In this document: positions 1 to 64,000 of the stretch, piece by piece
How the letters are laid out: each line of letters starts with the position of its first letter
Position numbering within the stretch: the stretch's first letter is position 1
Made by a program: the position numbers and the translations under genes
Source: Octopus vulgaris
Taxonomy: Eukaryota
Reading direction: 5' to 3'
Length of the DNA stretch: 64,000 bases
Assembly: GCA_951406725.2 (NCBI GenBank)
Contig: OX597829.1
Location: 40,052,001 to 40,116,000, forward strand
Notes under the pieces: model-generated
What the model was told of the DNA's origin: nothing
What the model saw: only the letters and a program-made list of their open reading frames with translations
Databases searched by the model: none

Positions 1-274
1 TTATGAAGTATTTTGGCAAATCATTACATCAAATTAGTTAATTCTATAGTAATTAATATAGTTCTTGTGATTTTTGGTTTCCAATATTGTGCATTCCTCT
101 AGGGTAACCCAGCCCTCTGCTGGTGTTTCTCCTGCAAGTGATGACTTGCAGCACATTAACCATTTAGTGTTTAAACCGGCTGTATCTGGCCCAAATATTC
201 CACCCATTTTATGCTCAAACTGGCCTGACCATCATCTCACACCTATCCTGCAATGTCATTCTAAAAATAAATAA

Positions 275-686
275 AGCGCAGGAGTGGCTGTGTGGTAAGT
301 AACTTGCTAACCAAACACATGGTTCCGGGTTCAGTCCCACTGCGTGGAATCTTGGGCAAGTGTCTTCTGCTATAGCCCCAGGCCGACCAATGCCTTGTGA
401 GTGGATTTGGTAGACAGAAACTGAAAGAAGCCTGTCGGATATATGTATATATATATATGTGTATGTGTGTGTGTGTTTGTGTGTGTGTGTTTGTCCCCCT
501 AGCATTGCTTGACAACCGATGCTTGTGTGTTTACGTCCCCGTCACTTAGCGGTTCGGCAAAAGAGACTGATAGAATAAGTACTGGGCTTACAAAGAATAA
601 GTCCCGGGGTCGATTTGCTCGACTAAAAAGTGGTGCTCCAGCATGGCCACAGTCAAATGACTGAAACAAGTAAAAGAGTAAAAGAG
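275..686 (+). mobile_element. tRNA-derived SINE family A, full-length copy
   Basis: Head GGAGTGGCTGTGTGGTAAG...GGTTCAGTCCC (A/B-box-like), CORE-like CTTGGGCAAGTG, internal (TA)/(TG) tract, (GTAAAAGA)n tail; about 19 copies or fragments in the window. Confidence 0.9.
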
Positions 687-979
687 AATTGCATCTTTCG
701 AATCTTGAAGTTACAAGATAATACCAGATTAATTTTTTAAAAATATGAATGAATAAGGATTACTGTTGACATATTAATTTTGAATGCTGAAGCTTAAGAA
801 GTTACCTTCCCACAGACCTTCCTAGTTTAGTTCCACAATGTGGAACCAGGACATGTGTCTTCCACTGTAGCTCTAGGTCAACCAAGGGGTTTTGAGTGGA
901 TATGGAAAACAGAAACTGAATAAAGCTCAATGCATATATGTGTGTGTGTGTGCACACACCCCATACACAGATATACGCA

Positions 980-1054
980 CACATACATACATACATACAT
1001 GCATGCATACATGCATACATACATACACACACATCCATACATACATACATACAT

Positions 1055-1085
<31 letters not shown>

Positions 1086-1349
1086 TACATACATACATAC
1101 ATGCATACATACACACACACATACATACATACATACATACATACATACATACATACATACATACATACACACACACACATATATACATACATGCATACAT
1201 ACATACATGCATGCATGCATGCATCCATGCATACATACATACACACATACATACATATATACATACATACATACAAACATACATACATACACACACACAT
1301 ACAAACATACATACATACACACACATACATACATACATACAAACATACA

Positions 1350-1378
<29 letters not shown>
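980..1378. repeat. (TACA)n/(CA)n microsatellite
   Basis: Direct reading. Confidence 0.95.
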
Positions 1379-1380
<2 letters not shown>

Positions 1381-1646
1381 TATTGTATTTAGGAATGGTT
1401 ATTTTGCCAGTTTAGCCAATAAAAACACACACACTATATATTTGGTGTTATTTTGCTTCAGAGTTATTTAATCTTAATCTTATTTCGGCCAGAGTTCTTT
1501 CGTTACACTCCTGTGACCGCATCAGCGGTCCTTTGTAAGATTAACGTAAAAAATAAATAACGCTGAAGCAAAGTAACGCCAAATATATAGTGCGTGGGTT
1601 TTTATTGGCTAAACTGGCAAAATGACCATTCCTAAATACAACAATA
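1378..1646. repeat. Inverted repeat (~1378-1470 / ~1555-1646) around a truncated hammerhead-like motif on the minus strand
   Basis: TTGTATTTAGGAATGG... versus ...CCATTCCTAAATACAA; minus 1483-1530 reads CTGATGC GGTCA...TGGCC GAAA. Confidence 0.7.
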
Positions 1647-2248
1647 TGTTAATATCGTATTTTTCAACAGAAAAAAATAAATCCACAAAGGCACCCACAA
1701 GCTCATAGGGAAGCTTAATCCCATTTCACCCCCTTAAGCATAACCAGCAATGTAATAAGAACCCTCACAATCATACCAAATGCTTAGCCTCATTGCTAAA
1801 AGCATATCCTTAACATAACTAGCCACACCATCTCAAAGACTGTCTCCTCTTCAGCACCAAAATATACTTCAACTCCTAGTTTTCATTGATACTGTCCAAA
1901 GATTGGGTACAGTTCTTCACAATAGAATCATCATTGTTTTAATGTACACTCTTCCATGCTTGCATGGTTTAGACAGAATTTGTTGAGACAGATTTTTCTG
2001 TGAGTAGATGCTCTTCCAGTCGCTAACCCTCGCCTGTTTCCTGGCAAAGTAATAATAGTTCCCTGTCACCAAACATGTTCCCTTGGAAGACTGAAAATGA
2101 AGGATATTTGCCTGTAAGACAGTAACATTCATTTATAACTATCACACTATGTCAGGGCAAAAGGACAGTAACACACACATACATGTGTGCGTGTGTGTAT
2201 GCAGTTGTGCTTGTTTGTGTGTGTGTGTGCAGGCATGCGTGCATTTGT

Positions 2249-2299
<51 letters not shown>

Positions 2300-2723
2300 T
2301 GTGTGTGTGCGTGTGTGAGGTCGTCTTTTTACAGCTTTTGTTCACTAAATCCACTCACAAGGCTTTGGTTGGCCCAAGGCTATTGCAGAAAACACCTGCC
2401 CAAGGTGCCACACAGTGGGACTGAACCTGAAACCATGTGGTTGGGAAGCAAACCTGTTAGCACACAGCCATTCCTGCGAGCTATAATGTTCTAAACTTTT
2501 GGAGTAGTGCCCTCTGCATCCTACACAGCCACCCTTCACCACTTCCAGAAAAAGAAAACAACCGATTCACAGAAAGACACTCACAGAAATTCTCCATCCT
2601 CAAGCCCACGGAGATGCTGCCTCTTGAATTCCCTGGGGTCTCCTGCCACCTCTCCCCAGACATTCTTGAATTACTCAACTTTCTCTGTCCAATTTCGATT
2701 TCTTCCATAGTCCCTCTGCTAAT

Positions 2724-2950
2724 CTATTTCTCTACTACCCACAAGGGGCTAAACACAGAGGGGACAAACAAGGACAGACAAACGGATTAAGTCGATTACA
2801 ATGAACCCAGTGTGAAACTGGTACTTTATTTATCGACCCCGAAAGGATGAAAGGCAAAGTCGACCTCAGTGGAATTTGAACTCAGAACGTAGCAGCAGAC
2901 GAAATACTGCTAAGCATTTCGCCTGGCATGCTAACAATTCTGCCAGCTCG
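2724..2950 (-). mobile_element. SINE family B
   Basis: Reverse complement of GAGCTGGCAGAA...GAGTTCAAATTCC...GCCTTTCATCCTTTCGGGGTCGATAAA...GTAGTAGAGAAATA; homologous to 21011, 21661, 54537, 54785. Confidence 0.85.
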
Positions 2951-3534
2951 CATGCAAATCTATTCATTAAACACATAAAGAGAAGTGGGCAATACAATGT
3001 GTGTGTGTGTGTGGTGGGGGTTGTCTGCCTGTCTGTCTTTCTCTCCTTCTGCCTGTATGTGAGGACCCCTGACAGCTTACCCTGCAGTTCTGTCATGCAG
3101 TTGTCAGTCAGTGACAAAGAATCAACTAAGATTGTTTAAAATTAACAGTGGGCTTTGTTGATTTTCTTTTAGAAAGTCCTTTTGTTTATATTGAAATATT
3201 TCAAAACATTTTTATCTTTCACAAAAAAAAAAAAAAATGTGGTAGAATGCATTCTAAAACCTTTCCAGTTGTTGTGAATTTGATATTCCATTTTGATAAT
3301 TAATTATCATTATTTGACATAATTACTCACAGGTGGTTGGCTTGGATTCATAAAAAGACTTGTAGTCGGCAAGCATGACACAGTAAATCAAAATTAGAGT
3401 TTGATTGAGAAGCAACATTTACATATACATAATAAATTGTGTGTATGTGTGTGCATGCGTTTGTGTGTGCATACACACACACACATACATGCAAACATAC
3501 ATACATGCATAAATACATATATATACATACATAC

Positions 3535-3760
3535 GTATCATTAACTAACTGTTACTTTCTCAGATGCAGTACGGAATTTTTTCTGTGAACAGGTTGCAGT
3601 TTCAAAGCAATGAAAACATTTTGAGAAATTAAATTCAAATGTTGAAGTGAATCTAATGGTGTCTTAAAATGGCTTATAAACACCTTCCATGCTGCAATTG
3701 CTTTTGATTCAGCACATGATCTCAGATAAAGTCACTTGCTATGCAAGTACACCTCCGTAA
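3535..3760 (+). mobile_element. Short pLTR-like repeat with G3:C8 hammerhead-like motif (homolog of 6763-6966)
   Basis: Shares GTGAACAGG, ATGGCTTATAAACACCTTCCA and GATCTCAGAT with 6763-6966; ends at (TA)n. Confidence 0.7.
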
Positions 3761-3779
3761 TATATATATATATATATCT

Positions 3780-4258
3780 ATCCCAGCAATCCAAAGTACC
3801 TGGATCGCATAACTGCCTGCTGTGCTTACCTTGGATCGTAGGGTGACCTGCTGTGCTTGAGGAGACCTATTGAGTCAAGTACATCAACATCAAAATAAAA
3901 ACCAAATGGAAATTGTAGTTGTGATACCTGTGCCGGTGGCACGTAAAAAGCACCATCTGAACGTGGCCTATGCCAGTGCCACCTTGACTGGCTTCTGTGC
4001 CAGTGGCACATAAAAAGCACCAACTGATCATGTCCACTGCCAGCCTCGCCTGGCACCTGTGCCGGTGGCACGTAAAAAGCACCCACTACACTCATGGAGT
4101 GGTTGGCATTAGGAAGGGCATCCAGCTGTAGAAACACTGCCAGATCAGGCCGGAGCCTGGTACAACCTCCTGGCTTCCCAGACCCCGGTCGAACCATCCA
4201 ACCCATGCTAGCATGGAAAACGGACGTTAAACAATCATGATGATGATGATGATGATGA
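3780..4258 (+). mobile_element. 5'-truncated LINE 3' tail with GCCGGTGGCACGTAAAAAGCACC repeats and (GAT)n end
   Basis: Same 3' end as the RT-encoding element at 37690-39875. Confidence 0.8.
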
Positions 4259-4705
4259 TATATATATGTAATATTTTGGGCTAATGAATATATGTTGATT
4301 AGTGTGCTGATGTGTTGAGTAAAGCACTGGTACAGTTTGGGCTACCTAGTGTTATCCGCAGTTGTGTATATTTCCGGTGGATATACTTCAGGAATTCCAC
4401 AGTGTTAGTTGAGAAAATAATAATTGATTAAGTAAATAGGAGATGGATTTGGTATTGGTTTTTTTTTTTTTTGTAAGGCATTCATTTTGACCTATTTACT
4501 ATTGTCCCTCATGGGTGGGGGATTCCATACATTATGTTGTGTTGCCTCATTTTTGCAGTCTGGGTCACATCAGGTACATTCATACGTAAAGCAGTATCTC
4601 CCTAAAGATTTTGAGTTTGGGCGATCGTGCTGTTATTTGCTCACTCAAGTTAGAGAATGAAGCATTGCTACAATTGGCATTATTATTTAACGTTCATAAG
4701 AAAAA

Positions 4706-6538
4706 TAAGTGTTCCAGAATTAAGGCAACCAACTTTTATCAATTTTGCCAAAGCAAAATATTGTTATATTTCAGGTCTGAGCATTGAAGTGCAATGGTAA
4801 AGGAAACACAACCACATTTATGGATACTATCACATTTATTTGATATGACCACCTCTGTTTCAAACCTCAGACTTAAGTCTTGGTATGAATACTTTACATG
4901 TGGCATGCAGCTGTTCTTGTGGAATTGAAGCCCATTCCTGGTGCAGTTTTGCCTTCAGAGGGTTGAGCAAAGCATGAGGAGTGCTTGAGACCCTCATCTT
5001 GAAAATAGACCAAACAAAAAAAATCTAACAATTTGAGATCGGGGCTTCTTGCGGGCCATACATCCTTGCCTATGAAAGACGGAATGTTTTTCTGAATCCA
5101 GTGTTGTGTTTGTTTGGCGCTATGGGAAGGTACCAAGTCCTGTTGGAGGCTCCAAGGTGTGCCTTTAAAGTGCTCACTCACCTATGGTTCAGCTTACAGA
5201 ATGTCGCTAATGTATTGCTTGGTATTAATTTTAACACCCATCATCATCATCATCGTTTAACATCCGCTTTCCATGCTACCATGGGTTGGACGATTTTGAC
5301 TGAGGGCTGGTGAACCAGATGGCTGCACCAGGCTCCAATCTTGATCTGGCAGAGTTTCTACAGCTGGATGCCCTTCCTAATGCCAACCACTCCAAGAGTG
5401 TAGTGGGTGCTTTTTGCATGCCACCGGCATGGGAGCAGTCAGGCGGTACTCGCAATGACCTCACTCGAATCTTTTACACATGCCACTGGCACAGGTGCCA
5501 GTAAGGCGATGCTGGTAACAATTACGCTTGAATGGTGTCTTTTATGTGCCACCGGCACGGAGGCCAGATAGCCGCTCTGGCAATGATCATGCTCGGATGG
5601 TGCTCTTGGTACCCTACTAGCATGGGCACAAGTGCCAGTAAGGCGACGCTGGTAATGATCACGCTCGAATGGTGCCTTTTAAGTGCCACTGGCATGGAAG
5701 CCGGTTAGCTGCTCTGTCAATGATTACACTCGTACGGTGCTCTTTGCACCCCACTAGCACGGATGCCAGTCATCAAATTTGATTTTGATGCCACAAAAAT
5801 GAGGGGAGAACTTCCAGTAGATATCACAGTTGCCCAAACCATAACTGACTGTAGATTTTGCTGTCTGTTTACAAGTTTAACATCAACAAAACCAGATACA
5901 CTTCAAAGTCAGTCATTCTGGTGGTTTATTGTCTGTTTCATGTCAAATTACTTTTTATCATTGAACACCAGGTTGGGCATCATACCTTCAGCAATTTGAC
6001 ACAGGATAAGACGACTTCCCTCCATCTTCATGGCCTTATAAACTTGCATGAGCTCATGACAGCAGATCATTTTATATGGTTGGTCCTGAAATCCTCCTTC
6101 CTCACTCAATAAATTTATGTTTGCCTTATTTTTGCTGTGGCAGCCAGCTTTCTGATGGAATAATGAGTATTTCATTATGTCTTTTCTCTGGTACTTTTGA
6201 TAAACTAAGGGCTCCTCACACATTTTTTTTTTTCAGCCACATCCAGATCAATCAGTGGTAGAACCAGTCTCTTGAAATTTCTTGACAATTTTCCAGACTG
6301 TTCAGTTAATTTTAAGCTTTTTTGGTAAAGCTATATTACCTTCACCTCCTTTGTTGAGGGTTATGATTGTATTTCAGTCCATAGCCATTATCCAATTTAT
6401 AAATCTGAATTTATTTAGTCCGAAACAAAAAGAAGACTAAGTAAGCTTTTATAATGATGAAAAATTTTCATATCTTATTACATTTATCGATAGTTATTAA
6501 AGCCCAAAACTTCAGATGCCTTAATTTTAGGATCCCCT
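4706..6538 (-). mobile_element. Degenerate Tc1/mariner-superfamily transposon, DD37D (maT-like), split by a LINE tail
   Basis: ORF 4894-5181 has LQQD...WPARSPDLKLLD with 37 residues between the Ds; VFNDKK/NHQND-like motif near 5910-5970; weak TIRs sharing AATTAAGGCA. Confidence 0.7.
5240..5790 (-). mobile_element. 5'-truncated LINE 3' tail inserted in the DD37D transposase
   Basis: (CAT)n then CGTTTAACATCCGCTTTCCATGC and GGATGCCCTTCCTAA; matches 39420-39875. Confidence 0.85.
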
Positions 6539-6551
6539 ATATATACATACC

Positions 6552-6627
<76 letters not shown>

Positions 6628-6630
<3 letters not shown>

Positions 6631-6962
6631 TGCAGCGTGGAAGGTGTTTATAAGCCATTTAAGAAACACACAAAAGCCGTTCGATTCACTCCAACATTTA
6701 AGTTTAATTTGTCAAAATATTTTCGTCGCTAAAATCCGCGACCTGTTCACTGACAAAGTCCGAGATGCAGCACGGACTTTGTCAGTGAACAGGTCGTGGA
6801 TTTTAGCGACGAAAATATTTTGACAAATTAAACTTAAATGTTGGAGTGAATCGAACGGCTTTTGTGTGTTTCTTAAATGGCTTATAAACACCTTCCACGC
6901 TGCAATTGTTTTCGTTTCAGCACACGATCTCAGATCAAATTACTTGCTATGTGAGTACATCT

Positions 6963-6966
<4 letters not shown>
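6628..6966. mobile_element. Near-perfect ~135-bp-arm palindrome of a pLTR-like element, one hammerhead per arm, flanked by (TA)n
   Basis: Arms 6628-6762 and 6773-6907 with a 10-nt spacer. Confidence 0.85.
6778..6827 (+). ncRNA. Candidate type-I hammerhead ribozyme, G3:C8 core (mirror copy 6708-6757, minus)
   Basis: Stem I TTTGTCA/TGACAAA, core GTGAACA, extra G, stem II GTCGT/GCGAC, GAAA, palindromic ATAT stem III, UUU triplet. Confidence 0.6.
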
Positions 6967-7047
<81 letters not shown>

Positions 7048-7657
7048 CATATATATACATACATATACACACACACACACACACACACATATACATATAT
7101 ACATATATGTATAAATATAAATATGTATAGATATAAGTTTATATATAAATCATGGTTTATAATCATTCAAAAGAAAGTAAGAAAATGGAGATATAACATT
7201 TAATAAAAATTTATCTGCAAAACTCAACCATAGTCCCTTACAGCTGTTTCATTTAAGCTTAATAGGTTAAATAGCAATTATTCAAATCATTATATAAGGC
7301 AAAACCTGGAGCATTGTGAGGGTAAAGTCCTCAGGTAATCCTCCATAGGGTCTTATCAGAAGCAACCATAATTAGACTTTCCAGATGGATTCCCAAAGGT
7401 GTTCAACTGAGACTACAGATATTATTCAACTATCTTATAGATGCAGGCATGGATGTGTGATAAGAAGCTTACTTTCCAAAACACATGGATCTAGGTTCAG
7501 TTCCATGGCATGGCACCTTGGGCTAGTGTCTTTTACTATAGCCTCGAGCTAACCAAAGCTTTGTGAGTGGATTTGGTAGATAGAGACTGAAAGAAACTCG
7601 TCGTATACATATAAATACATATATCAAATAAAATCAAAAACAGAACACAAAGGATAT

Positions 7658-7749
7658 CACGGTACACGTCTTTCAAGCTTTATAAACAATCCGTTCTTAC
7701 ATCAGTGTATAATTGATATAAAAGATGGTTTAAAGCTCTCTTCAGCCGC
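7658..7749 (-). ncRNA. Candidate hammerhead ribozyme, canonical core, slightly decayed stem III
   Basis: GCGG CTGAAGA GAGCTTT...AAAGCTT GAAA GACGTG TA CCGT. Confidence 0.6.
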
Positions 7750-7950
7750 AAACATTGTTATTCCAAAGAGTTACATCACACTATAAAAAATATGAAAAGT
7801 ACATGTAGTATTACTCATTATAATAGGTATACCATATCTCCTTGAAAAAGTATATTTGTAAAATTTCATAACTGTATAACTATATAAAGATTCATTGGAT
7901 TTCGAAAATTTGTCCATACTGTATCACCAGTCAACATATATATATATATA

Positions 7951-9462
7951 CAGCCTTGGCCAAAAGTATTAGGCCACCCCAATGTTTTGGGGTTCTGCTA
8001 TCTCAATGTTAATGAAACTCGTGCACATGGTAGATTATGGCATATTTCACAATATACATTAGTTTTAATATCTTGTTGACCCTCCTTAAGCATCAATTAC
8101 CACTTTTGTACTGTACTGTACATATGCAACAAATTATGAGTAAGACCAACGTCCAAAATTAACTTATGTTTCCTTGATTATTTCAGAGTTTTATGCTAAA
8201 ATACATTGTAGATACAGTTTAATAAACAGAAAAATGCCTAAAACAAGGGAGTTGAGTTGAGTGTGAGAGAGGTCAAATCATAGCTCATCAAGAAGATAGA
8301 ATGTCACAAAGGCAAATTGCTCAGAAGATGAAATGTTCTCGATGTGCAGTGCAAACGACTCTCGAGTACTTCAGAGAGACAAAAAATGAGAAGAGAATGC
8401 AAAGAACAGGTAGAAAAATGGTTACATCACCTTGTGATGATAGATCCATCATCTGTCAGTTGCTCAGAAACAGGAGAAAAACATTGTCGGCGCTCAGTAC
8501 AGACTTCAACAAGGCAAATACTTCACAAATATCAACCAGAATTGTTAGAAGAAGGCTTGTAGAGTATGGTCAGAAAGGCTGTAAAGCTATGGGTTTCTGA
8601 AGCGAATATGGAAAAACGTCTTCTGTGGGCCAAAAACCACTCAAATTGGACCAGTAATGGTCAACAGTCATATGATCTGATGAAAGTAACTACGAGGTAA
8701 GATAGTACATGTATTCAATCAACATATAAACTTAATGTAACTGGTTACATATAAAAAAGTATCCAGCATAAAGCTAATATTAGTTTGCAGGTTTTTGGTA
8801 CATCTGTTGCAACTTTCATGCGTTGCAGACTTGAGGAAGCATTTAAGGCTGAATGTCTGGTACCAACCGTAAAACATTGGGTTGGTTCCATCAATGTTGT
8901 TGGCCTGCATGTCTGCCACAGGATCTGGAAAAATGTTTTTATGTCAGGGAAGGATAAATTCAGCTACCTATGCTTCTATGTTATCAGATGTTTTAGAGCC
9001 ATCAATTGCTAAATTGCATTCAGGAGGGTCAAAAAAAGTGTTATCTTTCAACAGGACAATGTTCCATGTCATACAGCAAAGAATACTCATCAATGGTTTG
9101 AGACACAGGGTATTGTTCCCATGGACTGACCAGTTCAAAGTTCCGATCTAAATTCGCTTGAACAACTATGGGGAACTTTTGGTGAAGCTATCAGGAAAAC
9201 ACTAATTAAAAATAAAGAGCATTTGCACCAAAAGTTGAGAGAAGAATGGAGAAAAATTGATCCTAGCACCTGCAAGAAACAAGTTGATTCAATACCTAAC
9301 CATATAAAAGCAGTAATTGATACTAAAGGAGGGTCAGCCAGATATTAAAACTATTGTATATTGTGGAATATATCATAATCTACCATGTGCACGAATTTCA
9401 TTAACATGGAGATAGCAGAACCCCAAAACATTAGGGTGGCCTAAAACTTTTGGCCAAGGCTG
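7951..9462 (+). mobile_element. Full-length Tc1-like DNA transposon (DD34E), inactivated
   Basis: TA flanks; ~160-bp TIRs CAGCCTTGGCCAAAAG...CTTTTGGCCAAGGCTG. Confidence 0.95.
8234..9348 (+). pseudogene. Tc1 transposase pseudogene with a 94-bp intron (8697-8790)
   Basis: MPKTREL start, SQRQIAQKMKCSRCAV HTH, SDESNYE|VFG, PTVKH, FQQDN-(34)-DLNSLE, GGSARY stop; frameshifts and stops. Confidence 0.9.
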
Positions 9463-9474
9463 TATATATTGTAT

Positions 9475-9620
9475 CAGGACAATTACACCGACGACAACTA
9501 CCTGCTAGAGCAATTACCCCCTCTCCAATATATCAAGAAGATTTAAATCATCATCTGTTGTCCTCAGGGCTAATTATCGTTGGGCGGGGGTTATTGTCCA
9601 ATAGGGGTAAATGTCCTAGA
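9475..9620. repeat. Small MITE-like inverted-repeat element
   Basis: AGGACAATTACACC... versus ...GGGGTAAATGTCCT. Confidence 0.45.
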
Positions 9621-9623
9621 CTC

Positions 9624-9657
<34 letters not shown>

Positions 9658-9677
9658 ATTTCATATATATATATATA

Positions 9678-9978
9678 CTAGCAGTATCGCCCGGCGTTGC
9701 TCGGGTTTGTAAGGGAAATAACTATATAAGCATTTTTAGAGAGTTACTTCCCTTATATAATAGCAAAAAATGCATTAAAAATGGAAAAAAATGATGGTAA
9801 ATTTTTTTTTAAATCGTAGACTCATCGTAGACGCGTGCTAATACCCAGAAGGGCTCGATATGAATCACGACTATAAGATACCCGCTTTTGGTTAAACTGC
9901 ACCTCAAAATGTGGGGGTTGTTAGGAATCTAAATCGTAGGAGACAGACACCACACAACTTCTCTTTTATATATATAGA
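9678..9978 (-). mobile_element. Non-autonomous Helitron
   Basis: Minus strand: A|TC 5' end; 3' hairpin CCCGAGCAACGCCGGG then CTAG|T; copies at 56697 and 63504. Confidence 0.8.
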
Positions 9979-10078
9979 TATATATATATATGTATGTATA
10001 TATATGTGTTTGATCACAGCACCAGTAACAGTTAAGCTTCGTGCAATGGCCATACACGATAATGAGGGGGCAGCCATC

Positions 10079-10152
<74 letters not shown>

Positions 10153-11086
10153 GGAGTATAACTCCAAACTTACAGGGAAAAATTCAATTTAGTATTAAGT
10201 TTAATTATATTTATCATTCATTTTATTCCTTTTGGAAAAAAAAAATTAATTATCATATATAATACTTGTTATTTATGTATTGGTTTATGTCTATCACTGT
10301 TTAAGTTGAATAATAGTGGTTTTATCTCTAATTTATATTTTATATATATATATATGTGTGTGTATTTGTGTTTGTGTTTGTCTCCCACTTTCAACTAGTG
10401 CTGGTGTATTTATGTCCCTGTAACTTAATGGTTTGGCAAAAGAGACCAATAGAATAAATACCAGGCTTAAAAAAGGGTAAGTACTAGAATTAATTCATTC
10501 AACTAAAATTCTTCATGGTATTGCCCCAGTATGGCCACAGTCAAATGACTGAAAGAAGTAAAAAAAAAAAGCTAAAAATAAAAGATCTCATTTTTCAGTC
10601 TATCCTTGGACCTCTTGCCAATTAGCTTGGCTTGGCTTGAAGAATCCACTTTTGTGGTTCTTTCCTGTGACATTCCAACCACATTTCTTTTCTACTGGAG
10701 TTGTGACTCCTCAAAGTGAAGAAACAGAAGCTGATCCTTGAGCCATGCACCCTTGTCAAGTAACATTACCACAGGAATCCTTCAGAGGAACCGCAAATTA
10801 GTTTTAAAATATATTTTTCCCCTTTACAAAATATATAACTTTAACCTAAATAACCTTACATGGTTTGGTTGTTCTAAGATTACAACTTTAGATAAATTAT
10901 TTATGTTGTAAATGTGCTTAACTCAACATAAATCAACACTTCTGCTTGTTGTTACAAAAATAAAAAATAAAACCCCCCTTAGACTTTTTTGTAAGTTTTG
11001 CATTTAACATCAAGGAGACAATTTATGATGTATGATCAGACGCAATTTCAGTCCTTGAAAACCAGTGTAAATATTTTTGTAAAGCT

Positions 11087-11465
11087 CTCTTTTACTATTT
11101 ACTCTTTTACTTGTTTCAGTCATTTGACTGCGGCCATGCTGGAGCACCACCTTTAGTCGAGAAAATCGACCCCGGGACTTATTCTTTTGCCGAACCGCTA
11201 AGTGACGGGGACATAAACACACCAGCATCGGTTGTCAAGCAATGCTAGGGGGACAAACACAGACACACAAACGCATATATATATACACATATATACATAT
11301 ATATGACAGGCTTCTTTCAGTTTCCGTCTACCAAATCCACTCACAAGGCATTGGTCGGCCCGGGGCTATAGCAGAAGACACTTGCCCAAGATGCCACGCA
11401 GTGGGACTGAACCCGCAACCATATGGTTGGTTAGCAAGCTACTTACCACACAGCCACTCCTGCAC
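11087..11465 (-). mobile_element. SINE family A
   Basis: Reverse-complement match to 275-686. Confidence 0.9.
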
Positions 11466-11689
11466 CTATTTACAATTCAACATTTCTGATTGTTATTAAA
11501 TAAAAACTTCTTTAGTTTCATATTTCAGTATTTAAGAAAAGAAAAATTATTGTCTGTCAAAGAACATGTGCAATTGATACCTTTTTTATTACCTGTAAAC
11601 CAATATAAAGGTGTATTTATAATTATTTAAAAAAAATATCTTTTTTTCTTTTTATGTCTTAGTATTAGCTGCATGATATAAACTTTCAC

Positions 11690-11933
11690 AGCAGTAGCAG
11701 CATCAGTAGTTGTGGCAGCTGCGGTGGTCCTAGTAGCAGTGGTGGTGATTGTGGTGGGGAATGTGTTGGTGGTGGCGATGGTGACTGTGGCAGCAGTATC
11801 AATAACAGCAGCAGCAGCAGTAGTAGTAGTAGTAATAGTAGTAGTAGTAGTTGTTATCATCATTGTCATCGTTATTGCTGTTGTCATTGTCATTGTCGTC
11901 TTAGTAGTAGTAGTGGTAGTAGTAGTAGTAGTG

Positions 11934-11998
<65 letters not shown>

Positions 11999-12205
11999 GA
12001 TGGTTGTAGTAGTAGTAGTAGTTGTTATCATCATTGTCATCGTTGTTGTTGTTGTCGTCTTAGTAGTAGTAGTGGTAGTAGTAGTAGTAGTGGTGGTAGT
12101 AGTAGTAGTGGTAGTGGTAGTAGTAGTGGTAGTGATCGCCGTTGTCGTCATCATCATTTTTGTAGTAGTAGTAGTAGTGGTGGTGGTGGTGGTGGTAGTG
12201 GTGGT
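11690..12205. repeat. (GTA)n/(GTG)n/(GTT)n trinucleotide tract
   Basis: Direct reading. Confidence 0.95.
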
Positions 12206-12613
12206 ATTTTTGGGCATATTGTAAGCTCTGCGCTTCGCATATTATCATAACACGATGCAACAACAGAACAATTGTGGGAACGAGAATAAATCAATGAGGA
12301 ATCCAGATGCCACAGAACACGAACATGAACTGTAAGGTACCAAGAAATGGCAGTTTCAAGTTTCAGATTCTTGCTGCCAAGAAAATACTGGTAGAAACAG
12401 TTAACCCTTTTGGAAGAGAACGCCTGAGACTGTTCCTGATTCTATGAAACATGTTTAACCCTTTAAGCATTTAAACTGGCCGTATCCAGCTCGAATATTT
12501 TACCTGGGTTTTAATGTTCAAACTGGCCAGATCTGGCCTCTTGCACCTACACTACAATGTGATGCTAAGAATAAACAGTCACATCATTGACAATCTCAAA
12601 GCTACAAGAAAAT

Positions 12614-12876
12614 ATAATAAAAATAGATGCGCCCTCTTTTAAAGCCTAGCCAGGCTCATGGGTCTGGTTTCCTGGTTTCTATGGCGTATGTGTTACCCGG
12701 CTGGATGGGACGCCAGTCCATCGCAGCGTTACTCATTTTTGCCAGCTGAGTGGACTGTAGCAACGTGAAATGAAGTATTTTGCTCAAGAACACAACACAC
12801 CGCCTGGTCCAGGAATCGAAACCACAATCTTACGATCATGATGCTGACACCCTAACCACTACGCCATGCGCCTCCA
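12614..12876 (-). mobile_element. tRNA-derived SINE family C with TSD
   Basis: Minus head GGAGGCGCATGGCGTAGTGGTTAGG...GGTTTCGATTCC; GCGATGGACTGGCGTCCCATCCAG domain; CTACAAGA(A/T)AAT on both flanks. Confidence 0.85.
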
Positions 12877-12959
12877 CCTACAAGATAATGGTGTAGTTAA
12901 TTCATTTATATACACTTCTGTATAACTTGACTGTACTCGCCACCACCCATTGCATCTTT

Positions 12960-13312
12960 GCTATCTTCTTTCTTTCTGTCTATCTCTTATTTCCTCTCTC
13001 CTCCTCTCCTCCTCTCTTCCCACTTCTTTCTATCTGTCTCTTCCATCCCTCTCTCCTCCTTCTTTCTCTCTCCTACTACTCTCTCTCCTCCTTACTCTCT
13101 CTCTCGTCTTTCCCTCTCTCTTCCTTCTCTCTCTCCTCCATTTCTCTTTCTCTCTCTCCTCCTTCTTTCTCTCTCTTACTACTCTTTCTCCTCCTTACTC
13201 TCTCTCTCTCTCTTCCTTCTCTCTCTCCTCCTTACTCCCTCTCTCATCTTTCTTTCTCCTCTCTCCTTCTCTATCTCTCCTCCATTTCTCTCTCTTTCTA
13301 TCTCTCCTTCTC
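12960..13312. repeat. CT-rich low-complexity tract
   Basis: Direct reading. Confidence 0.9.
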
Positions 13313-13656
13313 TCCAACTGAGTTTACCATGTATCTCCTTTACTGCCAGACACCTGTTTCTGTCCCAGTACTCTAACCTCTCATCTAGCACAAAGCCACC
13401 TTTCACATGTCAGTTGAGGGTGTGTGTATGTGTGATGGGAGGGGTCTTGACAAGTAAATTATTTGGTGATTTCACTGGTATTGGTACCACATAAAAAGCA
13501 GCTGGTACACACTCTGTAAAGTGGTTGGCATTAGGAAGGGCATCCAGCCATAGAAACCATACAAAAACAGATAGCAGAGCTTAGCACTGTCTCCTGACTT
13601 ACCTGCGCTTGTCAAACTATCCAATCCATGCCAGCATGGAAGGAGTACATTAATTC

Positions 13657-13719
13657 ATGATGATGATGATGATGATGATGACGATGATGTTGATGATGAT
13701 GAGGGTGATGATGATGACA

Positions 13720-13776
<57 letters not shown>

Positions 13777-13975
13777 GTGATGACAATGATGGTGATGGGG
13801 GTGGTGGTGATGGTGGTGATGGTGATGACAAAGATGATGATGATGATGGTGGCCATGGTGATGACAATGATGATGATGGTGGTGGTGGTGATGATGATAT
13901 TGGCCATGGTGATGACAATGATGATGATGATGATGATGATGATGATGTTGGTGGTGGTGATGACGATGGTGATGA
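13657..13975. repeat. (GAT)n/(GGT)n tract following a decayed LINE tail (13480-13655)
   Basis: Direct reading. Confidence 0.9.
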
Positions 13976-14439
13976 CTGCATTAATAATCATTATATTGAC
14001 ACAAATAATCTGCTAGCTAAAGGGTTAATGTTTTCAAGACATTTAAATTAAAACCTTTCATCAAAATTCTATATTAATTTATGTTCCTAACACCAGTATA
14101 ATAATGACAAAAGTTATTTTATTAGAATCTTCATTATTAGAAAAAAAAAAAAAAATTAATTGAAACAAAGGGCAGCATTCTTTAGCGGCAATACGGTAGT
14201 GAAAGGGTTAGAGATCTGCTTAAGTAGTGCTGAAACGGAAAGACTACAGACATCTAATTCTTCAAATACAAAGCCTCAACACAAATATTATTGCAACAAG
14301 TAAGCAGCTTCTCTGAGAGGGAAAAAAAGAAATACTTCCATGGAAGTGTTTTAAAGGTTATCATCATCATTATCATCATCATCAACACCATTGTTGTCAT
14401 CATAATTCTCATCACCATCATCACCATCATCATCATCGC

Positions 14440-14627
14440 CATGTGTATCGTTGGTGATTTTTTTTCTCCGGCTTCCCTTCTTTGGACTCTTTCTATATTT
14501 CTGATGAAGAGCTCCACTCGAAATATGAAATCCTCTTTTGTTTCTTTCCTTTCCTGAGCATCCAATAACACTGTACATATTCCACGTCCTCTCATTGTTG
14601 TTTTTTCTTGCTTGTTCATGTCTAGAT

Positions 14628-14632
<5 letters not shown>
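14440..14632 (+). mobile_element. Short pLTR-like element with minimal hammerhead (14501-14523)
   Basis: CTGATGA A GAG CTCCA CTC GAAA; homologous to 51300-51510; ends at (TA)n. Confidence 0.7.
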
Positions 14633-14677
<45 letters not shown>

Positions 14678-14699
14678 CATAGATATATATATATGTATA

Positions 14700-14996
14700 T
14701 TGTCCTTGCATAACAGGCATGTCCCTTGCATCCCTCTACGCTAAGCATTCCTAATCTTGCAGGTTCCATCGTGGATGCTGGTGCCATATGAAAAGCACTT
14801 GTACAGGTGCCACACATAAATGCACTTGTGCAAGTGCTGCATTAAAGCACCCATGACACACTCAGAGTGGTAGGCATTAGGAAGGGCATCCAACCATAGA
14901 GATCATACCAAATCAAACATGGAGCCTGGGCAGCTCCTGTCAAACCATCCAACCCATGCCAGCATGGAAAAGCTGACGTTAAATGATGATGATGAT
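14700..14996 (+). mobile_element. Decayed LINE 3' tail
   Basis: AGGAAGGGCATCC...CCAACCCATGCCAGCATGGAAAAG...(GAT)n. Confidence 0.7.
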
Positions 14997-15015
14997 ACTA
15001 TACATACATACATGC

Positions 15016-15180
<165 letters not shown>

Positions 15181-16160
15181 ATATATATATATATGAATAA
15201 AAATAAATATATATATATATATATATAACATAAAAGTATAATTCCATATATTGTTCCATACATCAACTGTGCTGAACAGCTGTTTTATTAAGATAAACAT
15301 AATGATAAATAATTAATCTACATTAAATTAATTTAATTTAAATTAATTTAAAACTTTATCAACATCATCAGAAAAACCATTCGCTTTTCTGATTAACATA
15401 ACACAACATTCCTGATGTTTTGGATAAGTGCAGGCTTTTTAATTAGATTTAATTTAATTTAATTGATTATGTATTACAATTATCTAATTATACTTTCTGT
15501 GTTGTTTATCTTAACAAAGCAGCTGTATTAAATTATTAATTAAAGTTTGAACTGTTTAGGAAATTTCTACATTTGTGCCTTTATGCAAAATATGTTGATC
15601 TTAAAGATCTTTTTAGCAGATTATGTATACAGTGCATACAAGTTGGCCTCAATGTGATTTAGTGTTGGACTTAATGATGTATGACTAATTGAGATCTTAA
15701 TTACCTTAGATTTATCCTTTGATGTTTATACATTACTTCTCTATAGAGATATACATACGTACACAATAAATTGATAGATAGATAGATACATACATACATA
15801 CATACATACATACATACATACAAATATACATACAAAAATACATATGGATATATATACATATATACAAATCTACATACATAGAAATATACATACAAATATA
15901 TATATATATATATAATACAAATAAGAAAATGGAGGAACAAATTCATTTCGATCATCAAGTTACCCTCATAACTCCTATCTTACTTTGTACTATATATATG
16001 TATATATATATTCAAAACGATCTCGAACACACAAGTGCAAACAAGAGAGACAGAGAAAGGCAGAAACAAGAAAAATGCCACTTATATTTGAACACTATAC
16101 AAATATTCCTTTAAAAAAACTTTTCTTTTAATTTTTCTAAATTTAATTACTTAATCGTTA

Positions 16161-16198
16161 CAGTTGAAAAGGTCTCAAAATGACCGAAACCGGTACTG
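16161..16198 (+). ncRNA. Candidate minimal hammerhead ribozyme, U3:A8 core
   Basis: CAG TTGAAAA GGTC TCAAAAT GACC GAAA CCGG TA CTG. Confidence 0.65.
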
Positions 16199-16244
16199 AA
16201 ATGTTCTTTATAAAATCATTTTAGCATTTTCTATTTTGACTTAT

Positions 16245-16320
<76 letters not shown>

Positions 16321-16378
16321 ATATAGGTATATAGACATACACACAGATATATAGATATATATACATAATTACAAATAG

Positions 16379-16411
<33 letters not shown>

Positions 16412-16751
16412 ACATATATATAGATAGATGATAGATACATATATATATATACATACATATATACATACAAGTATACATGTATAGAAATATACAAACAAAT
16501 ATATATATATACATACTTATAAATATACATACATACTATCGCTTGACAACTGATGTTGATGTATTTACGCATCCGTAACTTAGAGGTTTGACAAAAGAAA
16601 CCGATAGAATAAGTATTAGGCTTACAAAGAATATGTTCGACTAATGGCAGTGCTCCAGCATGGCCACAGTCAAATGACTGAAACAATTAGAAGAATAAAA
16701 GAATAGAATACAAATATACATATAAGTATATATACATACAAATATACATAT

Positions 16752-18158
16752 ATGAAGGGGTACCCAAAAGTAACTGGGAACGTTTTCTGCATGACAAACC
16801 CGTCGTTGTTCAGGCTTCTACTGCTAGCAGTCACTTGCTGCAACCCTCAAGCATCAGTCTACCAACCGGCATTGTCGGCTGGAGTCGTACTGCCACGTGA
16901 TGCATTTTTGTTCGTCGGTTTTTGCGATGGCTGAAACAAAGGAATAGCGTGTTTCCGTTAAATTCTGTTTTCTGCTGGGGAAAACGGTCTCCAAAATTGT
17001 TGTAAAGCTTCAAACAGCTTACAAGGACGCTGCCATGAGCAAAACACAAGATTCTGAGTGGTTTCCACGTTTTAGGAAGACCAAGCTTCAAACAGCTTAC
17101 AAGGACGCTGCCATGAGCAAAACACAAGATTCTGAGTGGTTTCCACGCTTTAGGAAGACCAACATCGTTCGAGACGACCAGTGACCTTTGGAATGAATGA
17201 AAACATCATGAAAATTCATGAAATGATCTTGGAAGACGATCACCAAACAATTGAAAAACTTGTTGATATGACTGGTATGTTCTGGAGCCTCTACCATCGA
17301 ATTTTCAACAAGGAATTGTGAATGAAAAGAGTTGTAGCAAAATTTGTGCTCGCTTTCTCATGGAAGATCAAAAGCAATCACGACTGAATGTGCGTCGTGA
17401 ACTGAGAGTATGGTTGGAAGTTGTCCGGACCATTTTTTTCGAAGGTCATCACTGGTGACGGAAGCAGGTGCGATAGAACTTGCAGATGTGGAAGAGGTGA
17501 AGAAAAAATGATGGATGTGTAACAGGATGAAGGTCTCAGGCACACTTGAGGGGTGTCTGTCTTATCTTGTCACATACAATTGTCGAAGGGAAAACCAAAA
17601 TCCGACAGTCTTCAATAGCAATAAATAATACTTTATTTTTTTTCAGGGTTTCGCAAATACAAAATATATACACATATATTTTCCTTAAGGGCGAACCGGT
17701 AGCCAAGTCCACAAGACTGTTCGCAAATATTCACTTGGGTGAGCCAAAATTACTGTCTTCGTTCCCGCTTAGAAGAGAGCTTCTCTATATGTAGGGTTTT
17801 CCCTGAAAGAAGGTTGGTCACGTCCACTCGGTAGGGTTGCTGATTCAAAACGACAGATTTAGCGGGAACACTTTCAGTTTGCAGTTCTCTGCGCATGCGC
17901 ATGAGTGAACTTCCGGCGGTCTACCGGAAGTAATCCAACTCTGCGCATGCGCGCTGAAAACTTCTCAAAATAGCGTCACTACAGATGCATTAAAAGGCAT
18001 CACATCGCAATGATTCTTGCACTGCTTGAAATAGTGGAAAACACGCCGGGGCCGATGCGTTGTTTCAAGTACTTTGAAGGTGATAAAAGTGTAAACGTGT
18101 AAAACTAAGTGAATGAAATAACATTGCAAAGTTCCGTTTTTTTGGGGTACCCCCTTGT
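16752..18158 (+). mobile_element. Internally deleted mariner relic containing a solo LTR
   Basis: TIRs GAAGGGGTACCCAAAA / TTTTGGGGTACCCCCTTG; N-terminal KFCFLLGKT...EWFPRF with a 78-bp tandem duplication (17005-17160); C-terminal ALKGI...YFEGDK. Confidence 0.8.
17518..17983 (-). mobile_element. Solo LTR (466 bp) with 4-bp TSD GATG
   Basis: TG...CA ends, GATG on both sides, AATAAA on the minus strand; removing it rejoins the mariner sequence. Confidence 0.8.
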
Positions 18159-18161
18159 AGA

Positions 18162-18201
<40 letters not shown>

Positions 18202-18323
18202 TACAAATATGCATACAAATATACATACACACACACACACATATATATACATATATATGCATACATGCAAATATCTATACATACAAATATACATACATAT
18301 AAATATACATACATACATATATA

Positions 18324-19178
18324 CGTGGTCTAATCAATAAGTATCCAGGTTGTTGCCATGATAACGAATCTAAAGCACGCCGAGTAAAGCCACTTGGCAC
18401 AGATTGACCTTGAACTCTGCTCTGCCTGCGCACTAAGTTTCAACGTTCTAGATCACTTCTGCCGTTTACAGCAGTTCTTGGAAGAAACGTGTGTAGCGTG
18501 TGATCGTCAGATTGACCATCAAATTTTGCCCAAAAGCTTGGTGGTACCTTCTCAGAGACCTACGGAAATTTTTCAAAAAGTTTTCATTGTTCTTGACACA
18601 ATGAAGAAGATCTTGTGCAACTGAAACCCGAGTGTCCTTTTGGTCAGCTGAAAACAGCTTTGGCACAAACTTGGTAGACACGCATCTCATACCCAAATAT
18701 TCAGTGATAATGGACCGAACCGAACTGTAACTAATCTGCACGTCCTCTGATAACTCACGGATGGTGATTCAACGATTTTCCCTCACAGCTGCACCCACAT
18801 CTGCGTAGTTTTTCTCACTTCTGCTGGTTGCGGGTCTCCCGGAACGTTCGTTACTGTCGACATTTTTCGACCATTTTGGAAACATCTGAACCACTCATAT
18901 ACATGTGTGCAATTCATACACTCCTCTCCATACACTTTCTGTAACTTTCCGTAGGAATCTGAGCAGATGTCGCCATGACAGCATTCTCTGTCATGCTCAA
19001 TGTGACGATCACACGTTACACACCTTCCTTCCAAACACTGCTGTAAGCAACAGAAGTGAGCTAAAACGTTAAAACTTGGTGCGCATGCACAGCAGAGTTA
19101 ACGGTCAAGCAGCTTCACCCTGCATGCTTTAGCTTCGTTACTATGGCAACAGTCCGGATACTTATTGACCAGACCTTG
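18324..19178 (-). mobile_element. Internally deleted mariner with ~200-bp imperfect TIRs
   Basis: GGTCTAATCAATAAGTATCC / GGATACTTATTGACCAGACC; minus fragments VYEWFRCFQNGR and LGMRCVSTKFVPKLF. Confidence 0.8.
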
Positions 19179-19214
19179 TGTGTGTATATATGTATATATA
19201 TATATATATACAAC

Positions 19215-20480
<1,266 letters not shown>

Positions 20481-20487
20481 CACATGC

Positions 20488-20741
20488 ACACATACATACA
20501 TATATGTACACACCTACATCTATATGTATATATACATGCATATATATATGTGAGAACAGGACACCACAAATAAACGTAGAACACAACGAGAAACGAAAAC
20601 ATAAAAACAAACAAGGAAACGGACTTTTTTTAACAACGAAAAAACAGAGTCCAAGACAAACATGTACTCTGTTTGTTCCTTGTTTGTTTTTATGTTTTCG
20701 TTTCTCGTTGTGTTCTACGTTTATTTGTGGTGTCCTGTACT

Positions 20742-20805
<64 letters not shown>

Positions 20806-20830
20806 TGTATATATACATATAGATGTAGAT
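20488..20830. repeat. Inverted duplication of the end of a repeat family also at 31750-32180 and 39920-40320
   Basis: ACAGGACACCACAAATAAACGTAGAACACAACGAGAAACG and its reverse complement. Confidence 0.8.
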
Positions 20831-21010
20831 ATCTCTTTTATCTTTTAATTGTTTCAGAGTACCGCCTTTAGTCGAGCAATTCCACCCCGGGACTTATTCT
20901 TTGTAACCCCAGTACTTATTCTATCGGTCGCTAGGTGACGGAGACGTAAACACACCAGCATCGGTTGTCAAGCAATGCTAGGGGGACAAACACAGACACA
21001 CAAACACACA

Positions 21011-21891
<881 letters not shown>

Positions 21892-21898
21892 TATATTT

Positions 21899-22065
21899 TA
21901 CTGAGGAAGGCTGGTTTATGGGATTTCCCGTCCATAAAAGGTTTAACTTTACGGCGTGTCATCAGACCCCGACCCCAAAGCCTGTTCGCCTACGCCCTTA
22001 GGCCCACAGGTTTTGGGGTCTGACAATACGTCATAAAGTTAAACTCTTAATGCCCTTCCCCAGTA
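21899..22065. repeat. Imperfect ~165-bp fold-back element
   Basis: TACTGAGGAAGG/CCTTCCCCAGTA, TTTAACTTTA/TAAAGTTAAA, TCAGACCCC/GGGGTCTGA. Confidence 0.7.
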
Positions 22066-24529
22066 ATTTTATATATATATACTATTAAAAGTCAGATTAA
22101 ATCTTGCTTGCTTGCAATGTTACTCTGATGTATAATGGAAAATACTATGAATTAAGTTGACCTTGAAGTGTTAAAACGAACAGGATGAAACAAGTTTCGC
22201 GTAAATCGATAAAGTGGATTTCGAGGTATTAGACGCTTTCGGGGGTATAAATACCCAAAACGTTTCATAATGCGAAAATATTCCGAAAAAAATCTTTCTA
22301 TCAGACACAGTGAATTGACAATGAAAAATATATGATTTAAACACAATATTTTAATCATTTAGAAATATTTTTAAGTGAATGTGATTTCAGAAATGTGAGT
22401 TATTTGTACAGTAAGTATTTATATTTTAGCTTTCTTTAAACAGCCAATATTTTAATGTTTTTAAAATTATTTTCAAGTGAATACCATTACAAAAATTTTT
22501 GAGGCATATTTTTAAAATATTCTAAAGTGAAAATGACTTTATAAATACAGAAGATATTTCGTAAAAGAGCCGTTTGTAACCTCAGTGTAAAATAGTTTTT
22601 TCCATAGATTTTTTTGGAGTGCATTCAACGTACCTCGCCTCCAAAGATTTGGCTGCTATTTCTAGCACGCTCTGCTACCTCATTATAGCTCTTTGCGATA
22701 TAAAGGACCCAAAATACCTGTTACGTGGTAGCAGGGCGTGCAAGAAATAGCAGCCAAATCTTTCCTTTTCTGGGGAAAGGAGCCGTTTACGCGTTATTTC
22801 GATGTGACGTTCGGTGAAGACATGCGAAATAACCTGGAAAGCATCGCAGGATGGATGAATCAAAAACCTCAGTCAAGATGTATTTCATTTCAAGTTATTT
22901 TTGTCTTGATTATAAGCTCCTCACATCTTGTTATATGTCTATATTGAGAGCAATGATCCAAACAAAGATGTCCTCTCTCATTGCTTTCCTTACATTGACA
23001 TCGTTACTAACAACATATCTTCTGCATCATATTGGAAATGTTACTAAAAAATCTGAACTAAACTCGAGTCCCTTCCAATCAGTTTGCCTGGTATCCAGCA
23101 AGTCTCAGGGATTGATTGAAGACAGGACATATATCATTATCATTTAATGTCCATTTTTCCATTCTTGCACGAACCAGACAGAATTTCTTGAGGCAGATTT
23201 TCTATAGCTTGATGCCCTTCTTGTTGCCAACCTTCTCTTACTTTCCCATAATGCGGCATGTTTTTCATAGAAGATGATGAAACAAATTTAAACTTTCACA
23301 TGTCGTTTAGACAAGGGTACGTGCAAATACACACAGGTATGTATTTATATGACTATACAACCGGATCTCAAGAAACGGCCGTAGGATTATTAACTGGATT
23401 ATTAACACCCAAACTATTTATATTCTAGACTCTTAACTCCTTTCATGATTTCATTTTATAATCTGTAAGTTGACCTATATATGTATCTTTTTTTTCTTCA
23501 CAAATGTAAATAAACCCAATCTGTTTCTTAAACGAGGGACCAATTCATACGCTACAGAATGATTTTTAACTCAATAGAGGTAACTGATTGGTTGAAATTG
23601 CAGAAATTGAAGAAAAAACAACAACAAATATCTTACAAACTATAGAGTTTTCTCAATAAAGCCAAGAGAAAAAGATGTTTTATAAACACATTCTACCGGT
23701 ATACGAAGTTTAAAATTTTTTAGTTACCTAGAAATTATGTTAAAAACTGCCGTTCAAACCGAAAAGATCCGTATGTATCTATGTATTTATATATTTTTTA
23801 TATATCTATATATTTTTTATATATTTGATGTATTACATATACTTATAGAGAAATTCCTGCATGTTGGGTCTAGGGCTGAATAAATATAAATGTTTATGTA
23901 AACTTGATTTTCCTAACTTTGATTCTTACTGCGACATTATTCTAACGCCTCGGGTTTGAATATCTTCAGCACTTCAAAGTGAAGTCTATGCATTGGAGAA
24001 AATTTTTTTCCTTATGGTCATATATATAGTTCTGTGTGTGTACGTGTGCATACATATATATGTGTATGTGCGTGTGATTGTGTGTGTATATAGATATACT
24101 TATGTATATGCATGTAAGTCACTTCAAAAAATCTTCGATCGAATAACACCGTTTACGTGACTCTGTGCTTGGAAAGACCAATTATAAACACCATTGGAAC
24201 TCACACGCAAGGTACAGGAAACTTATATGTATACCATTGTGCTTAAATAAGGTAACTGCAAATGCAATATCCTTACATATCTCACGTCTGTTTCCATTCC
24301 TCCACTTTACTCTGTATTTCATATCTTCTCTATAATAACCATTACTTAAACATTTTCTCGCACCATCTCTGATGAAGGGATATATAAAATATCCCGGAAA
24401 CAGCTGTAAGACCTCTTTATAAATGTTCTGAAAACTATTCACAGCCTTGAGTTTTTTTTATCTCATTCTGTTAATTTATATATATATATATATATCATCG
24501 CTTAACGTCCATTTTCCATTCCAACCAAT

Positions 24530-27500
24530 TAATTTATTATCGAGAATTTTCAGTGAAAGAAATTCCCTGCTCAGTACTCGTTGGCAGCATTTTAAATTAG
24601 TTAAAAAAGATGAAAATTTCGTCACCAATACTGGGGTCGTTAACAGAGAATGTGAAAAATTCAAATTTAAGGAATTAGCCCCGTGTTTGTTCAAATGTCT
24701 AATTTTTGTTCAAGGGATAACAGCAAGAAAAGATGCTGATATACGCTCCATTATGTCAACAAAATTAGCACAAGACCAAAAATTAACTCTGCAGGCAGTG
24801 GCTGAAGTATTCCAGAAGATTATAAATTTAAGACAATGACGCGGATAAAATTGAAAATATTACTCTCAGACACATGCGTGTCAATCTGAAACGGATATGA
24901 AAAAGGATAAACGAACGTCTAGATCAAATCTAAGCTATGGGTTCGGAGATTTACATTTTAGAAGTAGTTGTCCTTTTGAAAATTGTAAATATGCTGAGTG
25001 TCGAAAATCGGACATAGAAGCTCACATAAAAGCGAAACAAAAAAAAAGGGTCAAACAAAAAAAATTCTAGAAAGAATGTATTGTTAACAAGAATTGTAAG
25101 CGAGGCTCAGAAACGAAAACTTGTGTCCACAAAGATGAATAATGTGAATATTAAGATACAATTCGATACGGGCAATGATATTACGATAATTAATACAGAT
25201 ACACGGAGAAGAATAGGGAAACCTTGATTAAAGGAAACTTCGAAAATTGCGCGAGGTGTTTCAGGGAAAATAATTGCCTTTTATGGGCCAAATGATATGT
25301 GATGTTACATTTCGTGGAAAAACCTTGAAAGTTAAAGTTTTTGTGTTGAAAATACGACAAATTTATTTGGAACAGACTGGATGAAACTATTTAACTTATG
25401 GGACTTCTTCATAAATATTTTTTTGTAAAAATGTGAATGTTTCTTCAGCCTGTACAGATAAGGTGTCAGAGGATATTTTTTAAAAAATTATTTTTCCTGA
25501 AGTTTTTTTCTGATGAATTGGGTCTTTTGCACCAAAATAGAGGCGAAGTTCCAAGTGAAAGAAAATGCTATAGCGGTTTTTAAATAAAAAACGAACGGTA
25601 CCTTTCGCAGCGTTGAAACATGTCAACGAAGAATTGGATAGACTTGAAAAGCTTGGCGTTATTGAAAAAATTAGTTACACAAAATGGGCGTCCCCAACAA
25701 TTTATGTCAAGAAAAAAAATTCAAGTATGCGTTGATTTCTCAACGGAATTAAACGAATATTTGATGCCATATAATTACCCGTTACCAAGTCTGGAGGAAA
25801 TGTTCACAAAATTGAATGGAGGAAATTTTTTTTCAAAGTTGGACCTATCTGAAGCATATTTGCAGGTAAAAATCGATGAGGAATGTTCAAAATTATTGAC
25901 AATAAATAACCATAAAGGGTAGTATAAACTTAATCGACTCTCTTTTGGTATAAAGGTAGCATGTGACATTTTCCAACAAGTTATGGACATTATGCTCACA
26001 GGCTCGGGTTTAGCTGTAGCTTACCTTGACGACATATTCATAAAAAGTGAATCTCGGGGTCAGTATGCTGAGCATGTTAAAAAGGTCTTCAAAAGAATTA
26101 TGATTATGTGTTTAAGCTCAGCAAGGAAAAGTGTGGATTTTTAATGCCAAGAATAAAATATCTAGGGCAGATTATTAATGAAAATGGACGCAGATGAGAC
26201 CCGTATAGGGCGAGTGCAATAAATAATATGCCACCCCCGAAAAACATTACAACGCTACAAGCGTTTCTGGGGCTCGCAAATTACTACCAGGTATACATAC
26301 CGAATATGCACGAGTTAAGAGCTTCCCTGAATAACTTATTTTAAAAAAGACGTGAAGTGAAAACTGGTCGGACAAATCCCAAAACGCTTTTGAAGATATT
26401 AAAAACGTCTTAACGTCGGAATTGTCGTTATCATATATTGACCCGAATTTAGAAATAGTAGTGGCATCAAACGCTGGAGAAAGTGGTATTGGAGCTGTGG
26501 TTTTACACAAGTATGAAGATGGTAGCCTGAATGCAGTATCTCATGCTTTGCATTCATTATTTCTGTGAAAAATTAGTCAAATAGAAACAGAGGCATTAGT
26601 TATCATGTTTGCGGTAAAAAAATTCCATAAATTTATACGTGGAAGAAGTTTCCATCTGTAGACAGACCATCGCACATTATTACCGATCTATGGATAAAAA
26701 AAAGTATCCCCACACATGCAGCAAATCGCAGCGCCGAGGAATGATCCTACTGAATTACGACTTCAAGATGGAGTATTTGCTATCTAAAAAATTGGGACAT
26801 CCAGATGGTTTGCCAAGGTTAATACCAAAATACAGTGAATCACTAGGAGACAGTTAAAAGCAGGAAAATTAAATAAAAAAATATATTGTGCAATGTTGTG
26901 CGTGAATTGCCTGTGACATTAGAGGAAATAAAAATTAAGGCAGAGACGAACGAGTTTATCATAAAAATGAAAAAAATAGTGAAATCAGAAGAAACAAAAA
27001 TAAAAAATACGTGTGGTTGGATGTAACGCAGTTTCGAATTTGTTTTCGACATGCCTACCTTACTACAAGGGCGAATGTTAAAGGAATTCCACACCGGAAA
27101 TCTAGGAATTTCTAAGATCGGGTCACTTATGAGGAATTATGTTTATTGGCCAAAATAGATCTAGATATTGAGAAGTTGGTAAAATCCTGCAGAGGTTGTG
27201 CTCTTGCAGCGAAATCACCACCTATAAAGTTTCAACCTTGGCCCAAGACCAATACTCCATGGTCCAGACTACACATAGACTTCGCAGGACGGTTAAACCG
27301 ATCATATTATCTAATAGAGGTACACAGCTTTTCAAAATGGCCAGAAATGTGTAAATGTAGAAAACTGACATCCACGGCAACTGTGGAATTTCTACACGAA
27401 CTTTTTTCTAGGTATGGTGTCCTGGACACCGTAGTCTCCGATAACGGTACACGATTCACGGCGAACGAATTTAAGAATTTTTGCAAGATGTACTGAATTG

Positions 27501-28382
27501 AACATATCACTACTCCCCTGCTTCACCCAAGATCAAACGGGCAAGCAGAAAGGTTCGTAGATACATTTAAAAGAGCATTAAAGAAATCAAGAAACGAGCT
27601 AGTCGATGACGCTGCATTGACACAATTCTTGAGAGTTTATAGGATAACACCAAACCCAAACACTTGTTCAGGCAAATCCCGGCGGAACGAATGTTTGCTC
27701 GAAAAATAAAGTAAATTTTCGACAAGCTGTTACCAGTAAAAACTACAAATAGGGAAAACGCTAAATATACGTCAAAGTATTTTAATATCGGTGACAAAGT
27801 GTTTTTCAAAATATATAAAAATGAAAGACAAGGTTGGGAAGACGGAGTATAAAAGAATAGGCAAAATGACATGTGATAAGAGGCGAAAATGGGAACACAA
27901 AAGACATTTCAACCAGCTGAAAAATAAATATACGCAAAAAAGAAAAGAGATACCCATGGAAGTGTTCTATGACACTTTTGATGTTCCTACGCCACAAAAA
28001 TTCGAACTTAGGCGTAGCAGCACAAGAAAGAGGAAAAAAAATGAAATATTAAACTTCCCTAAGAGAAAAATCTCAAAAAAGGAGACGTGGTGAAAGAAAA
28101 ATAAATAAAAATATTAACTTCCAACGGAAATCAATCACAAAGGGGGAGGTGTTGTGGGGTTGGAAGAATGGACTAGCCGAACTCTTATAAAGAGTCGCGT
28201 ATTGGTTGAGACGTGAGGTCTGTAGGAGTCGTCGAGGGGACATTTTAGAGTCTCACGCAGTACGTCATGTGAACACATTGATTTTACCTCCGCATACTTA
28301 AATTATATATCCAACGTGTGTTAAGGATGTAAAACACCCACACCCGTTGAAGAGAAGAGTAACCCTCGGAGGTACACTACCA
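24530..28382 (+). mobile_element. Degenerate Ty3/Gypsy retrotransposon (Mag/K02A2.6-like), 5' end missing
   Basis: Order gag (FKCLIFVQG), protease (DTG), RT (KLDLSEAYLQ, AYLDDI), RNase H (GIGAVVLH), integrase (CRGC, WSRLHIDFAG, VSDNG, SNGQAERFV); PPT AAAGGGGGAGG then 3' LTR ~28150-28382; many stops and frameshifts. Confidence 0.92.
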
Positions 28383-28654
28383 TTTCACTAATCCTTCTCC
28401 TCTAAAGCATATGTGAACTTAAATACTTGAGTAGTGTAGCTACGTATACATGTATGTGTGGGTGTGTACGCATGCATGTGTGTATGTAGGTATATATAAA
28501 TATACAGGTGTGAATGCATGTGCAAATATATGGGTACGTATGAACTAGAAAATATGTGTGTGTGTATGGTGACCTGTAAATTCCACCGTGGTAAATTACA
28601 CAATGGAAAATTCAACCAGATAAATTTCACCATAGGTGAAATCATCATCACCAC

Positions 28655-28699
<45 letters not shown>

Positions 28700-28849
28700 T
28701 ATTATTATTATTAGGGGTCGATAAATTAAGTAAAAGTTGTATACTGGGGTCGATCTAATCGATTGGCCCTCTCTCCCAAAATTTCGGGCCTTGTGCCTAG
28801 AGTAGAAAAGATTATTATTATTATTAAATCTCAGAACGAGATGTAAACA

Positions 28850-29082
28850 GTAATCGCTAGACAATGTAAAGTATTATAGCCATCTCAATATGGCTAACCA
28901 CTAAGGGTGGGTGTTACTGTAGCTTTTTAGCCCCAGGAGATCATCGTCTCCAGCTGGCTTTAGACACAATTTCTGTGCCATTATGGCATTTGCAAAGGGA
29001 GGCCATCCCTTTCTCGTAAGCCTAAGTGATACGCACCGGACCGCAGTTTCGAGATTATTGTCTCTTATCAACGGGCGGTATA
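28850..29082 (-). mobile_element. Diverged relative of the 356-bp unit at 59681, with U3:A8 hammerhead (29032-29077)
   Basis: Minus: CGCCCG TTGATAA GAGA CAATAA TCTC GAAA CTGCGG TC CGGTGCG; shares TAGCCA..TGGCTA, TTTAGCCCCAGG and TTGCAAAGGGA. Confidence 0.7.
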
Positions 29083-29264
29083 TATAAGCAAGCTACTTAC
29101 CACACAGCCACTCCTAGAAAACAAATGAAATATTGAACATACAATACAACGTGGAAAAATAGAACACATGAAATATAAAGAGAGACACGATGAGATGAAC
29201 AAGATAGTCTTTGTGAACCTATTACAACAATATAACATATGAAAAAAAACAGAAAATCAGAAAC

Positions 29265-29425
29265 GTGCAAATAGAAAAGGTAACGACAAGTGAAATGGTT
29301 AAGATTTTAGTAGATAGCTCAGTAATAATATCAAACCATAAAGAAAACAATAAACCCGATATTACGATGTCTGACCGCGAAAGAAAAGAAACAATTATAA
29401 TTGAAATTGGAGTAGTATCTGTCAT
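29265..29425 (+). pseudogene. Fragment of the restriction-like endonuclease domain of an R2/R4/NeSL-type non-LTR element
   Basis: KILVDSSV...NNKPDITMSDRERKETIIIEIGV resembles the ILWD...NRPDIV...IIDV motif. Confidence 0.5.
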
Positions 29426-29611
29426 TGGGTGGAATTTACAAGTGGAATATACCATGGTGGAATTCACCTATGGTGAAATTTACCTGGTGGAATTTACCAT
29501 GGTGGAATATACCTAGAACCGTGAGTGTATATATGTGTGTATGTATGTGTATGTATTTATGTATGTATATATAGTTATATGTGTTTGTATATGCATATGT
29601 GTGTATATATG

Positions 29612-29651
<40 letters not shown>

Positions 29652-30454
29652 TATATGTGTGTGTATGCATGTATATGTATACATATGTGTGTATGTATGT
29701 ATGTATAAATGTAGGTATATATATGTACGTGTATATATATCAAAAGGATGTGTTATAATGCTACTCCACAGCCATACTAACAATCCACTATACCCCCATC
29801 ATCAGCTGCCCCACTGATATCATTGTGGTTTCGATACCTGTATGTATGTATACTTTTTGTATGTTTATATGTAGGGAAGTAAATATTTGAGTTTGCATGA
29901 TATCCCCCTCCAAAATATATCAACAAACATTCCAAAACTAACCATATTTTTCTCTCTGCTGTCATCCCCACTTTATCAAAAGACATATCTTACACCTCAT
30001 TACAACTCCCCCACTTAAACTCATCTTTGATATAGAAAACTACTGAAACTTCCCTTTATATAATTAAGATAGTTGATTCAGGTATAAGAAAAGGATTTGA
30101 AAAACATCTGACCATTATATTTTCCACTAAAGGTCACCTATTCAAATGGAACCAGCAGGAGGGCACTTTCACAAGCCCTTCATAAAACACTCCTTAAACA
30201 CCTCATCACCTCCTGACTCCACCCTCAATCAATTGTTTTGTTTTTACCTTTCGCTATTTTCTTTCAGCTCTTGTTCATCAACATTCCTTCATTCCCACAC
30301 TTATTAACAAAACCCAAACCCCACCCAAACACTCCTAAATCTCTTATATATAATCTCTTATGTATACATCTCTTATGTATCACACTGCACAACACAATCT
30401 GGGATCAGTTTGACAATCGCCACTGACAAATGTGAGAAGGTTATCCAGAAAAGT

Positions 30455-30615
30455 AGGAGTGGCTGTGTGGTAAGTAGCTTGCTTATGAACCACACGATCC
30501 CGGGTTCCGTCTCACTACGTGGCACCTTGGGCAAGTGTTTTCTACTATAGCCTCCGGCCGACCGAAGACTTGTGAGTGGATTTGGTAGACGGAAACTGAA
30601 AAGAGGCCCGTCGTA

Positions 30616-30682
<67 letters not shown>

Positions 30683-31261
30683 TGGTGAGACTGTGTTTGT
30701 CCCCTTAACATTGCTTGACAACCCATGCTGGTGTGCTTATGTCCCTGTAACTTAGTGGTTCGGCAAAAGAGACCGATAGAATAAGTACTAGTGTTCATCA
30801 TCAACACTCCTTCACTCCCATCCTTATATACGAACCCCAGTCCCACCACATACACACCCAAATCTCTTATATATAGAATCATACAACACAACCTGAGATC
30901 AGTTTGACATTCGCCACTGACAAATGCAAGAAACTTCTCAAGGAAAGTTAATGAGCAATCTTTAAAAATTTCCCCCACCAAAGTTACAAAGAACTCAATA
31001 GTGCTACAAACCAAACTGCAAAATTATATTAAAAGATTAAACTGATTAGGACTACCAGTGAAGTCATTCTTTTCCTTTATATAGGTGTAGGAGTGGCTGT
31101 GTGGTAAGTAGCTTGCTTACCAACCACATGGTTCCGAGTTCAGTCCCATTTGTGCCACCTTGTGCAAGTGCCTTCTACTATAGCCTCGGACCGACCAAAG
31201 CCTTGTGAATGGATTTGGTAGACGGAAACTGAAAGAAGTCCGTCGTATATATGTATGTCTA

Positions 31262-31313
<52 letters not shown>

Positions 31314-31510
31314 TGTATCTGTGTTTGTCCTCCCAACATCGCCTGACAACCGATGCTGGCGTGTTTACGTCCCCGTAATCTAGCGGTTCGGCAAAAGAGA
31401 CCAATAGAATAAGTACTAGGCTTGCAAAGAATAAATCCTGGGGTCGATTTGCCCAACCAAAGGCGGTGCTCCAGCATGGCCACAGGGAAATGACTGAAAC
31501 AAGTAAGAGA
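30455..31510 (+). mobile_element. Two SINE family A copies (30455-30790, 31083-31510)
   Basis: Match to 275-686. Confidence 0.9.
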
Positions 31511-31544
31511 GTATACCTAACTGTATCAAGGATATCATACATTT

Positions 31545-31584
<40 letters not shown>

Positions 31585-32280
31585 TTTCTGGTTTTCTCTC
31601 CCACCCTTCCCTATTCTTCTCCCCCTCTCTCTTAATCCCCCTCCCACTTCTCGTCGCTGACCACTAAATTTCTTTCTGACTACTGCCTTCAACAAGTTCA
31701 CAACGGCTTCTCCTGTCCTCGTAAACCGTTTAATTTTTCCATCGTCTAGACTTAAAAGCTCTTATCGTTTGTTTTTACTGTGTTATTCTCCTTGTCCTGT
31801 CTTTTACTGTTTTTATTTGTATTGCTTTTACCGTCTTGTTTTGTTTTTGCTGTCCTGTTCTTGTCACCATTTTTACCCCTCCGCAAAAATTCCCAAATTG
31901 TATTTAATTTGCTTTGCGGGAAGGACTGTTTCAACGAAGTCGTGTCTTGCCCTTACCTTCGAAACACGGAGTAGTCGAAGCAGGGGCAGCTGAAGAAGAA
32001 GAATGTTCCTTGTGTTGTATGTCTTGTTTCTCTGTTTTTTGTTGTTTGAATAAGTCCATTTCCATGTTTTTGTTTTTGTTTTCGTTTCTCGTTGTGTTCT
32101 ACGTTTTTTGGTGTCCTGTACCCATACATGCATGTATATATACATATAGATGTAGGTATGTACATATATGTATGTATATTAATTTGTTTTTATATGATCG
32201 AACGCCACGCATCCACTTCCAAGTAAGTTTTACATATATATATATATATGTATATATATATACATACATTCTAGCAAAAA

Positions 32281-32318
32281 CTGTCCGACGAACGAGAACG
32301 TGAAACTCAGATTAACAG
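32281..32318 (+). ncRNA. Degenerate minimal hammerhead-like motif
   Basis: CTGT CCGACGA ACG AGAA CGT GAAA CTCAGAT TA ACAG. Confidence 0.45.
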
Positions 32319-32852
32319 GTTTTGTTGAATTTTCTGCTGCTTTAAATAAAGCACATTACTCTACCACTGGTATTTGAGTACTCTTTTTTCCACCTTGTTT
32401 CACATTTATGTGTTTACTCCGGTATATATATATATATATATATATATTAGAGGGAAACCACTATGTGGACAGCCATATTTGTGTGGACGTCCTAGTATGC
32501 AGTCCTACCAATTATATTCACCTTGGACGGTCGTACTGATGATCTACGGACAATTACGTAAGTAAGATTACGTAATTTGTTGATAAGAATAATCCATATT
32601 TTTATTACTTTTTCTTTTGTCTTGCTCGATTACGTTATGGTTGTTTTGCTAAATTTTTCTTGAGAGCATTTCTTAGTGGTGAGACCGTAGTGGATCTATT
32701 TCTAGCATATGGGTGTCCACATAGTGGTTTCCCTCTAATATATATATAATGCAATTTTACTGAACCTTCAGTTTTTTTTATGGTAGACCACTGGTCTGAA
32801 ATCGATGTTAATTAAATTAATATCCAGTTTCTCACCCTCATTTTAAATTTAA

Positions 32853-32893
<41 letters not shown>

Positions 32894-33556
32894 TTGCCTC
32901 TGATTCTTTGGTCTACTCTTCCCCCACTCTCACATTTCTCTGTCTTTCTCACTTTGCACTCACTAGCCAACCTGTGGGACGCACTCTTTCTTCTCTCCTC
33001 TTTAATTCCTTCTTTCTCTCTCTTCTTCCCCCTTTGTTGCCTTCGTCCCTCTTTTTCTCTCTCTCTTTGTTTCCTTTGCACCCTTTCTTTTCTCTCTCTT
33101 CTCTCACGTGACCGCTGGTCAAATCAGCCTTTTGGCCTCCGACCACTGCCGTGAGAACATCGTTGTCTTCGTCTGCCGATAAAGGCATTTTTTCCAAATA
33201 CGCCAGCTAAACTTGTACTGTTTATTGGTCGTAAGACACCCGCTGTTTTTGTCCTGTTTTTACCATTATTGTTTTTTGTATTTTATATTCGTGTGGCATC
33301 GTCCGTTTTTCTGTCCCTGTTTCGTATACATTCGATCCTTCTTCCAAGAAATCTAATGCTCGTAGCTTAGTTTTTCCTTGGGGCTGGCCGGATCGGAGCG
33401 ATCTCAAGATTAATCAGCCGAAATTGCTAGGATCATCCGGTTCTTGACCGAAGATTGAAGGCTTCAAATGTCCCGTCCGAGTTTTTTGTATCGTCTTCTA
33501 AATGTTTTACGTTCTTGTCCCAGTTTGTATTTTTCTACATATAATATATATATATA

Positions 33557-33973
33557 CTCTTACTCTTTTACTCTTTTACTTGTTTCAGTCATTTGACGGT
33601 GGCCATGCTGGAGCACCGCCTTTAATCGAGCAACTCGACCCCGGGACTTATTCTTTTGTAAGCCCAGTACTTATTCTATCGGTCTCTTTTGCCGAACCGC
33701 TAAGTAACGAGGACATAAACACACCAGCATCGGTTGTCAAGCAATGTTAGGGGGACAAACACAGACACACAAACACACACACGCATATATATACATATAT
33801 ACGACGGGCTTCTTTCAGTTTCCGTCTACCAAATCCACTCACAAGGCTTTGGTCGGCCCGAGGCTATAGTAGAAGACACTTGCCCAAGGTGCCGCGCAGT
33901 GGGACTGAACCCGGAACCATGTGGTTGGTAAACAAGTTACTTACCACAGTCACTCCTGCGCCACTCCTGCGCC
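33557..33973 (-). mobile_element. SINE family A
   Basis: Match to 275-686. Confidence 0.9.
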
Positions 33974-34386
33974 TATATATATATATATTGTGTGGTTTGC
34001 CAAACCAGGGTGAAGAAAAAGAAAAATGTTTGAGAAGGAAGGGGAGATAAAGAGGTGTGACTTTTGTAGCGGTATGGTCAGACTTGTTTGTTTAATACTT
34101 AGTGACCTTTTAGAGTGGGGGATGAGAAAGAATTTTTCTGTTTTAATTGGTCATGGTTTTTCTTCAATAAAAATTATAATTGCATTTCCATGCCTTCTTT
34201 ATCCTTTTTCTTTTGTATTCATTAATGTGGGGGAAGCAATGACGCGTGGATTTTGTATTAGTGTGGTCAAATTTTTTTAGAAGTCAAGATTTTAAATTAT
34301 ATACATGTTTAAAAAAATATATACATATATAATTATCCAACATTCGGACTACTTATTCTAAATATACAATATCTGTGCATCACTTC

Positions 34387-34664
<278 letters not shown>

Positions 34665-34689
34665 TACATATATATACATAAATATATGA

Positions 34690-36701
34690 ATAAATAAATG
34701 GAGTTTAACGCAGGTGTAAATCAAATATTTTTACTTTCGACACATGTTTCGAAAATTCCACTGATACTATTCAAAAGAATAAATGGTATAAACAATGCAA
34801 TCTTCTCTTCAGGAAAGTGAAAAAAACGAAACTCGTCAATCAGACATTTTAGCAAAAAATGATGGATTTGTATAGCGATAGACAGAACGCTATTAATATT
34901 GTTTAAAAAAACGTTATATGATATAACGTCATAAGTAGCTAACAGAAAGAGTAGGGATACCAATAGTGAATGTTAAATATAAAGGAAATTAAAGTTTAAA
35001 TTACATATAATGATAGAGACTACTTATATGCACTAAATGTGTGTTTTTGCCAATGCTTACATCTGTATGCTCACTCTATAACCGTGTTTACTAGAGTATT
35101 TTTTAGAAAAAATAATGAAAAATAGCTCAGAATTGTAGAGAAGACAGAATTCCTTGCCTTTGTCATAAGGTATCGAAATTGAGAGGATCAACCATTCTAA
35201 ATGAAATTGTTCATTGTGGTCTTTTAAATCCCAAATCAGTTTGCTGAGACCGGTACTATTACGTTTATTTCTATTCCCTAAATGTTGAGTAATGGATAGA
35301 AATTCTTTTAGATAACTCTAACGATGTGCTTCCAATGTAAAATCGTACTTTATTACGAGTACTGATTATACACTGGTATATAGAATTTTTAATCTTTGAG
35401 TTACTTGACATAAACTTAATTCTATTGGAATTGACTTCACATACAATAACCTTGTTATTAATATTTCTAGAGGGTTGGATGGTATTAGCTAAATTAATGC
35501 TAGTATTAGTAAATGTATTAATATTTAACAGTTTGTTATTGTGTGAAGAGATAATTTGTAAAAGATTTTTTTGTGTTTGAAAAACCGATCTTAACCGTAT
35601 GTGAATTGATAAAAGAATAATATCTAGACTGTTTTGGAAAATTCGAAACAGCAGTGGGAGATTAGATTTAATTTGTCTCCCGTAAGGAATTATTAACCAA
35701 ATATTTTTACTAGTATTCATAGCGTAATTATTTTTGAAGGTGTTATATTTACTTTTAGAACGATAATAGGAGATTAAATAAGGGTTATCTGCCTTCATTC
35801 GCTTTGTATCGGTGCGTAAGTTATGTTTGTTATCAATAATTCTTTTACGACTAGAAATCTTATCTACACCATTGAATTTACAATTAGACTGAGCAGAATC
35901 AATGTAGAAAATTTTCTCTGTATAACCTGTTTTAATTAAGGCAGAGTTATAGAATTCAGCGTTATTATTGAAAATATCAACATTAGCAGATAATTTAGAT
36001 AATCTAAATGAAATATTCTTAACTAAGTTCTTAGTAATTGCTCTAGGATGATTACTAAATTTGCTAATGTACTTAAGATTGGTCAATGGTTTTCAATATG
36101 GGAAGTAAGAGTCACTGTGTAAATTAAGCGTAATATTTAAAAAGTTGGCCTTCGTCATATCGTCATCAAAAACGATTTTTAAGCCCATTCTACTGAAAAA
36201 ATTAACTAAACTATTCTTAACTTTTTGTACCTTTTGGTTGGAAACATTTTGGAGGTAAAGTAACCAATCATCACATAAATGTTAGGGAACTCTTCTGCCA
36301 TTTCAAAAAGAATATATATACAGACCAAATCAGCTATCTGTGCTGAATCAGAACTTCCCATTGGTATATCGAAACTACCTGGTGTGTCTTTACAGACCCA
36401 CAACTTATCATCAAATTTAATAATAGATCTTCTGGCTGCCACCACAACATTAATTTCTTCTCGGGTGAGACCAGCTTCGTTATGAGCAAGCCAAAGTGCC
36501 TTATTAAGTACTATTGGATTGATAGATGAATAAAAATTGGAAATATCAAACTGGATAAACTTAGTACTCACCTTATTGGTAATAGAACTAAACCAGTCAA
36601 CTACTTCAAACGAATTAGTTCATAAACTAAGTTTTAATGTTCTAATTAAATTAGGAATATATTTATCTAGTATATTTTTACTAAGGATACCGATGTCAGA
36701 G

Positions 36702-36702
<1 letters not shown>
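34690..36702 (-). mobile_element. 5'-truncated Penelope-like element (RT + C-terminal GIY-YIG), between (TA)n tracts
   Basis: RT motifs IQFDISNFYSSI and FDIPMGSSDSAQIADLV; SNHP thumb motif; SIYQC...FYIGST endonuclease; frameshifted. Confidence 0.9.
34733..34818 (-). ncRNA. Hammerhead ribozyme in the 3' region of the Penelope-like element
   Basis: ACTTTC CTGAAGA GAAGATT...AATTTTC GAAA CATGTG TC GAAAGT: 6-bp stem I, canonical core, GUC site. Confidence 0.8.
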
Positions 36703-36751
<49 letters not shown>

Positions 36752-36909
36752 CAGCAACAATTTTGATTCAAATGAATATGGTACTTAATTTAGATGCACC
36801 AGAATTTTGTATGGTGTTATCCATAAAAATTTGCGGGGTGATTATAATAAAAAATAAGCAACAAGAATTTGTACCAAATTACCGGAGTCATTCTTGTTGC
36901 TTATTTTTG

Positions 36910-37037
<128 letters not shown>

Positions 37038-37069
37038 TATATGTATATATGTATTATGTATGTATGTAT

Positions 37070-37440
37070 TCTTTTATTTGTTTCAGTCATTTGACTGCGG
37101 CCATGCTGGAGCACCACTTTTACTCGAGCAAATCAACCCCAGGACTTGTTCTCTGTAAGCCTAGTACATATTGTATCGGTCTCTTTTGCCGAACAGCTAA
37201 GTTACGGGGACGTAAACACGCCAGCATCGGTTGTCAAGCGATGTTTGTTCCCTCAACATCGCTTGACAACCGATGCTGGCGTGTTTACATATACATATAC
37301 ATATACATATATACGACGGGCTTCTTTCAGTTTCCGTCTACCAAATCCACTCACAAAGCTTTGGTTGGCCCGAGGCTATAGTAGAAGATACTTGCCCAAG
37401 GTGCCACGCAGTGGGACTGAACCCGGAACCATGTGGTTTG
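37070..37440 (-). mobile_element. SINE family A, internally rearranged
   Basis: Match to 275-686 with a short internal inversion at ~37210-37290. Confidence 0.8.
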
Positions 37441-37689
37441 TACTCTATTTTCTTTTCTTCTTTTAACTGGATATAAACTATATGCTTTATAGATACTTAT
37501 TGTTTTACAACGACCCTCACCTCCCCTCCCACCCTAGTAGAGGTAAAATCCTTAACAACTCTAATGTGTCTGAATGACGGTAGGTTAAAAGCAAGAACAA
37601 CTATTTTGACACTTGTTACCAGACATTCACGGGATCCTTCTTTTCAGGTGCTGAATAGCATCTCTCCTTCCTGTGTTACCTCACATATC

Positions 37690-39875
37690 TCTTTCGCAGT
37701 GTTCAGAGTTGGCACTCTAAGTACCTTGGTAGAGAAAGCAATTAAGAGTATGAAGACAGGAAAAGCCCATCAGAAATCACTGCAGAGTTGCTCAAAATAT
37801 CTGGCAGTATCGGCTATAGTCTAGTCACCCGTATAGTTAACCAGGTGATACACGAAGGAGTCATACTCAATGACTGGTGTAGCAGCACTATAGTCAACTG
37901 CTACAAACGAAAAAGTGACGTTTTAGATACAAAAATTACAGAGGTATCAAGTTGTTAGATCAGGTAATGAAGGTCACGGAGAGGGTCATAGCCCAACTGT
38001 TTAGGGAGAGAGTCAGTTTAGATGAGATGTAGTTTGGGTTCGTGCCAGGGAAAAGCACCACTGATGCAATATTTCTGATAAGACAGCTGCAGGAGAAATA
38101 CCTGGCCAAAGATAAATCTCTGTACCTGGCTTTTGTTGACATGGAGATAGACTTTGATAGGACCCCCGATCCATTATCTGGTGGTCAATGAGGAAACTAG
38201 GGATAGATGAATGGTTAGTGAGAGCTGTGCAAGCCATATACAGGGACGCTGTCAGTAAGGTGAGGGTTGGCAACGAGTACAGTGAAGAATTCCAGGTGGA
38301 GGTAGGGGTCCACCAAGGTTCAGTCCTTAACCCCCTCCTTTTTATCATAGTCCTCCAGGCAATAACAAAGGAATTCAAGACAGGATGCCTCTGGGAGCTC
38401 CTCTATGCTGATGACCTTGCCCTAATTGCTGAGTTACTATAAGAATTAGAGGAGAAGTTTCAGGTGTGGAAACAAGGGTTAGAATCGAAGGGCCTTAGAG
38501 TCAACCGAGCTAAAACCAAAGTCCTAATAAGTAGGAAGGCAGGCAAACCACAAATCCCTTCAGGTAGATGACCCTGCTCAATCTGTAGAAAAGGTGTAGG
38601 TAGAAACTCTATAAGATGTACCCAGTGTAAGCTATGGACACATAAGAGGGCAGCAATGTCAAAGGAAGGCTAACTGGGAAGATAGTTTTTGTATGTGGCA
38701 GATGCTCAGGAGCAATAAACACTGAAAATGTGCAGAGAACAACTTCCGCCACATTCCAAGGAGAAAAACTAGAAAGTGTAGCTGCTAGAATAAGAATAGC
38801 TTGGGCAAAGTTCAGAGAGCTCTTACCTCTGCTGGTGACAAAGAGCCTCTCGCTCAGAGTAAAAGGTAGACTGTATGACGCATGTGTACGAACAGCCATG
38901 CTACATGGCAGTGAAACATGGGCCGTGACTGCTGAAGACATGTGTAAGCTCGCAAGGAATGAAGCCAGTATGATCCGATGGATATGTAATGTCAGTGTGC
39001 ACACTCGACAGAGTGTAAGTACCTTGAGAGAAAAGTTGGACTTAAGAAGCGTTCGATGTGGTGTGCAAGAGAGACGACTACACTCGTATGGTAATGTGGC
39101 GAGAATTGATGAGAATAGCTGTGTGGAAAAGTGCCACATCCTAGCGGTTGAGGGAACCTGTGGAAGAAGTAGACCAAGGAAGACCTGAGATGAAGTGGTG
39201 AAGCACAACCTTCGAACATTAGGCCTCACCGAGACAGTGACTAGTGACCGACATTTTTGGAAATATGCTGTGCTTGAGAAGACCCAGCAAGCCAAATGAG
39301 ACCATAACCTCGTGGCCTATGCCAGGGTGTAACCAGGCCACTTATGCGTACATTTCCTTCATTGGACACTAAACTCTGCTTATGAAGACCTATTGAGGCA
39401 AGTGAAATCGAAATCGAAATCAAATTCGATGACTGGAATCCGTGTTAGTGGGTTGCAAAGAGCACTATACGAGTGTGATCGTTGACAGAGCGGCTAACCG
39501 GCTTCCGTGCTGGTGGCACATAAAAAGCACCATTCGAGTGTGACTGTTACCAGCGTCGCCCTATTGCTGGTAGCACGTGAAAAAACATTCGAGCGAGGTC
39601 ATTACCAGTGCCGCTACACTGGCTCCTGTGCAGGTGGCACGTAAAAAAACACCATTTGAGCGTGGTCGTTTCCAGTACCGCCTGACTGTCCCTCGTACCG
39701 GTGGCACGTAAAAGCACCCACTATACTCTCGGAGTGGTTGGCGTTAGGAAGGGCATCCAGCTGTAGAGACTTTGCCAGATCAGATTGGAGCAGGGCGCAG
39801 CCATCTGGTTCGCCAGCCACAGTCAAATCGTCCAACCCATGCTAGCATGGAAAGCGGACGTTAAACGATGATGAT
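37690..39875 (+). mobile_element. 5'-truncated RTE-group LINE: RT pseudogene plus long 3' UTR
   Basis: GFVPGKSTTDAIF, AFVDME, GVHQGSVLNPLLF, LLYADDL, Cys-rich insert, LHGSETW, GRSRPRKT; repeated 3' UTR ending in (GAT)n. Confidence 0.9.
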
Positions 39876-40369
39876 ATATACTTTATTTAAAGGCAGCAGA
39901 AAAAATATATATAAATATATGTTATTCTCCGTGTCCTGTCTTTTACTGTTTATATTTTGTAGTCGTTACTGTCCTGTTTTTGTTACCATTTTTACCCCTC
40001 CGCAAAAAAATCTGAAATTTTATTTAATTTGATTTTCGCGGGAAGGAAAGTTTTATTGAAGTCATGTATCGCCTTGACCTTCGAAACGTGGAGTAGATGA
40101 AACAAAGGCGACTGAAGAAGGGGAATTTTCCTTGTATTGTATGTCCTGTACTTTATTTTTTCGTTGTTTAAGAAAAATGTCCATTTCCTTGGTTTTGTGT
40201 TTATGTTTTCGGTTCTCATTGTGTTCGAGGTTTTTTTTTTGGTGTCCTGTACCCATATATGCATGTATATATACATGTAGAGGTAGGTATGTACATATAT
40301 GTATGTATATATGCATATGTTTTATTTATTTATTAATTTATTATTATATATATATATATATATATATAT

Positions 40370-40985
40370 AAACTTAGATAAACTTAGATATGTTTCGACT
40401 AAAGATTGGTCCAGGCCATGTCTAACTTAATAGCACCACCTGATAGGATTATGCGAATCCTGTTTAAGGCAAGTTTTGTTCAAGTAGTGAGTTCTTGTTG
40501 GGTGAGTTGTATCCAATTATGGGTGGTTTATCTAGTATTCTTTGAAGGAATCTATCCAGACTCCGTTTAAAGTTGATGGGATCCTTTTCCTCTTTGATCT
40601 CCTTCGGGACAATGTTAAATAGGGCAGGGCCTGTTGAGGAAAAGAAATTATATTGCAGTGTACATGTATGTTGTGATCTTGAACTGGACAGGGGTCGTAT
40701 GGCCCGTGGTCCCAGTCTTGGATGAACCTTGAAGCTAATGATAAGGTCGTTTGGGCAAAGTTGGCGGTATATTCTCCACATCGTACAAATGATGTACCGC
40801 TCACAGCGACACTGGAGGGAGTAAAGTTTCAAGGCTTTAAGGCGATCCCAATAATCGAGAGCGGCCATGCGGTCAATTCGTTTAGTGAGTGCCCTCTGGG
40901 GAGACTCAATTCTGGAGATGTTTTGTCTTGTATGGGGAGACCACAGTGGGCAGCAGTATTCAAGGTGTGGCCGTACAAGGGAGGA
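40370..40985 (-). mobile_element. CR1/L2-group LINE 3' fragment
   Basis: SLVRPHLEYCCPLWSPH...YWDRLKALKLYSLQ; tail of repeated ATCTAAGTTT. Confidence 0.85.
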
Positions 40986-40997
40986 AAATATATATAT

Positions 40998-41162
40998 ATT
41001 AAGGGTGCTGGAATGCCAACATCTAGAAGCTAGAAGTAGATGCCAAATATCTATAATCCACTCTAAATTTGTTCTCAACTTACAACCCAAGTCTTCATGT
41101 GGATTATAGACATTTGACATCTACTTCTAGTGTATAGGTGTTGGCATTCAAGCACCCTTAAT
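40998..41162. repeat. Inverted repeat with ~60-bp arms
   Basis: ATTAAGGGTGCTGGAATGCCAACA / TGTTGGCATTCAAGCACCCTTAAT. Confidence 0.8.
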
Positions 41163-41191
41163 TATAATTATATTCTTATAATTTTATACTT

Positions 41192-41700
41192 CAGGAGTGG
41201 CTGTGTGGTAAGTAGCTTGCTAACCAACAACAATGCCTTGTGAGTGGATTTGGTAGACGGAAACTGAAAGAAGCCCGTCGTATATATGTATATATATATA
41301 TATGCGTGTGTGTATTTGTGTGTCTGTGTTTGTCCCCCTAGCATTGCTTGACAACCGATGCTGGTATGTTTATGTCCCCGTTACTTAGCGGTTCGGCAAA
41401 AGAGACCGATAGACTAAGTACTGGGTTTACAAAAGAATAAGTCCCGGGGTCGAGTTGCTCGATTAAAGGCGGTGCTCCAGCATGGCCGCAGTCAAATGAC
41501 TGAAAAAAGTAAAAGAGAGAGTAAAGAGATATACGATGGAATTGTTTCAGTTTCCGTCTTCCAAATTCACTGACAAGGCTTTGTTTGGCCTGAGGCTATA
41601 GTAGAAGACACTTTCCGAAGGTGCTACACAGTGGAACTGACCCCGGAATCATATGGTTGGGAAGCAAACCTCTTAGCACACAGCCACATTGGCGCCTATA
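41192..41700. mobile_element. SINE family A copies in opposite orientation (41192-41530 plus, 41530-41700 minus)
   Basis: Match to 275-686. Confidence 0.85.
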
Positions 41701-42040
41701 TGGTGGGTGTTTTTTTTTTATGTGCTAACCACTGATGTAACCATTTTTATGATTATATCCTCAATTTATCTCTCTACACTACACCATACGACTTTACACA
41801 TCACATCATATATACATACACACGTCCAGACCTCTCATACGCACTAATACTCTCTCATACACACACACACACTCTTAGGTTGGAGTGAGGTCATTCAACC
41901 CTATTATCTCCCCTAATTTCGCTCTTGCGTCTCACGTTTGATCTTTGACTTCTGGCCGAAATCAGATCGCCATGTTGATTCGCTAGCTTCTGCACGCATA
42001 TTTTTTTTCTCTCGTTCTTTCTGTGTTTTTTCTTTGTGTA

Positions 42041-42079
42041 TCTTTCTGTTGAAGAGCGTAGGCTCGAAACGTTAAAGAC
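42041..42079 (+). ncRNA. Minimal hammerhead-like motif (A6 variant) in a pLTR-like element
   Basis: TCTTT CTGTTGA A GAGC GTAG GCTC GAAA CG TT AAAGA; homologs at 62768-62805 (minus) and 63221. Confidence 0.6.
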
Positions 42080-42346
42080 TTGTTTTATTTATATTCCTGA
42101 GCGCCATACTAATACAATTGTTTGTTTGTATTCCACCTGCCTTCGTCTTTTGTTTATTTCCGTAAACCTGCCTTCGTCTTTTGTCTATTTTCATAAAGCT
42201 TCCCGTTATATATATGTATATATATACACTAGAGTGGATGCAAGCGCTAATATATGATTTATAAAAACATGTGACATATTAATAAAAATCTGTAAATGTA
42301 CAACCATCCAGATTTCTGAGTACCTTATTTCTTCTAATATATATAA

Positions 42347-42452
<106 letters not shown>

Positions 42453-42609
42453 TGTTTTAACACTTGTATCCAACACTGCCCAACCTTATTCGCCTCTATT
42501 ACTATTAACCCTTAACTGACCAGTGAAAGACCATTTCCTTTATGGTCAGTTACACCCAAATAAAATAATAGTTACATCTCTGTTTCAATAATCTTTTTGT
42601 CTGTGTGGG

Positions 42610-44060
42610 TTGTAATAGTTGTATTAGCAATGTTGTTGTTGTTGTTGGTGGTGGTGGTGCTACTGGTCGTAATAGTAGTAGTAGTAGTAGTTATGGTAGT
42701 GGTGGTGGTGGTGGTGGTAATGGTGGTGGTGGTGGAGATGGTGGTAATAGTGGTAGTGGTGGTGGTGGTCGTCGTGGTACTAGTAATGGTAGTGGTAGGG
42801 GTGTTGGTAATAGTAGTATTGGTGGTGGTTAAAGTAGTAGCAGTAGTGGTTGTGGTGGTGATGGTGGTGGTAGTTGTAGTAGCAGTAGTAGTAGGAGTAA
42901 TAGTAGTAGTAGTAACAGCAGCAGCAGCAGCAGTAGTAGTAGAAGTAGTAGTAGCAGTAGAAGTAGTAATAGTAGTAGTAGTAGTAGCAGTAGAAGTAGT
43001 AGTAGTAGAAGTTGCAGTAGTAGTAGTAGCAGCAGCAGCAGCAGTAGTAAAAGTAGTAGTAGTAGTAGTAGTAGTAGTAGAAATAGTAGTAGCAGTAGAA
43101 GTAGAAGTAATAGTAGTAGTAGTAGTAGTAGTAGTAGCAGCAGCAGTAGCAGTAGTAGTAGCAGAAGTAGTAGTAGTTGTTGTTGCTGTAGTAGTCGTAG
43201 TAGCGGTAGTAGTAGGTCTTTTTTTGTTCTTGTTATGATGCTTAGGTTGTGGTGGTGGTGGTGGTGATTCCTGTTGCTATGAAGTTCATGGGTGGTGGTC
43301 ATCACGGTGGTTATTCTGAGTGTTACTGTTGCCATAGTTACAGTAACTTACATTGCTGATAACTACAGTTATTGTTGTCATCAGTGTTGTTGTAGCGATG
43401 GTGGTGGTGGTGGTGATAGTTTTAGTGGTAGTGGCTTCAGGGATGCTTGTTGTGCTTTGTCATTGTTGTTATTGTTGCTGTTGTTGTTGTTGTTGTGGTG
43501 GTGGTGGTAGTGGTTGTGGTGGTGATGGTGGTGGTGGTGGTGGTGGCTGTAGTGGTGGTAGTGGTGATGGTGGTGGTGGTGGTGGTGGTGGTAGTGGTGG
43601 TGGTGGTGGTGGTGGTTTTGGCCGTGGTGGTGGTGGTGGCCGTGGTGGTGATGGTGGTGGTGGTAGTTGTCGTAATGGTGGTGGTGGTTGTAGTGGTGGT
43701 AGTGGTAGTGGTGGTGGTGGTGGTGGTTATGATGATGGGAAAGGTGGTGGTGGTGGTAGTGGTGATGGTGGTGGTAGTGGTGATGGTGGTGGTGGTAGTT
43801 GTCGTAATGGTGGTGGTGATGATGATGGGAAAGGTGGTGGTACTGGTAGTGGTGGTGGTGGTTGTGATTGTAGTTGTGATTGTGGTGGTGGTGGTGGTGG
43901 TGGTGGTTATTATTTTACTGCTTATGCTTGTGGTTGCGGTGGTAATTTTGAAAGCAATTGTTCTTGTTGTTGCTACAGCTGTATCATTTCTTGTTGTTGT
44001 TGTTGCTGAAGTGTTTTGTTCGTTTTGTAGTTGTTGTTGCTGTTGCTGCTGTCGTTGTTT
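42610..44060. repeat. Long (GTA)n/(GGT)n/(GTT)n trinucleotide mosaic
   Basis: Direct reading. Confidence 0.95.
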
Positions 44061-44165
44061 ATTCCTAACAGGAACAGAACGTTGACTGAGCCACTCCCAA
44101 GTCTTATTGCTGCACCTAAAAAGCAAACACACGCACGCATGCACGCACACATGTTTATACACACA

Positions 44166-44292
<127 letters not shown>

Positions 44293-44312
44293 ATATATAT
44301 ATATATACACAA

Positions 44313-44345
<33 letters not shown>

Positions 44346-44405
44346 TATATATACATACATATATACATATACATATACATATACATATATATACATACAT
44401 ATATA

Positions 44406-44513
<108 letters not shown>

Positions 44514-44632
44514 ACTTTACAGAAGTTCCTGCCGGTAATCGGCTATATTTACATACCGAATTCTACCAGTAAATAATTGGGGTTTTTTTAAAAGCCTTTA
44601 TAGAAATTATTTACTCTTATCACTATATACAT

Positions 44633-44705
<73 letters not shown>

Positions 44706-44719
44706 CATACATATCATAT

Positions 44720-44815
<96 letters not shown>

Positions 44816-44857
44816 CATATATACATATACATATACATATATATACATACATCTATA

Positions 44858-44927
<70 letters not shown>

Positions 44928-44940
44928 TATATGCATATAT

Positions 44941-46149
44941 ACTCTTTTACTCTTTTACTTGTTTCAGTCATTTGACTGCGGCCATGCTGGAGCACCGCCT
45001 TTAATCGAACAACTCGACCCCGGGACTTATTCTTTTGTAAGCCCAGTACTTATTCTATCGGTCTGTTTTGTCGAACCGCTAAGTAACGGGGACATAAACA
45101 CACCAGCATTGGTTGTCAAGCGATGCCAGGGGGACAAACACAGACACACAAACACACACACGTATATATATATATACACACTTCTTTCAGTTTCCGTCTA
45201 CCAAATCCACTCACAAGGCTTTAGTCGGCCCGAGGCTATAGTAGAAGACACTTACCCAAGGTGCCACGCAGTGGGATTGAACCCGGAACCATGTGGTTGG
45301 TAAACAAGCTACTTTTATATATATATATATATATACATATATATATGCATATATATATGTAAACATATGTAGTGACGCCATATTCCAGTGTGCGCACACG
45401 CAACGTCTTTCTTCAGTGTGCGTGTGCGGAACGTCTTTCTTCAGTGTGCGTGTGCGGTGTTGGAACCTTCTGGAACCTTCTGGAAAGGCATAAGGAAGTT
45501 TCCCCATGCACATGCGCTAGAGACTGAAGAATAAATTCTATAGCGTTCCTTAATAGCGTTTGGGGACTTGAGGCACGGCGATCGAAGAGAAAGGACGTAT
45601 CTTCATACGTGTGATAACACCTATTCTCCTGTCCCAGACGCTTGGGATTTTAACCTATCTATTGCTGCTGAATTGTTGTAAGAATGGATACCAGTATACC
45701 ATCGTGTTTCATTGTTGAATAAGAGAATAAAGAATTACTCTTTACTCTTTTACTTGTTTCAGTCATTTGACTGCGGCCATGCTGGAGCACCGCCTTTAGT
45801 CGAGCAAATCGACCCCGAGACTTATTTTTTGTAAGCCCAGTACTTATTATATCGGTCTCTTTTGCCGAACCGCTCAGTGACGGAGACGTAAACACACACC
45901 AGCATCGGTTGTCAAGCAATGCTAGGGGACAAACACAGACACACAAACACACACACACACATACATTTATATATATATATATAAACGACAGGCTTCTTTC
46001 AGTTTCCGTCTACCAAATCCACTCACCAGGCATTGGTCGGCCCGGGGCTATAGCAGAAGACACTTGCCCAAGATGCCACGCAGTGGGATTGAAACCAGAA
46101 CCATGTGGTTGGTTAGCAAGCTACTTACCACACAGCCACTCCTGCGCCT
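44941..46149 (-). mobile_element. Two SINE family A copies (44941-45312, 45736-46149)
   Basis: Match to 275-686. Confidence 0.9.
45368..45619 (+). mobile_element. Probable solo LTR
   Basis: Starts TGTAGTGACGC like the 17518-17983 LTR; AATAAA; ends TAACA; flanks CATA/CCTA. Confidence 0.5.
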
Positions 46150-46359
46150 ATATATTACATATTTCTAAACTTGCTTTTCGTTCCTGACTGGTAGTTTCTA
46201 GAAACAAAAAAGAAAGGAAATTGTGTTGCACCCAAGTTGCACCCCAAAAGTGTAAAGAAGCAACCAGTTCCCATTACACATATATACATATATATTTACA
46301 TAGATATGCATATTACGCATATGAATAAAAGCACATATACACATACACACACAGACTCA

Positions 46360-46371
46360 CACATACATACA

Positions 46372-46404
<33 letters not shown>

Positions 46405-47010
46405 TACATACATACATACATACATTACATACATGCATGCATGCATACATACATACATACATACATACATACATACATACATACATACATACATACATAC
46501 ATACATACATACATACATACATACATACATACATACATACATACATACATACACACACACATACACACATACATACATACATACATACATACATTACATA
46601 CATACATACATACATATATTACATACATACATACACACATACACACACACATACACACATACATACATACATACATACATACATACATACATACATACAT
46701 ACATACACACACACATACATACATACATACATACATACATACATACATACATACATACATACATACATACATACATACATACATACATACACACACACAT
46801 ACACACATACACACACACATACATACATACATACATACATACATACATACATACATACATACATACATACATTACATACATACATACATACATACACGTA
46901 CATACATACATACATACATACATACATACATACATACATACATACATACATACATACATACATACATACATACATACATACATACATACATACATACATG
47001 CATACATACA
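46360..47010. repeat. (TACA)n microsatellite
   Basis: Direct reading. Confidence 0.95.
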
Positions 47011-47423
47011 CTTAAACCTAGACATATGCACGTACATACTATACCATTCCACATTCTACTTCCTACTACTCATCCAACCTCATCTTAAGTTAGATATTCA
47101 ACATGCCTTTACACACCTTTCACTCCCCAAGACTCTGCTGTATATTTTTGCCTTTGCCATTATACACTCATTCGATTAATGTGTGTGTGTGTGTGTGTCT
47201 ATATGCCTGTGAGTGCATTTACATAAATTTGTGCGTGAATGTGTGTATGTGTGTATGTATTGTGTGAATGTATAATATATATGGATACACGTACCATATT
47301 TACCTACACATATATATCCATAAATATAACGATATATATATATGTATACATTATGCACATGCATACATATACCTACATTTACATATATGTTTATACCTAT
47401 ATCTATATATATACATATATATG

Positions 47424-50400
47424 TGTCAGGTCTCCGCTTGGAGCTACTGGTAACATGTAACCCAGTACAACCTGTTACATGGTCGGGTCGTTGGCGACTA
47501 AACTGGCAACCTCACCAAGATTTCTTGGTGAGGGTGATTTGGACACCCAGCAGGACTAAAAACAAAACCTGTCAAAGGGCAGAGGAACTCTCTCATGAGT
47601 CAATGGCCATCCAAAATCCGGAGTGGAGCCCCTAAGGCGGTTAGATTGCGCCATGCGTGCCACCTTCCGGCAGCTCCTGCATCCTGGTCTACCCCCAGCC
47701 GTCTTGACTTTGTCTTGCCACTGGATACGGCGCACCAGGACGAGAGAGTGAGGCTGATCCTGCGCAAGTCACCCTCACTATAATCCAAGTCACGCGCATG
47801 TCATGACATCATGACACCATCACAAAGTCCTGTGGCGATGGAGAAACGGCGAAGTAGCAGGTGAGGATACACTGGGAGCTGCAGTCGTGAACCCACACAC
47901 AGGCGGCTCAAGACATGTGGTCGCCCCTCACTGAACTGAGGCAGCAGTGGAGTCCGGCAGCCTCCTGAGTGACCGAGCAGCCCTCTTCAGGATCGCTCTG
48001 CTCGCCTCCCCAGCATGAGGACGGGGCTAGAAAAGGTTGCCCTAAACATAGCCTGCCTCACCTCACCCTGGTCAGCAAACCGCGGCTGGCGGGGATCCTT
48101 TCCAAGCGGTCGAAACAAAGAAAGAAAACAAACAAAGGTGCTCACTTTCGCAACTTGGAACGTGAGAACTCTGCTTGACAACACCAAAGCGGACAGACCA
48201 GAGAGACGAACTGCCCTGGTGGCCAGAGAACTGAGCCGATACAATGTCGATATCGCAGCACTGAGCGAGACTCGCCTTGCGGACAAAGGCCAGCTGACAG
48301 AGACAGGCGGCGGCTACACTTTCTTTTGGAGTGGTCGCAGCAGCGAAGAGCGTCGTGAGGCTGGTTTGGTTTTGCCATCAAGTCAGTACACGTGCGGAAA
48401 CTGGAAAGCTCCCCCGAGGTTATCAACGATCGGCTGATGAAGATGCAGCTCCCACTTGGAAACAAGACTAGTGCGACCAACATCAGCGCTTACGCCCCCA
48501 CCATGACCAACCCTGAAGAAGTTAAGGACAGGTTCTATGAGGAACTCGACTCCCTCATCACGTCAGCCCAGCCTGGGAAGCTCATCCTCCTTGGGGATTT
48601 TAACGCCCGTGTCGGGACTGACCACCAAGCCTGGCATCGCGTACTGGGAAAGCAAGGAATCGGAAAGTGCAACAACAACGGGCAGCTCCTCCTGCGTGCG
48701 TCTGCCTCTCATGATCTTACCATCGCCAACACCTTGTTCCGTCTGCCAACACGCAACAAGACATCATGGATGCATCCACGCTCCAAACACTGGCATCTGA
48801 TAGATTACGTCATCGTCAGGGCGAAAGACAGGCGGGACATGAGACTGGTCAAAGCCATGTGCGGAGCTGATTGCTGGACGGACCATCGCCTCATCATCTC
48901 CAGGATGGATTTCTACATCCGACCTAAGAGAAGACCACAGGGTCAGAAAGTGACGAGGAAGCTTAACATCACGAAATTAAAGAACCAGCTGACTGCACAA
49001 GATCTCCAGTCACGTATGGACAGCAAGCTGTTGGACATTCGGAATGACCAGTCCAGCATCGATGAGCAGTGGGAATCATTCAGGGACACGGTTCATTCCA
49101 TCGCCCTTGAAACTCTAGGCCAAGTTACGAGGAACCACCAGGACTGGTTCGACGAAAACGACCAGGAAATCCAAAAGCTCCTGGAAGAGAAACGCCGTCT
49201 GCTGCGGGCTCACCAAAATGACACCACCTGCACGGCAAAGAAGGCTGCTTTCAACAACATTCGCAGCACAGTCCAGGCAAAACTCCGCCTCATGCAAGAC
49301 GCATGGTTAAGCGCCAAGGCGGATGAGATTCAGGGATACGCAGACAAACACGACACCAAGAAATTCTACGAGGCGCTGAAAGCTATCTATGGACCACAGT
49401 TCTCCTTTGGATCAACCCCCCTGCTCAGCTCGGATGGAACCTCACTCCTGACTAACAAGAAACTGATCCTGGAGAGACGGGCGGAGCATTTCAACATCGT
49501 GCTCAACCGACCAGCCCAGATCAACGAGGAAGCCATCGCACGACTCCCCCAGGTGCCGACAAACCACGAGCTGGCTGTTCCCCCTGCAGTCGAGGAAGTG
49601 AGCAGAGCCATCAAAAAAATGTCCACCGGCAAAGCTCCAGGCTCTGACGCCATCCCTGCAGAGGTGTTCAAGTCGGGCGGCCCCACCAAGCCTGTTCCAG
49701 TCGATGTGGGACAGAAAACAACTCCCTCAAGATTTCCGGGACGCAACAATCGTCCACATTTATAAACGGAAAGGAGATCGGCAGTCCTGCGACAACCACC
49801 GAGGAATCTCCCTCTTGTCCATAGCAGGCAAGATCCTGGCCCGAGTCCTGCTTGACCGCCTTCTGGAACACTTGGAGCAAGGCCTTCTCCCTGAGAGCCA
49901 GTGTGGCTTCCGTGCGGGTCGAGGGACCACTGACATGATATTCGCCGCCCGCCAGCTCCAGGAGAAATGCATGGAGCAGCACCTTGACCTCTGCATGACT
50001 TTTGTTGACCTCACCAAGGCTTTCGATACAGTCAGTCGGGAGGGACTATGGAAGGTCATGGGAAAATTTGGTTGCCCCAGCAAATTTATTGCAATTGTCC
50101 GCCAGTTCCACGACGGAATGACAGCCAGAGTCCTTGAAGACGGCAACTCATCTGAAGCCTTCCAGGTGACCAACGGAGTCAGGCAGGGCTGTGTCCTGGC
50201 CCCAACACTGTTCAGCATCATGTTCTCGTCAATGCTGTCCGACGCCTTCAGGGACTGCAAGTCCGGTATCGACATCAAGTACAGGACAGACGGGAAACTT
50301 TTCAACTCCAGAAGATTGCAGGCCGTCACAAAGGTAAGGGAGACAGTCGTCAGAGACTTTCTCTTTGCTGACGACTGCGCCCTTAATGCAATCGATGAGC

Positions 50401-50624
50401 AGGAGATGCAGCTCGGGATGGACAGGTTCTCATCAGCCTATGACAACTTCGGTCTCACCATCAGTGCCAAGAAAACCGAAGTGATGTTTCAGCCAGCCCC
50501 CGGCAAACAATACCATGAACCTCAGATAAAGGTGAACGGACGGATCCTACGAGCGGTGGAAAACTTCACCTACCTGGGCAGCATTCTCTCCTGCAATGCC
50601 AACATAGATGCTGAAATCATCAAC
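47424..50624 (+). mobile_element. Young RTE-clade LINE with 5' UTR, 3' end lost
   Basis: About 600-bp GC-rich leader, then a single APE-RT frame; abrupt junction to SINE A. Confidence 0.95.
48015..50624 (+). pseudogene. RTE endonuclease-reverse transcriptase, two frameshifts (~48370, ~49690)
   Basis: TWNVRTL, IAALSETR, GDFNA, IDY, TDH; KAPGSD, QCGFR, FVDLTKAFD, GVRQGCVLAP, LFADD, FTYLG. Confidence 0.95.
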
Positions 50625-50870
50625 ATCGGTTGTCAAGCAATGCTAGGGGGGACAAACACAGACACACAAACATACACGCACACAGACATATATATATACA
50701 TATATACGACAGGCTTCTTTCAGTTTCCGTCTACCAAATCCACTCACAAGGCATTGGTCGGCCCGGGGCTATAGCAGAAGACACTTGCCCAAGATGCCAC
50801 GCAGTGGGACTGAAACCGGAACCATGCGGTTGGTTAGCAAGCTACTTACCACACAGCCACTCCTGCGCCT
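50624..50870 (-). mobile_element. SINE family A, 5' half
   Basis: Match to 275-520. Confidence 0.9.
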
Positions 50871-50965
50871 ATACAGCCACTGTAAATATATGTATATTTA
50901 CATATACATATATGTTTATAAGCACACATGTATGTACATATCTAGCTCTCTAGCTCTCCCTATCT

Positions 50966-51006
<41 letters not shown>

Positions 51007-51248
51007 CGCACATATATATATAGGTTATGAGAGGTAATGGTGTCAGTGAGACCCAAAGGTGTCAGGTAATGTTGAATAAGTGCTATGGATAGGCCATAGT
51101 TAAATTCCCGGTTCGGTGATTATGCGAATAAGGGGTCCAACGTAAGTCATATATCAGCGTGTGTATATAAACATTTTTTATAAATGTTCTAAAATCTGCA
51201 CAGCCTTGTTTTTTTTTTTTTTATCTCATTACAAAAAATTACATATAT

Positions 51249-51298
<50 letters not shown>

Positions 51299-51299
51299 A

Positions 51300-51510
51300 C
51301 ATGTGACCGCGTGTGTACCGTTGGCGCATTTTTTCCCTCTGTCTTCACATCTCTGGATCTTTCCTTCTCCTATGTTTCCGACGAAGAGCTCCGCTCGAAA
51401 CGTCGAACCCTCCTTCTTTCCTTCTTTCCTGAGCGTCCAATAATACTATATTTGTTCCACGTCCTCGCGTTGTTGTGTTTTTTTTGTGCTTTCTTGTTTG
51501 GATTAACTTT
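51300..51510 (+). mobile_element. Short pLTR-like element with minimal hammerhead (51374-51408), between (TA)n tracts
   Basis: GTTT CCGACGA A GAGC TCC GCTC GAAA CG TC GAAC. Confidence 0.7.
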
Positions 51511-51517
51511 ATATATA

Positions 51518-51607
<90 letters not shown>

Positions 51608-51845
51608 GGAACAGAAACGCAATAGAGGGCATTAAAACGTTTGGATAGATAGAACGTAACGGCAGACGAAACACTGCTAAGCATTCCGCCCAGCGCACAA
51701 ACGCTGATCCACGCACCAACAAAAGATAAAATGTTTTGCTCAAGAACACAATGCAACACCCAATCTGGGGAAAAAAACCCACGATCGCGCAAGTGTGTGT
51801 GCAACACCCTAACCACTAAGCCATGTGCCTTCATACATATATATT

Positions 51846-52457
51846 CATCATCATCATTGACTAATGTCCGTTTTCCATGCTAGCATGGGTTGGACGGTTC
51901 GACCGGGTTCTGGGAAGCCAGGAGGCTGCACCAGGCTCCAGTCTGATCTGGCAGTGTTTCTACAGCTGGGTGCCCTTCCTAATGCCAACCATTCCGTGAG
52001 TGTAGTGGGTGCTTTTTACGTGCCACCGGCACAGGGGCCAGAGAAGGTTGGCAAACGGCCACGATCAGATTGGTGCTTTTTACGTGTCACCGACACGGAC
52101 GCCAGTCAAGGCAGCGTTGGCATCGGCCACGTTCGGATGGTGCTTTTTACGTTCCACTGGCACGGGCATCACAACTACAATTCCATTAGATTTATATTTT
52201 GATGTTTATTTTGATGTACTTGACATAATAGGTCTCCTCAAGCACAGCAGATCGCTCTACAATCCAAGGTAAGCACAGCAGGCCATCCTGCGAGCCATGA
52301 ACTCACTTCATTTGTCGGGTCTTCGCAGTCACATCATATCTCAGAGGTCTCGGTCTTTCGTCATAGCCTCTGTAACGCCCAACGTTCAAAGGTCATGCTT
52401 GACCACCTCAATCCCATGTCTTCCGGGTCTACCTCTACCCTGGATTCCTTCAACAGT
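51846..52457 (-). mobile_element. 5'-truncated LINE: last codons plus 3' tail
   Basis: [11 protein letters not shown]...VVKHDL parallels the C-terminus near 39150-39215; same tail as 3780-4258. Confidence 0.85.
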
Positions 52458-52486
52458 TATATGTGTGTGTGTGTGTGTGTGTATGC

Positions 52487-52541
<55 letters not shown>

Positions 52542-52645
52542 AATATATATATACATACACATATTTATATACATATATATATATATATTTATATACTTAT
52601 ATATACATATATAAGTATATATATATAAACATATATACCTATATA

Positions 52646-52690
<45 letters not shown>

Positions 52691-52802
52691 TTATATATAC
52701 ATATATATATAAATACATATACAAATATATATACATATATATATACATACACATATACATACATATATTTATACACACAAATATATACATATATATATAC
52801 AC

Positions 52803-52866
<64 letters not shown>

Positions 52867-53012
52867 GCATATATACATATATATACACACACACATATAT
52901 ATTTATATATATATATATATAAATATACACACGCATATATATACATATATATATACACTCATATATATACATATATACATACAGATATATATACACATAT
53001 ATATATACACAC

Positions 53013-53053
<41 letters not shown>

Positions 53054-53236
53054 AGTTCAAATAAACGTTACAACATTCATTAAGGGATAATAAAATCCAA
53101 TGAAAATACTGGTTTATTACCTATTACAAGAATTATTGAATGTTACTTTTAATATTCAACTCTAAGGAAATTGGATAAACCGGTGTTTATATATATTTTT
53201 AAGAAAATAAGAAAATAGAGATAAGTGGACATCATT

Positions 53237-53297
53237 GCTGACAGCTGTTTCGATTCAAAACTTTAGAAATTAGTATAAAGTTGAATCTCGTCAGAGA
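53237..53297 (-). ncRNA. Candidate hammerhead ribozyme, canonical core
   Basis: CTGACGA GATTCAACTTTA...TAAAGTTTTGAATC GAAA CAGCTG TC; short stem I; decayed second copy near 53375-53450. Confidence 0.7.
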
Positions 53298-53559
53298 TAG
53301 GAAAAACATACCATTACATTTTCAGCAGATACGTTCCCTATACTCAACACATGAAAATGTAATGGCACATCACTGGTAGCTGTTTCACTTCAAGGCTTTA
53401 GAAGTTGATTAGTGTAATTAAAAACATTGTGAAGTAGTGTCTTGTTGGAGGTAGGGGGAGGGCGGGATCTGTCATTCTTCCATGTCCCGAACAGATTCAT
53501 TTGGCTAAAATCAAAGTATATATACCATTATTTTACTTTTCCGCGTCATTTTAAAAAAT

Positions 53560-55260
53560 TTTATTTATGGTGAAATTTTGCCCAAGAATTGAACTCGTTC
53601 CCCTGACACACCTTGAGCTATCCTAGTAGTTCTTTTTTCTTTTTGTATATCGGCCTTCCTATCTAAATCCATGTTGCCGTATTAATTCCTGAGCGGTATC
53701 TAATTGCATTTTAGTTTGGAAACCATTTATTTCTACCGACACAAATTTTTGGTTTTGTATGGTATAATTTATTTTTATTGAATAGACTTTCTTTGGTTTT
53801 ACGTTTTTCATCAGCCAGCATTTCAACTGTTCAAGCCCAGTTTTACCACACTTAAAACATTTTTATGTTTAAAGGGGCAATCTTTCGTATAATGCAGGTC
53901 TCCGTAACCATAGCACGGTTTTGGATTTATATGTTTTTTCTTTCTGTACTTTCTTAACGCGTTTGTATATTATTATTATTGTCTTCTATTTTTCTTGTAT
54001 CTTCTCCAAGGTTTCTTATTTGTTGCCATTCCTCAGCCACTTTCTGCAAGGTTAGTTCGACATCTTGATTCAACTTTAGTAATATTCTTTTTCTAATTTC
54101 CACGTCTTCTGTTGTCACCAGCCCTTTAACGAATATTAGACACTTGAACATATCTGGCGTTAATTCTTCTAGCTTAAACCTTTTACCAGTTTTATTAACA
54201 ATACCGGTGCATGTTACAAAGTCGTCGACTCGTTCTTCTTTAAATTTAAACATTAACACCGAATGTTAAACAGCAAACTTTTTTCATTAAAAATATTAGT
54301 AAAACTATTTACCGTTTCATCAAAACACAATTCCGCGGGCTTTCTCGGCAAAATAATGTTACAAAAACTTTTGTGTTTCGCAGGGGCAAGTTTTCGCAAA
54401 AGGAGCCTTAACCTCCTTTCATTAGACCATCTCTTGCATTCCTCTATGAATATGTCTTCGTATCGTCTGTAACACGCGGTAAGGGTAGTTCCTTCATCCG
54501 GTTAGTACTGAAATTCTTCGATAGGGTTTGCAATACCTATTTCTTTATTACCCACAAGGGGCTAAACATAGAGGGGACAAACAAGGACAGACATAGGTAT
54601 TGAGTCGATTATATCGACTCCAGTGTGCAACTGGTACTTAATTTATCGACCCCGAAAGGATGAAAGGCAAAGTCGACCTCGGCGGAATTTGAACTCAGAA
54701 TGTAGCGGCAGACGAAATACTGCTGAGCATTTTGCCCGACATGCTAACGTTTCTCCCAGCTCGCCGCCTAGGGTTTGCAATACCTATTTCTTTACTACCC
54801 ACAAGGGGTTAAACATAGAGGGGACAAACAAGGACAGACAAAGGAATTAAGTCGATTACATCGACTCCAGTGGGAAACTGGTACTTCGTTTATCGACCCC
54901 GAAAGGATGAAAGGCAAAGTCGACCTCGGTGGAGGAATTTGAACTCAGAACGTAACGACAGACGAAATACGGCTACGCTTTTCGCCCGGTGTGCTAACGT
55001 TTCTGCCAGCTCGCTGAAAATGATTTTGTCGTTTTTCTCGACTGCAGTAACAACTCTGTTAACTTTTGTAGTTGCTGCTCTTATTGTTTTACGGCTGCTT
55101 TCAGTAACTCTTCCATTTAGGTACTATTCGAAACCTCGTCGCCACTGTTGTATCGCACTTTCGACGTACGATATAATACGATAATAATAATAATCTCCTT
55201 GCAAATTGTTCTACTCGAGACACTGGTAATAACCCTCGACAATACGCAACTCTCTCTATA
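53560..55260 (-). mobile_element. 5' part of a second Mag-like Gypsy element (LTR end, PBS, gag, protease), interrupted by two SINEs
   Basis: Minus: TACAACA G TGGCGACGAGG (PBS complementary to the tRNA-Ser(GCU) 3' end), then ATGGAAGAG; FKCLIFVKG homologous to the gag at 24530. Confidence 0.85.
54537..55016 (-). mobile_element. Two tandem SINE family B copies, the first with a 16-bp TSD
   Basis: TAGGGTTTGCAATACC at ~54522 and ~54769. Confidence 0.9.
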
Positions 55261-55312
55261 TATATGAGGAATATACAGAAAACACTAAATGTATATATTA
55301 ATAGACAAGGAA

Positions 55313-56342
55313 ATTCTGTTGTGTCTGGGGAGAGTAATTTTCTTTTTGTGCCTTATAATGTAACACACTCACCGGTATGCTTACGTATGTATGTAAGCAT
55401 ATAAATCAACAGATCAACATACAGACGGATAGGTACATAGGCTATAAGAACAGACACGGATCCACACATATAAAGATGCACATCCATACATACAAACATG
55501 GTACATAGTTGCATAACACACAGACATGCACACACAAGGAGACAGCGGTGCATACATATACAAACACATGCTCATGCACACACATACATAGAACATACAC
55601 AAACACGGACATGCAAGCACATAAATATGCAGGATACGTACATACAGATGCACACACATACATACATATGCATACACACACATCTATACATACATATGTA
55701 AATACACACATACATACGTAAATGCATGCATGTATAGGCACACACACACACACACACACTGACCCACACACATGCGCACAAACAAACAAAAGGGAACGCA
55801 TTGTAAATAACGGACAGAGTCAAAACTATTGAAAAACGGTTGCAAGACGAAACGAAAATTTTAGGAAAATAAAAATAAGAAAAAAGAAAGTGGAAATGTT
55901 ACCGGTGAGTGTGTTACATAATAAGGCACAAAAAGAAAATGACTCTCCCCAGACACAACAGAATATGCTTCAACTCACGAACTCACATAAAGAATCTTGT
56001 GGATCTTTTCATTTTCGTCGCCTGTTTTTTCAAATTTTTCCTACTGAACCAAACAATTTGAAACTTCGTATACTGGTAGAATGTGTCAAAAGTAAACTTA
56101 ATTGTAAACCAGAATGAAAACGGAATTGTAACTTCTAAGTTTAACATTGTTTAATAATTAGAATTTTAACCAATAGTATTCGATCTTTCGGCTTGATATT
56201 ATTTACTCCGTCTCAATAGACGTGACCACCAATTTGGTGACGTACTAAACATACATGTTAAATGTAAACAAAATGTGGGAGTAGTTTGGAATCTAAATCG
56301 TAGGAGACAGCCAGCACACAACCTCTCTTTTATATATAAAGA
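55313..56342 (-). mobile_element. Helitron-related element with a 65-bp inverted repeat (55313-55377 / 55900-55964)
   Basis: Helitron-family 5' end at 56270-56342; arms ATTCTGTTGTGTCTGGGGAGAG / CTCTCCCCAGACACAACAGAAT. Confidence 0.6.
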
Positions 56343-56696
56343 TATTAGTTATTAGATATATTTGCAATCTTGCAAACCAAATCCCAAAACGAAATAGACA
56401 AGGAAAAATATGCAAAATTAAAGGAATGTTTCGGGACAAACACAGATCCATTAGGAATGGAGGTGGTATATGATGACCTACCTCCAGTCGTGGGCTGTGA
56501 CGATTTGAAACCATATATAAACTGGTAAAACATGTAAGTTTTTAATATTATAAAACAGAAAAATAGCAGAAAGACTATGTGTACCAAGATATGTGTACCA
56601 TGTGTACCAAGATATAAAAACTTTGATAAAGAACAGTTAAATGGTATTGCTTGAGAGTGGGGTTCGAGTAGCCATCTCACCTTCACTTATCTATAA

Positions 56697-56970
56697 CTAG
56701 CAGTATCGCCCGGCGTTGCTCGGGTTTGTAAGGGAAATAACTATATAAGCATTTTTAGAGAGTTATAGGCAAAAAAATGGAAAAAAAATTATGGTAATTT
56801 TTTTTAAAAATCGTAGACTCATCGTAGACGCGCGCTAATACCCAGAAGGGCTCGATATGAATCACGACTATAAGATACCCGAATTTGGTTAAACTGCACC
56901 GCAAAATGTGGGAGTAGTTAGAAATCTAAATCGTAGGAGACAGACACACAACTTCACTTTTATATATAAT
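56697..56970 (-). mobile_element. Non-autonomous Helitron
   Basis: Near-identical to 9678-9978. Confidence 0.8.
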
Positions 56971-57254
56971 TCATCCATTCCATGTTTTTCTCCCCAGTTG
57001 TATTGTTCTGTCTGTGTTCGGGCCTGTGTGCTCAATAAAGAAAGAAAGTATATATGTGTATATTTATTTATTTATTCATTCATTCATTCATTCATTCATT
57101 CATTCATTCATTCATTTATTTATTTATTTATTTATTTATTTAGCAGAAGTAAAAAATATTAAAATATACATATACTCATAATTTGTGTTCTATTTTCCTC
57201 TTTGTATCAACAAACCTGAATGTATGTGTGTGAATATATATATATAATAATTAT

Positions 57255-57592
57255 TTGAGGGAATATTATTCCTAACTTACAGGGAAAAATTCAATTTAGA
57301 AATACTAAATCAAATTTCACAAAATATAATATATATATAAAAGTTAGAAAAAAAAACACCTTTTATCAATTCAAAATAAACAATTAAACAATGCCATCTA
57401 GAAAATTACATATAATAGAAATATTAAAATTAAAATAACAATAATATACCGATAATTAAGTAAATTGCAAAATACTTAATCATCGGTATATTATCGTTAT
57501 TTTATTTTTAATATTTCTATTATATGTAATTTTCTAGATGGTGTAATTTAAATGTTCATTTTGAATTGATAAAAGGTGTTTTTTTCTAATTT
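57255..57592. repeat. AT-rich element end with ~120-bp-arm inversion; family also at 10150 and 61330-61535
   Basis: Shared CTTACAGGGAAAAATTCAATTTAG; arms ~57343-57462 / 57473-57592. Confidence 0.75.
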
Positions 57593-57772
57593 ATGTATAT
57601 ATATATATCACCATCATCATCATCATCATCTTTTCATGTCCATGTTCCATGCTGGCATATATCTATATCTATCTATGATGATGATGATATATATATACAT
57701 ACATATATATACACATATATATACAAATATATATAAACATATATATGTATTTATATATATACATATATATAT

Positions 57773-57854
<82 letters not shown>

Positions 57855-58503
57855 TATGCATATATATATATAAATGTATATGTATATATGTAATATCTTT
57901 ATATGTATATATATATATGTGTATATATATGTATACATATATATATATATATGCATATATATACATATATATGCATGTATATATACATATATATATATTA
58001 TGTATATACATTCATATATATACACACACACACATATATATATATATACACACATATATATATATGCACACACACATATATATGTTATACACACATACAT
58101 ATACAGACAAATGAATGCACCTATATATATATACATACATATATGCGTTTAAGTGCAAAGTTACAAGTATTCCCATTAGTGTATATACAATTTTTAATTG
58201 AAATGATTTTATGCACTCAAACATAGTCATGTGTGCACACACACACACACGCACACACATGTGCACATGTATGAATGAACATACACATATGTACACATGC
58301 ATATGAAAAGTTTGCGAGGGGAAAATAGTCAATACTGGATGTAGGACAAAGATGAATTTATTCAGGCAGCAGAGAAGAGTCGGTGTCAGTAGATTAATGC
58401 TCACACATGCTTTCACATACACATACGTACTCTCACACGTATGCATACACACACACACATACATACATACATACATACATACATACATACATACATACAT
58501 ACA

Positions 58504-58534
<31 letters not shown>

Positions 58535-58546
58535 GTATATATATAA

Positions 58547-58960
58547 AGTGGCTGTGTGGTAAGTAGCTTGCTAACCAACGACATGGTTCTGGGTTCAATG
58601 CCACTGCGTGGCACCTTGGGCAAGTGTCTTCTGCTATAGCCCCGGGCCAACCAATACCTTGTGAGTGGATTTGGTATACGGAAACTGAAAGAAGCCTGTC
58701 GTATATATGTATATATATATGTATGTATGTGTGTGTATGTGTTTGCGTGTCTGTGTTTGTCCCCCTAGCATTGCTTGACAACCGATGCTGGTGTGTTTAC
58801 GTCCTCGTCACTTAGCGGTTCGGCAAAAGAGACCAATAGAATAAGCACTGGGCTTACAAAGAATAAGTCCTGGGGTCGATTTGCTCGACTAAAGGTGGTG
58901 CTTCAGCATGGCCACAGTCAAATGACTGAAACAAGTAAAAGAGTAAAGAGAGTAAAGAGT
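58547..58960 (+). mobile_element. SINE family A
   Basis: Match to 275-686. Confidence 0.9.
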
Positions 58961-58975
58961 ATATATATATATATA

Positions 58976-59368
58976 TCATCATCATCATCATCGTTTAACG
59001 TCCACTTTCCATGCTAGCATGGGTTGGACGGTTTGACTGTTGGCTGGCGAACAAGATGGCTGCACCAGGCTCCAGTCTTGATCTGGTAGAGTTTCTACAG
59101 CTGGATGCCCTTCCTAACGCCAACCACTCCGAGAGTGTAGTGGGTGCTTTTACGTGCCCCTGACACAGGGGCCAGTCAGGTGGTACTGGCAACGACCTCG
59201 CTTGAACCTTTTTACACATGCCAACGGCACAGGTGCCAGTAAGGCGATGGCTGGTAACGATTCCACTCGAATGGTGCCTCTTACAAGCCACCGGCACGGA
59301 AGCCAGTTAGCCGCTCTGGCAACGATCACGCTTAGATGATGCTCTTAGCACCCCACTGGCACCCTACT
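58976..59368 (-). mobile_element. 5'-truncated LINE 3' tail
   Basis: Matches 39480-39875. Confidence 0.85.
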
Positions 59369-59627
59369 AAATAATATATATATATATATATATACAGAGA
59401 GAGAGAGAGAGAGAGAGAGATTGGTATACATATATATGCATGCATATGTCCCTTTGGAGTAGGATATTGTGCATCTTGTTGTGTTGCACCAATCAGTGCA
59501 AGCTGTCTCACTAGAGGATGTCTCACGGGATATACTGAGTTTTTCTTGACATGTTGTTTTTGCTAGTTGTACATTGTGTTTTAATTGACATAGAAATAGA
59601 CATTATACCCAAAGTCTGAGTGGTTAC

Positions 59628-59680
<53 letters not shown>

Positions 59681-59685
<5 letters not shown>

Positions 59686-60440
59686 GATATTAGCCAACCG
59701 AATATGGCTAGGGACAGGGCAGGGTGGTGGGGGTGTCACTGTTGCATTTAGCCCCAGGCGAACATCAACGTCACCAGATAGGCCTGACGCCATCACGGCG
59801 TCCTCGATCTTGCAAAGGGATTTCATCCACCAAGAAGCAGATACCACACACGGACCTAGGTTTCAAGGTGTATTGCCTATTATCAACGTGTGGTAGGCAT
59901 CGCTTCTCGATGAACGACCAACTGTGCAAGATATATATAAGGATTTTCAAGTAAATACATTTACTGATTTCGAAAATCTGTTCGACAGCAATAATAATTC
60001 TCTAAATGAGATATAGACAGTGACTGCTCCGTAATATAAGGGATATTAGCCAACCGAATATGGCTAGGGACAGGGCAGGGTGAGAGAATTATTATTGCTG
60101 TCGAACAGATTTTCGAAATCAGTAAATGTATTTACTTGAAAATCCTTATATATATCTTGTACAGTTGGTCGTTCATCGAGAAGCGATGCCTACCACACGT
60201 TGATAATAGGCAATACACCTTGAAACCTAGGTCCGTGTGTGGTATCGGCTTCTTGGTGGATGATCTCCCTTTGCAAGATAGAGGACGCCGTGATGGCGTC
60301 AGGCCTATCTGGTGACGTTGATGTTCGCCTGGGCTAAATGCAACAGTGACACCCCCACCACCCTGCCCTGTCCCTAGCCATATTCGGTTGGCTAATATCC
60401 CTTATATTACGGAGCAGTCACTGTCTATATCTCATTTAGA
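59681..60440. mobile_element. Retrozyme/pLTR-like element: 356-bp unit, 46-bp head repeat, then one inverted permuted monomer, in (TA)n
   Basis: TAAGGGATATTAGCC at 59681 and 60037; 60083-60440 is the reverse complement of one full unit. Confidence 0.85.
60194..60239 (+). ncRNA. Candidate type-I hammerhead, U3:A8 core (mirror copy ~59847-59892, minus)
   Basis: CACACG TTGATAA T AGG CAATACA CCT T GAAA CCTAGG TC CGTGTG. Confidence 0.7.
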
Positions 60441-60452
60441 TATATATATTAT

Positions 60453-60516
<64 letters not shown>

Positions 60517-60832
60517 TCTCTTATTCTTTTATCTCTCTTTTTGTTTCAGTCATTTGACTGCGGTCATGCTGAAGCACCACCTTTATTTGAACAAATAGAT
60601 CCCAGGACTTGTTCTATGTAATCTATCATTCTCTTTTGCTGAACCGCTAGGTTACGGGGACATAAACACATCAATGTTGGTTGTCAAGCAATGTGGAGAG
60701 ACAAACACAGTCACACAAACACATACATAATATATATATATAGTCACACAAACACATACATATATATATATATATATATTATGTATGTGTTTGTGTGACT
60801 GTGTTTGTCCCTCTACATCGCTTGACACCAAC

Positions 60833-60877
<45 letters not shown>

Positions 60878-60908
60878 TACATATATACATATATACATAC
60901 ATATATAC

Positions 60909-60976
<68 letters not shown>

Positions 60977-61012
60977 GTATATATATATATATATGTATAT
61001 ATATATGTATGT

Positions 61013-61312
61013 GGAGGCGCAATGGCCCAGTGATTAGGGTAGCGGACTCGCTGTTGTAGGATTGCGGTTTCGATTCCCAGACCGGGTGCTGTGAGTGTTT
61101 ATTGAGCGAAAACACCTAAAGCTCCACGTGGCTCCAGTAGGTGGTGGTGGTGATCCCTGCTGTACTCTTTCGCCACAACTTTCTCTCACTCTTTCTTCTG
61201 TTGGCCTGCTCGCTTAGCCAGTGGGATGGCGTCATTTGAAGGCTAAAACAAGCGCATTGTGACCAGCGATGTGTAGCAACATCAGATAGCCTGGTCAGTC
61301 ATGGTGACGGTG
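61013..61312 (+). mobile_element. tRNA-derived SINE family D
   Basis: GGAGGCGCAATGGCCCAGTGATTAGG...GGTTTCGATTCCC; inverted copy at 62055-62367. Confidence 0.85.
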
Positions 61313-61547
61313 ATATATATATATATATGTATATAATTAAGAGAAATAACTCTTAAGTAATTCAATAGTGAAAGATGTTATCTATATGATTTAATAGAGA
61401 TAACGTTTTTCACTATTGAATTGCTTACTAGAGGTTTTTCCACTTAATTATATACATATATTATATATTGTGAAATTTGATTTAGAATTGCTAAATTGAA
61501 TTTTTCCCGGTAAGTTTGGAATTATATTCCCTACTATTATTATTATA

Positions 61548-61581
<34 letters not shown>

Positions 61582-62007
61582 GATGGGCTTCATTCTGTCT
61601 ACCAAATCCACTCACAAGGCTTTGTTTGGCCCAAGGCTATAGTGAAAAACACTTGACCAAGGTGCCATGCAGTGGGACTGAACCCGGAACCATGTGGTTG
61701 GTAAGCAAGCTACTTACCACACAGCCACTCCTACACCTCAATGACAATTTTTTTTTGTCTAGTTCATGTCCATTTGTCAACTCCAGTTTATAACTCACAA
61801 ATATGGACTTCCCATGGATTATAGTGAAAGGAATGTTGTGCATATTTATTCATAACATGTTAGGGCAGATTCAAATTATGCAAATTAATTAGCATATTCG
61901 CAACAGCAAATAAAATATTCATGTTTGAATCTGCTGGAATGTAGTGATTTTAAATTTTGGTACAAGGCCAGCAATTTTGGGGCAGAGGGTAAGTCAGTTA
62001 CATCACA

Positions 62008-62039
<32 letters not shown>

Positions 62040-62054
62040 TGTACGTATGTATAT

Positions 62055-62367
62055 CACTGTGATCACCGTGACCGACCAGGTTATCAGATGTTGCTACACA
62101 TCGCTGGTCACAATGCGCTTTGCATTGTTTTAGCCTTCAAATGACACCACCCCGCTGGCTAAGCGAGCAGGCCAACAGTAGAAAGCGTGAGAGAAAGTTG
62201 TAGCGAAAGAGTACAGCAGGGATCGCCCCACCCACCCCCTACTGGAGCCTCGTAGAGCTTTAGGTGTTTTCAGTCAATAAACACTTACAATACCCGGTCT
62301 GGGTATCGAAACTGCGATCCTACAACTGTGAGTTCGCTGCCCTAACCACTGGGCCATTGAGCCTCCA
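62055..62367 (-). mobile_element. tRNA-derived SINE family D
   Basis: Reverse-complement match to 61013-61312. Confidence 0.85.
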
Positions 62368-62395
62368 CACATACACACACACACACATATATATA

Positions 62396-62430
<35 letters not shown>

Positions 62431-62570
62431 CTTACTTTTCTGTTAAAGTAAGAGCCTGAAGATTGCTTGGAGATACTGGGTGTGTCATTAAACCCTGCCT
62501 AGAAAACATCTCAAATCTCAAATGCATGAAACAATGAGTAGCTCATAACTAAATACCTCATACATTAGAC

Positions 62571-62618
<48 letters not shown>

Positions 62619-62640
62619 TATGTGTGTGTGTATATATATA

Positions 62641-62696
<56 letters not shown>

Positions 62697-63345
62697 GTGA
62701 GAATTTAGAAAGACAGGTGTGTAAACAACAAACAGATGTATTAGTTTAACGCTCGGGAAGTGAGAAAGTCTTTTACGTTTCGAGCCTTCGCTCTTCGGCA
62801 GAAAGGAACACAGAAATAAACAAGGAGAGAAAATAGAAAAAAGGTTTAGTGGCTAGCGATCTTTCAAGGCAACTGTGTGTGTGTGTGTGCACACGCGTGT
62901 GTATGTGTGTGTGCACACACGCGTGCGTATGTGTGCGTGTTCTGCTTTGTTTTAACCAGAAATGGCTCTAATTAAAGCAGCATTAATTTTTTAGGCTGTT
63001 CGACTTTTCTCGGCTAATCATTAGCACAATTAAGAAACCTATCAGTAATGAACCTATAATGACTACTGAAAATAGCTGTAAACCAAATTTACTCCAATAA
63101 AGGATAAATATATAATGACCATTATTTCTACCTTGTCTTATATGTATATCGTGTTGAACTGTTAGTCCCTACACATTTTCTTTGTTCTCTTTCCATTTTC
63201 TTTCTCCATCTAATCCTTTGCTGTTGAAGAGCATAGGCTCAAAACATCAAACACTTTTCCATTCTTCCCAAGCATTAAATTAATACCCCTCCTTGTTGTT
63301 CTTTCACCTGTCTTCATCTTTTGTTTTCTGTAAATTTGAACTATA
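62697..63345. mobile_element. Two divergent pLTR-like elements with minimal hammerheads (62697-62870 minus, ~63130-63345 plus)
   Basis: CTGCCGA A GAGC GAAG GCTC GAAA CG TA AAAG and CTGTTGA A GAGC ATAG GCTC AAAA; each ends at TA repeats. Confidence 0.65.
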
Positions 63346-63503
63346 TATATTTAAAAATTGCATAGATATTATAGAATTTTGAACAAACATAAGATCCACA
63401 TGGTTTATTGTAACAGCAAAAATATTGCGCAAATTATAGCAATACATAACATAATAATGACATAACAAAAAAGTTTATTATAATCAGAGTAGCATAGTAA
63501 ATA

Positions 63504-64000
63504 TCTATATATGTAAAACTGTAGTTGTGTGAGTGTCTGTCCCCTTCGATTTAGATTCCTAACTACTCCCACATTTTGCGGTGCAGTTTAACCAAATTCG
63601 GGTATCTTATAGTCGTGATTCATATCGAGCCCGTCTGGCTATTAGCGCGCGTCTACGATGAGTCTACGATTTTAAAAATAATTTAACATCATTTTTTATT
63701 CCATTTTAATGCATAATTTTTCGTGTGTCGATGGCGGCGGAGTTGGCGTCCATGGTCACACCTGCACCTGTTTGCTTCTCTCCCTTCTTCCCTCCCTCGT
63801 GAAGCTGTGGGGAAGGGAGTGTAAGGAAATCAACGTCGTAAAGCGTTGTCAAGGAGACCAGCGTTCTTTTAGAACAACGACTTCATGGCTTGAAGACACC
63901 AAAACAGAAATGGCTAAGAAAGCCCGAATTGGCATCTATAAGGAAAGTAACTCTCTAAAAATGCTTATATAGTTATTTCCCTTACAAACCCGAGCAACGC
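63504..64000 (+). mobile_element. Non-autonomous Helitron, longer variant, cut by the window edge
   Basis: A|TCTATATATGTAAAA start; ends inside the CCCGAGCAACGC hairpin; extra internal segment ~63705-63945. Confidence 0.8.

What the first reader, a model, noticed from the sequence alone, without database searches (positions are those of the whole stretch)
6708..6827. Hammerhead fold with inverted catalytic pair G3:C8, conserved in a diverged copy
Seen: TTTGTCA-GTGAACA-G-GTCGT..GCGAC-GAAA-ATAT-TT-TGACAAA gives a 7-bp stem I, 5-bp stem II and palindromic stem III, but the core is GUGAACA rather than CUGANGA. The diverged copy at 3578-3628 keeps GTGAACAG and GAAA while stem II changes to GTTGC/GCAAT. 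Known: positions 3 and 8 form a tertiary Watson-Crick pair, and compensatory swaps restore cleavage in vitro. Inference: a natural G3:C8 hammerhead lineage that CUGANGA-based searches would miss.
Basis: partly seen in the sequence, partly recalled or inferred. Interest (0 to 1): 0.8.

Follow-up and report, generated by a model that had tools for sequence, protein, structure and literature searches.

The report
Flipped-core hammerhead in octopus jumping genes
Thousands of copies of an octopus jumping gene carry a hammerhead-shaped RNA motif whose central base pair is flipped (G-C instead of C-G), while sister families carry C-G or U-A at the same spot, so it is likely a natural new form of this self-cutting RNA, though cutting is untested.

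Summary
The motif is real (window 6778-6827, mirror copy 6708-6757). It is the minimal type-I hammerhead in the terminal repeat of a Neptune/Nematis-type Penelope-like retrotransposon (family A; RT plus GIY-YIG ORF).

G3:C8 is the family's master state: 117 of 125 fetched copies, and 7,692 genome-wide pattern hits against 4 controls. It recurs in an older related family E (8 of 8), where N7 and stem pairs have changed. At the same place, related families carry C3:G8 (B, 83 of 83) or mostly U3:A8 (D, 16 of 25). So the 3:8 pair covaries between families.

The window locus is a dead insertion predicted to fold into one long hairpin.

Cleavage is not shown. No copy starts at the predicted cut (0 of 30), and a sister subfamily spreads with A9C.

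Natural U3:A8 and engineered G3:C8 are published. I found no natural G3:C8 in the papers I could search, but key papers were not held. Verdict: new variant of a known kind.

The parts
6778..6827 (+). Minimal type-I hammerhead motif, G3 (6785):C8 (6790) core, extra G 6792, predicted cut 6820/6821
6708..6757 (-). Mirror copy of the motif in the inverted arm (G3 at 6750; perfect 5-bp stem II)
6763..6964 (+). 5'-truncated 3' end (pLTR) of Penelope-like family A; 98-99% identical to the best other copies
6628..6762 (-). Inverted partial copy lacking the tail; with the + copy it forms a ~130-bp inverted repeat
6908..6964 (+). 'Tail' present only on the forward copy
6877..6964 (+). Start of the element's ORF (ATG 6877, [14 protein letters not shown]...); in L119/L067 it runs in frame into the RT ORF
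6538..6627 (.). (TA)n microsatellite at the left insertion boundary
6966..7147 (.). (TA)n microsatellite at the right insertion boundary
3540..3760 (+). Old decayed copy of the same pLTR; motif 3578-3628 (G3 3585); upstream CTAAC...TCAG signal resembling a 3' splice acceptor or initiator

Best explanation
The motif is the minimal type-I hammerhead carried in the terminal repeat of a high-copy Penelope-like retrotransposon lineage, in which the tertiary 3:8 pair is G3:C8 instead of C3:G8, and it likely still acts as a slow, dimer- or protein-assisted self-cleaving RNA. Shown: it sits 56 nt upstream of the start codon of an RT + GIY-YIG ORF, once in each pLTR of a full element; G3:C8 is the master state in two related families; sister families hold C3:G8 or U3:A8 at the same position. 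Inferred: selection kept positions 3 and 8 paired through a double transversion; the element RNA folds stems I and II; two motifs would pair through the AAUAUU palindrome to build helix III; cutting after U17 would trim tandem or read-through transcripts. Cutting is probably not needed for each insertion. The copy in this window is a dead insertion whose transcript would fold into one long hairpin and not cut.
For: Element: L062 holds a 1025-aa open frame with RT motifs, a C-x3-C-x2-C linker and GIY-YIG (PF01541 above its curated cut-off). L119 has the motif in both pLTRs, 4.26 kb apart. Master state: 117 of 125 fetched family-A copies are G:C; 7,692 pattern hits versus 4 controls, inverted arms included. 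Family E, found from one pattern hit plus 7 BLAST relatives: G:C in 8 of 8, with N7=C and stem II U-A in place of C-G in most copies. Family B (55% aa identity): C:G in 83 of 83; canonical CUGANGA-G pattern 201 hits versus 4 controls, mostly B-like among the 100 listed. Family D: U:A 16, U.G 5, C:G 3, C:A 1 of 25. Outgroups from metagenome contigs, found by protein: L207 U3:A8, L208/L209 C3:G8. In a 15-row alignment the 3:8 pair was Watson-Crick in 15 of 15 (CG 9, GC 4, UA 2), 10 of 14 pairs had a two-sided change, and the covariation score was 0.338 versus 0.151 shuffled and at most 0.107 slid (several rows were picked by patterns that fix this pair). Stem II pair probabilities 1.0 and the five inner stem I pairs 0.85-1.0 in element context. 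In a lizard Penelope hammerhead the engineered C3G/G8C double mutant partly restores cleavage (PMC11167929, passages). G3-C8 works worse with C17 than with G17 (PMC3884650, passage, data not shown there); here N17 is U.
Against: No cleavage data. None of 30 young copies sampled without regard to their 5' end starts at the predicted cut, and a pattern for such starts gave 5 hits genome-wide against 1,205 young tails. The young B subfamily spreads with A9C (79 of 83 CTGATGCG), so purifying selection on the core is not strict. One of the two C3:G8 outgroups (L208/L209) reads AAAA in place of GAAA, and L206 showed no motif. The extra nucleotide is G, while the published consensus is H. The palindrome extends to 10 nt (A13 to U1.1), which could trap an inactive dimer; the predicted lowest-energy dimer used this longer duplex. 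A lower private-mutation rate in the core among 29 old copies (1/318 vs 79/3577, p=0.02) is not borne out genome-wide: 504 G3:non-C8 hits versus 7,692, as expected from neutral decay.
Confidence: 0.68

Rival explanations
1. It is a hammerhead descendant that no longer cuts in practice; the fold is kept for another job in the element RNA (protein binding, translation control or dimerisation), and G3:C8 only preserves the shape.
For: No 5' ends at the cut in 30 copies; A9C in a successful sister subfamily; hammerhead mutants did not affect insertion in vitro and no RNA-seq ends were seen at the cut in Anolis (PMC11167929); minimal hammerheads cut weakly even as dimers (PMC4209133).
Against: The 3:8 pair positions the general acid and matters mainly for catalysis (recalled; PMC8495972 passage, gives a 10^5-fold loss for G8C). 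G5, A6, A13, A14, A15.1 and U16.1 are invariant in all 15 aligned rows.
Confidence: 0.24
2. G3 and C8 were fixed by overlapping signals rather than by pairing: each completes a CAG that could serve as a splice acceptor downstream of the CTAAC/pyrimidine tract, and UGA in the core closes a 7-codon upstream ORF.
For: The sequence shows TTTGTCAG ending at G3 and AACAG|G at C8-A9-G.
Against: It does not explain why families B and D and two outgroups also hold Watson-Crick pairs at 3:8. No splice joint was seen in four laid runs, but these were contigs and the stretch lacked a donor, so the test was weak.
Confidence: 0.06
3. Chance resemblance to a hammerhead.
For: No Rfam hammerhead model scores it.
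Against: 0.02 equal hits per shuffled window; same position and architecture as canonical-core motifs in sister elements.
Confidence: 0.02

Closest known systems
Minimal hammerheads (min-HHRs) of metazoan Penelope-like elements, including the U3-A8 variant of Schistosoma Cercyon elements (Cervera and De la Pena 2014, PMC4209133)
   Same: Type I, in the pLTRs, extra nucleotide between 9 and 10.1, G10.1-C11.1, short palindromic helix III, opposite-strand pairs, thousands of truncated copies.
   Different: G3:C8 core: none of the 56 motif rows in the text of its Fig. S3 begins with G. Extra nucleotide G rather than H. 7-bp stem I.
Natural U3-A8 hammerheads (Perreault et al. 2011, PMC3088659, section 8 read)
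   Same: Natural covariation of the 3:8 pair.
   Different: C:G to U:A needs two transitions through a wobble; G:C needs two transversions through a mismatch. That section names only U3-A8.
Engineered C3G/G8C hammerheads (Anolis Poseidon element, PMC11167929; Martick and Scott 2006 as cited there)
   Same: Same flipped pair; partial rescue of cleavage.
   Different: Laboratory mutants, not a natural lineage.
Neptune/Nematis clades of EN+ Penelope-like elements (Craig et al. 2021, PMC8557442, passages)
   Same: RT, CX2-5CxxC linker, C-terminal GIY-YIG, (TA)n targets, inverted truncated copy, tail.
   Different: Neptune versus Nematis not resolved here; no reference sequences were in my tree.

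Membership tests
Hammerhead ribozyme (type I) | Three-way junction: stems I and II around the core | tested here: met
   two-sided pair changes between families
Hammerhead ribozyme (type I) | Literal consensus C3 and G8 (CUGANGA) | tested here: not met
   G3 and C8; no Rfam hammerhead hit at E<=10
Hammerhead ribozyme (type I) | Watson-Crick pair between positions 3 and 8 | tested here: met
   G:C in A and E, C:G in B, mostly U:A in D, U:A in L207
Hammerhead ribozyme (type I) | U4 G5 A6 A9, G12 A13 A14, A15.1:U16.1, H17 | tested here: met
Hammerhead ribozyme (type I) | Site-specific self-cleavage after N17 | not testable with these tools
   Only contigs were available; 0 of 30 genomic 5' ends at the cut
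PLE minimal hammerhead | Located in both pLTRs of a Penelope-like element | tested here: met
   L119 positions 2242 and 6503
PLE minimal hammerhead | Extra nucleotide between 9 and 10.1, G10.1-C11.1, palindromic helix III | tested here: met
   G9a, G-C, AAUAUU; the published consensus for the extra base is H
PLE minimal hammerhead | Cleavage as a dimer | not testable with these tools
   Cofold favoured a longer palindromic duplex; not decisive
EN+ Penelope-like element | Single ORF with RT and C-terminal GIY-YIG, pLTRs, tail, inverted truncated copy | tested here: met
   RT recognised by motifs and homologues, not by a Pfam hit
Neptune/Nematis clades | CX2-5CxxC linker before the endonuclease | tested here: met
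   CQSNCAVC in the ORF; definition
Neptune clade | RT phylogeny with named reference elements | not tested
   No reference sequences in the tree

The most novel reading that the evidence does not exclude
This is the first natural, catalytically active G3:C8 hammerhead lineage, and one retrotransposon clade in one genome has carried three different Watson-Crick pairs (C:G, U:A, G:C) at the ribozyme's key tertiary position. It is a natural record of a ribozyme crossing a double-transversion valley, and it implies a hidden class of flipped-core hammerheads that current searches skip.
Probability: 0.4. Interest if true: 0.68.

Novelty: new variant of a known kind. Interest (0 to 1): 0.52.

Why it matters
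It would add the third natural state of the hammerhead's 3:8 tertiary pair, so far seen only as a laboratory rescue mutant in the papers I could search. More than 7,000 such motifs in one genome are invisible to Rfam and to CUGANGA strings, so reports that some elements lack a hammerhead may need a re-scan. Families A, B and D give matched natural variants (G:C, C:G, U:A, and A9C) for asking whether Penelope-like elements need their ribozyme to cut at all, which is an open question (PMC11167929, PMC8557442).

Tried and rejected
1. Diverged copy as covariation evidence: rejected (CpG decay, p=0.12; fold z=+0.22).
2. Core conserved above flanks among dead copies: a weak signal in 29 copies, not supported genome-wide; the wrong test for neutrally decaying insertions.
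3. Rfam: only microsatellite- or hairpin-driven miRNA-type matches below gathering score among the rows listed (150 of 187 rows shown, all 47).
4. Expression, splicing and cleavage from public runs: no RNA holder listed; 4 of 24 runs laid, all contigs, no splice joint and no end pile-up. No evidence either way.
5. Protein searches of the own genome with outside homologues returned only families A and B among the loci checked (loci were judged by their places, not parsed).
6. Metagenome scan: 7 loci, of which 4 had a 3' flank and 3 of those showed a motif (L208 and L209 are near-identical); 1 weak viral-contig hit.
7. One DNA search of the own genome returned nothing because common words are skipped.
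8. In alignment A4 the two outgroup rows are misaligned in stems I and II, which lowers the paired percentage; they were left in.
9. Family E and the L226/L244/L246/L247 loci were left out of the tree for lack of ORF fragments.
10. Lunse et al. 2017 and Hammann et al. 2012 were not held; Seehafer 2011 and Przybilski and Hammann 2007 were not looked up.

Full report
OBSERVATION. On the + strand: stem I 6778-6784/6821-6827, core GUGAACA 6785-6791, an extra G, stem II 6793-6797/6806-6810, GAAA, the palindrome AAUAUU, and U17 at 6820. A mirror copy lies at 6708-6757 on the minus strand. A descriptor that leaves positions 3 and 8 free finds only these two hits in the window; 100 block shuffles gave 0.11 hits of any kind and 0.02 of equal quality per window. 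Fold z-scores are -2.6 and -3.4. Rfam gives no hammerhead match here even at E<=10.

CONTEXT. The motif is part of a ~200-nt repeat end with thousands of candidates in the genome (2,092 and 4,137 first-look candidates). The genome is octopus: a protein named as Octopus vulgaris by its source matches it at 100%. Longer copies lead to an ORF with RT motifs, a C-x3-C-x2-C linker and a GIY-YIG domain (1025-aa open frame in L062; PF01541). L119 shows pLTR-ORF-pLTR with the motif in both repeats, and the pLTR runs in frame into the ORF from an ATG 56 nt past the predicted cut. Inverted truncated arm, tail and (TA)n targets match the description of Penelope-like elements, and the linker points to Neptune or Nematis (PMC8557442, passages). 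The window locus is a truncated insertion with a ~130-bp inverted repeat; folded whole, the hammerhead stems have probability 0.

IS G3:C8 THE FAMILY STATE? Yes. 117 of 125 fetched copies covering the core are G:C; the rest are G:G 4, G:T 2, A:C 1, gap 1. A G3:C8 pattern has 7,692 hits versus 4 controls, inverted arms included. The same pattern with any other base at 8 has 504 hits versus 18 controls, with T, G and A all present among the 100 listed, as expected from decay.

It keeps the core, but so do almost all of 30 old copies. Its stem II changes fall on CpG sites, and the two sides of the pair are not significantly coupled (Fisher p=0.12). Its closing pairs are damaged and its fold is no better than shuffles. 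It is not evidence of selection.

EVIDENCE FROM SISTER FAMILIES. Family B (55% identical over the C-terminal 547 aa) has the same architecture at the same place with C3:G8 in 83 of 83 copies; its young subfamily has A9C. A canonical-core pattern found 201 hits versus 4 controls, mostly older B-like copies among the 100 listed. Family D, seeded by one of those hits, is U:A in 16, U.G in 5, C:G in 3 and C:A in 1 of 25 copies. Family E, seeded by an odd hit, is an old relative of A (N-terminal peptide 52-69% identical in 3 of 8 loci) and is G:C in 8 of 8, with N7 changed to C, a longer stem II and a four-base helix III palindrome in most copies. Two outgroup elements from metagenome contigs, found by protein, carry U3:A8 (L207) and C3:G8 (L208/L209, the latter with G12A); L206 showed no motif. 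In a 15-row alignment the 3:8 pair is Watson-Crick in all rows, in three types, and 10 of 14 pairs show two-sided change. Caveat: seven C:G rows and the seeds of D and E came from patterns that fix this pair, and relatedness inflates such scores. The independent evidence is young B, the bulk of D and E, and the outgroups. A tree of the C-terminal region puts A sister to B+D (98/97) in an octopus clade (100/99), drawn with a midpoint root only, so the ancestral pair is not established.

MECHANISM. Shown: position, fold potential in element context, heritability, and covariation of 3:8 between families. Inferred from known hammerheads: G3:C8 keeps the tertiary pair; two motifs pair via AAUAUU to make helix III; cleavage after U17 trims tandem or read-through transcripts. 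In the Anolis Poseidon element the engineered double mutant partly restores cleavage, cleavage needs the protein, and insertion does not need cleavage (PMC11167929, passages). Minimal hammerheads cut weakly as dimers (PMC4209133, main text read to the references).

RESULTS AGAINST. None of 30 young copies, taken as the first exact tail matches on contig 1, starts at the predicted cut. A pattern for such starts gave 5 hits, two of which look like true starts there, against 1,205 tails; that pattern misses starts preceded by T. So cleaved RNA is not the usual template. Young family B thrives with A9C. The palindrome can extend to 10 nt and the predicted dimer uses that inactive register. The extra base is G, not the published H. 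Public runs gave only contigs and no usable evidence.

LITERATURE. Natural U3-A8 is in print (PMC3088659 section 8; PMC4209133). G3-C8 appeared only as an engineered variant: 'hammerhead + G3-C8' gave 1 paper (passages) and 'C3G + G8C' gave 2 (passages). Searches gave none; two searches listed only unrelated titles; one search gave only PMC4209133; led to passages of PMC6962438 that mention Rfam hammerheads in giant squid. None of the 56 motif rows in the text of Fig. S3 of PMC4209133 starts with G (supplement parts 1-2 of 3). I saw passages only of PMC6155905, PMC6765202 and bioRxiv 10.64898/2026.07.22.740005. Lunse et al. 2017, the largest survey of these motifs as I recall it, and Hammann et al. 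2012 were not held; figures and bioRxiv supplements were not visible. An earlier report cannot be excluded. Two unchecked notes of this scan describe G3-C8 candidates in other genomes; they are leads only.

VERDICT. It works like, and by homology belongs with, the minimal hammerheads of Penelope-like elements; it fails the literal C3/G8 consensus but meets the pairing rule; catalysis is untested. New variant of a known kind; interest 0.52.

Noticed in passing
window 34733-34818 (-), ORF remnant 35274-36092 (-): A second, different Penelope-like remnant (family C, 2,724 first-look candidates) with a canonical C3:G8 hammerhead-like motif: GUC triplet, long stem II, N7 varying A/G among 25 copies.
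   Followed up: partly
window ~6760-6766; loci L284-L313: 10 of 30 young copies begin within 25 to 19 nt upstream of G3, at the CTAAC...YYAG|ATG signal. This 5'-end hotspot may mark a transcription start or splice acceptor; no shared upstream exon was seen.
   Followed up: partly
L115-L118, L140: Young family B has many near-intact copies (open frames up to 1312 aa) and a fixed A9C change in its hammerhead core (79 of 83 copies), plus a GTAAGT donor-like site just upstream.
   Followed up: partly
L259-L283: Family D (3,495 first-look candidates) carries mainly U3:A8 with a 3-bp stem I, plus U.G and C:G copies that could be steps of a C:G to U:A change.
   Followed up: partly
window 47973-50771 (+): Remnant of a LINE with AP-endonuclease and RT frames; family not tested.
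   Followed up: no
P0114: A database protein named dynein regulatory complex subunit 6-like begins with about 150 aa resembling this element's RT, probably an annotation chimera or exonised copy.
   Followed up: no

Follow-up and report, generated by a model that had tools for sequence, protein, structure and literature searches.

A non-coding hammerhead element of Octopus vulgaris, a likely retrozyme whose insertion ends suggest copying by Penelope-type enzymes

Results

Two diverged subfamilies of a non-coding repeat

The window analyzed here is a 64,000-nt stretch of AT-rich, microsatellite-laden eukaryotic DNA, to which all positions below refer. It contains two related insertions, A and B, that represent diverged subfamilies of a many-copy, non-coding, tandem-repeat element with a hammerhead motif. 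Element A lies on the minus strand (29084-28828) and is a 5’-truncated copy of the sister subfamily, extending ~257 nt from stem I of the hammerhead to the distal 3’ end (GC 44.5%). Element B, located around position 60194, consists of a forward copy on the plus strand (60083-60440) and a 5’-truncated, inverted copy on the minus strand (59678-60082). The forward copy is 358 nt long, with its first three bases repeated as its last three, and ends in (TA)n at 60439-60440. The inverted copy is longer than one unit; read along the minus strand from 60082 to 59678, it contains unit positions 277-355 followed by positions 1-325, passing from 355 into 1 without a break, and it also ends in (TA)n. As the forward copy is one full unit plus 3 nt, and the inverted copy is continuous over the 355/1 junction, the B unit is 355 nt long (GC 44.8%) and is tandem or circularly permuted. 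A corresponds to the 3’ part of its diverged sister and is ~66% identical to B; beyond the ribozyme their homology yields a local score of 107, compared to 19.2 ± 2.9 (maximum 34) for 2000 shuffles.

The B family is present, whole or in part, in 20 of the 24 listed runs (10 studies, 4 coded organisms), and four runs yielded 517, 434, 136 and 35 matching contigs. Joins between the end and the start of the unit (60437>60084 and 60439>60086) are found at low depth in two of these four runs. Within the window itself, no tandem array carrying two hammerheads on a single strand is present, and a profile search using A and B revealed no further family members. The non-coding status on which the initial annotation depended is upheld, as coding sequence at both loci is ruled out by their short stop-free stretches (at most 61 codons in A and 89 in B), by frame-breaking indels that separate A from B, and by the failure of all 150 Penelope-like element (PLE) type proteins to match either locus. 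At its 5’ end A is fused to a 31-nt 5’ piece of an abundant SINE (29085-29115, minus strand), which we take to be an octopus SINE; the first 20 nt of this piece occur in nine other copies in the window. The matching remainder of the SINE is absent on the other side of A, and the fusion may have arisen by template switching of a reverse transcriptase (RT) or by insertion with deletion.

A hammerhead with a U3:A8 core

A type I hammerhead is identified on the minus strand of A (29032-29077) by its layout and its predicted pair probabilities. Stem I (29077-29072 with 29038-29032) pairs CGCCCG with CGG-U-GCG, leaving a bulged U, and is followed by the core U3 to A9 (29071-29065), which reads TTGATAA in the DNA (UUGAUAA, with a U3:A8 pair). 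Stem II (GAGA/TCTC, 29064-29061 with 29054-29051), the GAAA sequence (29050-29047) and a self-complementary stem III, AC-TGCG-GT (29047-29040), complete the motif, and cleavage is predicted after C29039 (C17). Stems I and II in A have predicted pair probabilities of 0.85-1.0. The hammerhead in B (60194-60239, plus strand; core at 60200, predicted cleavage after C60233) is built from stem I CACACG/CGUGUG, stem II AGG/CCU stacked on a U-U, and stem III AC-CUAG-GU. The initial annotation had reported that A shares the UUGAUAA core, the GAAA sequence and the GUC of 60194-60239; this is borne out, the two having the same layout, which is also present in the inverted copy at 59886 on the minus strand. 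It had further stated that all three stems differ and still pair, which is the case for stems I and II, where two-sided changes separate A from B, whereas in stem III the A-U and C-G pairs are identical and only the tetraloop differs. Both A and B carry the type I consensus, (C/U)UGAN(G/A)A, GAAA, UH and stems I-III, and on these sequence features the motif is predicted to be a self-cutting RNA.

Three hammerheads in the window (60200, 59886 and 16164) satisfy a strict definition, U3:A8 with a stem III palindrome made of Watson-Crick pairs, where 200 local-Markov simulations gave 0.005 on average; A is left out of this count solely because its palindrome uses G-U pairs. The match at 16164 belongs to a third, unrelated hammerhead at 16155-16260 (plus strand) with a GGTC/GACC stem II, an ACCGGT palindrome and an AT-rich tail that runs into (TA)n, indicating that more than one family of this genome uses U3:A8. 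U3-A8 covariation has been described in the hammerheads of Schistosoma PLEs (~1,300 hits, PMC4209133), and the pair has also been found in further hammerheads from nature, with activity in vitro (PMC3088659). Each of the two stem III 8-mers pairs along its whole length with another molecule of the same sequence (-9.7 and -11.4 kcal/mol), and Watson-Crick palindromes make up only 16 of the 256 possible tetraloops. As the two loops differ yet both 8-mers self-pair, the change between them is a dimer-type covariation; a self-complementary stem III loop is described as the mark of hammerheads able to act as dimers (PMC4209133).

Sequence variants among the contigs support selection on the hammerhead core and stems. 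In one variant contig C3 and G8 are present together, along with a U4>C change of the kind reported to reduce in vitro activity (PMC3088659), and in run X2 the two bases at 60228-60229 change jointly (TA>AT, ~20% of depth) so that the stem III palindrome is kept. A8G alone accounts for 19-23% of the depth in three runs in which C3 is at 1-2%, reflecting either U3-G8 cores or contigs that end near position 3. The U-U that the initial annotation noted at the base of stem II in B, and considered a possible sign of lower activity, is indeed present. No change at 60207 or 60221 is among the variants listed for four runs, and the U-U is thus probably the norm of the subfamily and not decay. The axolotl HHR_Amex2 has likewise been reported with a U-U at the base of its helix II; its monomer cleaves 22% in 1 h and its dimer much better (PMC7229834).

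The comparison with Rfam that the initial annotation had proposed was run, and neither locus matches a hammerhead family up to E=10, nor any other family. The Rfam hammerhead models likely miss A and B because of the variant core. Across the whole window, the 150 matches listed (of 187) are to miRNA, snoRNA and sRNA models below the gathering score and fall mostly on microsatellites. A second catalytic motif is unsupported by any Rfam family. A search with the hammerhead pattern returned no stretch in viral contigs, and the 16 stretches returned from metagenome contigs are attributed to chance, as none of them combines stem I with stem II or shows any resemblance to A or B. For comparison, 235 loci of the Rfam hammerhead-1 model have been counted in the giant squid, a figure given as a count only (PMC6962438).

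A long rod extends stem I

To place the hammerhead in its larger context, the RNA of the B unit was folded as a circle. Its predicted energy is -112.1 kcal/mol, compared to -84.7 ± 5.1 kcal/mol for shuffled sequences, none of which (0/200) is as stable (z = -5.35). This stability originates from a long rod that extends stem I, in which 60153-60199 pairs with 60234-60280 (plus strand).

The rod can be compared with a diverged variant, record 9 of run X13 (60083-60347), which carries 39 substitutions (36 visible) and 9 gaps (8 visible), their linkage being taken from equal depth (812.8). Run X13 is RNA by guess only and was used for sequence variants alone. Record 9 represents a subfamily ~15% diverged, with the core bases C3, C4 and G8, that makes up most of the depth in X13 and 1-2% in the other three runs. 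At the core, one C3:G8 contig contributes 813 of 926 in depth, a contig depth that is not readable as expression. Mapped by hand onto the fold predicted from B alone, both sides have changed in 6 of the 77 covered pairs, and five of the six still pair (60153/60280, 60157/60276, 60170/60262, 60187/60244 and 60287/60297), the first four being located in the rod. When changes of these kinds are placed at random, 0.61 such two-sided compensations are expected (P = 2e-4, under a null that ignores indels). Of the one-sided changes, four preserve pairing and six disrupt it in strict register, as does the remaining two-sided change; four of the pair-breaking positions re-pair, in a comparison by hand, when the 1-nt shift from listed indels is taken into account.

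These data support selection on RNA structure beyond the ribozyme, mainly on the predicted rod. The initial annotation had proposed that selection acts on a larger RNA structure, and this part of its claim is strengthened by the compensated pairs, though they lie mainly in the rod and not in the hairpins it had named. The rod was missed in the earlier comparison because A lacks the 5’ half of the unit.

Hairpins downstream of the ribozyme

Five stems, H1 to H5, and a terminal motif are located downstream of the ribozyme, and all are given here on the minus strand of A. H1 (GGGA-N5-TCCC, 28997-29009) has a pair probability of about 1 in the truncated A. In the whole B monomer the corresponding GGA/TCC stem has a probability of 0 and the rod forms instead, because both of its strands lie in or beside the rod; in the modeled fold, it may form transiently after cleavage. 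H2 (TGCC-N5-GGCA, 28976-28988; 60284-60300 in B) is predicted with probabilities of 0.2-0.4 in A and 0.8-1.0 in B, and variants in its stem keep pairing, most being CpG-type transitions. H3 (GGAGA/TCTCC, 28929-28959, stem 28951-28936; 60302-60335 in B) has a possible outer AGCC/GGCT stem, which in A was found by hand, and the conserved CCTGGGGCTAAA block forms the 3’ strand of H3 together with this outer stem. H4 is a long-range stem at 28847-28920, ACAGTAA (28920-28914) with TTACTGT (28853-28847), that corresponds to 60343-60350 and 60417-60424 in B and encloses H5. One two-sided change separates A and B in H4. A G60348>A change is present at 92-100% of depth, and no compensating change at 60419 is among the variants listed, leaving an apparent A-C mismatch in most B-like copies; this near-fixed change counts against H4. 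H5 (TAGCCA-N8-TGGCTA, 28877-28896; 60375-60394 in B) is well predicted, with a variable loop and an invariant stem; being identical in A and B, the stem is uninformative, fitting a structure without proving one. The distal 3’ end, which abuts (TAA)n, carries the sequence ATCTCRTT and a TCTC-N5-GAGA hairpin (28829-28842), a candidate RT start site. By eye, GGCTA is seen twice in each element (60331-60336 and 60375-60394 on the plus strand; 28933-28927 and 28896-28877 on the minus strand), so that TAGCC has two possible partners and an alternative fold could exist.

The sequences of several of these hairpins are largely as first described. TAGCCA..TGGCTA and GCC-N5-GGC are common to A and B; GGGA-N5-TCC, also said to be in both, reads GGA-N5-TCC in B. 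The shared sequence TTTAGCCCCAGG is found without mismatch at 28926-28937 in A and at 59747-59758 in the inverted B copy, but is one G short in forward B. The reading of the named hairpins as selected structure is not supported in its original form: the GGA/TCC stem has no probability in B, the TAGCCA stem never varies, and the changes in GCC/GGC are CpG-type. Structure is not proven by the two copies alone. RNAalifold applied to the two rows gave GGATG, at the 3’ end, a third partner and produced eight two-sided pairs; this fold was set aside, as the pairs are fitted to the data.

We also considered that the element is a satellite propagated at the DNA level, in which case the downstream hairpins would be GC-rich conserved blocks without a selected fold. 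This would account for the CpG transitions in H2, for the fact that the part downstream of the cut, folded alone, behaves like shuffled sequence and is not unusually stable (z = -1.04 in A, +0.22 in B), and for the comparison of the 45 pairs predicted in B with A, of which 22 are the same, 7 show one-sided and 2 two-sided changes, 12 are broken and 2 gapped (in a sequence-only alignment whose register is not stable). Unequal crossover has also been invoked for tandem growth (bioRxiv 10.64898/2026.07.22.740005). A satellite origin is nevertheless very improbable, as the copies are dispersed, 5’-truncated, inverted and set in microsatellites, the C3:G8/U3:A8 core and the palindrome covary, and the compensation in the rod far exceeds expectation. 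For single hairpins, H1, H4 and H5 among them, it may still apply.

Insertion ends resemble those of Penelope-like elements

B lies in (TA)n with both of its 3’ ends facing outward. The forward end (60439-60440) is 33-37 nt further along the unit than the end of the inverted copy, which stops at the equivalents of 60403-60407. The forward copy therefore has a 33-37-nt tail (60408-60440, plus strand) that is missing from the inverted copy and includes the terminal motif as well as the 3’ strand of H4. A ends within ~5 nt of the distal end of B, at (TAA)n. These are the only three insertion ends seen, and each is blurred by TA microhomology. The flanks of A and B are microsatellite or unrelated repeats, in which no target-site duplication is seen, and the contigs contain no sites where many molecules end. 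PLE insertions are recognized by an inverted 5’-truncated copy, by a tail of 30-40 bp on one side only and by their (TA)n targets (PMC8557442). All three traits, an AT-rich target among them, are displayed by one insertion, B; A contributes the distal end of B and a (TAA)n target. In the lizard PLE PAc, the tail corresponds to the distance between two internal RT start sites in vitro, located downstream of the hammerhead, and the minimal active RNA likewise lies downstream of the hammerhead core (PMC11167929). The ends of A and B thus carry a Penelope signature that suggests copying by Penelope-type enzymes, and with PAc as precedent it is plausible, by analogy, that the conserved region contains a signal for RT recognition, as the initial annotation had supposed.

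A retrozyme mobilized by a LINE (e.g. of the RTE or L2 type) would produce the inversion by twin priming and the ends by chance TA microhomology. Twin priming yields inversions with small deletions, A/T microhomology with the target is present at all three ends, and the window contains LINE RT remnants (e.g. 48359-50774). LINEs are also named among the candidates in PMC7229834. However, the insertions are without a poly(A) or simple-repeat tail of their own and show no target-site duplication, two subfamilies that are only ~66% identical share their end position, the 33-37-nt offset fits the length of a PLE tail, and both outer ends lie in microsatellite. We therefore regard mobilization by a LINE as improbable.

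Somewhat less improbable, but still unlikely, is that A and B are solo pseudo-LTR (pLTR) remnants of an autonomous PLE, with the conserved region serving as its 5’ leader and RT start site. The PLE-like anatomy of the insertions, the presence of only part of a unit in A, the U3:A8 core described in Schistosoma PLE hammerheads (PMC4209133) and the homology of frog retrozymes to pLTRs (bioRxiv 10.64898/2026.07.22.740005) are all compatible with such an origin. Opposed to it are the join of the end of B to its own start with no ORF between, the pairing of the two unit ends as a covarying rod, and a canonical retrozyme build with a 6-bp stem I and a 4-bp stem II that differs from the minimal type with a long stem II; moreover, neither A nor B contains a long frame or matches any of the 150 PLE-type proteins. 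The preferred reading remains that of a non-coding retrozyme copied by the enzymes of a separate PLE.

Candidate helper elements in the window

The analysis turned up no PLE homologous in sequence to A or B. A decayed, 5’-truncated PLE is located in the window at 36700-34690 (minus strand), with (TA)n tracts on either side, and its own end is at (TA)n. Its RT and GIY-YIG pieces match full-length RT+EN proteins; Pfam returned nothing useful for the PLE pieces of the window, with hits on relatives of the PLE below cut-off, and a word-based protein search with its RT piece gave no match. This PLE carries a C3:G8 hammerhead of its own (~34811-34737), in which stem II is very long, and it has no evident sequence in common with A or B, differing in both hammerhead and tail. 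A minimal, PLE-type C3:G8 hammerhead with a 7-bp stem II and a palindromic stem III is found at 24360-24476 (plus strand), where it ends at (TA)n; the 250 nt upstream of 24369 match none of the 150 PLE-type proteins.

The terminal sequence ATCTCRTTYWG occurs four times in the window, compared to 0.25 expected. Three occurrences belong to A and B, and the fourth (24460-24470, 10/11 nt) ends the latter hammerhead piece. As the sequence was chosen after its matches had been seen, the match at 24460-24470 is the sole independent one; among 136 microsatellite flanks it ranks first, or about 3 in 136 given three candidates. We consider it a lead only to the partner family.

Remnants of other mobile elements were recognized by eye. 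These include LINE-type endonuclease/RT sequences at 48359-50774 (plus strand; long and slightly broken), 38161-39188 (plus) and 40464-41120 (minus), as well as sequences resembling Gypsy-type pol and Tc1/mariner transposase at 25617-27496 (plus), 8256-9151 (plus) and 18466-19097 (minus). A long inverted repeat at 20556-20738, formed by a fragment that also occurs near 32000, 40000 and 51400, gives a spurious miRNA match.

Discussion

The A/B element likely adds a new member to the non-LTR retrozymes, an established class of parasitic RNAs in animals. Metazoan members of this class have units of 170-400 nt, with examples of 350-390 bp in mussel and Rtz_353 in axolotl (Cervera and de la Pena 2020, PMC7229834). 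Like them, B is a non-coding tandem unit of 355 nt with a GC content below 50% and many copies, it has a canonical type I hammerhead with a 2-bp stem III and a tetraloop, and its predicted circle is highly self-paired; the U-U at the base of stem II is as in HHR_Amex2. This likeness rests on DNA sequence and predicted fold, while the class is one that accumulates as linear and circular RNA. In contrast to the metazoan retrozymes described there, A and B use U3:A8 as the main core form, and B takes the form of short insertions of 1.0 and 1.1 units that lie dispersed in microsatellites; one copy is inverted, the tail is one-sided and no target-site duplication is seen. We found no cephalopod retrozyme in PMC7229834, whose supplement may list some.

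The element also resembles PLEs. As in the hammerheads of PLE pLTRs (PMC4209133), the motif is of type I, has a palindromic stem III and shows U3-A8 covariation. As in PLEs including Poseidon PAc of Anolis (PMC11167929), there is an inverted 5’-truncated copy, a 30-40-nt tail, AT-rich targets and ends located downstream of the ribozyme. Unlike PLEs, A and B have no ORF, with no RT and GIY-YIG between pLTRs, and their hammerhead is canonical and not minimal. The ends also differ in position, lying ~170 and 205 nt past the cut, whereas the first start site of PAc is at ~85-92 nt (PMC11167929).

We propose that the element is a non-autonomous hammerhead retrozyme whose RNA is cut to unit length, probably circularized, and copied into TA-rich DNA by a borrowed PLE RT/endonuclease, a mechanism that we consider probable. 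Tandem copies would be transcribed by read-through. The hammerhead would then cut after C17, with two ribozymes pairing as a dimer via the self-complementary stem III loop, the stem III of each being 2 bp; the motif is present in both subfamilies. In the predicted fold the ends of the monomer pair as a ~40-bp rod, in which covariation is seen, and this would hold them for a host ligase. A PLE protein would nick (TA)n or (TAA)n DNA and initiate reverse transcription at either of two internal positions of the RNA, ~170 nt or ~205 nt beyond the cut, continuing for more than one round of the unit, as in the inverted copy of B. Priming from both DNA strands would produce the observed anatomy of an inverted 5’-truncated copy and a one-sided tail. 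In the modeled RNA, a branched domain formed by H3, H4 and H5 is positioned just upstream of the two ends and is likely a protein-binding signal. A more specific proposal, that this domain together with the terminal ATCTCRTT is a cis-signal that captures the Penelope protein and fixes the two internal RT start sites, and that the match at 24460-24470 points to the partner family, is tentative, and we think it could well be wrong.

Several components of this picture are already known: the retrozyme class, the U3:A8 core, the U-U mismatch and, from a 2026 preprint, a link to PLEs. The preprint (bioRxiv 10.64898/2026.07.22.740005) proposes that frog retrozymes derive from PLEs and are non-autonomous, and thus the same partnership as is proposed here. 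Its case is built on co-occurrence and on homology to pLTRs across 35 genomes, mostly of vertebrates and none of a mollusc, and the anatomy of insertion ends and a recognition structure are not among the arguments that we found in it. Only one of nine frog retrozyme dimers cleaved in that study. What is new here is a non-coding retrozyme insertion that carries both the tail and the inversion typical of PLEs, together with the shared end position of two diverged subfamilies. Our literature search found no paper describing the A/B family, though the supplements of retrozyme surveys may list cephalopod families. As the family escapes the Rfam hammerhead models, such elements are probably undercounted in these genomes.

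A 2020 review described animal retrozymes as being without a motif that reveals their helper and named PLEs as likely (PMC7761336). A 355-nt RNA of the B unit, together with the existing in vitro PLE assay, makes it testable which enzyme moves animal retrozymes and what it recognizes. If the signal formed by H3, H4, H5 and ATCTCRTT is real, it would supply the conserved motif that the review said was absent from animal retrozymes (PMC7761336).

What the first reader, a model, noticed from the sequence alone, without database searches (positions are those of the whole stretch)
59681..60440. 356-nt circularly permuted, hammerhead-carrying unit: candidate retrozyme-like circular RNA element
Seen: a non-coding 356-bp unit (59681-60036) runs into a repeat of its own first 46 bp. 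An inverted copy (60083-60440) follows; it starts and ends at the same unit position (TCT, 60001-60003), so it is exactly one permuted monomer. Each monomer has one type-I hammerhead fold, and the element sits in (TA)n. Known: animal non-LTR retrozymes are hammerhead-bearing tandem repeats of this size that yield circular RNAs, and Penelope-like elements make tandem and inverted terminal repeats with minimal hammerheads. Inference: this was reverse-transcribed from a circular or multimeric self-cleaving RNA, plausibly using a Penelope-like RT. I cannot tell whether the family is already catalogued.
Basis: partly seen in the sequence, partly recalled or inferred. Interest (0 to 1): 0.85.

Follow-up and report, generated by a model that had tools for sequence, protein, structure and literature searches.

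The report
Penelope-pasted hammerhead retrozyme, two arms
This is one copy of a widespread 356-letter repeat that codes for no long protein and carries a predicted self-cutting hammerhead RNA (a kind known in animals as a retrozyme), and its two back-to-back arms with a 33-letter extra piece on one end match the insertion mark of Penelope-like jumping genes, which likely copied it from an RNA that would be a closed ring.

Summary
A 356-bp unit with no long ORF runs into a 49-bp exact repeat of itself and is joined head-to-head to an inverted copy (5 substitutions, 1 deletion), inside (TA)n. Each arm has a type-I hammerhead (U3-A8 core, palindromic stem III; 1 of 20,000 shuffles).

That is the 'tail' of Penelope-like elements (PLEs), which in vitro lies between two RT start sites. 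Each arm is longer than a hammerhead-cut linear monomer could template (405 vs 175; 358 vs 208 nt), so the template was a circle or an uncut multimer.

The family occurs in runs of four organism labels. Two guessed-RNA runs hold closed-loop contigs of 360 and 361 nt from a sister subfamily with compensatory changes. Cleavage, circles and the partner PLE are not shown.

Verdict: a new member of a known kind (non-LTR retrozyme / non-autonomous PLE), and a clean footprint of a proposed mechanism. This scan noted 355-360-nt elements of this design elsewhere in this genome before.

The parts
59633..59682 (.). (TA)n target tract, left flank; its last 5 letters are shared with the 3' end of the left arm (microhomology)
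59678..60082 (-). Left arm, hammerhead sense on minus strand: 405 nt = one 356-nt unit plus a 49-nt partial tandem; its 3' end lies 171-175 nt after the predicted cut and has no tail
59847..59892 (-). Type-I hammerhead of left arm (helix I 6 bp; U3-A8; U.U at base of helix II; palindromic stem/loop III); predicted cut after C17 at 59853
60001..60033 (-). Internal copy of the 33-nt tail, between the partial tandem and the unit body
60034..60082 (-). 49-bp partial tandem (pLTR-like 5'-truncated upstream copy), identical to 59678-59726
60083..60440 (+). Right arm, hammerhead sense on plus strand: 358 nt = one unit plus 2-3 nt; its 3' end lies 207-208 nt after the predicted cut and includes the tail
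60194..60239 (+). Type-I hammerhead of right arm; predicted cut after C17 at 60233; 8-nt palindrome 60225-60232 can pair between two copies
60408..60440 (+). 33-nt terminal tail present on the right end only (32-37 nt given ambiguous A/T letters); holds the 3' strand of an 8-bp helix with a compensatory change in the family
   Evidence: PLE tail as described
60441..60515 (.). (TA)n right flank with an ATT-rich patch 8 nt from the junction

Best explanation
This is a single insertion of a 356-nt hammerhead-bearing repeat with no long ORF (a non-LTR retrozyme), likely written into a (TA)n tract by the RT-endonuclease of a Penelope-like element that would have primed two cDNAs, one per DNA strand, on a likely circular unit-length RNA. 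Steps. (1) Inferred by analogy: a tandem source elsewhere is transcribed, the hammerheads cut as dimers, and the monomer is ligated to a circle. (2) Inferred from the PAc in vitro work: the PLE protein nicks both strands of AT-rich DNA and starts reverse transcription at two internal sites about 33 nt apart, here +175 and +208 from the cut. (3) Shown by the sequence, given that reading: one cDNA ran 405 nt and the other 358 nt, both through the cut site, so the template had no free end there. (4) Inferred: the two cDNA ends were joined bluntly head-to-head and filled in. This locus has only one hammerhead per orientation, so it is predicted to be a dead-end footprint, not a source of circles.
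For: Geometry: partial tandem, inverted copy, 33-nt tail at one end only, (TA)n target; this is the PLE layout in Craig et al., who say the tail is not seen in TPRT of non-LTR elements. Frangieh et al. map the tail to the stretch between two RT start sites, on either strand, at AT-rich nicks. Arm lengths exceed what a cut monomer offers: 405 vs 175 and 358 vs 208 nt. The right arm stops within 3 nt of one full turn (about 2% if uniform over a turn; one event, post hoc). The unit folds as a circle at -110.5 kcal/mol, z -5.0, 0 of 200 shuffles, on the hammerhead strand, against z -1.7, 10 of 200, on the other. The monomer hammerhead fold is 7.1 kcal/mol above the local minimum, while the dimeric fold (-71.2) is below two monomer minima (-68.2). 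The family is multi-copy and diverse: 815, 338, 600 and 171 contigs laid in 4 of 4 runs of four organism labels, 29 of 29 bins covered in each. Two guessed-RNA runs from different studies each hold one contig spanning the whole unit, 391 and 390 nt; by coordinates each overlaps itself by 30 nt, giving closed loops of 361 and 360 nt that run through the cut site. That sister subfamily has C3-G8 for U3-A8, swaps two loop-3 letters while keeping the palindrome, and shows three pairs changed on both sides, one in the tail helix. A decayed RT + GIY-YIG PLE with its own hammerhead sits in (TA)n in the same window.
Against: No direct evidence for a circle: closed-loop contigs arise equally from tandem multimers (stated in 10.1101/2022.07.19.500677), the runs are only guessed to be RNA, and I could not see the full records. 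In PAc, hammerhead cleavage was not needed and uncut RNA was the main template in vitro. The left arm runs 49 nt past one turn, so a full turn is no hard stop. No autonomous partner was found: the PLE at 34.7-36.7 kb shares no blastn match with the unit. Of 33 listed differences in the sister subfamily, 11 break a predicted pair, against 6 in double changes, 2 compatible and 14 unpaired; 34 more differences and nearby indels could not be scored. The sister subfamily also has U4 changed to C. In Xenopus only 1 of 9 predicted retrozyme dimers cleaved in vitro. Tail ends were seen at this one locus only; fixed start sites across copies could not be tabulated without the genome. In three guessed-RNA runs 38-84% of laid contigs run on into unlike sequence; most visible ends are diverged homologues, but at least one is unidentified.
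Confidence: 0.55

Rival explanations
1. Same element and same PLE enzyme, but the template was an uncut linear multimer transcribed from a tandem array; the hammerhead and circles play no part in this insertion.
For: Explains both arms crossing the cut site equally well. PAc uses unprocessed RNA and hammerhead mutants insert normally in vitro. Closed-loop contigs fit multimers. The left arm passes a full turn without needing strand displacement.
Against: Gives no special reason for the right arm to end within 3 nt of one unit, unless the tail helix is a pause site. The arms share minority alleles (for example at 59737, 60022, 60031), and 5 of their 6 differences are private or rare in one arm, as expected from one template unit read twice, though a homogeneous array would do the same. 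Retrozymes of this size accumulate mainly as circles in mussel.
Confidence: 0.3
2. The arms are just the truncated pLTR ends of an autonomous, ORF-bearing Penelope-like element; there is no independent small element.
For: Inverted pairs of hammerheads 100-700 bp apart and U3-A8 cores are described for truncated PLEs in Schistosoma. Unidentified run-on sequence exists in some contigs, and 109 loose ends were not shown.
Against: In the left arm the sequence after the tail leads straight back to the hammerhead with no ORF (longest frame 85 aa). Contigs cross that stretch in DNA runs (59870-59971 with 0 differences in X6; 59894-59978 in X1), and two unit-length closed contigs contain no room for an ORF. 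The share of DNA-run contigs that run on unlike is 0 in 4 of 4 runs.
Confidence: 0.08
3. A DNA-level product (fold-back repair or recombination of a satellite unit in a TA tract) or an assembly mirror, with no reverse transcription.
For: Long inverted repeats next to microsatellites can arise or misassemble this way (general knowledge). No read spanning the central junction was examined.
Against: The arms differ at 6 places, so this is no mirror. The central junction is blunt and asymmetric. The two outer ends differ by a tail-sized piece. Folding bias and covariation are specific to the hammerhead strand.
Confidence: 0.05

Closest known systems
Metazoan non-LTR retrozymes (Cervera and de la Pena 2020, PMC7229834; read parts 2-4 of 6: results and discussion; supplement not readable), especially mussel 350-390-bp repeats and axolotl Rtz_353 with HHR_Amex2
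   Same: Unit size, one type-I hammerhead per unit, no protein, GC under 50%, self-paired predicted circle; HHR_Amex2 also has a U.U at the base of helix II and a 2-bp helix III with a tetraloop, and cleaves better as a dimer.
   Different: This locus is not a same-strand array of two or more hammerheads. The core is U3-A8. Circles and cleavage are untested. The parts I read propose PLE mobilisation but describe no tail or two-arm insertion for retrozymes.
Retrozymes as non-autonomous PLE derivatives (Li, Clavereau, Pollet 2026, bioRxiv 10.64898/2026.07.22.740005; read parts 1-3 of 5: abstract to discussion; supplements not seen)
   Same: Argues that animal retrozymes derive from PLE pLTRs and use PLE enzymes; describes solo monomer copies.
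   Different: Evidence there is co-occurrence and pLTR homology in 35 genomes with no mollusc. Here the link is the insertion scar, and no pLTR homology to an autonomous element was found.
Endonuclease-bearing PLE insertions (Craig et al. 2021, PMC8557442 / 10.1101/2021.04.23.441226, passages; Frangieh et al. 2024, PMC11167929, parts 1-2 of 4: main text)
   Same: Partial tandem, adjacent inverted 5'-truncated copy, 30-40-bp tail at one end, microsatellite or AT-rich target, hammerhead upstream of two internal RT start sites.
   Different: No RT or GIY-YIG ORF; each arm holds a whole unit rather than a truncated end; start sites lie 175 and 208 nt after the cut.
Non-autonomous Chlamys elements such as MRC1 (PMC8557442, passage)
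   Same: ORF-less elements that form pLTRs and head-to-tail insertions using a PLE partner.
   Different: Green algal, no canonical hammerhead, with 3' similarity to an identified partner.
PLE hammerheads, including the U3-A8 variant of Schistosoma Cercyon (Cervera and de la Pena 2014, PMC4209133; read parts 1-2 of 4; 2 supplement files searched, 1 not searchable)
   Same: U3-A8 covariation, palindromic helix III, predicted dimeric activity.
   Different: This motif has canonical helix sizes rather than the minimal PLE type with long helix II and short helix I.

Membership tests
Metazoan non-LTR retrozyme (family level) | One type-I hammerhead per unit | tested here: met
   One descriptor hit per arm, 1 of 20,000 shuffles; covariation in sister subfamily. 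No Rfam hit.
Metazoan non-LTR retrozyme (family level) | Unit of about 150-450 nt, non-coding, GC under 50% | tested here: met
   356 nt, longest frame 85 aa, GC 45%
Metazoan non-LTR retrozyme (family level) | Head-to-tail organisation of units | tested here: met
   49-bp partial tandem at period 356; closed-loop contigs of 361 and 360 nt in 2 of 4 guessed-RNA runs. Longer arrays could not be counted.
'Active' retrozyme locus as defined by Li et al. 2026 | At least two consecutive same-strand units with complete hammerheads | tested here: not met
   One hammerhead per orientation. The locus is a solo-type copy, and I do not file it as an active locus.
Metazoan non-LTR retrozyme (family level) | Highly self-paired monomer | tested here: met
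   Predicted only: circular MFE z -5.0, 63% paired
Metazoan non-LTR retrozyme (family level) | Accumulates as unit-length circular RNA | tested here: inconclusive
   Closed-loop contigs cannot separate circle from multimer; RNA status is a guess
Metazoan non-LTR retrozyme (family level) | Self-cleavage in vitro | not testable with these tools
   Energy model favours the dimeric fold only
Metazoan non-LTR retrozyme (family level) | No primer-binding site or polypurine tract of LTR type | not tested
   No PBS/PPT search was run; the layout is not LTR-framed
PLE-type insertion | Partial tandem plus adjacent inverted 5'-truncated copy | tested here: met
   definition
PLE-type insertion | 30-40-bp tail at one end only | tested here: met
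   33 nt (32-37) on the right end; one locus
PLE-type insertion | AT-rich or microsatellite target | tested here: met
   (TA)n on both sides; such tracts are very common in this window
Autonomous PLE | ORF with RT and GIY-YIG endonuclease | tested here: not met
   not filed as an autonomous PLE
Non-autonomous derivative of a specific PLE | Sequence similarity to the pLTR of an autonomous partner | tested here: inconclusive
   No match to the one PLE in the window; no genome held
Viroid-like replicon | No genomic DNA counterpart; often ribozymes in both polarities | tested here: not met
   Integrated and abundant in DNA runs; hammerhead in one polarity only

The most novel reading that the evidence does not exclude
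This insertion is a complete one-event record of how Penelope-like enzymes work: a dimeric RT-endonuclease primes both DNA strands from two fixed sites flanking a conserved helix on a ribozyme-made RNA circle, each RT goes round at least once, and the cDNAs are joined head-to-head. That would explain the inverted repeat, the pLTR and the tail in one step and show retrozyme circles to be true transposition intermediates.
Probability: 0.45. Interest if true: 0.72.

Novelty: new member of a known kind. Interest (0 to 1): 0.45.

Why it matters
Retrozyme copying from circles by PLE enzymes has been proposed since 2014-2020 and supported by homology in a 2026 preprint, but in the papers I read it is not shown. 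How PLEs make their tandem and inverted ends is called undefined by Craig et al. A 356-nt unit with two mapped start points is a small, defined template for testing both questions in vitro (circle versus multimer, one site per strand). The class itself is known, so a specialist would not be very surprised.

Tried and rejected
Rfam: no hammerhead family at E up to 10 in 59000-61200 or 60090-60440; only chance microRNA hits on TA repeats. Exact-pattern scans found 0 loci in metagenome contigs and viral contigs. No whole genome is held, so copy ends, arrays and the partner PLE could not be tabulated. No RNA holder is on record (no evidence either way); only 8 of the 20 holding runs were laid. Contig depth was not used as copy number or expression. 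The absence of listed substitutions in 59840-59899 in DNA runs looked like hammerhead conservation, but other stretches as long also have none, so I give it no weight. The canonical-core subfamily makes up about 80% of depth at the hammerhead in X16 and X17 yet is not listed in the DNA runs; rejected as evidence of RNA enrichment because its short DNA contigs may fall under the 85% cut-off. Tail-to-(TA)n junctions were not visible among the loose ends shown. Pfam gave no useful hit for the PLE fragment. A literature search for U4C/C3U/G8A found nothing, so the effect of U4C is unknown to me. Sequence look-ups among the scan's findings returned nothing, so identity with the earlier 355-360-nt families is untested.

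Full report
Observation. The stretch 59678-60440 lies between two (TA)n tracts. An exact repeat at period 356 covers 59678-59726 and 60034-60082 (49 bp, of which 5 are shared with the TA tract). From 60083 to 60440 an inverted copy aligns to the doubled unit with 5 substitutions and 1 deletion. It is 358 nt long, one unit plus 2-3 nt. No other copy lies in the window. The unit is 45% GC, and its longest stop-free frame, read round the circle on both strands, is 85 aa.

The ribozyme. Rfam found no hammerhead. A descriptor of my own, which allows C3-G8 or U3-A8, found three motifs in 64 kb on both strands: one per arm (C17 at 59853 minus and 60233 plus) and one at 34812-34739; 1 of 20,000 shuffles of the unit matched (descriptor written after seeing the motif). 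The motif has a 6-bp helix I that extends into a long rod, three pairs plus a U.U in helix II, and a 2-bp helix III whose 8-nt stem-loop is a perfect palindrome. Both oddities have precedents: U3-A8 in Schistosoma PLE hammerheads (PMC4209133), and a basal U.U in axolotl HHR_Amex2, which cleaves weakly alone and well as a dimer (PMC7229834). In the energy model the monomer hammerhead fold is 7.1 kcal/mol above the local minimum, while a hand-built dimeric fold (-71.2) beats two monomer minima (-68.2). This predicts cutting in multimers and silence in a monomer circle. It is a prediction only.

Strand-specific structure. Folded as a circle, the hammerhead strand gives -110.5 kcal/mol (z -5.0; 0 of 200 shuffles), the other strand -94.0 (z -1.7; 10 of 200).

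The insertion scar. Read in hammerhead sense, the arms are joined head-to-head with a blunt junction, and both 3' ends face the TA flanks. The left end lies 171-175 nt after the predicted cut, the right end 207-208 nt after it. The right end thus carries a 33-nt extension (60408-60440). Craig et al. describe PLE insertions as partial tandems with an adjacent inverted 5'-truncated copy, a 30-40-bp tail at one end and a (TA)n bias, and note that the tail is not seen with non-LTR elements (passages). Frangieh et al. show in vitro that a PLE protein nicks and extends both strands at AT-rich sites and starts at two internal RNA sites, the tail being the stretch between them (main text). All these marks are present here in 760 bp. 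The tail holds the 3' strand of a predicted 8-bp helix (+111-118 with +185-192, mean pair probability 0.93), and the family's majority alleles change one of its pairs on both sides (59737 and 60022).

What template? A monomer cut by the hammerhead offers 175 nt upstream of the left start and 208 nt upstream of the right start, but the arms are 405 and 358 nt. The template was therefore continuous across the cut site: a ligated circle or an uncut multimer. The right arm ends within 3 nt of one full turn (about 2% by chance if uniform; a single, post hoc case), which leans to a circle. The left arm overshoots a turn by 49 nt, and PAc prefers uncut RNA in vitro, which keeps the multimer alive. 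I put the circle at a little under two to one.

The family. No genome is held. Twenty of 24 listed runs from 10 studies and four organism labels hold words of the unit; I laid 8. In four DNA or unlabelled runs, 815, 338, 600 and 171 contigs lay at 85% likeness, all 29 bins are covered, contigs cross the stretch between tail and hammerhead where an ORF would have to sit, and the share that runs on into unlike sequence is 0 (24 loose ends shown, nearly all recognisable variants, 109 not shown). In four guessed-RNA runs, X16 and X17, from different studies, each hold one contig spanning the unit (391 nt, 45 differences; 390 nt, 47 differences). From the laid coordinates and loose ends each overlaps itself by 30 nt, which is k-1 for 31-letter words, so they are closed loops of 361 and 360 nt that pass the cut site. 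Such contigs come from circles or from head-to-tail multimers alike (10.1101/2022.07.19.500677, passages), and the runs may be DNA. X11 and X19 show no such contig among the pieces listed. The sister subfamily in these loops has C3-G8 instead of U3-A8, two swapped loop-3 letters that keep the palindrome, and U4 changed to C. Of its 33 listed shared differences, 6 form three double changes that keep a pair, 2 keep a pair one-sidedly, 14 are unpaired and 11 break a predicted pair (two of these in a non-hammerhead helix); 34 further differences were not shown and indels lie next to several breaks. So covariation is clear for the core, loop 3 and three pairs, and mixed elsewhere.

Partner. A decayed PLE sits at about 34690-36700 on the minus strand in (TA)n. 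It has RT-like motifs in broken frames (motif labels recalled), a C-terminal part whose nearest Atlas clusters carry HTH_animal (55%) and GIY-YIG (27%), and its own hammerhead. It shares no blastn match with the unit, so it shows only that such enzymes exist in this genome.

Comparison. At family level this meets the testable features of a non-LTR retrozyme (size, single type-I hammerhead, non-coding, head-to-tail closure, self-paired circle). The locus itself fails the two-consecutive-hammerhead test of Li et al. and is a solo-type copy. It meets the marks of a PLE-made insertion but is no autonomous PLE. That retrozymes are non-autonomous PLE passengers is proposed in PMC7229834, anticipated in PMC4209133 and argued by homology in 10.64898/2026.07.22.740005. 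Searches for cephalopod retrozymes or for retrozymes with tails and inverted arms returned no such description in the listings or the passages read (included). The library lacks most subscription papers, the supplement of PMC7229834 could not be read, and I did not see the preprint's supplements or Repbase, where the family may be catalogued.

Earlier notes of this scan (AI notes, unchecked) describe 355-, 359- and 360-nt hammerhead elements with Penelope-type ends in other pieces of this genome, one with a U3-A8 core, and call the animal an octopus. I did not determine the organism; its repeats look cephalopod to me from recall. My reading was recorded before those look-ups, and I do not count them as support.

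Verdict. Real; a new member of a known kind; interest 0.45 for being a compact, testable footprint of a proposed but unshown copying route.

Noticed in passing
window 34690-36700, minus strand: Decayed, 5'-truncated Penelope-like element (RT motifs in broken frames, thumb and GIY-YIG region) in (TA)n, with its own C3-G8 type-I hammerhead at 34812-34739 that has a long helix II insert and ends only about 50 nt before the 3' end.
   Followed up: partly
run X17 contig at window 59736; window 34690-34717: One contig joins the 3' end of the PLE family seen at 34.7 kb directly to the focal unit at 59736. Probably a nested insertion; a template switch between the two RNAs is not excluded. Single contig.
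   Followed up: partly
run X19 contigs at window 59894: Two contigs switch from the antisense unit to sense tail sequence, another head-to-head junction whose second arm begins inside the tail, close to one full turn as in this locus.
   Followed up: no
window 59700-59780 and 59960-60030: These two segments attract the most contig depth, and a 414-nt contig in X19 shares only 59734-59778 with the unit: probably a module shared by several related families, and a possible handle for finding the autonomous partner.
   Followed up: no
sister subfamily in runs X16, X17 at window 59885: The closed-loop variant restores C3-G8 but has C at core position 4; effect on cleavage unknown.
   Followed up: partly
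window 47973-50774 plus; 38646-39188 plus; 40464-41120 minus: LINE fragments: an endonuclease + RT pair in overlapping frames (RTE-like by recall) and two C-terminal RT pieces.
   Followed up: no
window 60681-60830: A roughly 150-bp fold-back made of a short SINE-like end and its inverted copy around (TA)n; it gives the sub-threshold microRNA hits in Rfam.
   Followed up: no
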